Source: a virus
Taxonomy: Duplodnaviria > Caudoviricetes
Strand: one strand, 5' to 3'
IMG/VR virus record: IMGVR_UViG_3300049194_000074
Coordinates: 1-24,075 of that record
DNA: 24,075 nt
Shown: one piece after another, positions 1 through 24,075 of the stretch
Position numbering within the stretch: the stretch's first letter is position 1
Layout: every line of letters starts with the position of its first letter
Translations under genes and position numbers: made by a program
Notes under the pieces: generated by a model
What the model was told of the DNA's origin: nothing
The model's database searches: none
Seen by the model: only the letters and a program-made list of their open reading frames with translations

Positions 1-333
1 GCGCGACGCCGTGGTGGTCCCCTCGGCGGTCGCCGTGAAGCCGGTCGCGCTCGTGCCCAGCGTCATCAGCGACGCGGGCGCGTTGGGATCCAGCGGCTGC
101 ACACCGGAGGCGCCGTGCGCCGTCACCGTGGCGGCGACGTCGGACTGGAGAAGCTCGACGATGCCGTCCGCGCCGGGGGTGTCGTCGATGGTGAACCCCC
201 ACGAGATCAGCTGGATCTGCCGGGTCGAGGGGGTTGCGATCTGGAGCATCGTCTTGATCGCGGTGCCGGTGGTGACCGACGCCTGAGCGGCGGTGGTCGC
301 CATGGCGGCGTTGAAGCTCTTGTACCGATGCAT
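1..333 (-). CDS. Virion structural / minor tail protein, partial (runs off the left edge; not in the ORF track)
   Basis: ATG at 333 preceded by GGGAG. The frame MHRYKSFNAAMATTAAQASVTTGTAIKTMLQIATPSTRQIQLISWGFTIDD... stays open to base 1. Thr/Ala-rich, beta-like composition, directly downstream of the tape measure gene. Confidence 0.75.
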   Translation of the reverse strand, partial: MHRYKSFNAAMATTAAQASVTTGTAIKTMLQIATPSTRQIQLISWGFTIDDTPGADGIVELLQSDVAATVTAHGASGVQPLDPNAPASLMTLGTSATGFTATAEGTTTASR

Positions 334-366
334 GACAAATGCTCCCTACATTCATGTCCGAGGTAG

Positions 367-403
367 AAGAAAAGCCCGGCCCCTCACGAAGAGGGACCGG
401 GCT
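367..403 (-). terminator. Intrinsic terminator-like hairpin after the tape measure gene
   Basis: Minus strand AGCCCGGTCCCTC-TTCGT-GAGGGGCCGGGCT followed by TTTCTT: a 13-bp stem with one G-U pair. Confidence 0.75.
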
Positions 404-414
404 GAACTGACGTA

Positions 415-3400
415 CTACTTGCGGGTGTTGAGCAGAGCCTCCACCTTGCCGCCGTGCGTACGCACCACACGGCGTCCGGTGTCGATCCAGATCTCGTCGA
501 GGGCCCGCCCGCCGACAGTCAGGGTGAGGTGGTAGATGTCGCCCGAGCCGCCACCGCCCTGACCCGCGATACGCCGCGAGTCCGGGTTCGAGTACACACT
601 CGACCCGAACGGCAGCCGGATCAGCTCCGGACCGTGCTCACCGACCTCGACGAGACCGCCGCGAAGACCACCGGTCGCGGCACCGATGATGCCGCCGGTC
701 GCCTTCTTCTTCTTGGACTTCGAAGCCGCCTTCTTCAGCTGGGCCGACAGCTCCGTCAGAGCCTTGACCAGCTTCTCCTGCGACTTGATCTGCGCCCCGA
801 AGAGAGCGTCCGCCGTCGTCTTGCCCGCACTCGACCCCGCACTGGACATCTGCCCGTACAGCGAGTTGATCGACTTCAGCTCGCTGCCCGACGACCGCAG
901 CAGCGCACCGGCCGTCTCCAGGCCGCCGCCGTCGACACCGGCCTCGGCGACCTGCCGCAGCAGACCCTTCGCCAGACCCCGCTTGCGCAGGGTCTTCAGA
1001 GCACGGGAGAAAGCGACCGCCTTGTCCCGGCCCCGCGTCATCCGGGTCATGAGAGCGGACATGGTCACAGCCTTGTCCGTATTGACCCCCTCGGTGATCC
1101 CCGTCATGGTGCGGGACTTCACCGAACTGCTCAGCGACTTCGCCTCGCTCTTGATGCTGCTCAGCTTGTTCTTCGCCTTGTCGAGCGCACTGGTCACCGA
1201 CTTCAGAGCCGTCGCCATCTTGATGGAACCCTTGATGATCTGGCCCATCAGACGCAGCAGGTTCTTCTCGGTGGTCCCCGAGGTGGCTTCCTTGATCGGC
1301 TTGATCGCCTGCCGGGCCTCACCACGGACCGAGCCGCCCTTGGCGAACCCCATCTTGGCGTAGCTGCCCTCATTGATCATGTTGAGCATGCGCTCGCCGT
1401 ACTTGCGGACCGAATCGGCCCGGATCACGAACTCGCCGTTGCTCAGCCACGGCGCGAACACATCGTCACTGGTGCCCGTGCCCGGACCGTGGACCCGGCC
1501 ACCATTGGCGTAGCCGCGCTTGAAGGCCCGGCCGGTGAACTTGCCGCCGGTGGCACCGGTGATGTCGTGCTGCGAACGACCAGTCAGGAACTCCTTCTGG
1601 TACTGCTGGATCGTCTTGATCGTGGTCGTCTTGAACTGGTTGATGACGAGGGTGGCGGTCGCCGTCCTGCCGTCGATGGCGTTCAGCTTCGACTCGACCA
1701 TGGAGGCACGCTCCATGGCACGGAAGTTGTCGACCGTCGCCTGGGCCTCGGCCTTGGTCCCGTCGACTTCATGAAGCTTCCGCTTCGTCTCCGCAACCGC
1801 AGCGTCCGCCTGCGCCTTCTCGACCTCCAGCTTGGTCTTGACGGACTCGGGAGTCGCCAGAACCGTGTCGATGAACAGCTCAAGCTCGGACTTCGGCACA
1901 CCGAAAGCCGTACCGAGAGCCATGAGCTGCGAGCGTCCACGGCCCCAGACCGCATTGATCTCACTGAGAGGGGCGTGGGCCTTCTCCGCCTGCGTGGCAG
2001 CCTCGGCCGTGTTCCTCGCGACCTGAGCCAGCGACTCGTAGACCTCACGGCTCTTTGTGTGCGCGAGGTCGAACTGACCGTTCTGGATCTTGATCGCGCC
2101 GGAGAATTCCTTGGCCTTCTTCGCCGCGTTGTCGATGGATTCCTCCATCGCGGCCCGCGCATCGAGCTTCCCGAGCATCTCGTTGTTCAGCTCTTGCATG
2201 CTCTGCGTCAAGCTCTTGACGGCAGCCGCATGCTCACGCGTGTTCGCCGCCGCGCCGCTCTCGGCTTCCGAGATGGCCGCGAGGAGATTTCGCCGCTTGG
2301 TCTGCGCAGCGGCGAGATCCTGATCGGTGGCGTTGAACTTCTGGCGGTGGAACTCACCGCCCGACGGGCCGAGATCCTCGGCGACATCGCGGATCTTCTG
2401 CATTTCCGCGATCTCTTTATTGACGTCGGCCAGCTGCTTCTTCAGCTCACCCGCGCTCTGACCGGAATCGACGAAGGACGTGCTCATTCCTTCGATGCCG
2501 CCGGTCAGGTCGGCAAACCCCATGACGTTCTGGTTGATGTGCTGGAAGAGACTGCCGAACATCGTGTCGACGACAGCAAGACCGGTCTCGACGATGTTCA
2601 GAACACCCGAAAGCGACCGGAACACACCGACCAGAAACATGGTGGCCGTGCCGGACTGGGTGGCCATGTTGATGAACTCACCGATACCGACGAGCAGGTT
2701 GGCCAGCTCCCGGCCGAGGGTGAGCCACACGTCCCGCAGAGCCTCGGCACCACCGTTCGCCGTCATCGCGGCGAACATGTCTCCGAAGCCCTTGCCGACC
2801 ATGGCCATGGCAGAGCGGAAGCCCTCCATCGCCGGACCCATCTGCTCCAGGGACGTGACAATCCCGTCCAGGGAGAAACCGGCGAAGTCCGTGAAGGCCC
2901 CGAAGAAGTCCTCGATCAAAGGACCCGTCGCCGTGAACGCCGCCCGCAGCGCCGGGAACATCTCGTCCACCGCTTCGCCCACGGAACGGATGCCCCGGAC
3001 GAGGTCGCCCTCCATGGGCTTGGCCGCCTCACGGGCTGTGGAAGCGACGACCTCCTTCATCTCACGGAAGGCACCCTTGACGACATCGCTGTTCTTCAGC
3101 GCCAGCGCGCCGAGCGCGATGAACGCACCACCGAGCGCCGCGACCAGCAGACCGCCCAGAGCCTGAGCAATCGGACCGATGAGCAGCAGCGCCGCGACAA
3201 GGATCATCGTCCAGCGCTTGTTCATCTTGAGGTGGGACCCAAGCCACTTCATCGCCCCGACCAGCCCGAGCGTGGCAAGAAGGCCCCCACGCAGACCGCC
3301 GACCATGCCCTCACCCATGCGGGACATCGACCGGCGCATCATGCCCGCGCCGTGTCGGCTGTCCCGCATCCGCCGCTGAAGCAGCAGCAGACTCGAATCA

Positions 3401-4650
3401 AGCCGCCGGATCCGGGTGGCCTCACCGCCGACCAGCGTCAGCTGTGCCCGCAAGGCGGAAGCCTCACGCCGCATGTCCCGGAACGACGACCGGGTGATGT
3501 CACCGGAACGCCGGAGCGCGCGCATGTCGCGCGTCGTCACCCGTATGCCGTTCGACAGCGCATTGAACTCACGCCGCGACAGCGACCCCGCGTTCTGTGC
3601 ATCCTGAAGCGCCCGCGCCATCGCACGCAGGTCCGTGTTCAGGGACCGCACCGTCCGCTGAGCCCGTCCCGAACCGCCCGAGACACCGGCCATGGCCCGC
3701 TGAAGCCTGTCGAAGCTCCGGGCCATCCGGTCCATGTCGTCCTGGCCCAGAGCCCTGAACCGCAAGGTCAGACCCTGGTTGTCCTGCCGGATACGCTGAA
3801 CACGAGGAGAAACAGGACGACGACCGGGCCGCTCACTGAGCCCCGCCAGACGAGTGACATCACGCTGCTGCTGCGCCGTTGCCGCACGCGCGGCACGGTC
3901 ACGCTCGGCCTCCGCACGCCGGTTGCGCTGCGCCTCCTCGCGCAGAGCCGCCGCGTGGGCCCGAGAGATCCGCTGCTGCTGCGCAACAATCATCCGCGCG
4001 CGGGACTGCTGCTGACGCACCTCGTCCCGCAACGCCGCCGCATTGCGCTGCGCCTCCTCACGCAACGCCGCCGCATGCGCCTGCGACATACGACGCCGCA
4101 GCGCGACGATCGCCCGCGCATCGGCTTCCTGACGACGCCGCTCCTCGCGCGCCCGACGCTCAGCCTCACGCTGCGCCTGCGCCGTCGAACGAGCCGCCTC
4201 ACGACGCAGCCGCTCAGCCTCACGCTGACGGTCGGCCGCGTTCCGCGCACGCCGCTGCGCCATGGCGTCCTGACGACGCAGCTGGTTGTCCAGATGGTCG
4301 AAGTCGAGACGGGTGCGTTCCAGCTCGCGGCGCAGACTGCGGAACTGGTCCTCCGTCAGTTCACCGTCCGCAGCGGCACTCCGCAGGTCACGTCCCAGCA
4401 GCCCCATGGAGCGGCGCATGAAGTCCATCTCATGCCGGGCCGTCCTGCCCGTGCGCTGGAACTGACTCAGCTTCCGCTGGAGACCGGTCAGCGAGTTCGC
4501 GAACCGGTCGGAACTCTGCGTTGCGCCGTCGGAGTCCCGGCCGATCCGGCGGATGTCACCACCCATACCGCGCATCCGCTGGCGAATCTGATTGAAATCG
4601 CCACGCGTCATATCGCGGACCCGGACGGTAAGTGTGATGTCATCAGCCAT
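415..4650 (-). CDS. Tape measure protein (1411 aa)
   Basis: Longest phage-sense ORF, following the frameshifting chaperone. N-terminus MADDITLTVRVRD, long helical/coiled-coil regions, a hydrophobic segment, and C-terminal GPGTGTSDDV...LSNGEFVI and VGEHGPEL motifs typical of actinophage TMPs. Confidence 0.93.
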   Translation of the reverse strand: MADDITLTVRVRDMTRGDFNQIRQRMRGMGGDIRRIGRDSDGATQSSDRFANSLTGLQRKLSQFQRTGRTARHEMDFMRRSMGLLGRDLRSAAADGELTEDQFRSLRRELERTRLDFDHLDNQLRRQDAMAQRRARNAADRQREAERLRREAARSTAQAQREAERRAREERRRQEADARAIVALRRRMSQAHAAALREEAQRNAAALRDEVRQQQSRARMIVAQQQRISRAHAAALREEAQRNRRAEAERDRAARAATAQQQRDVTRLAGLSERPGRRPVSPRVQRIRQDNQGLTLRFRALGQDDMDRMARSFDRLQRAMAGVSGGSGRAQRTVRSLNTDLRAMARALQDAQNAGSLSRREFNALSNGIRVTTRDMRALRRSGDITRSSFRDMRREASALRAQLTLVGGEATRIRRLDSSLLLLQRRMRDSRHGAGMMRRSMSRMGEGMVGGLRGGLLATLGLVGAMKWLGSHLKMNKRWTMILVAALLLIGPIAQALGGLLVAALGGAFIALGALALKNSDVVKGAFREMKEVVASTAREAAKPMEGDLVRGIRSVGEAVDEMFPALRAAFTATGPLIEDFFGAFTDFAGFSLDGIVTSLEQMGPAMEGFRSAMAMVGKGFGDMFAAMTANGGAEALRDVWLTLGRELANLLVGIGEFINMATQSGTATMFLVGVFRSLSGVLNIVETGLAVVDTMFGSLFQHINQNVMGFADLTGGIEGMSTSFVDSGQSAGELKKQLADVNKEIAEMQKIRDVAEDLGPSGGEFHRQKFNATDQDLAAAQTKRRNLLAAISEAESGAAANTREHAAAVKSLTQSMQELNNEMLGKLDARAAMEESIDNAAKKAKEFSGAIKIQNGQFDLAHTKSREVYESLAQVARNTAEAATQAEKAHAPLSEINAVWGRGRSQLMALGTAFGVPKSELELFIDTVLATPESVKTKLEVEKAQADAAVAETKRKLHEVDGTKAEAQATVDNFRAMERASMVESKLNAIDGRTATATLVINQFKTTTIKTIQQYQKEFLTGRSQHDITGATGGKFTGRAFKRGYANGGRVHGPGTGTSDDVFAPWLSNGEFVIRADSVRKYGERMLNMINEGSYAKMGFAKGGSVRGEARQAIKPIKEATSGTTEKNLLRLMGQIIKGSIKMATALKSVTSALDKAKNKLSSIKSEAKSLSSSVKSRTMTGITEGVNTDKAVTMSALMTRMTRGRDKAVAFSRALKTLRKRGLAKGLLRQVAEAGVDGGGLETAGALLRSSGSELKSINSLYGQMSSAGSSAGKTTADALFGAQIKSQEKLVKALTELSAQLKKAASKSKKKKATGGIIGAATGGLRGGLVEVGEHGPELIRLPFGSSVYSNPDSRRIAGQGGGGSGDIYHLTLTVGGRALDEIWIDTGRRVVRTHGGKVEALLNTRK

Positions 4651-5193
4651 CGCTCACCCCTCCGTCCGGGTTACCGAGACCTTCGATATTCAGCAGCTGG
4701 AGAAGCTCCACCGGCTCGGCGAGAATCTCACTGGGCAGCTTGTGGAACTGGCGGCACAAACCGAGGATGTACTCGGCACGTTCCAATTCCTTCGGCTTCT
4801 GAACTACAGCGCCTGTGACGGAATCGACTCCACCAGGACAGGTTCGCCAGAGCTGGACTTTTTTTCGGCCTTCTCCGGCAGCGCCGTCAGGGCCGTGGTC
4901 CACGCGTGGACGATGGCCATGTTCATGTTGAAGTCGTTGGAGCGGATGCCCTCATACGTGGTGGGAACCGGCTCGTCGGTCTCGTCGTCTTCGAGGTTCC
5001 ACGAGACCAGGTGCGTGGAAAGCAGCTTGAGCATGCCCTCCGTCTCCCCGTCCCCCTCCGTGTTCGGAGCACTGAGGGAGACGAGGTCGAGGTACTCGCC
5101 CGTGGTGAGACCGCGCACCTTGACGATCAGGCCGTCGTACTCGGTCCCCTCGAAGTCGAGCTTGTAGACCCTCCGCTTGCGCTTGAAGGACAC
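4643..5193 (-). CDS. Tail assembly chaperone, long -1 frameshifted form (gpGT-like, 183 aa predicted)
   Basis: In-frame GAA AAA AAG gives the slippery heptamer A-AAA-AAG at 4864-4858. The -1 frame (KKVQLWRTCPGG...LCRQFHKLPSEILAEP...) is open to 4643 and overlaps the TMP start. Confidence 0.85.
4804..5193 (-). CDS. Tail assembly chaperone, short form (gpG-like, 129 aa)
   Basis: GTG at 5193 after GGGGAGG; MSFKRKRRVYKLDFEG...LVSWNLED...; lies between the tail tube gene and the TMP. Confidence 0.88.
   Translation of the reverse strand: MSFKRKRRVYKLDFEGTEYDGLIVKVRGLTTGEYLDLVSLSAPNTEGDGETEGMLKLLSTHLVSWNLEDDETDEPVPTTYEGIRSNDFNMNMAIVHAWTTALTALPEKAEKKSSSGEPVLVESIPSQAL
4858..4864 (-). other. Programmed -1 ribosomal frameshift site (A AAA AAG)
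   Basis: XXXYYYZ heptamer in the correct frame. A 7-A run is rare in this GC-rich sequence, and the position is the canonical lambda G/T one. Confidence 0.85.
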
Positions 5194-5206
5194 GATTCCT
5201 CCCCGG

Positions 5207-5241
5207 AAAAGAGAAAAGCCCACCGCGATCTGCGATGGACT
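5207..5241 (-). terminator. Terminator-like hairpin after the short tail tube gene
   Basis: Minus strand AGTCCATCGC-AGATC-GCGGTGGGCT followed by TTTCTCTTTT; 10-bp stem including G-U pairs. Confidence 0.7.
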
Positions 5242-5266
5242 GCCGAAGTTCGAGCTTATGAAGTTG

Positions 5267-5674
5267 TCATGCCCACGTAGGGACAGTGCCGTCCGAAAGG
5301 ACACCGGGGCACGCGAAGGTGAGTTCACCGGAATCCGCCCGCGTGAGCGGGTAGTCGGTGAAAAGGCACTCGTTCGCGAGCGTCTGCCCCGAAACCGTCA
5401 GCGTCACGGTGCGCGCCACCGACGTGGACGTCACCGTCTTGAAGACGTCGTGGGACTGGTTCGCGGCGTCGTTGAAGACGCCGTTGAGCGTGACCGAGAA
5501 GTCGGCCAGCAGGAGCAGACGCTCGTACGCCGACTTGTCGATACCGGTGATGTCCTGAACGCCGCGCGGAGTGGCGAATTCGAGCGATGTGATGTCATTC
5601 TTGATGGCTCGCGCAGTACCACCGCTATCGTCCACGCTGCACGTGGTCCATCCGAGTCCGGACTCTTTTGCCAC
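5267..5674 (-). CDS. Major tail (tube) protein, 135 aa
   Basis: GTG start after AAAGGAGG; located immediately before the chaperone; DITGIDKSAYERL loop motif, beta-rich, ends in PTWA; followed by a terminator as expected for a high-copy gene. Confidence 0.8.
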   Translation of the reverse strand: MAKESGLGWTTCSVDDSGGTARAIKNDITSLEFATPRGVQDITGIDKSAYERLLLLADFSVTLNGVFNDAANQSHDVFKTVTSTSVARTVTLTVSGQTLANECLFTDYPLTRADSGELTFACPGVLSDGTVPTWA

Positions 5675-5707
5675 GACTCACCCTCCTTTGTCCGTTTTGG
5701 GGTATGC

Positions 5708-5737
5708 AAAAGCCCCCCACCACACGGCAGGGGGCTT
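5708..5737 (-). terminator. Terminator-like hairpin
   Basis: Minus strand AAGCCCCCTGCC-GTGT-GGTGGGGGGCTT followed by TT. Confidence 0.65.
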
Positions 5738-5751
5738 GAGAAGGAGGGGCT

Positions 5752-6210
5752 CTACCCTCGCTCTTGCTGGCGGATCAGTTTGTCCTGGTTCTCCTGGAAG
5801 TCCTCGATCCAGTGCTCGGGCTTCGAGTGCTTCCGGGTCGGCGTCCCGGCGGGATTCCCGCGCCAGTCGCCGCCCTTGACCAGGTAGTGCTCGGGCCGTC
5901 CGAGCGGCACCTTGTGCTGCCCGGCGGCGAAGCAGGTCTGACCGGCCTCGAACGTGAACACCGTCAGGCCGGGCTGCTCGTCGCGGGACTCGGTGTACTT
6001 CCGCCCGGACTGGGAGCGGATGTACCAGGCCTGCTTCTGCCCGAGTTCCGTCGACTCGTCGATCGCGGACTTCCAGCCGCGCGTGTACTGCTCGCACTCG
6101 GCTTCCTCGCAGGTCGCCGGGCGCCAGTGCGTGCTGATCGGCGAGACGATCTGGAACGTCCGGTAGGCCGAGGCCGGGAGATTCGGTGTGATGCGGTTGA
6201 TCGGGCGCAT
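5752..6210 (-). CDS. Hypothetical phage protein (152 aa) between the two tube-like genes
   Basis: ATG at 6210 after GGGGAGG; MRPINRITPNLPASAYRTFQ...CEEAEC...CF...H (possible metal ligands). The track's 316-aa version over-extends into the upstream gene. Confidence 0.8.
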   Translation of the reverse strand: MRPINRITPNLPASAYRTFQIVSPISTHWRPATCEEAECEQYTRGWKSAIDESTELGQKQAWYIRSQSGRKYTESRDEQPGLTVFTFEAGQTCFAAGQHKVPLGRPEHYLVKGGDWRGNPAGTPTRKHSKPEHWIEDFQENQDKLIRQQERG

Positions 6211-6233
6211 GGTTCCTCCCCGGAACGCGTGGA

Positions 6234-6989
6234 TCAGAAGACGGTGGCGGTGTCGTTGCGGCAGACCATGACGGCGAAGACCAGGCTGCTGAAGCCGCCG
6301 GTGGTCGCGGTGACCACACGGAGGTAGCGCTCGACGGTCTGGTTGCTGGCGGTCGCGATCCGCTCGACGGTGGGACCGGAGGTGATCTGCGTGAAGCCGC
6401 CGCCGGTGACGTCGGCGAAGGCATCGCCCGCGCCGTTGTCGGAGGATTCCTGGAGCTTGACGGTCACGTCGGTGCCGGTGAAGGAGAAGACCTGGAGGTA
6501 GGCCTGGAGGCCGAAGGTCGTCGAGCCGGTGGTGAAGTCGACCGACGTGCCGTTCGCGGCGCCGGTGTCGGTACGCTTCCCGGCCGTCATCTGGCGGCCC
6601 CACTCCAGACCGAAGGCGTTGCACTGGGCCTGGACGGAGAACTTGAAGTCGCCGTCGTCGCCGCGTGTGCCGTCGTAGTTGATCTGCTTGCCGACCATGC
6701 ACGCGGCGGGGTTGCCGAGCGTGGTACCGCGTGCGTAGTAGAGGTGCACGTCGGTGGTCGGCAAGGTCGACAGCCGCAGGTGCGAGCGGTCGGTGAAGGG
6801 GTTGAAGTACGAGGTGAACTCGATGTTCCCGTCGCGCTTTCCGCCGATGCGTTCGTAGGCGGACTTGTCGATGCCGGTGACGTCGAAGGGGGCGTTGCCG
6901 CCGGATATCGTGCCGAGGGAGTTGATGTCCCCGCTCAGGTCATATCCGTGTACGTAGAAGTTATCTCCGAGTCCGGACTGCTTGGCCAT
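6234..6989 (-). CDS. Tail-tube-like protein with an extra C-terminal beta domain (251 aa)
   Basis: ATG at 6989 after GAGGAGG. The N-half is paralogous to 5267..5674 (MAKQSGLG/MAKESGLG; DVTGIDKSAYER/DITGIDKSAYER). The C-half is Thr/Gly-rich with VKLQES and RYLRV. Confidence 0.75.
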   Translation of the reverse strand: MAKQSGLGDNFYVHGYDLSGDINSLGTISGGNAPFDVTGIDKSAYERIGGKRDGNIEFTSYFNPFTDRSHLRLSTLPTTDVHLYYARGTTLGNPAACMVGKQINYDGTRGDDGDFKFSVQAQCNAFGLEWGRQMTAGKRTDTGAANGTSVDFTTGSTTFGLQAYLQVFSFTGTDVTVKLQESSDNGAGDAFADVTGGGFTQITSGPTVERIATASNQTVERYLRVVTATTGGFSSLVFAVMVCRNDTATVF

Positions 6990-7016
6990 GCGTGCTGTCC
7001 TCCTCGGGACATGAGG

Positions 7017-7045
7017 AAGGGCCACCCGAACACCGGATGGCCCTC
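7017..7045 (-). terminator. Hairpin, possible terminator or processing site
   Basis: Minus strand GAGGGCCATCCGG-TGT-TCGGGTGGCCCTT, with only a weak pyrimidine tail. Confidence 0.5.
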
Positions 7046-7058
7046 ACGGAATGGTGGG

Positions 7059-7514
7059 TTACGCCGCCTGGTCCCAGACGTCGTCGATGATCATCGGAAT
7101 GAGGATCTGGAAGACGCGGAACTCCTTGCCGTCCAGGTTCATGAGCCCGGAGCGGACCCTCAGCGGCTGCCCCCAGGCACCGAAGATGTCGACATTGCGC
7201 GCCTCACTGCCGAGGTCGAAGTCACCGATGAGAGCGGTGAACATCGCATCCACGGCGAGCGCGAGGTTAGTGTCGATGTCGTCGTACGGCTCCTGGTAGG
7301 TGGAGGAGTAGACCTGCATCTCCAGCTCCAGCCGCACCGACGTGCTCGACAGCCCGGAGGTGCGGATGGCCCGCATGTCCTCGATGTAGATCGCGGCGGT
7401 GATGCCGTTGGTCGCCGCCTGCTTGGACACATAGCCGAGCACGGCGTCGAAGTACCCGGTCGCCATGGCCAGGGAAGCGATGTTGCCGAGAATGTTGCGG
7501 GTGTCCAGCGCCAC
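7059..7514 (-). CDS. Putative tail terminator protein (151 aa)
   Basis: GTG after GAGGAGG; size and position directly before the tail tube genes; DFDLG and C-terminal DDVW motifs. Confidence 0.65.
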   Translation of the reverse strand: MALDTRNILGNIASLAMATGYFDAVLGYVSKQAATNGITAAIYIEDMRAIRTSGLSSTSVRLELEMQVYSSTYQEPYDDIDTNLALAVDAMFTALIGDFDLGSEARNVDIFGAWGQPLRVRSGLMNLDGKEFRVFQILIPMIIDDVWDQAA

Positions 7515-7524
7515 CGGGCCCTCC

Positions 7525-7941
7525 TCAGATCAAACGGCCACGAGCCTGGTGCTTTTCAAGGACTTCCTCGGCGACCTCACGCCGCCGGTAGCCGACGCCC
7601 AGTTCCGCCTTGGTGTCCCGCAACGACCAGTAACCGGGGAAGATGGAATTGGGGGCGTTCCGGGAGCCGGTGCCCTCCAGCCAGTGGCCGTAGATCACAC
7701 CGTTGTCGTGGACCTTCCACCGGTTCCAGGCGATCGGGCGCTTGTCGATCTGCGTGGTGTAGTACGGCGTCTTATGACGCAGGCGCATGTCCAGCTTGAA
7801 CAGCCAGGTCCCTTCGGCCTGCTCGGCAAGCTCCCGAGCAACGTCCTTCTCGTAGTCCCTCACATGACGGTGGATCATCCCGGAGGAGATCGGCCCGTGC
7901 GTGCGGGAGCGGAAACTGATGTGGTATCCGACCTGGCCCAC
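7525..7941 (-). CDS. Putative tail completion protein, HK97 gp10-like (138 aa)
   Basis: GTG at 7941 after GGGAGGT; basic protein with VIYGHWLEGTGSRN and FPGY motifs resembling the Y..y.E.GT signature; neck position. Confidence 0.65.
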   Translation of the reverse strand: MGQVGYHISFRSRTHGPISSGMIHRHVRDYEKDVARELAEQAEGTWLFKLDMRLRHKTPYYTTQIDKRPIAWNRWKVHDNGVIYGHWLEGTGSRNAPNSIFPGYWSLRDTKAELGVGYRRREVAEEVLEKHQARGRLI

Positions 7942-7960
7942 GGCCAGCACCTCCCTCTGC

Positions 7961-9037
7961 TCAGATCGTGCGGACGCGGGCCTTGCGCCCGTGCGTGCGG
8001 TACATCTGGTCCCGGAAGTCGACCAGCGCCTCGACCGTCGCGGCCCGCTTCGCGGTACCACCGAAGATCGACGAGGCGGACATGGTGCGGAACCAGCCGG
8101 TCTGCTCCTGCATCAGCTGGTGAATCGCTTCGGCGTTGACGTACTGCCGCACCACCGGCGGCACCTGCCACACCTGCACGCTCGCCCCGCTGTTGTGCGT
8201 CGCGGCCGTCGACCCGAGCGCACCCCGCTGCACGGTGAGCGTGCGGGGGGCGTAAATGTCGACACCGGCCGCGTGCGCGGCCATCGTCGAGCCCTCGAAG
8301 GCCCGCTCCACCACAAGGGTGTTGCCGGTGATCTCCTCGATCAGCATCCGCTCGGACTCGATCAGAATGACCTCGTCCACCGAGAACTGCGTCCCGTCCG
8401 TGACCGTCAGCGCCTGCGCGTTCTTGTTCGCCGTCAGCCCCGCACCGCCCACGTTCTGGCCGGTGTCGAGCTGAGCCCGGTCGGTGACCAGCATCCGCTC
8501 CGAGTCGATCTTCAGGATCGACCCCACACCGACCTCGGCGGACACCGCCGCCGACACATCGACCCCCGTCTCGGACGCGTCCAGCGCCTCGGTCGTCACC
8601 CCGGCCGTGATGTGGTCGTCGTGGATCCCCCACACACCGGTGATGCTGACGTCCCGCTGATGCGTGTCCCCGCCGCCCAGGCTCGCGCTGGAGGAGGTGA
8701 CGACCTCCAGCCGGTTGTACGGCGGCCCCGACCGGTTCGGCTCCAAGTTGTAGTCCGAGGAGGCGATCGTCACCCCACCGGAGGTGACGCTGCTCGCCGA
8801 CACCAGCACCTGATCGTCGAGCCACAGCCGCCACGCGACCGCGCCCTGATTGTTCGGCCAGTCGAAATACTTCGTCGCGACCCTCGGATACATCACCATG
8901 TGCACCAGCGCCTCCGCGTTACGCGACGCCGACGCGATACACCGGTCGATGTTCCGGTTGTTCTTCGGAACCTCACCCTGGTCCAAGGACCGCTTCAGGA
9001 TCTCCCGAGTGCTGTAGACGGGAACAGTGATAGCCAT
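7961..9037 (-). CDS. Head-tail adaptor with inserted repeated beta domains (358 aa)
   Basis: N-terminal YSTREILKRSL...IASASRNAE and C-terminal VPPVVRQ...A helices match gp6/gp15-like adaptors; the middle carries two IxSERML repeats. Confidence 0.7.
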   Translation of the reverse strand: MAITVPVYSTREILKRSLDQGEVPKNNRNIDRCIASASRNAEALVHMVMYPRVATKYFDWPNNQGAVAWRLWLDDQVLVSASSVTSGGVTIASSDYNLEPNRSGPPYNRLEVVTSSSASLGGGDTHQRDVSITGVWGIHDDHITAGVTTEALDASETGVDVSAAVSAEVGVGSILKIDSERMLVTDRAQLDTGQNVGGAGLTANKNAQALTVTDGTQFSVDEVILIESERMLIEEITGNTLVVERAFEGSTMAAHAAGVDIYAPRTLTVQRGALGSTAATHNSGASVQVWQVPPVVRQYVNAEAIHQLMQEQTGWFRTMSASSIFGGTAKRAATVEALVDFRDQMYRTHGRKARVRTI

Positions 9038-9052
9038 CTACACCCCTCCGCC

Positions 9053-9232
9053 TCAGATGATCCGGCCGTCTCGCGGCCACTCGTAATTGCCCAGCGGGCA
9101 GTGCAGAACCCCACGGCCACCCGCGTCCAGCGGCTCCCCGTCCAAGGGGCACGCCACCGGCGGAGTCAGCCGCTCGTCCCGCGCATAGAAAGCCGCCTCG
9201 TCACGGATACTGAGCAGCTGCTCCCAGGCCAT
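9053..9232 (-). CDS. Small Zn-ribbon-like protein (59 aa; not in the ORF track)
   Basis: MAWEQLLSIRDEAAFYARDERLTPPVACPLDGEPLDAGGRGVLHCPLGNYEWPRDGRII; GGAG upstream; fills the gap between neighbours exactly. Confidence 0.75.
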   Translation of the reverse strand: MAWEQLLSIRDEAAFYARDERLTPPVACPLDGEPLDAGGRGVLHCPLGNYEWPRDGRII

Positions 9233-9235
9233 GGC

Positions 9236-9856
9236 CTACTCCGCGTCGGCCGCGCGCAGCCGCTCCGCGATCTGCGCCTTGCTGCCGTAGGAGGCGACGC
9301 CACGGGCATCGGCCGCCTCACGCAGCTCGGCCAGGGACATCCCCGCGTACGGGTCCGGCTCCGCCGCCTCAGCGGTCTCGCCCTCGCCGTCGTCGTCCTT
9401 GGCCCGGAGCACCTGATCACCGAACGGGGGCGACACCGTCTCCGGGCCCGGCTCGCCGGTGAAAGTGGGGTGCCCCTGACCGGCCTCGGCTCCGGCCAGG
9501 GGCTGACTCGCGAGGGCGTCCGGGGAGGATTCCGCCTGCTCACGAGCGTTCGTAGCACCGCCATGGACGGTGATCTTCGGGGACATGTCATCCTCCACAG
9601 GGGGCCAGGGAACCTGCACCTGGCTACCGCACGAGGCGCAGAAGAGATCAGGAAGCTGCACCAGACCAGGCAGCGGACCGGACAGCCGAAGCGTCCACGG
9701 CCCGCGCCCGCAGGTGCAGGAGACAGTGGTGAAGGACGGGAGCCGCCGCGAAACGGTGACCCCGTCCTCCAGGTACTCGGTGCTGCCGCAGTGAGGGCAC
9801 ACATCGAGGCCGACAGCGAAACGCGTCGTACACCCGACGCACGTCAACATGCTCAT
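9236..9856 (-). CDS. Double Zn-ribbon protein with a C-terminal SAP/Rho-N-like helix-extension-helix (206 aa)
   Basis: CVGC..CPHC and CTC..CASC motifs, an acidic Pro-rich linker, and C-terminal YAGMSLAELREAADARGVASYGSKAQIAERL; ATG at 9856 after GGAG. Confidence 0.75.
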   Translation of the reverse strand: MSMLTCVGCTTRFAVGLDVCPHCGSTEYLEDGVTVSRRLPSFTTVSCTCGRGPWTLRLSGPLPGLVQLPDLFCASCGSQVQVPWPPVEDDMSPKITVHGGATNAREQAESSPDALASQPLAGAEAGQGHPTFTGEPGPETVSPPFGDQVLRAKDDDGEGETAEAAEPDPYAGMSLAELREAADARGVASYGSKAQIAERLRAADAE

Positions 9857-9869
9857 GGCATCTCCGAGG

Positions 9870-10328
9870 TCAGGCCGCCGCCACGGACGCACCCGTGTCC
9901 AGCGGCCAATAGGAAAGGGTCCACTTCACCGAGCCGGAATTGGACGCGGCGCAGTCCAGCAGGACCGAGCCCGGCTTGAGCACGATCGGCTCAGCCAGCA
10001 CCTTGCTCGACGGCAGGAAGTTCAGCGCGTCCTGCATCGCAGTCGCCGGAGTACCGGTGATCGAATACATCGTGCCGACGGCGTCGGCGGTGATGTCGAG
10101 CACCGCGCACAGATCCTGCGTCGCACCGGCGGCGGTCGGATCGAACGTCAACTTCGTGTTGTTGGCCTGGGTCTGGATGACCGTGGTCACTTCGCCGATG
10201 ATCGACGTCACGATGACCCGGCCGGTCGAGACGGTGAAGAGAGCGGACGCCGCCGTCTGAGGCAACGCCGCCGTCGCCCTCTCCACCACCCGACCCCAAG
10301 AGCCAGCGCCCTTGAGGATCACCGACAT
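9870..10328 (-). CDS. Putative virion decoration / minor head protein (152 aa)
   Basis: Beta-rich Thr/Ala composition; downstream of the capsid gene; paralog of 10330..10794. Confidence 0.6.
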   Translation of the reverse strand: MSVILKGAGSWGRVVERATAALPQTAASALFTVSTGRVIVTSIIGEVTTVIQTQANNTKLTFDPTAAGATQDLCAVLDITADAVGTMYSITGTPATAMQDALNFLPSSKVLAEPIVLKPGSVLLDCAASNSGSVKWTLSYWPLDTGASVAAA

Positions 10329-10329
10329 G

Positions 10330-10794
10330 TCAGGAAGCCACCAACGTCGCGCCCGTGGTCAGCGGAACCCACGTGCAGTAGAAGGTCAGCTCACCGTCGA
10401 TCGTGCCCGTACCGGTCTGCACCAGCTCGATCGCCCCGGTCGTCACGACCAGCCCGCACAGCGCCCGTCCGCCCTTGCGGAAGTCCGGGGTCGTGGTGGA
10501 CTCGTCGACCACACCGATGGTCGTACCCGCCGCCGTGTCCGTGGTACCGAGGTCGGTAGCCGCGACCACGGTGACGGTGTCACCCGTGGTGGGGTTGGTC
10601 TGAAGAGCCAGCGTGTTCGCGCCCGCCATGGTCGTGGTGCACACCGCCCACAGAGCGGTCACCAGCACCTCACCACCGGCCACGGTGAACAGCGAGTCGG
10701 TCGTGGCGTCGGCCAGCGTGCCGGTCGCCTTGGAGACAGGGCCATTACCCAGCACCAGCTGCTTGAGCTGGGCGCCCTGAAGAATGGTAGACAT
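10330..10794 (-). CDS. Putative virion decoration / minor head protein (154 aa)
   Basis: Beta-rich Thr/Gly composition; shares MSxILxGA, LFTVxxGxVxVT and PLxTGA with the next gene. Confidence 0.6.
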   Translation of the reverse strand: MSTILQGAQLKQLVLGNGPVSKATGTLADATTDSLFTVAGGEVLVTALWAVCTTTMAGANTLALQTNPTTGDTVTVVAATDLGTTDTAAGTTIGVVDESTTTPDFRKGGRALCGLVVTTGAIELVQTGTGTIDGELTFYCTWVPLTTGATLVAS

Positions 10795-10810
10795 CTGTCA
10801 GGACCCCCTA

Positions 10811-11323
10811 TCAGGCGTTGAGGTTGGCCAGGTTCGTCGGCTTGCGCATGACCATCAGGTCGTGCGCCACGTTCAGGATCGCGACGTGCTTCGTCCCGTT
10901 GGTGCCCAGGTCGGGAACGTTCAGCGACACCCACTCGAAGCCGTCGGAGAGCTGCTCGGCACGCACCTCGACGACCACGAGGGTCTCCTGCGACGCGGCA
11001 CCGATGTTGGTGATCTCCGACGCGGCGGACTGAGACCACTCGGTCCACGTCTCGTCGCCGTCGAGAGTCGTCTCCGACTGGTAGTACGCCTTGGTGATGA
11101 TGTCGAGGTCCTGCGAAGTACCGCCAGAAGCCGCGTTGTGCTCCTGGAGGTCGAGGTCGAGGACGTCGGTCGAGGCGCCGGTGGCGACGACGATGAACGA
11201 CACGCCGCCGCAGTCCTTGAGGTGGATCCGGTTGCCGGTGATGGCGCCCGCCACCGCGTCCGTCGGCACCGCGCCGACAGAAACGTTGAACAGACGCCCC
11301 AGCGCGCTTGCGCCAGTGGTCAT
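10811..11323 (-). CDS. Putative capsid decoration / cement protein (170 aa)
   Basis: First gene after the major capsid; strong AAGGAG RBS; beta-sandwich-like pattern. Confidence 0.6.
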   Translation of the reverse strand: MTTGASALGRLFNVSVGAVPTDAVAGAITGNRIHLKDCGGVSFIVVATGASTDVLDLDLQEHNAASGGTSQDLDIITKAYYQSETTLDGDETWTEWSQSAASEITNIGAASQETLVVVEVRAEQLSDGFEWVSLNVPDLGTNGTKHVAILNVAHDLMVMRKPTNLANLNA

Positions 11324-11342
11324 GTCTTACTCCTTCGCTGCC

Positions 11343-11409
11343 GGGGGCGGCGGGGTGTGAATGCCACCGCCCCCACGGCCCTGGCTTGGGTGTGAATGCG
11401 CACCAGGGC
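11343..11409 (-). promoter_or_regulatory. Twin 32-nt hairpins with an identical apical motif GCAUUCACACCC
   Basis: Stems 11343-11374 and 11378-11409 differ in sequence but both pair. The 12-mer at 11353-11364 and 11388-11399 sits in the same register in each. Confidence 0.7.
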
Positions 11410-11437
11410 TGTACTGACCGCCACGCAAAGCGGCATG

Positions 11438-11467
11438 AAAAAACGCCAGCCGGTGAAGGTCTGGCGT
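11438..11467 (-). terminator. Intrinsic terminator after the major capsid gene
   Basis: Minus strand ACGCCAG-accttcaccgg-CTGGCGT followed by TTTTT. Confidence 0.75.
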
Positions 11468-11485
11468 CGTCGGGGCCGTTCAGGC

Positions 11486-12841
11486 TCAGGCGCGGGCCGC
11501 GAGCTGGACGAACGGGGAGAGGGTGTTGGAGCCGGTCTGCGGAGTGATCGCCGACTGGAGCCACGGACGGCCGTCGACCCTCTCAATGAACCTCATGCTC
11601 GTCATGTCGGTCTGGAACCGGTAGTGCGGGCTGGTGTCGGCCTGGATCGCCTGACGGTCACCGATGAGGTAGTGCGACATGTCCGCCAGGACGATGTCGC
11701 CCGCGTCGCCGAGGGTCGGCATCTTCTCGGTGAACAGCACCGGACGGCCCAGGATCCGCATGGGCGGGCCGGAGACGCCGTCGGTCAGCCAGATCGCCGA
11801 GCCGCCCGTGCCGACGCTGAGCGACATCGTCGCCAGCTCCGGGAACGTGTCGAGGTTGGCGATCCAGACCGCGTTGGACAGCGAGGACGGGAGCATCCGG
11901 GAGTACATCTTGACGAGGTTCTCCCAGACGATGGTGTCCGCCGCCTGCCCCGACTCCTTGGTCACGGAGACCATGGCGGGGGAGTTCAGGAAGCCCAGCG
12001 GCTCACCGACACCGGAACCGCCGATGAAGGCGATGTCCTCGAACCACGCGATCGCCTCGGGGAAGATCTCGTTGATCAGCATCTGGAGGCTGATCAGGGA
12101 GTCCGCGAACAGCTCGTTCGGGACTTCCGAGTACGCGGTCAACTTCTTCGCTTCGAGCTTGACCCGGCCGAAGGTCGGGCTGGAGTCCGTGAGGGTTCCC
12201 GCCTCCTCGGTCCAGTACGCCGCCACACCGCCGTAGATGTTGGAGGCGTTGGACGTGGAGTCGATCATCGGGAACGGCAGGGTCAGCGTCTCCATCGGGA
12301 TGACGCGGGCCCGCGACCGGACGACCGCCTTCTCCAGCGCGATGCGCAGCAGCTCCGCCCGCAGGTACTCCGGGATCAGGAAGCCGCCGTCGGCCGGGAC
12401 GTTCGAGCCGAGGCTGTTCATGATCGAGCGGATCTTGTGCTGGGCGTTCTGCGCCTCGGCGGTCCGGCTGCCGTGCCAGATCGCCTTCATGAAGTCGCGG
12501 ACGTCGGGGAACTCGTCGTCCAGGCGGGCGCCCGGAGCGCCGGGGTTGTAGCGGTCGCCCAGGCGGGTCTTGCCGTTGTCCTTCATGGCGAGGTTCAGGC
12601 GCTTGGCGTCGCCCTTGACGTCGAGGGAACCGGAGTCCCGGACGTACTTGGTGATGCCTTCCTGGATGCGGGCCTCGATCTGCGCGTCGAGGTCACCGTT
12701 GGTGGCCTTGTTGAACTGGGCCGCGTAGGACTTCGTGAACTCCATCGCGGTCTGCGGGTTCGCGTAGACCTCCTTGATGAAGGAGGCATCGTTGTGCATC
12801 TCCTCCAGTTCGGAGTCGTTGCGCGGGATGACAGGAGCCAT
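11486..12841 (-). CDS. Major capsid protein, HK97 fold (451 aa)
   Basis: DGGFLIPE, WTEEAG, KKLTAYSEVPNELFADS, GSGVGEPLG, ILGRPV, ERVDGRP; TAATG overlap with the protease stop codon. Confidence 0.96.
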   Translation of the reverse strand: MAPVIPRNDSELEEMHNDASFIKEVYANPQTAMEFTKSYAAQFNKATNGDLDAQIEARIQEGITKYVRDSGSLDVKGDAKRLNLAMKDNGKTRLGDRYNPGAPGARLDDEFPDVRDFMKAIWHGSRTAEAQNAQHKIRSIMNSLGSNVPADGGFLIPEYLRAELLRIALEKAVVRSRARVIPMETLTLPFPMIDSTSNASNIYGGVAAYWTEEAGTLTDSSPTFGRVKLEAKKLTAYSEVPNELFADSLISLQMLINEIFPEAIAWFEDIAFIGGSGVGEPLGFLNSPAMVSVTKESGQAADTIVWENLVKMYSRMLPSSLSNAVWIANLDTFPELATMSLSVGTGGSAIWLTDGVSGPPMRILGRPVLFTEKMPTLGDAGDIVLADMSHYLIGDRQAIQADTSPHYRFQTDMTSMRFIERVDGRPWLQSAITPQTGSNTLSPFVQLAARA

Positions 12842-14037
12842 TACCAGCCCTCCTTGAGCTGAGCGAACACGTCATCCGCGCGGGGCGACGTGGCATGAAA
12901 AAGACCGGCGAACAAGAACTGTTCGTCGGCCTGGTCGTGGGGTCCGGGGGCGGTGCCGTCCGGCGGGGTCTCCTCGGGGGGTTCCTCGTTCACCGGTGTC
13001 GGCGGGCTCTCCTCGGTGGGAGGAGCCGCAGCCAGGGAGTCGTCCGGCTGCGACTCCTCGCCGGTGGCGTTCTCCGCCTCCTCCTCGTCGCCGTCTTCGT
13101 CCTCCTCGTCGCCTTCACCCTTCTTGGGCAGGAACGGGGGAGCGGCGGCGGCGAGCTCGTCGCGGATGAGGGAACGCAGCTTGTTCAGGAAGCCCTCGTC
13201 CTCGTAGTCCGCGCTGAGCTTGACCAGCTCGCTGGGGGCCTCGGTGAGGTTGTTGAGAACCTGCGCCGTCAGCACGCTTCCCGGCATGGGCCCCAGGCCG
13301 CCGTTGGCGAAGGGGATCTGCGGGGCGGGAGCCTGCTCGCGACCGGCATGCCGGTACATCGACAGGTCCCACGTCCGCTGCATCCGCGCCTCGGCCGGTA
13401 CCGGCTCGGCGGCGGGCGCCGTCTGCTTGGCGCGCATGGGCACGACCTCGTCGGCCAGGCCGACCGCGAGGGCTTCCTCGGCGGTGAACCAGGTCTCGGC
13501 GTCCATGTACTGCTGCCAGGCGGCCAGGGAGCCGCCGGTGTGCTGCGCGTACGCCTGGGCGATGTTCAGGGACTGCTTGTCGAGCAGGTCCGCCATCTTC
13601 GTCATCTCAGTGGCGTCCCCGTAGCAGGCCCCGGAAGCGTTATGCACCATAATCTGGCTCTGGGGCATCATCACCAGCCGGTCACCGGCCATGGCGATCA
13701 CCGAGGCGATGGACGCGGCCAGCGAGTCCACATAGACGGTGACGGTGGCCGGGTGGGAGCGGATGGTGTTGGCGATGGCGATGCCGTCGAACACCGAGCC
13801 CCCAGGGCTGTTCAGCCTGAGGTTGATCTTCGAGGTCGTGACCTTGTTGACCTGCTCGATGAAGTCCTCGGCCCACATCCCGAACCAGCCGCCGATGCTG
13901 TCGTAGACGTAGATGTCGGTGGCATCCACATCGTCGTTGTTCTCGATGCGGAACCAGTCCTTGGCGTTCTCCGGGGGCTGCATGCCCGCCGGAGGCTGCG
14001 GAGGGTGGCGCTGCGCCACCAGTTCAATCCAGGACAT
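12841..14037 (-). CDS. ClpP-type (S14) prohead maturation protease with an acidic C-terminal extension (398 aa)
   Basis: NSPGGSVFDG, LAASIASVI (Ser), IMVHNA (His), MDAETWFTAEEA...GLAD; lies between portal and capsid. Confidence 0.93.
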   Translation of the reverse strand: MSWIELVAQRHPPQPPAGMQPPENAKDWFRIENNDDVDATDIYVYDSIGGWFGMWAEDFIEQVNKVTTSKINLRLNSPGGSVFDGIAIANTIRSHPATVTVYVDSLAASIASVIAMAGDRLVMMPQSQIMVHNASGACYGDATEMTKMADLLDKQSLNIAQAYAQHTGGSLAAWQQYMDAETWFTAEEALAVGLADEVVPMRAKQTAPAAEPVPAEARMQRTWDLSMYRHAGREQAPAPQIPFANGGLGPMPGSVLTAQVLNNLTEAPSELVKLSADYEDEGFLNKLRSLIRDELAAAAPPFLPKKGEGDEEDEDGDEEEAENATGEESQPDDSLAAAPPTEESPPTPVNEEPPEETPPDGTAPGPHDQADEQFLFAGLFHATSPRADDVFAQLKEGW

Positions 14038-14311
14038 CAGCGCTGTCCTCCTTCTCTTCAGGGGGCGGTGTCCAGCCGAGCCGTTGCAGAACGTCGGCGA
14101 CGTCGTCGCTGACCTGGACGATCACGCCCTCCAGCACCGCGTCCAGAGGGAACGCGGCGAGGTGGAGCGTCATCCGGTGCTCGCTGCTGGCGTCGACGTC
14201 CAGACGGAGCGAGGTGACGTTGCGGCTGATGTCCTTGCCGTCGATCAGAAGCTGAGCGGTGTTTCCGGACCCGTCGTGCCCGGTGAGCGACACCTGGTGC
14301 CTGCGCGTCAC
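14024..14311 (-). CDS. Hypothetical protein (95 aa)
   Basis: GTGA overlap with the portal stop and overlap with the protease start; AAGGA upstream. Confidence 0.7.
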   Translation of the reverse strand: MTRRHQVSLTGHDGSGNTAQLLIDGKDISRNVTSLRLDVDASSEHRMTLHLAAFPLDAVLEGVIVQVSDDVADVLQRLGWTPPPEEKEDSADVLD

Positions 14312-15678
14312 AGCAGCATCCTTTGCAGCCAGTCCTCGGGGGTTTCCTTCGGTACCGGCTTCTTCTTGGCGGGCTGGTCGTTCGGCCCCTCACGGGGTGC
14401 CGGTTCGTCGGGGTTCTGCTGCTCCGGCGGTCCGCCCTGGGTGACGGGCAGACGCGGCTCGGGCAGCTCGGTCATGTCCGGCAGCCCGCACGCGGAGAGG
14501 ATGTCGGCGGCTTCCCACAAGCCGGTGTCGGCAAGGAACTTCGCCGCCTGCGCCCGGTTCAGCAGCACCTGCGCGGCGATCTCGTCGTCCTCGGGAACGG
14601 GGTTCACGAAGTCGAATTCGAGACCGGCGGCGGAGGGTCCGAACATGGGCAGCAGCTGGGTGTTGAGCACTTCACGGACCCGCATCAGACGCGGCTTGAT
14701 CAGCCAGCGGGCGAGCATGACCTCACCGGCGTAGGCGTTCGCCTTGTTCACGTCGTCCGTCGCGCCGAGCATCGCCTTCGGGAACCCGAAGGCCTCGCGG
14801 ATCGCTTCGCGGGAGGCCTGCTTCAGCTCGACGAACTGCATCTCGTCGAAGGTGTAGCGGCGGTCGACCCACTTCATCCCGGCTTCGAGGATGGCGACGC
14901 GGTGCGCGTTCGCCACGCCCCGGTGGGTCTCCGCCCAGCGGGCCTGGAACTGGTCGAAGTCCTCGTCGGAGATGTTCTGCTCGGCCTCGATCACACCGCC
15001 GGGGGTGGCGCTGTTGAGGAAGAAATTGCGGTTCCACTCCGTCGACAGGTACTGCGCGTCCAGTTCACCCATCAGCGACTGCACCGCGCCCATGCCCCGG
15101 TAGGGGTCCAGCGGGTGCGGGCGCCGCAGGAAGATGACCTCGTCCGTGCGAAGGGGGATCTCCTCCCCGTCGGGGGAGGTGTAGATGTACCCGGCGAGGT
15201 ACTTCGTCGGGTGGGGGACGGGCCGCATCCGGTCGGGGCGGACGAACCACATCTCCACCGGCAGCGGGCCCTGCTTGACGATCACCCAGTACTGCTCGCC
15301 GGTCAGCTCCTCGTGCTGCTGCGCGCTCTCGCGGAACGCGTAGCCGGAGAAGAAGTTGTTGGGCCTGCACCACAGGCTCAGCGCGGGGTGCCGGGTGACC
15401 TCCACCCGGTCGTCCTGCACGGAGGAGGTGCCGTGGTCGTAGCGGCGGCGCCCGTCCTTGGGCACCCGGTACAGCTTCCACTCGACCTGCGAGTACGAGC
15501 CGATGACCCGGTCGACGATCGCGAAGAGCGTCGGGACCTGGGCCACGGCCCGCATCTGCGACTCCATCCCCGCCGTGGGGGTGGTCGCAGGGATCCGGCT
15601 GTAGCGGGCCACATTGCGTGACACATACGGGACGGGAGTCCTGTTACCGAAGACCGGGCCCAGAAACGTGCGTGCCAT
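14308..15678 (-). CDS. Portal protein, HK97 family (456 aa)
   Basis: ATG at 15678 after GGAGG; HPAL..L..PN, RPDRM, DPYRGMG, NFFLNSATPGGVI, ILEAGMKW, EMQFVE, AFGFP. Confidence 0.95.
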   Translation of the reverse strand: MARTFLGPVFGNRTPVPYVSRNVARYSRIPATTPTAGMESQMRAVAQVPTLFAIVDRVIGSYSQVEWKLYRVPKDGRRRYDHGTSSVQDDRVEVTRHPALSLWCRPNNFFSGYAFRESAQQHEELTGEQYWVIVKQGPLPVEMWFVRPDRMRPVPHPTKYLAGYIYTSPDGEEIPLRTDEVIFLRRPHPLDPYRGMGAVQSLMGELDAQYLSTEWNRNFFLNSATPGGVIEAEQNISDEDFDQFQARWAETHRGVANAHRVAILEAGMKWVDRRYTFDEMQFVELKQASREAIREAFGFPKAMLGATDDVNKANAYAGEVMLARWLIKPRLMRVREVLNTQLLPMFGPSAAGLEFDFVNPVPEDDEIAAQVLLNRAQAAKFLADTGLWEAADILSACGLPDMTELPEPRLPVTQGGPPEQQNPDEPAPREGPNDQPAKKKPVPKETPEDWLQRMLL

Positions 15679-15804
15679 GGGCCCTCCGTCTTCAATTCGA
15701 AAGAAGCCGCCCGACGGGCGTCTAAGAATCCACGGCCACACCGGTGGCGCATAATGGAAACGACCAGCAAGGAGACCGCTTTGACGATCACCGGAGGCTG
15801 CCTG

Positions 15805-16122
15805 ATGGCCGACCCCGCCGACACGCCACCACAGCGCCAAGAACACCAAGGCACCCTCGCCGACCTGCGCAAGCGCGCAGGCATCACCCAGGCGCAAGTC
15901 GCACAAGCCATGAACATCAGCCGCGTCCAGGTCAGCCGCATCGAGGCCCGGTTCCCCGGCGTGCCCCTCGTCAGCGCCCTCGCCTACCTCAAGGCCATCG
16001 GAGCCGAGGACGTCGTCCTCAGCCACCCACTCCTCGGCGAGATCCCGATCACCGACGTCTCACCCGACCCGGCCCGGCAAGAGGCCCTCGAACGCCGCCG
16101 CGCCAGCATGAAGAATCTGTAG
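15805..16122 (+). CDS. XRE-family helix-turn-helix protein (105 aa), opposite orientation to the late genes
   Basis: LADLRKRAGITQAQVAQAMNISRVQVSRIE; GGAGG before ATG 15805 (alternative in-frame TTG at 15781 after AAGGAG). Confidence 0.85.
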   Translation: MADPADTPPQRQEHQGTLADLRKRAGITQAQVAQAMNISRVQVSRIEARFPGVPLVSALAYLKAIGAEDVVLSHPLLGEIPITDVSPDPARQEALERRRASMKNL

Positions 16123-16125
16123 CCG

Positions 16126-16320
16126 TCAGCCGAAGAACCGCCACTCCAGAGCCACCAGCCCCACACCGCCAGCGATCACCCCGGCCGGGAAGTAGATCAG
16201 CCCCACCCCCACAGCCACCAGCGCCACAGCCGCCACGGCCAGCAGCCCCGACCCGATCGCCGCCCACGCCCCCGGCGCGAGCCGAGGCAACAGAGTCTTG
16301 TTCATGGTGTTGTTCCTCAT
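16126..16320 (-). CDS. Small membrane protein (64 aa)
   Basis: Two hydrophobic segments around IYFPAGVIAGGV; GAGG before ATG; a small TM gene between terL and portal is a familiar arrangement. Confidence 0.75.
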   Translation of the reverse strand: MRNNTMNKTLLPRLAPGAWAAIGSGLLAVAAVALVAVGVGLIYFPAGVIAGGVGLVALEWRFFG

Positions 16321-16355
16321 CGCTGCCTCTTCATCGGGTAATGTCAGCACCGCTG

Positions 16356-16502
16356 GTTCAGCACCCGCGCGTTGCGTCGCACGGGTGGTGAACTGCCTCC
16401 AGCAGGGCCCCTGACTTAGGAACACATGCGCGTGCTTCGGTCAGGGGCCCTGCCTCAAGACCGGGGCCCTTTCCGGGAGACGGCGCCCCAGGGGCCCCCG
16501 GC
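16356..16502 (-). other. Structured intergenic region with three consecutive hairpins
   Basis: Perfect 14-bp inverted repeat at 16402-16415/16440-16453; second stem 16356-16393; third GC-rich imperfect stem at about 16459-16502. Confidence 0.6.
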
Positions 16503-16504
16503 CT

Positions 16505-18013
16505 TCACCTCAGCACCCGGATCCTCGGCTTCGCCCCGTTGAAGTAGGCCAGCAGCAACGCGTCCGCGTTGTCCGGCGACCGCCCGATCCGCTCACGGAT
16601 CTTGTCCTTCGGCTCCACGATGATCCGCCCCTTGGTGTCCAGCTCCCAGCGGGGAACCAGCAGCTGAGCCGCCGTGATGTCACCGTTGTCCATCCGCGAC
16701 AGATCCCAGCCACCCTGAGCCGACAGCTCACGGCCGATCGTCCACCACATCTCCGCACGGAGATTGGCGAACTTCTTCTTGTCGCGCGGGTTCTCACTGA
16801 CGTTCACCCCGATGATCCGGGCACTGTGCTCCCCCCGCGACGCGGCGTTGCGCAGCTCACCGATCACACCGAACCCGACACCGATCGAGTCGATCTTCAC
16901 CGCCGTCGCACCCGACTCACGAATCGCCCGCAGCACCAACGGCGCGATCTTCTCCGGCCGGTCCGTACGGATCCGCCACTCACGCCCCGCCAGCACACCA
17001 CGCCGCTCCCGGACCACCGTCTCGTCCAGACCACCACCGACGTCCACACCCAGCTCAACCGGCGACAGATCAGCAGGGGAATACACGGCCTCGGTGTCCG
17101 TCCGGCACGTCGCCACATCCGAAGAACGCACCACCGTGTCCGCCGCGTCAAGCGTGAACTCACCCTCGACCTTCGACCGGAACAACGCGTTCTCGGTACC
17201 CCACTCGGTCTTCTTCTCCTCGACCCACTCTTTCGAGATGAGCGAGACAGCCACAATCTCCGGAACCTTCTCACCGGTAAAATTCGGCGTGTCATACGCC
17301 GAAATCCGCACCGAGTTCCACCCCGACCCCGGCTGCGACACCTTGTAGAAGTGCGTCGCCGAGTTATCAGGGTTCCCGATAGCCAGAATGCGACACCACG
17401 GACCCGTCGTAATCGCCTCAGCACCGATCCACAGCGACTCCGGAATACCACACGCCTCGTCCAGAACCACCAGAACATACGGCGCGTGAATACCCTGGAA
17501 AGCGGACTCGTCCGCATCCGCAGGCTTCCGGCCGAAAGCGACGAGTTCCTCATCGATCAGCCACTCGACCTGATTCACACGACCCGGCAGACCAGCCGAC
17601 TTATGCATACGCCGGATGTACCGCCACAGAATCGCCCGCACCTGAGCCGACGTCGGCGCCGTCGTCACCACGAACGCCTCACCCGGCGGGTGAGCATCCA
17701 GCCACCAGCTCACCACCAGCGAGGCCACGTGGCTCTTCCCGGCACCGTGGCACGACCGAACGGCCGTCTTGCGGTGATCCCGGACGCTCTCCATGATCTC
17801 CCGCTGCTTCGACCAGACCATCTGCCCCAGCCGGTCCTGCACCCACGACGCCGGATTCTGCGCCCACCGATCCGCACGCTCCGACGCCTGCCGCCGGTCC
17901 ACCGCAGCCTTCAACTGCGCATGCACCAGCTTCAACCGCTTGGTGTCACCGGTGCGAACCAGCCGGTCGACCTGCGCCTTCAGCTGCGCGATGTCGAGCT
18001 GCTGCTCAGTCAA
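16505..18013 (-). CDS. terL: Terminase large subunit (502 aa)
   Basis: Walker A-like RSCHGAGKS, Walker B LVVLDEA, IGNP coupling motif, nuclease GVDVGGG, KIDSIGVG, FANLRAE, SPDNADAL; TTG start overlapping the upstream gene. Confidence 0.95.
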   Translation of the reverse strand: MTEQQLDIAQLKAQVDRLVRTGDTKRLKLVHAQLKAAVDRRQASERADRWAQNPASWVQDRLGQMVWSKQREIMESVRDHRKTAVRSCHGAGKSHVASLVVSWWLDAHPPGEAFVVTTAPTSAQVRAILWRYIRRMHKSAGLPGRVNQVEWLIDEELVAFGRKPADADESAFQGIHAPYVLVVLDEACGIPESLWIGAEAITTGPWCRILAIGNPDNSATHFYKVSQPGSGWNSVRISAYDTPNFTGEKVPEIVAVSLISKEWVEEKKTEWGTENALFRSKVEGEFTLDAADTVVRSSDVATCRTDTEAVYSPADLSPVELGVDVGGGLDETVVRERRGVLAGREWRIRTDRPEKIAPLVLRAIRESGATAVKIDSIGVGFGVIGELRNAASRGEHSARIIGVNVSENPRDKKKFANLRAEMWWTIGRELSAQGGWDLSRMDNGDITAAQLLVPRWELDTKGRIIVEPKDKIRERIGRSPDNADALLLAYFNGAKPRIRVLR

Positions 18014-18221
18014 CGGGCTCGTCCGACCGCAGAATCAGCGTGACCAGGTCCGTCTTGAACGCCGCGACGGACAGGTGGAAAGCATCCTTGAACACGGTGA
18101 ACGCACCCTGCTCCTGGAAGTACGCCGCCTCGACCGGCTCGTGCTCGAACTCCGCGCCCCCCGTGGTGCTCAGCGTGTGCACGGTGTAGGTGAACGTGGG
18201 CAGGTCAGCGGTCTTCGACAT
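18006..18221 (-). CDS. Hypothetical protein (71 aa)
   Basis: GAGGAG RBS; overlaps the terL start by 8 nt. Confidence 0.75.
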   Translation of the reverse strand: MSKTADLPTFTYTVHTLSTTGGAEFEHEPVEAAYFQEQGAFTVFKDAFHLSVAAFKTDLVTLILRSDEPVD

Positions 18222-18272
18222 GAGGGCTCCTCATTCTTGTGATCGATCTGCTAGGGTTCTTCTCACGGCCCC

Positions 18273-18599
18273 TCAAAGCCGTCTGAGGAGCGGCCCCTCC
18301 AGGCTTTCTGGAGGGGCTGTTTCGTCTTCCTCCACGAGCCACCACATCGGCGGGTCGTACTCCATCGGCGCGATCCGCATCTCGCACGGAAACGTCTCCG
18401 TCGCCGCGTCGTACAGCAACGTCCCGCTCGGCGACCGCTTGTACGCCGCGTACTCGATCCACCAGGCCTCACCGTCCGAGCGCACATAGATCAGCGACGG
18501 ATACGGCACATCACCCGGCCGGACCCCGTTGAACTGCATCCAGCTGGCCAGCTCCGACGAACGCGGCGCCTTCACCCGGTAGTTGACCGCCCCGGCCAT
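18273..18599 (-). CDS. Hypothetical protein (108 aa)
   Basis: TGATG coupling to the upstream gene; MAGAVNYRVKAPRSSELASWMQFNG...; aromatic-rich. Confidence 0.75.
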   Translation of the reverse strand: MAGAVNYRVKAPRSSELASWMQFNGVRPGDVPYPSLIYVRSDGEAWWIEYAAYKRSPSGTLLYDAATETFPCEMRIAPMEYDPPMWWLVEEDETAPPESLEGPLLRRL

Positions 18600-18931
18600 C
18601 AGGAACTCACCGCATACACGTGAGCCACCCTCAGCAGCCCGTGCCGCGAGGGGTGCGGATCCCACACCACCTCGCCGTCGGCCATCACCACGGCGTGGAA
18701 CGTGCCCCGGACCGTCGGCCCGACCGCGATCCCTGTCACGCCCGGCCCCGCCAGCACCTGACGGACCGTGTAGCCGTGGTCCTCCATGAAGGTCCAGAAC
18801 CGGACCTCCCAGTCGGAGTGGAGGATGAAGTGCGGCACCTCCTCCAGCGGCAGATCCAGCAAGCTGGCCACCGCCGCCTGAAGGCAGTTCCCCGTACCCG
18901 GACCGGTGTCCGTCTGTGTAACCTCAGACAT
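18599..18931 (-). CDS. Minimal papain-fold (peptidase C39-like) protein (110 aa)
   Basis: Q6, GNC16LQAAVASLL, H79AVV, WD91P give the oxyanion Gln and Cys-His-Asp order; TGATG-coupled on both sides. Confidence 0.65.
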   Translation of the reverse strand: MSEVTQTDTGPGTGNCLQAAVASLLDLPLEEVPHFILHSDWEVRFWTFMEDHGYTVRQVLAGPGVTGIAVGPTVRGTFHAVVMADGEVVWDPHPSRHGLLRVAHVYAVSS

Positions 18932-19146
18932 CACAGATCCGGAAGATCCAGCGCCGCACGCACCGCGCAGTCCTTGGCCTCCAGCAGCTTCCGCAGGCAC
19001 GCCGTCTTCTCCGGCCCCTCGGGCAGGATGTGCAGAACGACGTCGGCCGCGACAGCGAAGTGCCGGGAGACATGCTGTAGCTTTTGCGGCAGGTGTTGGT
19101 ACTCGAAATACCGCATAAGGTTCTCTGAACGCATGCGTTCGGTCAT
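18931..19146 (-). CDS. Small helical-hairpin phage protein, candidate Acb2/Tad1-like (71 aa)
   Basis: AGGAG RBS; RYFEYQHLP...LPEGPEKTACLRKLLEAKDCAVRAAL. The gene call is solid; the family call is from recalled pattern only. Confidence 0.5.
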   Translation of the reverse strand: MTERMRSENLMRYFEYQHLPQKLQHVSRHFAVAADVVLHILPEGPEKTACLRKLLEAKDCAVRAALDLPDL

Positions 19147-19182
19147 GACGGTTCTCCTGGTGATGAGGGAAAGCAAAAGAAC

Positions 19183-19256
19183 TGGCAGGAGCTGGAGGAG
19201 TCGAACCCCCGATTGCCGCTTTGGAGACGGCCGTGTTGCCGCTACACCAAGCCCCC
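19183..19256 (-). tRNA. trnW: tRNA-Trp (anticodon CCA), 74 nt, with encoded 3' CCA
   Basis: GGGGGCT/AGCTCCT acceptor stem, GTGT/ACAC D-stem, GCCGT-CT-CCA-AA-GCGGC anticodon arm, GGGGG-TTCGACT-CCTCC T-arm, discriminator G then CCA. Confidence 0.95.
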
Positions 19257-19271
19257 GAGAAAGCAGGGAAA

Positions 19272-19433
19272 ATGAGCAGTCACTGGAAGTTCGAGGTCCA
19301 CGTCAAGACACCCGGCGAGAGGGACGATGAAGAGGCGACGGTTCAGCTGCTCGTCGACCTGATCCGGGCCACGACAGGACGCGTCGCCCGCGATGACCTC
19401 GCCATCACCGTCGGCGACTTCGAGCGGAACTAG
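19272..19433 (+). CDS. Hypothetical protein (53 aa)
   Basis: MSSHWKFEVHVKTPGERDDEEATVQLLVDLIRATTGRVARDDLAITVGDFERN; AGGGA upstream; GC-rich third positions. Confidence 0.6.
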   Translation: MSSHWKFEVHVKTPGERDDEEATVQLLVDLIRATTGRVARDDLAITVGDFERN

Positions 19434-19498
19434 CGCCGCCAGCCGGACAGCGCGATGAGTCCGACCCCAATCAGCAGAATGATCTGGAACAGGGACAC
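19430..19498 (-). CDS. 22-aa single-TM hydrophobic peptide (not in the ORF track)
   Basis: GGGAGGT RBS, GGAGG 5 nt before GTG; MSLFQIILLIGVGLIALSGWRR; TAG shared in a CTAG overlap with the convergent gene. Confidence 0.55.
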   Translation of the reverse strand: MSLFQIILLIGVGLIALSGWRR

Positions 19499-19521
19499 AA
19501 CGACCTCCCAAAGGAGCGGTG

Positions 19522-19677
19522 ATGGGTAGGTGCCGCAAGGCGTCGAAGAGACGTCGTCAGCCGGAGTGTTCTTGGTGCGAGCACACCGTCCGTCGTGGTG
19601 TCGAGCAGCACCTGAAGAGGTGCCAGGTGTTCAGACGGGAGCAAGATGAGGAAGATCAAAAAGCGGAGCCTGCGTAA
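19522..19677 (+). CDS. Small C2HC Zn-finger-like protein (51 aa; not in the ORF track)
   Basis: AAGGAG RBS; MGRCRKASKRRRQPECSWCEHTVRRGVEQHLKRCQVF... (CxxC...HxxxC). Confidence 0.6.
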   Translation: MGRCRKASKRRRQPECSWCEHTVRRGVEQHLKRCQVFRREQDEEDQKAEPA

Positions 19678-19789
19678 CGCGTGGCGCAGGCAGCACAAGC
19701 GGGCGCCCCGCCGCGAGATCGGTCGCACACCGAACTGGGTGATTCAGGAGCGTCGGGAACGCCGTCGCCTCGATGAGGAAAGTGAGTGA
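19646..19789 (+). CDS. Small highly basic protein (47 aa; not in the ORF track)
   Basis: GGGAG before ATG; MRKIKKRSLRNAWRRQHKRAPRREIGRTPNWVIQERRERRRLDEESE; overlaps the previous ORF. Confidence 0.5.
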   Translation: MRKIKKRSLRNAWRRQHKRAPRREIGRTPNWVIQERRERRRLDEESE

Positions 19790-19805
19790 GGCCCTGTCAA
19801 CCCTG

Positions 19806-19853
19806 GGTTTACTGAAGTTACAGTAAGCTGCCTTACAGAGACTTCAGTCAACC
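19806..19853. repeat. AT-rich imperfect inverted repeat, candidate recombination (lox-like) or operator site
   Basis: GGTTTACTGAAGTTACAGTAAG-ctgc-CTTACAGAGACTTCAGTCAACC; 18 of 22 positions symmetric; directly upstream of the recombinase operon. Confidence 0.7.
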
Positions 19854-19865
19854 GAAGGTAGACAG

Positions 19866-20144
19866 ATGCAAGTCAACCCTGAGCCTCTGAAGATCGTCAC
19901 CCATCGAGCAGGCGAGGATCCGCCGAAGCCGTTGTTCATGGTCGATCGGATCTTCTCGCAACGCACGGGCCATGTGCGCCGGATCAGCGTCCATCGAGAT
20001 GGCTGCCCGCGCACGCCACGCGACTGCTATCCGAAGCCGCGAAGCAGCGAATGGGTGGCGGTCGCCCTGGCGAAGGCCGACGAGCACGGCGCGGAGCAGG
20101 CGATTAGCTGCCCTGTGTGCGGAGGATGGTCGGTGAGTCCATGA
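19866..20144 (+). CDS. Hypothetical metal-binding protein (92 aa) coupled to the recombinase
   Basis: AAGGT RBS; HRDGC...CPVC; ATGA overlap with the recombinase start. Confidence 0.7.
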   Translation: MQVNPEPLKIVTHRAGEDPPKPLFMVDRIFSQRTGHVRRISVHRDGCPRTPRDCYPKPRSSEWVAVALAKADEHGAEQAISCPVCGGWSVSP

Positions 20145-21178
20145 CCGCTCTCGTTAGGATCGCTCCTGACGAAGAATCTGACGACCTGTCAGTCTTTCGT
20201 CCCGAGCGGCGTGCCCGGCTGACCGGTCAGGCCAAGGAGTGGCTGCACAAGTCCGTCCCTAAGGAGACGTTCAAGGCGTACAAGCGCGAATGGGACAAGT
20301 TCCTCGCGTGGTGCGCGTACAACGACGTCGGCCCACTGCCGGTCCTCTCGGACCACCTGACGAACTGGGTCGCCGAGCGCGCGAACGCCGGACACTCGAT
20401 CAGCATCATCGAGCAGGGCATCTCGGCCGTGGTCTTTTTCCACGACCAGTACAACGTCGCCGAGAAACACATGCCGGACCGTACCGATGCCTGGCGGGTG
20501 CTCAGCGCGTACCGGCGTTCGCTCATCGACTCCGGCTGGCGTCCGGACGAGGCCGCCACCTACACCGTCGACCAGCTGCGGGCGATGGTCGCGACGATCC
20601 CCGATGACACCGCTCTCGGGATCCGGGACCGGGCCGCGCTGCTCGTCGCCACCGGGGCGTTCGCACGCCGGTCCCAGCTCGTGGGCCTCGACATCGGGGA
20701 CACCCACTTCAGCCGGGGCCGCGTCGTTCTGCACATCGTGAAGAGCAAGGAAGACCAGCAGGCGCGCGGGCGCAAGCTCGTCATCGACCCCGGCGCGCAT
20801 CCGCAGTCCGACCCTGTCGGGGCGCTGCGGGAGTGGGTGAACACCCTCAGTGCCCGAGGCATCCGTAGCGGTCCGTTGTTCCGGCAGACGCGGACGAACA
20901 CCACGCCGCTCGGGTACAGCATCCTCGACTACCGGCTGGAGGGCCGGTGGCTGGGCCGGGTGGTGAAGAACGCGGTCCGGGAGGCGGGTATCTCGGCGCC
21001 GTCGGGGCGTACCTACCGGGCGCACTCGACGCGGGCGTCGGGGGCGACGATGGCGTTCCGTGCGGGCAAGCCGTCGGCGGCCATCGCCGCTCATGGCGGG
21101 TGGTCGCCGAAGGGGACCCAGCATCACACGTACAACAGGCCGGAAGACCAGGAGAGCGTGACGGAGGGGCTGTTGTAG
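20141..21178 (+). CDS. Cre-like tyrosine recombinase (345 aa)
   Basis: N-terminal TFKAYKREWDKFLAWC; RDRAALL...ARRSQL (Arg), KSKEDQ (Lys), GPLFR, HSTR (HxxR), GGW (Trp in place of the second His, as in Cre), HTYNR (Tyr). Confidence 0.9.
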   Translation: MTALVRIAPDEESDDLSVFRPERRARLTGQAKEWLHKSVPKETFKAYKREWDKFLAWCAYNDVGPLPVLSDHLTNWVAERANAGHSISIIEQGISAVVFFHDQYNVAEKHMPDRTDAWRVLSAYRRSLIDSGWRPDEAATYTVDQLRAMVATIPDDTALGIRDRAALLVATGAFARRSQLVGLDIGDTHFSRGRVVLHIVKSKEDQQARGRKLVIDPGAHPQSDPVGALREWVNTLSARGIRSGPLFRQTRTNTTPLGYSILDYRLEGRWLGRVVKNAVREAGISAPSGRTYRAHSTRASGATMAFRAGKPSAAIAAHGGWSPKGTQHHTYNRPEDQESVTEGLL

Positions 21179-21235
21179 CTGCTATCGTCGAATCGGTCGA
21201 GGGGCTCGAACCTCAGTGGGTCCGGGCCATCCTTT

Positions 21236-21274
21236 GAAGAGGCTCTGTCGCTGTGGTGGCGACAGAGCCTCTTC
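21236..21274. terminator. Strong hairpin between convergent genes, probable terminator
   Basis: Perfect 16-bp stem GAAGAGGCTCTGTCGC-tgtggtg-GCGACAGAGCCTCTTC; GTTTGT follows on the plus strand. Confidence 0.8.
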
Positions 21275-21279
21275 GTTTG

Positions 21280-21390
21280 TCAGAGGGCGTACTCGCGGTG
21301 GCGGAAGATCCGGTCGCGGAACTGCCACCAGGTGGTGTACATGACGCGGCCGGTCGGTGAGACGTAGGTGGTGCGGTGGAAACGCAGCAT
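21280..21390 (-). CDS. Hypothetical microprotein (36 aa; not in the ORF track)
   Basis: MLRFHRTTYVSPTGRVMYTTWWQFRDRIFRHREYAL; AAGGAG RBS and TGATG coupling. Confidence 0.7.
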   Translation of the reverse strand: MLRFHRTTYVSPTGRVMYTTWWQFRDRIFRHREYAL

Positions 21391-21512
21391 CACGTGGCTC
21401 CTTGCGGGTTCGCGAGGCGGGCGCGTGCTTCGCGCAGGCAGTCGGTGTACTTGCGGCCGGTGGCGGCCTGGATCTCGCGGGCGAGCTTCTGCTCGGGGGT
21501 GCGTGCGGGCAT
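21390..21512 (-). CDS. Hypothetical microprotein (40 aa)
   Basis: MPARTPEQKLAREIQAATGRKYTDCLREARARLANPQGAT; TGATG-coupled on both sides. Confidence 0.7.
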   Translation of the reverse strand: MPARTPEQKLAREIQAATGRKYTDCLREARARLANPQGAT

Positions 21513-21937
21513 CAGGCCACCCACTGACCGGCGGCCTTGATGCGTGTGGCGTGGTCCAGGCGCCGGTACTTCAGTTCGGTGGTGTGGCCGTCCCACGTAT
21601 CCCCGCCCGGTGCCACGTGAGGGAACAGGTCGAGGTCGTCGGGTGCGATGTACCAGCAGGCCTGCCCGGTCGGCAGGCTGATGAACAGCACCGGCCAGTC
21701 GGGCTCGGCGGGGTCGCTCTGGAAGTGCGAGGGGTAGATGGCGGCGAGGTGGGCGAGCAGGTGTGCCCGCTCACGGTAGACGCCCCTGCTGGGATCGGTG
21801 ACCGCGCTGGTGCGCTTGCGTTCCCTGTATGCGCCCTGACGGCACTTCGGGGAGCAGTACTGGCGTTGGGGGCCGCGCGATGGCTGCGGCAGCGGCTCTT
21901 TCTCGCAGTACGCGCACAGTCGCTGCATGTCATTCAT
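21512..21937 (-). CDS. Zn-finger (CxxC...YCSxxC) protein with a C-terminal WDGHT-motif domain (141 aa)
   Basis: CAYC...YCSPKCRQGAYRER; YRERAHL...LPTGQACW...WDGHTTELKYRRL. Confidence 0.8.
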   Translation of the reverse strand: MNDMQRLCAYCEKEPLPQPSRGPQRQYCSPKCRQGAYRERKRTSAVTDPSRGVYRERAHLLAHLAAIYPSHFQSDPAEPDWPVLFISLPTGQACWYIAPDDLDLFPHVAPGGDTWDGHTTELKYRRLDHATRIKAAGQWVA

Positions 21938-22092
21938 CAGGCGTCCAGGAAGGTCATGAGGACCGTGGTGACCAGTTCGAAGGCCCGGTGTTCGGGGAAG
22001 CCCGCGTCCATGTAGGCGGTGTACATCTCGTGGAGTTGTACGGCGCTGGCGGCGAGGTCGGTCAGGGGTGTCTCGGGCATCTCGTTACTCAT
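21937..22092 (-). CDS. Hypothetical microprotein (51 aa; not in the ORF track)
   Basis: MSNEMPETPLTDLAASAVQLHEMYTAYMDAGFPEHRAFELVTTVLMTFLDA; GGAGG RBS; overlaps both neighbours. Confidence 0.75.
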   Translation of the reverse strand: MSNEMPETPLTDLAASAVQLHEMYTAYMDAGFPEHRAFELVTTVLMTFLDA

Positions 22093-22294
22093 TGCCGTCC
22101 TCCGCGTCGTCGGTGAAGGTGACGTCGAGGGTGCGGACGATCTCGGTGCCGAGGCGGTGCCGTGCGGTGAGCTTGTAGTCGCTGCGCAGGTGGGGCAGGG
22201 ACCACGAGTACCGGGGGATGGGGAGGGTCACGGTGACCGTCTGGCCGTTGACCACCGTGGAGGCGGTGAGCAGGACGGTGTCGCTGCCGGTCAT
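22085..22294 (-). CDS. Hypothetical protein (69 aa)
   Basis: ATGA overlap with the upstream stop; AGGAG RBS; MTGSDTVLLTASTVVNGQ.... The track's 338-aa version is an over-extension. Confidence 0.7.
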   Translation of the reverse strand: MTGSDTVLLTASTVVNGQTVTVTLPIPRYSWSLPHLRSDYKLTARHRLGTEIVRTLDVTFTDDAEDGNE

Positions 22295-22902
22295 GTGTCT
22301 TCTCCTGCTTCGAGGGCCGGGGTGTCGAGTCGTTCGAGGGTGGCCGTGGTGGTGTCGTCGGTGTTGATGAGGCTGATGAGCTGGCTGATCTCGACGCTGA
22401 GTTCGTCGGCCTCGACGGAGAACCGCTGGGCGGCCTGGGTGCCGAGGAGCTTGGAGATCGACTCTTCGATGCGGTTGAGGCGGTCGAAGGCTTCGAGGGC
22501 GAAGCGGCGGTCTTCGATGGGGACGCCGTCCTGGAAGATGACCTTGCCCTGCTGGACGAGGACGTGTTCTTTGTTGAGGCTGTCCCAGATGTGCCGCTTC
22601 ATCATTTCGTAGTGCTGGAGCTGTTCCAGGCGCTTCTCGTCGATGTTGACCTGGTGGACCAGGGAGAGGCCGCGCTGGACGGCGGTGGCGGCGCGGCGGG
22701 GGTCGGGGTCGCCGGTGCGCCAGTCGGTGAGGCCGAGTTCTTCGGCGATCTCGTCGAGGGACCAGCCCATGGCCTTGAGGCGGGCGGCTTCGCGGTCCCT
22801 CTTGTAGTTGTGGCTGGCGGGGTAGCCCTCGGGGGTTTCTTCGGGGAGGAAGTCCTTGTCGGTGATGAGGGCGCGCTCGCCGAAGGGGATGTCGCTGGTC
22901 AT
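22291..22902 (-). CDS. HTH protein, probable terminase small subunit (203 aa)
   Basis: AGGAG before ATG 22902; HTH AARLKAMGWSLDEIAEELG; helical C-part with AFDRLNRIEESISKLLG; first gene of the leftward unit. Confidence 0.55.
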   Translation of the reverse strand: MTSDIPFGERALITDKDFLPEETPEGYPASHNYKRDREAARLKAMGWSLDEIAEELGLTDWRTGDPDPRRAATAVQRGLSLVHQVNIDEKRLEQLQHYEMMKRHIWDSLNKEHVLVQQGKVIFQDGVPIEDRRFALEAFDRLNRIEESISKLLGTQAAQRFSVEADELSVEISQLISLINTDDTTTATLERLDTPALEAGEDT

Positions 22903-22934
22903 GGTGGGTCTCCTGCCGAGGAGAGGTTGTGGAG

Positions 22935-22994
22935 CACCCCATGAGATGGGGTGGGTACACCGCATGATGGTGTGCCCACCCCATCTGATGGGGT
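22935..22994. promoter_or_regulatory. Nested palindrome array in a divergent promoter region
   Basis: 26-bp arms at 22936-22961 and 22969-22994 (24/26 symmetric), each containing ACCCCAT-N3-ATGGGGT. Confidence 0.7.
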
Positions 22995-23042
22995 AATGTT
23001 GTTGCTGTCGGACAGGGTCCGCACAAGAAGAAGGGGAAGTAC

Positions 23043-23588
23043 GTGACATCGGAACCGAAGACCGCGCGCAAGGTTAGGAAGCCTGTCGAGCCGGGCAGCA
23101 AGCGCTGGTACCGGGAGATGCTCCTGGAGAGGCTGGGGATCTGGTTCCTGCCTCTATGGACGGCCTATCTCACGGCCCGGCACGTCGACTGGAGCTGGGG
23201 CCCGGCGCTCATCGCGGCGGTGGTATCCCCCTGGGTCGTCGTGACCCTGGCGTTCCTGATGGTGATCCACGCGGTGTGGCGGGTCGATGTGAACGTCGAG
23301 GGCAACAGCCAGAACCCCTTCACCGAGAAGGACCACAAGGTGCTCGGCAGGGCTCTGCTGTTCACCGCACTCGGCGGTCTCTTCGTGGTCTTGTTCCCGA
23401 TCGTGCTCCTTGTGGTGGAGTTCACCGAGAGCCAGAGGGAGGCGATCGACATCTCCAGCGGCAGTGCCTTCATCGCGCTGATCGCGGTCCTCGCCGTCGG
23501 CGGCTCGTTCCACGCCACCCACAAGAAGGCGATGTGCGCGTGGAGGCAGCTCAAGGAGGCCCGCGCCGAGCTGGAGGAGGGCGTATGA
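23043..23588 (+). CDS. Multi-pass membrane protein, DUF2975-like (181 aa)
   Basis: About 4 hydrophobic helices, an NPFT motif, C-terminal LKEARAELEEGV; ATGA-coupled to an HTH gene, as in DUF2975-YozG pairs. Confidence 0.65.
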   Translation: MTSEPKTARKVRKPVEPGSKRWYREMLLERLGIWFLPLWTAYLTARHVDWSWGPALIAAVVSPWVVVTLAFLMVIHAVWRVDVNVEGNSQNPFTEKDHKVLGRALLFTALGGLFVVLFPIVLLVVEFTESQREAIDISSGSAFIALIAVLAVGGSFHATHKKAMCAWRQLKEARAELEEGV

Positions 23589-23815
23589 CCCAGGCGGGGA
23601 CGGGAGCCGAGCACATCCATCTGCGCCTTGCGGAGGTGATGGCGCAGCGCCGGGTGACCAATGAGGCCCTCGCCGAGCAGATCGGTCTCAGTGCGAATCA
23701 GCTGTCTCGGGCGAAGAACGGGGCCATCAAGTACATCCGGCTGGACACGCTGGCCAGGATGTGCCGTGAGCTGGACTGCCAGCCGGGCGATCTGCTGGTC
23801 TACGTGGAGAAGTGA
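23585..23815 (+). CDS. Cro/C1-type HTH regulator, YozG/HTH_26-like (76 aa)
   Basis: GGAGGAGG RBS; LAEQIGLSANQLSRAKNG...IRLDTLARMCRELDCQPGDLL. Confidence 0.9.
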   Translation: MTQAGTGAEHIHLRLAEVMAQRRVTNEALAEQIGLSANQLSRAKNGAIKYIRLDTLARMCRELDCQPGDLLVYVEK

Positions 23816-23860
23816 CGAAGCCCCGGCTCGGCCATCCCCCGGTGGGGCCGGGGCTTCGTC
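23814..23860 (+). terminator. Terminator-like hairpin
   Basis: Perfect 14-bp arms GACGAAGCCCCGGC / GCCGGGGCTTCGTC at the HTH stop codon. Confidence 0.7.
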
Positions 23861-23875
23861 GTCCACGACTCAACA

Positions 23876-23912
23876 CGAAAGGCCCCGTCCCTTTGCAGGG
23901 CGGGGCCTTTCG
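23876..23912. terminator. Second hairpin, possibly a bidirectional terminator
   Basis: CGAAAGGCCCCGTCCCT-ttgc-AGGGCGGGGCCTTTCG; AAA/TTT at the base of the stem. Confidence 0.7.
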
Positions 23913-23996
23913 CGCAGAAGAACCGTGTCATCAGCCAGCTTCCATGATGGCGCTGGTACGTCCAGTCTACGGAGGCAATACGAAGTACAAATAGCG

Positions 23997-24012
23997 TGTG
24001 ACGCAGGTCACT
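23997..24012. promoter_or_regulatory. Possible CRP-family binding box
   Basis: TGTGA-CGCAGG-TCACT, 9/10 match to TGTGA-N6-TCACA; intergenic; a TAGAGT -10-like hexamer lies at 24023-24028. Confidence 0.35.
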
Positions 24013-24075
24013 GGAGAACTGTTAGAGTGGCAGCTGATGGCGGTCGCCACCACACCCAACCCACTGCCATCACCC

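Follow-up and report, generated by a model that had tools for sequence, protein, structure and literature searches.

The window, i.e. the whole 24,075-bp stretch of DNA analysed in this work, is a fragment of a tailed-phage genome with a GC content of 65%. Genes for the tape measure protein, the capsid protein, a ClpP-type protease, the portal protein and the large terminase subunit (terL) occupy its minus strand, and a tRNA-Trp gene is located at 19183-19256. The best matches of terL among cultured phages were found in Arthrobacter phages (40%). Between terL and a gene for a 203-aa protein, presumed from its position alone to be terS (its PHROG match carries another label), there is a short plus-strand island with a symmetric site and the gene of a tyrosine recombinase (Table 1). 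The perfect inverted repeat beyond the recombinase gene is likely, as judged by its position, to act as the terminator of this operon.

Contigs from RNA libraries span the symmetric site in all four runs, and tell neither strand nor level. In DNA and RNA runs, the tRNA-Trp segment (19147-19271 and 19309-19420) was swapped out in strain variants, and single-base variation was concentrated at 19467-19660, with none listed within the site or the recombinase gene.

Table 1. Positions of the genes and sequence elements of the recombinase locus in the window
Feature	Position	Strand	Remarks
Terminase large subunit (terL)	16505..18013	-	phrog_2, E 1.6e-34; 25% identity to P1 PacB over 243 aa, E 1e-13
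Whole symmetric site, 72 bp	19794..19865		34-nt arms, 79% complementary; centre CTGC
Left flanking palindrome, TGTCAAC-N5-GTTTAC	19795..19813		both boxes of high information content
Core in the loxP frame, 34 bp	19813..19846		13-bp arms, 10/13 symmetric; 8-bp spacer AGCTGCCT; predicted crossover site
Predicted strand-exchange region GCTGCC	19827..19832	+	asymmetric, 6 bp; cleavage positions inferred from Cre
Right flanking palindrome, GTCAAC-N5-GGTAGACA	19846..19864		outer box likely serves also as ribosome-binding site for the gene that follows
92-aa HxxxC/CxxC protein	19866..20144	+	predicted metal-binding; variable passenger gene (probable)
Cre-like tyrosine recombinase, 345 aa	20141..21178	+	PF00589, E 3e-11; 21% identity to P1 Cre
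Inverted repeat	21236..21274		perfect 16-bp arms (100% complementary), 7-nt loop; between convergent genes
Presumed terS, 203 aa	22291..22902	-	2.5-3.1 kb from the site; same position in G001, G003 and G004, 74-77% conserved

A Cre-like tyrosine recombinase

The length of 345 aa follows from the ATG start; an upstream GTG would give a protein of 353 aa. The recombinase aligns with Cre along its full length, and its residues R176, K203, H295, R298, W321 and Y331 correspond to R173, K201, H289, R292, W315 and Y324 of Cre in 15 of 15 alignment rows. This R-K-H-R-W-Y catalytic set was invariant in all 49 relatives that were aligned, out of 72 recombinase matches. When an AlphaFold model of the protein (pLDDT 88, residues 1-20 of low confidence) was searched with Foldseek, the top matches were all Cre (E 9e-13, TM 0.70-0.74), followed by the integron integrase IntI, XerA and lambda Int. 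According to this predicted model, the protein would consist of a core-binding and a catalytic domain with the Cre fold, the helical domain starting at residue 29. Neither the Pfam search nor the model revealed an arm-binding domain, a feature by which the consulted part of PMC8138268 separates arm-binding from simple tyrosine recombinases. The score of 37 bits against the NCBIfam XerC/XerD equivalog lies far below its cut-off of 330. A Cre-like nature of the enzyme is supported by its sequence and its predicted fold, and the preliminary description of this DNA, which had noticed an intact R-K-HxxR-W-Y set and no obvious arm-binding extension, was right on both points.

Architecture of the symmetric site

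The site reached a dyad score of 20; when the window was simulated 100 times with a first-order Markov model, no score exceeded 15. The site had previously been described as an AT-rich dyad of 48 bp accompanied by an extra GTCAACC box at 19796. Such a dyad does exist at 19806-19853, and its GC content is 44% versus about 65% across the window; it is, however, merely the inner part of the 72-bp dyad, and the box, although present, is not an additional element but the left outer box of the same structure. The fragment proposed earlier for experiments, 19796-19853, would truncate the site, its right outer box being lost.

Since the lox site of P1 (NC_005856) shares the TA-A-N6 inner frame with our site, the predicted crossover core was placed at 19813-19846, and both spacers suggested before (GCTGCC or AGCTGCCT) agree with the loxP frame. 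Among relatives, the GCTGCC stretch is replaced by GATGCC, CCTGCG, CCTGAG and other variants. Conservation is highest in the core, 3-7 positions away from the centre, and in two boxes per side (17-23 and 29-35). The consensus of the flank is a 19-bp palindrome, TGTC(A/C)AC-N5-GTT(G/T)AC, which abuts each end of the 34-bp core, and in most relatives the first downstream gene begins directly after the right palindrome. A copy of GTCAACCCTG at 19872, considered as a further box, proved to be coding sequence for a conserved VNP motif.

Conservation of the site together with the recombinase

Searches with the protein and its alignment yielded 9 viral and 7 metagenome loci, plus phage Mwe-JY05. We left out L012 and L013 (protein identical to that of the window), L014 and L018 (no upstream DNA) and L008 (a duplicate of L007), which gave 12 relatives, seven of them close (68-76% identity) and five distant (31-48%). 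Phage ZL12 (25%) does not enter the counts either.

The seven close relatives for which upstream DNA was available all keep the whole 72-bp site, located 46-699 bp ahead of the recombinase match, and GTAA-N6-TTAC was invariant in 8 of 8 close loci. All five distant relatives have a core dyad RTAA-N6-TTAY with different arms, found by a pattern picked after the close cores had been seen. The arms are perfect over 17 bp in L011, where the dyad lies 3.3 kb upstream of the gene, and over 12 bp in L025, while 22 of 23 positions match in L010; in L007 and L009 perfect arms extend over only 6 bp, and 7 of 13 positions of the 13-bp arms are symmetric. The corresponding symmetry is 6-11/13 in the close relatives and 12-13/13 in L010, L011 and L025. 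No recombinase match was found close to eight further hits of the pattern (L021, L022, L032, L034, L036, L037, L189 and L190), which we rejected as chance.

The window and the genomes G001, G003 and G004 of close relatives each contain a single copy of the core, and no second copy of the site was found in these four sequences; one match with a single mismatch in G001 was no better than a reversed-pattern control. The extended core gave one site per record in 5 of 5 distant records, and zero in the reversed control. Changes on both sides were seen in 9 of 34 arm pairs, a control inflated by kinship among the sequences. Because the dyad travels with the recombinase in all 12 relatives with upstream DNA, and the core is single-copy, it is likely to be the cognate crossover site of the enzyme. 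This had been proposed in the preliminary description.

In L025 (Microcystis phage Mwe-JY05, PP395638.1), the Cre-like gene is unannotated and listed as a hypothetical protein. The 12-bp-arm dyad of this phage (2613-2650) lies 535 bp upstream of it, with two small genes between them and the portal gene next; as a phage in culture, Mwe-JY05 offers an opportunity to test the system. In L010 (3785-3845), each 23-bp arm holds a 12-bp palindrome of its own, so that the plan palindrome-core-palindrome recurs there in a different sequence.

Genomes and lifestyle of the relatives

The assemblies of G001 (116.7 kb) and G003 (111.6 kb) have repeats at their ends and count as circular, and that of G004 (104.3 kb) has none. 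In all three, the site and the recombinase lie between presumed terS and terL, 2.2-3.2 kb from terS. Each of these genomes has one PF00589 gene, and no serine recombinase was found in them. All three encode a ParA of the chromosomal, Soj-like type (E about 1e-62), and contain multiple copies of a parS 16-mer (24 in G001, 16 in G003 and 25 in G004), which match the consensus given in the consulted part of PMC2346475. The copies form near-identical, co-oriented arrays around parA (G001 91700-112381, G003 83440-98757, G004 22194-47532). Two profiles detected no ParB in the close relatives, and it is likely that these phages use ParB of the host. An analogous use of chromosome-type parS on phage DNA without a ParB of its own is described, in the part of PMC2731898 available to us, for phi29, where it shows that a lytic phage is able to use host parS sites; phi29, however, has five parS sites, and is linear and lytic, whereas the relatives have 16-25 co-oriented copies, ParA and a Cre-like system.

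No parS was found in the window, a 24-kb fragment, and its lifestyle is therefore carried over from the relatives. Proteins identical to that of the window were found on contigs of 51 and 79 kb. G003 encodes its own DNA polymerase and primase, and no plasmid Rep detectable with Pfam was found among the 127 of its 173 called proteins that were scanned; with these genes present, and neither ParB nor Rep found, a plasmid state of the close clade is not proven. A relative of 48% identity, with the core, sits on the circular plasmid pRLB1-9.1 of Streptomyces sp. RLB1-9. The record G005, of the same length as this plasmid, gave a weak terminase match only and has no parS array. G003 also bears two Tad2-like anti-defence genes and a MazF-like gene (L039 4926-6944, 15348-15671).

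Possible role in genome circularisation and dimer resolution

On the analogy with Cre/loxP of P1, the recombinase and the upstream dyad probably circularise the incoming phage genome and resolve its dimers. In P1, Cre keeps the plasmid prophage monomeric, as stated in the consulted part of PMC2409434, and it is annotated as a cyclisation recombinase (NC_005856). The predicted fold, the catalytic residues, the linkage, the single copy and the genome context of the relatives were observed; binding, cleavage and biological role we infer. Two monomers would bind the 13-bp arms of the core, and strands would be exchanged across the asymmetric GCTGCC with a second copy of the same site, coming from terminal redundancy or from a dimer. 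Headful packaging would be indicated by the layout and by the similarity of terL to PacB. If the site is placed just past the packaging start, a terminally redundant particle would contain two copies of it, as would a dimer, and a unit circle would arise when these direct copies recombine.

The similarity to P1 (NC_005856) extends over several features: fold, size and Trp-containing catalytic set of the enzyme, lack of an arm-binding domain, a single upstream site with the TA-A-N6 frame and an asymmetric spacer, and a small gene between the site and the recombinase (the order in P1 is lox-cra-cre). Both sites are situated a few kb from packaging genes, P1 pac cuts occurring about 4 kb before lox, and both would have an operator beside them, though the C1 operator of P1, 44 bp from lox, is a milder parallel. 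On the other hand, the enzymes share only 21% identity, the 13-bp arms are imperfect here, and 19-bp palindromes directly abut both ends of the core; the host is of the actinobacterial type, and the relatives have host-type parS arrays and ParA without ParB. A point against the lox reading is that the arms of the core, in the close relatives and in L007/L009, are less symmetric than those of lox-type sites. According to the consulted part of PMC2409434, P1 loxP needs no accessory proteins, and PepA and ArgR have no regulatory effect on it. The imperfect core and the conserved flanks suggest that the system of the window may not be a simple stand-alone one.

One could alternatively regard the site as attP, and the enzyme as an integrase devoid of an arm-binding domain, the flanks serving as accessory arms for a core site of the host. 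Accessory boxes on both sides of a core do recall the organisation of attP. Simple tyrosine recombinases are known to mobilise some phages, as exemplified by IntBrujita in the consulted part of PMC8138268, and one Streptomyces relative was found on a 304-kb contig. Nevertheless, a pattern-limited search of GTDB genomes gave 98 candidate stretches, none of which held a relative, half-site scans of viral contigs returned only intact sites or low-GC chance matches, and no joint was present at the site among the contigs listed for eight runs. ParA and parS in the close relatives argue for an extrachromosomal state, and against this reading, which we consider unlikely. The tRNA-Trp gene was also examined as an attachment site and rejected, as G001 lacks it next to the site and strain variants have other DNA in its place.

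The flanking boxes and a putative regulator

Matches to the flank box with a score of at least 15 number 4-5 per genome in G001, G003 and G004, versus 0-2 in 15 simulations each; two of them in G003 and G004, and one in G001, are the flanks of the site itself. TGTCAAC was found upstream of the orthologous genes of DNA polymerase A and primase in all three genomes. At polA, the same palindrome supplies the -35 of a promoter-like element TTGACA-17-GA(T/A/C)AAT, and a further box follows 32 bp on, as compared with 34 bp across the lox core. Conserved clusters of TGTCAAC boxes are present at 65340-65440 and 82230-82360 of G003, and at the corresponding places of G001 and G004.

As boxes lie also upstream of the polymerase and primase genes, their binder is likely a protein other than the recombinase, and the 19-bp palindromes are likely bound by a separate, probably phage-encoded, dimeric regulator, which may gate recombination or control transcription only. 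The earlier idea that the dyad doubles as an autoregulatory operator has to be modified, as the boxes at polymerase and primase point to a different protein. DnaA-, GlnR- or PhoP-boxes are what we take to be conceivable readings of the flank boxes. Between the portal and terL genes, a gene for an HTH protein of the XRE family lies on the other strand (15781-16122) and is conserved in all three related genomes; when it was considered as a candidate for the box-binder, no boxes were found upstream of it in these genomes.

A tentative proposal, possible but rather doubtful at this stage, would be that the regulator of polymerase and primase binds also both edges of the core, and switches recombination with the stage of the life cycle. 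It might license the degenerate core for circularisation and dimer resolution, or block it so that concatemers survive for packaging. If true, nature would have made a Cre-type system switchable by having a transcription regulator read its symmetric accessory sites, and the phage family in question would partition by borrowing host ParB. A parallel is XerCD acting at cer and psi with PepA/ArgR, where the core is likewise accompanied by adjacent sequences, perhaps bound here too by a controlling protein; however, as described in the consulted part of PMC2409434, that system employs a pair of recombinases, and its accessory DNA, about 180 bp long, lies on one side only, and here there is one enzyme and short symmetric flanks.

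The recurrence of the flank boxes upstream of polA and primase, one polA box forming a -35, and the coincidence of the right end of the dyad with the operon start could also be taken to mean that the dyad is a region of transcription control only, and that the enzyme recombines elsewhere or mainly binds DNA. This appears improbable: the GTAA-N6-TTAC core persists in distant relatives without such boxes, its centre is asymmetric in the loxP frame and each genome has a single copy of it; the region yielded no sigma-70-type promoter, and all 49 aligned relatives retain an intact catalytic set.

The gene between the site and the recombinase

The small gene overlaps the recombinase gene as ATGA (20141-20144) and encodes an HxxxC/CxxC protein, just as described before. 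H43, C47, C82 and C85 are invariant in 12 of 12 members of its family, and metal binding is plausible on the basis of this motif. The family comprises 34 clusters at 50% identity, with one member from a Streptomyces isolate, and some members are fused to XRE or other HTH modules. No family in Pfam or PHROG matched the protein; its model (pLDDT 64) gave no PDB match at E<=0.001, and the Atlas matches were under 0.9.

This protein had been suggested to be an accessory factor, and a role as an accessory or directionality factor needed by the recombinase was weighed. Its sole support comes from linkage in two distant lineages: the gene is translationally coupled to the recombinase in the window, and in L007/L008 a homolog of 43% identity is coupled to a recombinase that is 48% identical. 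A profile search, however, found the gene beside the recombinase in those 2 of 13 loci only (absent from 11/13), and none of the five whole records, G001-G005, contains it. It is missing even in L009, whose enzyme is 89% identical to that of L007 and which has the same core. The slot between site and recombinase varies from 7 to 1046 bp and is filled elsewhere mostly by unrelated genes, e.g. one for a HIT hydrolase, and in L006 it has no gene at all; moreover, the domain occurs also fused to various HTH modules. We therefore regard a partner role as very unlikely. Being beside the recombinase in so few loci, the gene is probably a passenger, occupying a slot of variable content and comparable in this to cra of P1, with which the 92-aa protein shares no similarity.

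That the dyad acts as an RNA hairpin in the operon leader, hiding the ribosome-binding site of the first gene, is highly improbable: it does fold (-35.8 kcal/mol, z -3.6), reaches up to the start codon and has 80% of cells paired with G-U allowed, but folding is expected of any palindrome, some positions pair in 0/8 or 1/8 only, the 88 non-Watson-Crick cells comprise 25 G-U on the plus strand, 10 on the minus strand and 53 that are neither, conservation is arranged in blocks about 11 bp apart, and no Rfam match was found at the site.

Relation to known Cre-type systems

With its enzyme in the range of 300-400 aa, the system resembles Dre/rox, VCre, SCre, Vika, Nigri and Panto (PMC4957104) and the set of Jelicic et al. 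2023 (PMC10250229). These mined systems, as presented in the consulted parts of both papers, have a palindromic 13-8-13 site less than 1 kb away from the gene; the predicted site of the window lies at such a distance and agrees with this frame and spacer, its arms being less symmetric. In the same parts, mining of Cre-type pairs appears as routine, with about 50% success, and the pipelines accept at most 1-2 arm mismatches. The core of the window has three, and those of the relatives up to seven, so they would be missed by such pipelines. The words 'Streptomyces' and 'Actino' had no occurrences in the portion of the 2023 main text at hand (PMC10250229). In the accessible part of its supplement, four names and motifs were unmatched, and GTAAG gave five matches, the site being absent among the matches listed; as accessions are given there, a relative may be included. 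In a search poor in subscription journals, no paper on the lineage or the site was found.

Cre-type pairs as such are already known; what sets this one apart is that its core is imperfect and flanked symmetrically by operator-like sequences, and the context of parS arrays. The pair comes from an actinobacterial phage lineage and would escape standard palindrome mining, and its natural arm and spacer variants, which extend over 31-76% protein identity, are usable for work on specificity. Should the bare 34-bp core work, one more Cre-orthogonal candidate would be obtained, useful but routine. Should the flanks be needed, this would show a natural control of a Cre-type enzyme, not known for P1 loxP. 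The soil phage family, with genomes of about 110 kb, appears to join P1-like circularisation with host-type parS arrays.

Other elements near the presumed terS gene

A 26-nt inverted repeat (92%) with nested ACCCCAT/ATGGGGT palindromes was found at 22936-22994 of the window, with presumed terS on one side and a divergent gene pair on the other; G004 has a related palindrome, which G001 and G003 lack. The segment 23043-23815, which encodes a 181-aa membrane-like protein coupled to a 76-aa HTH gene of the Cro/C1 type, is shared with G004 only.
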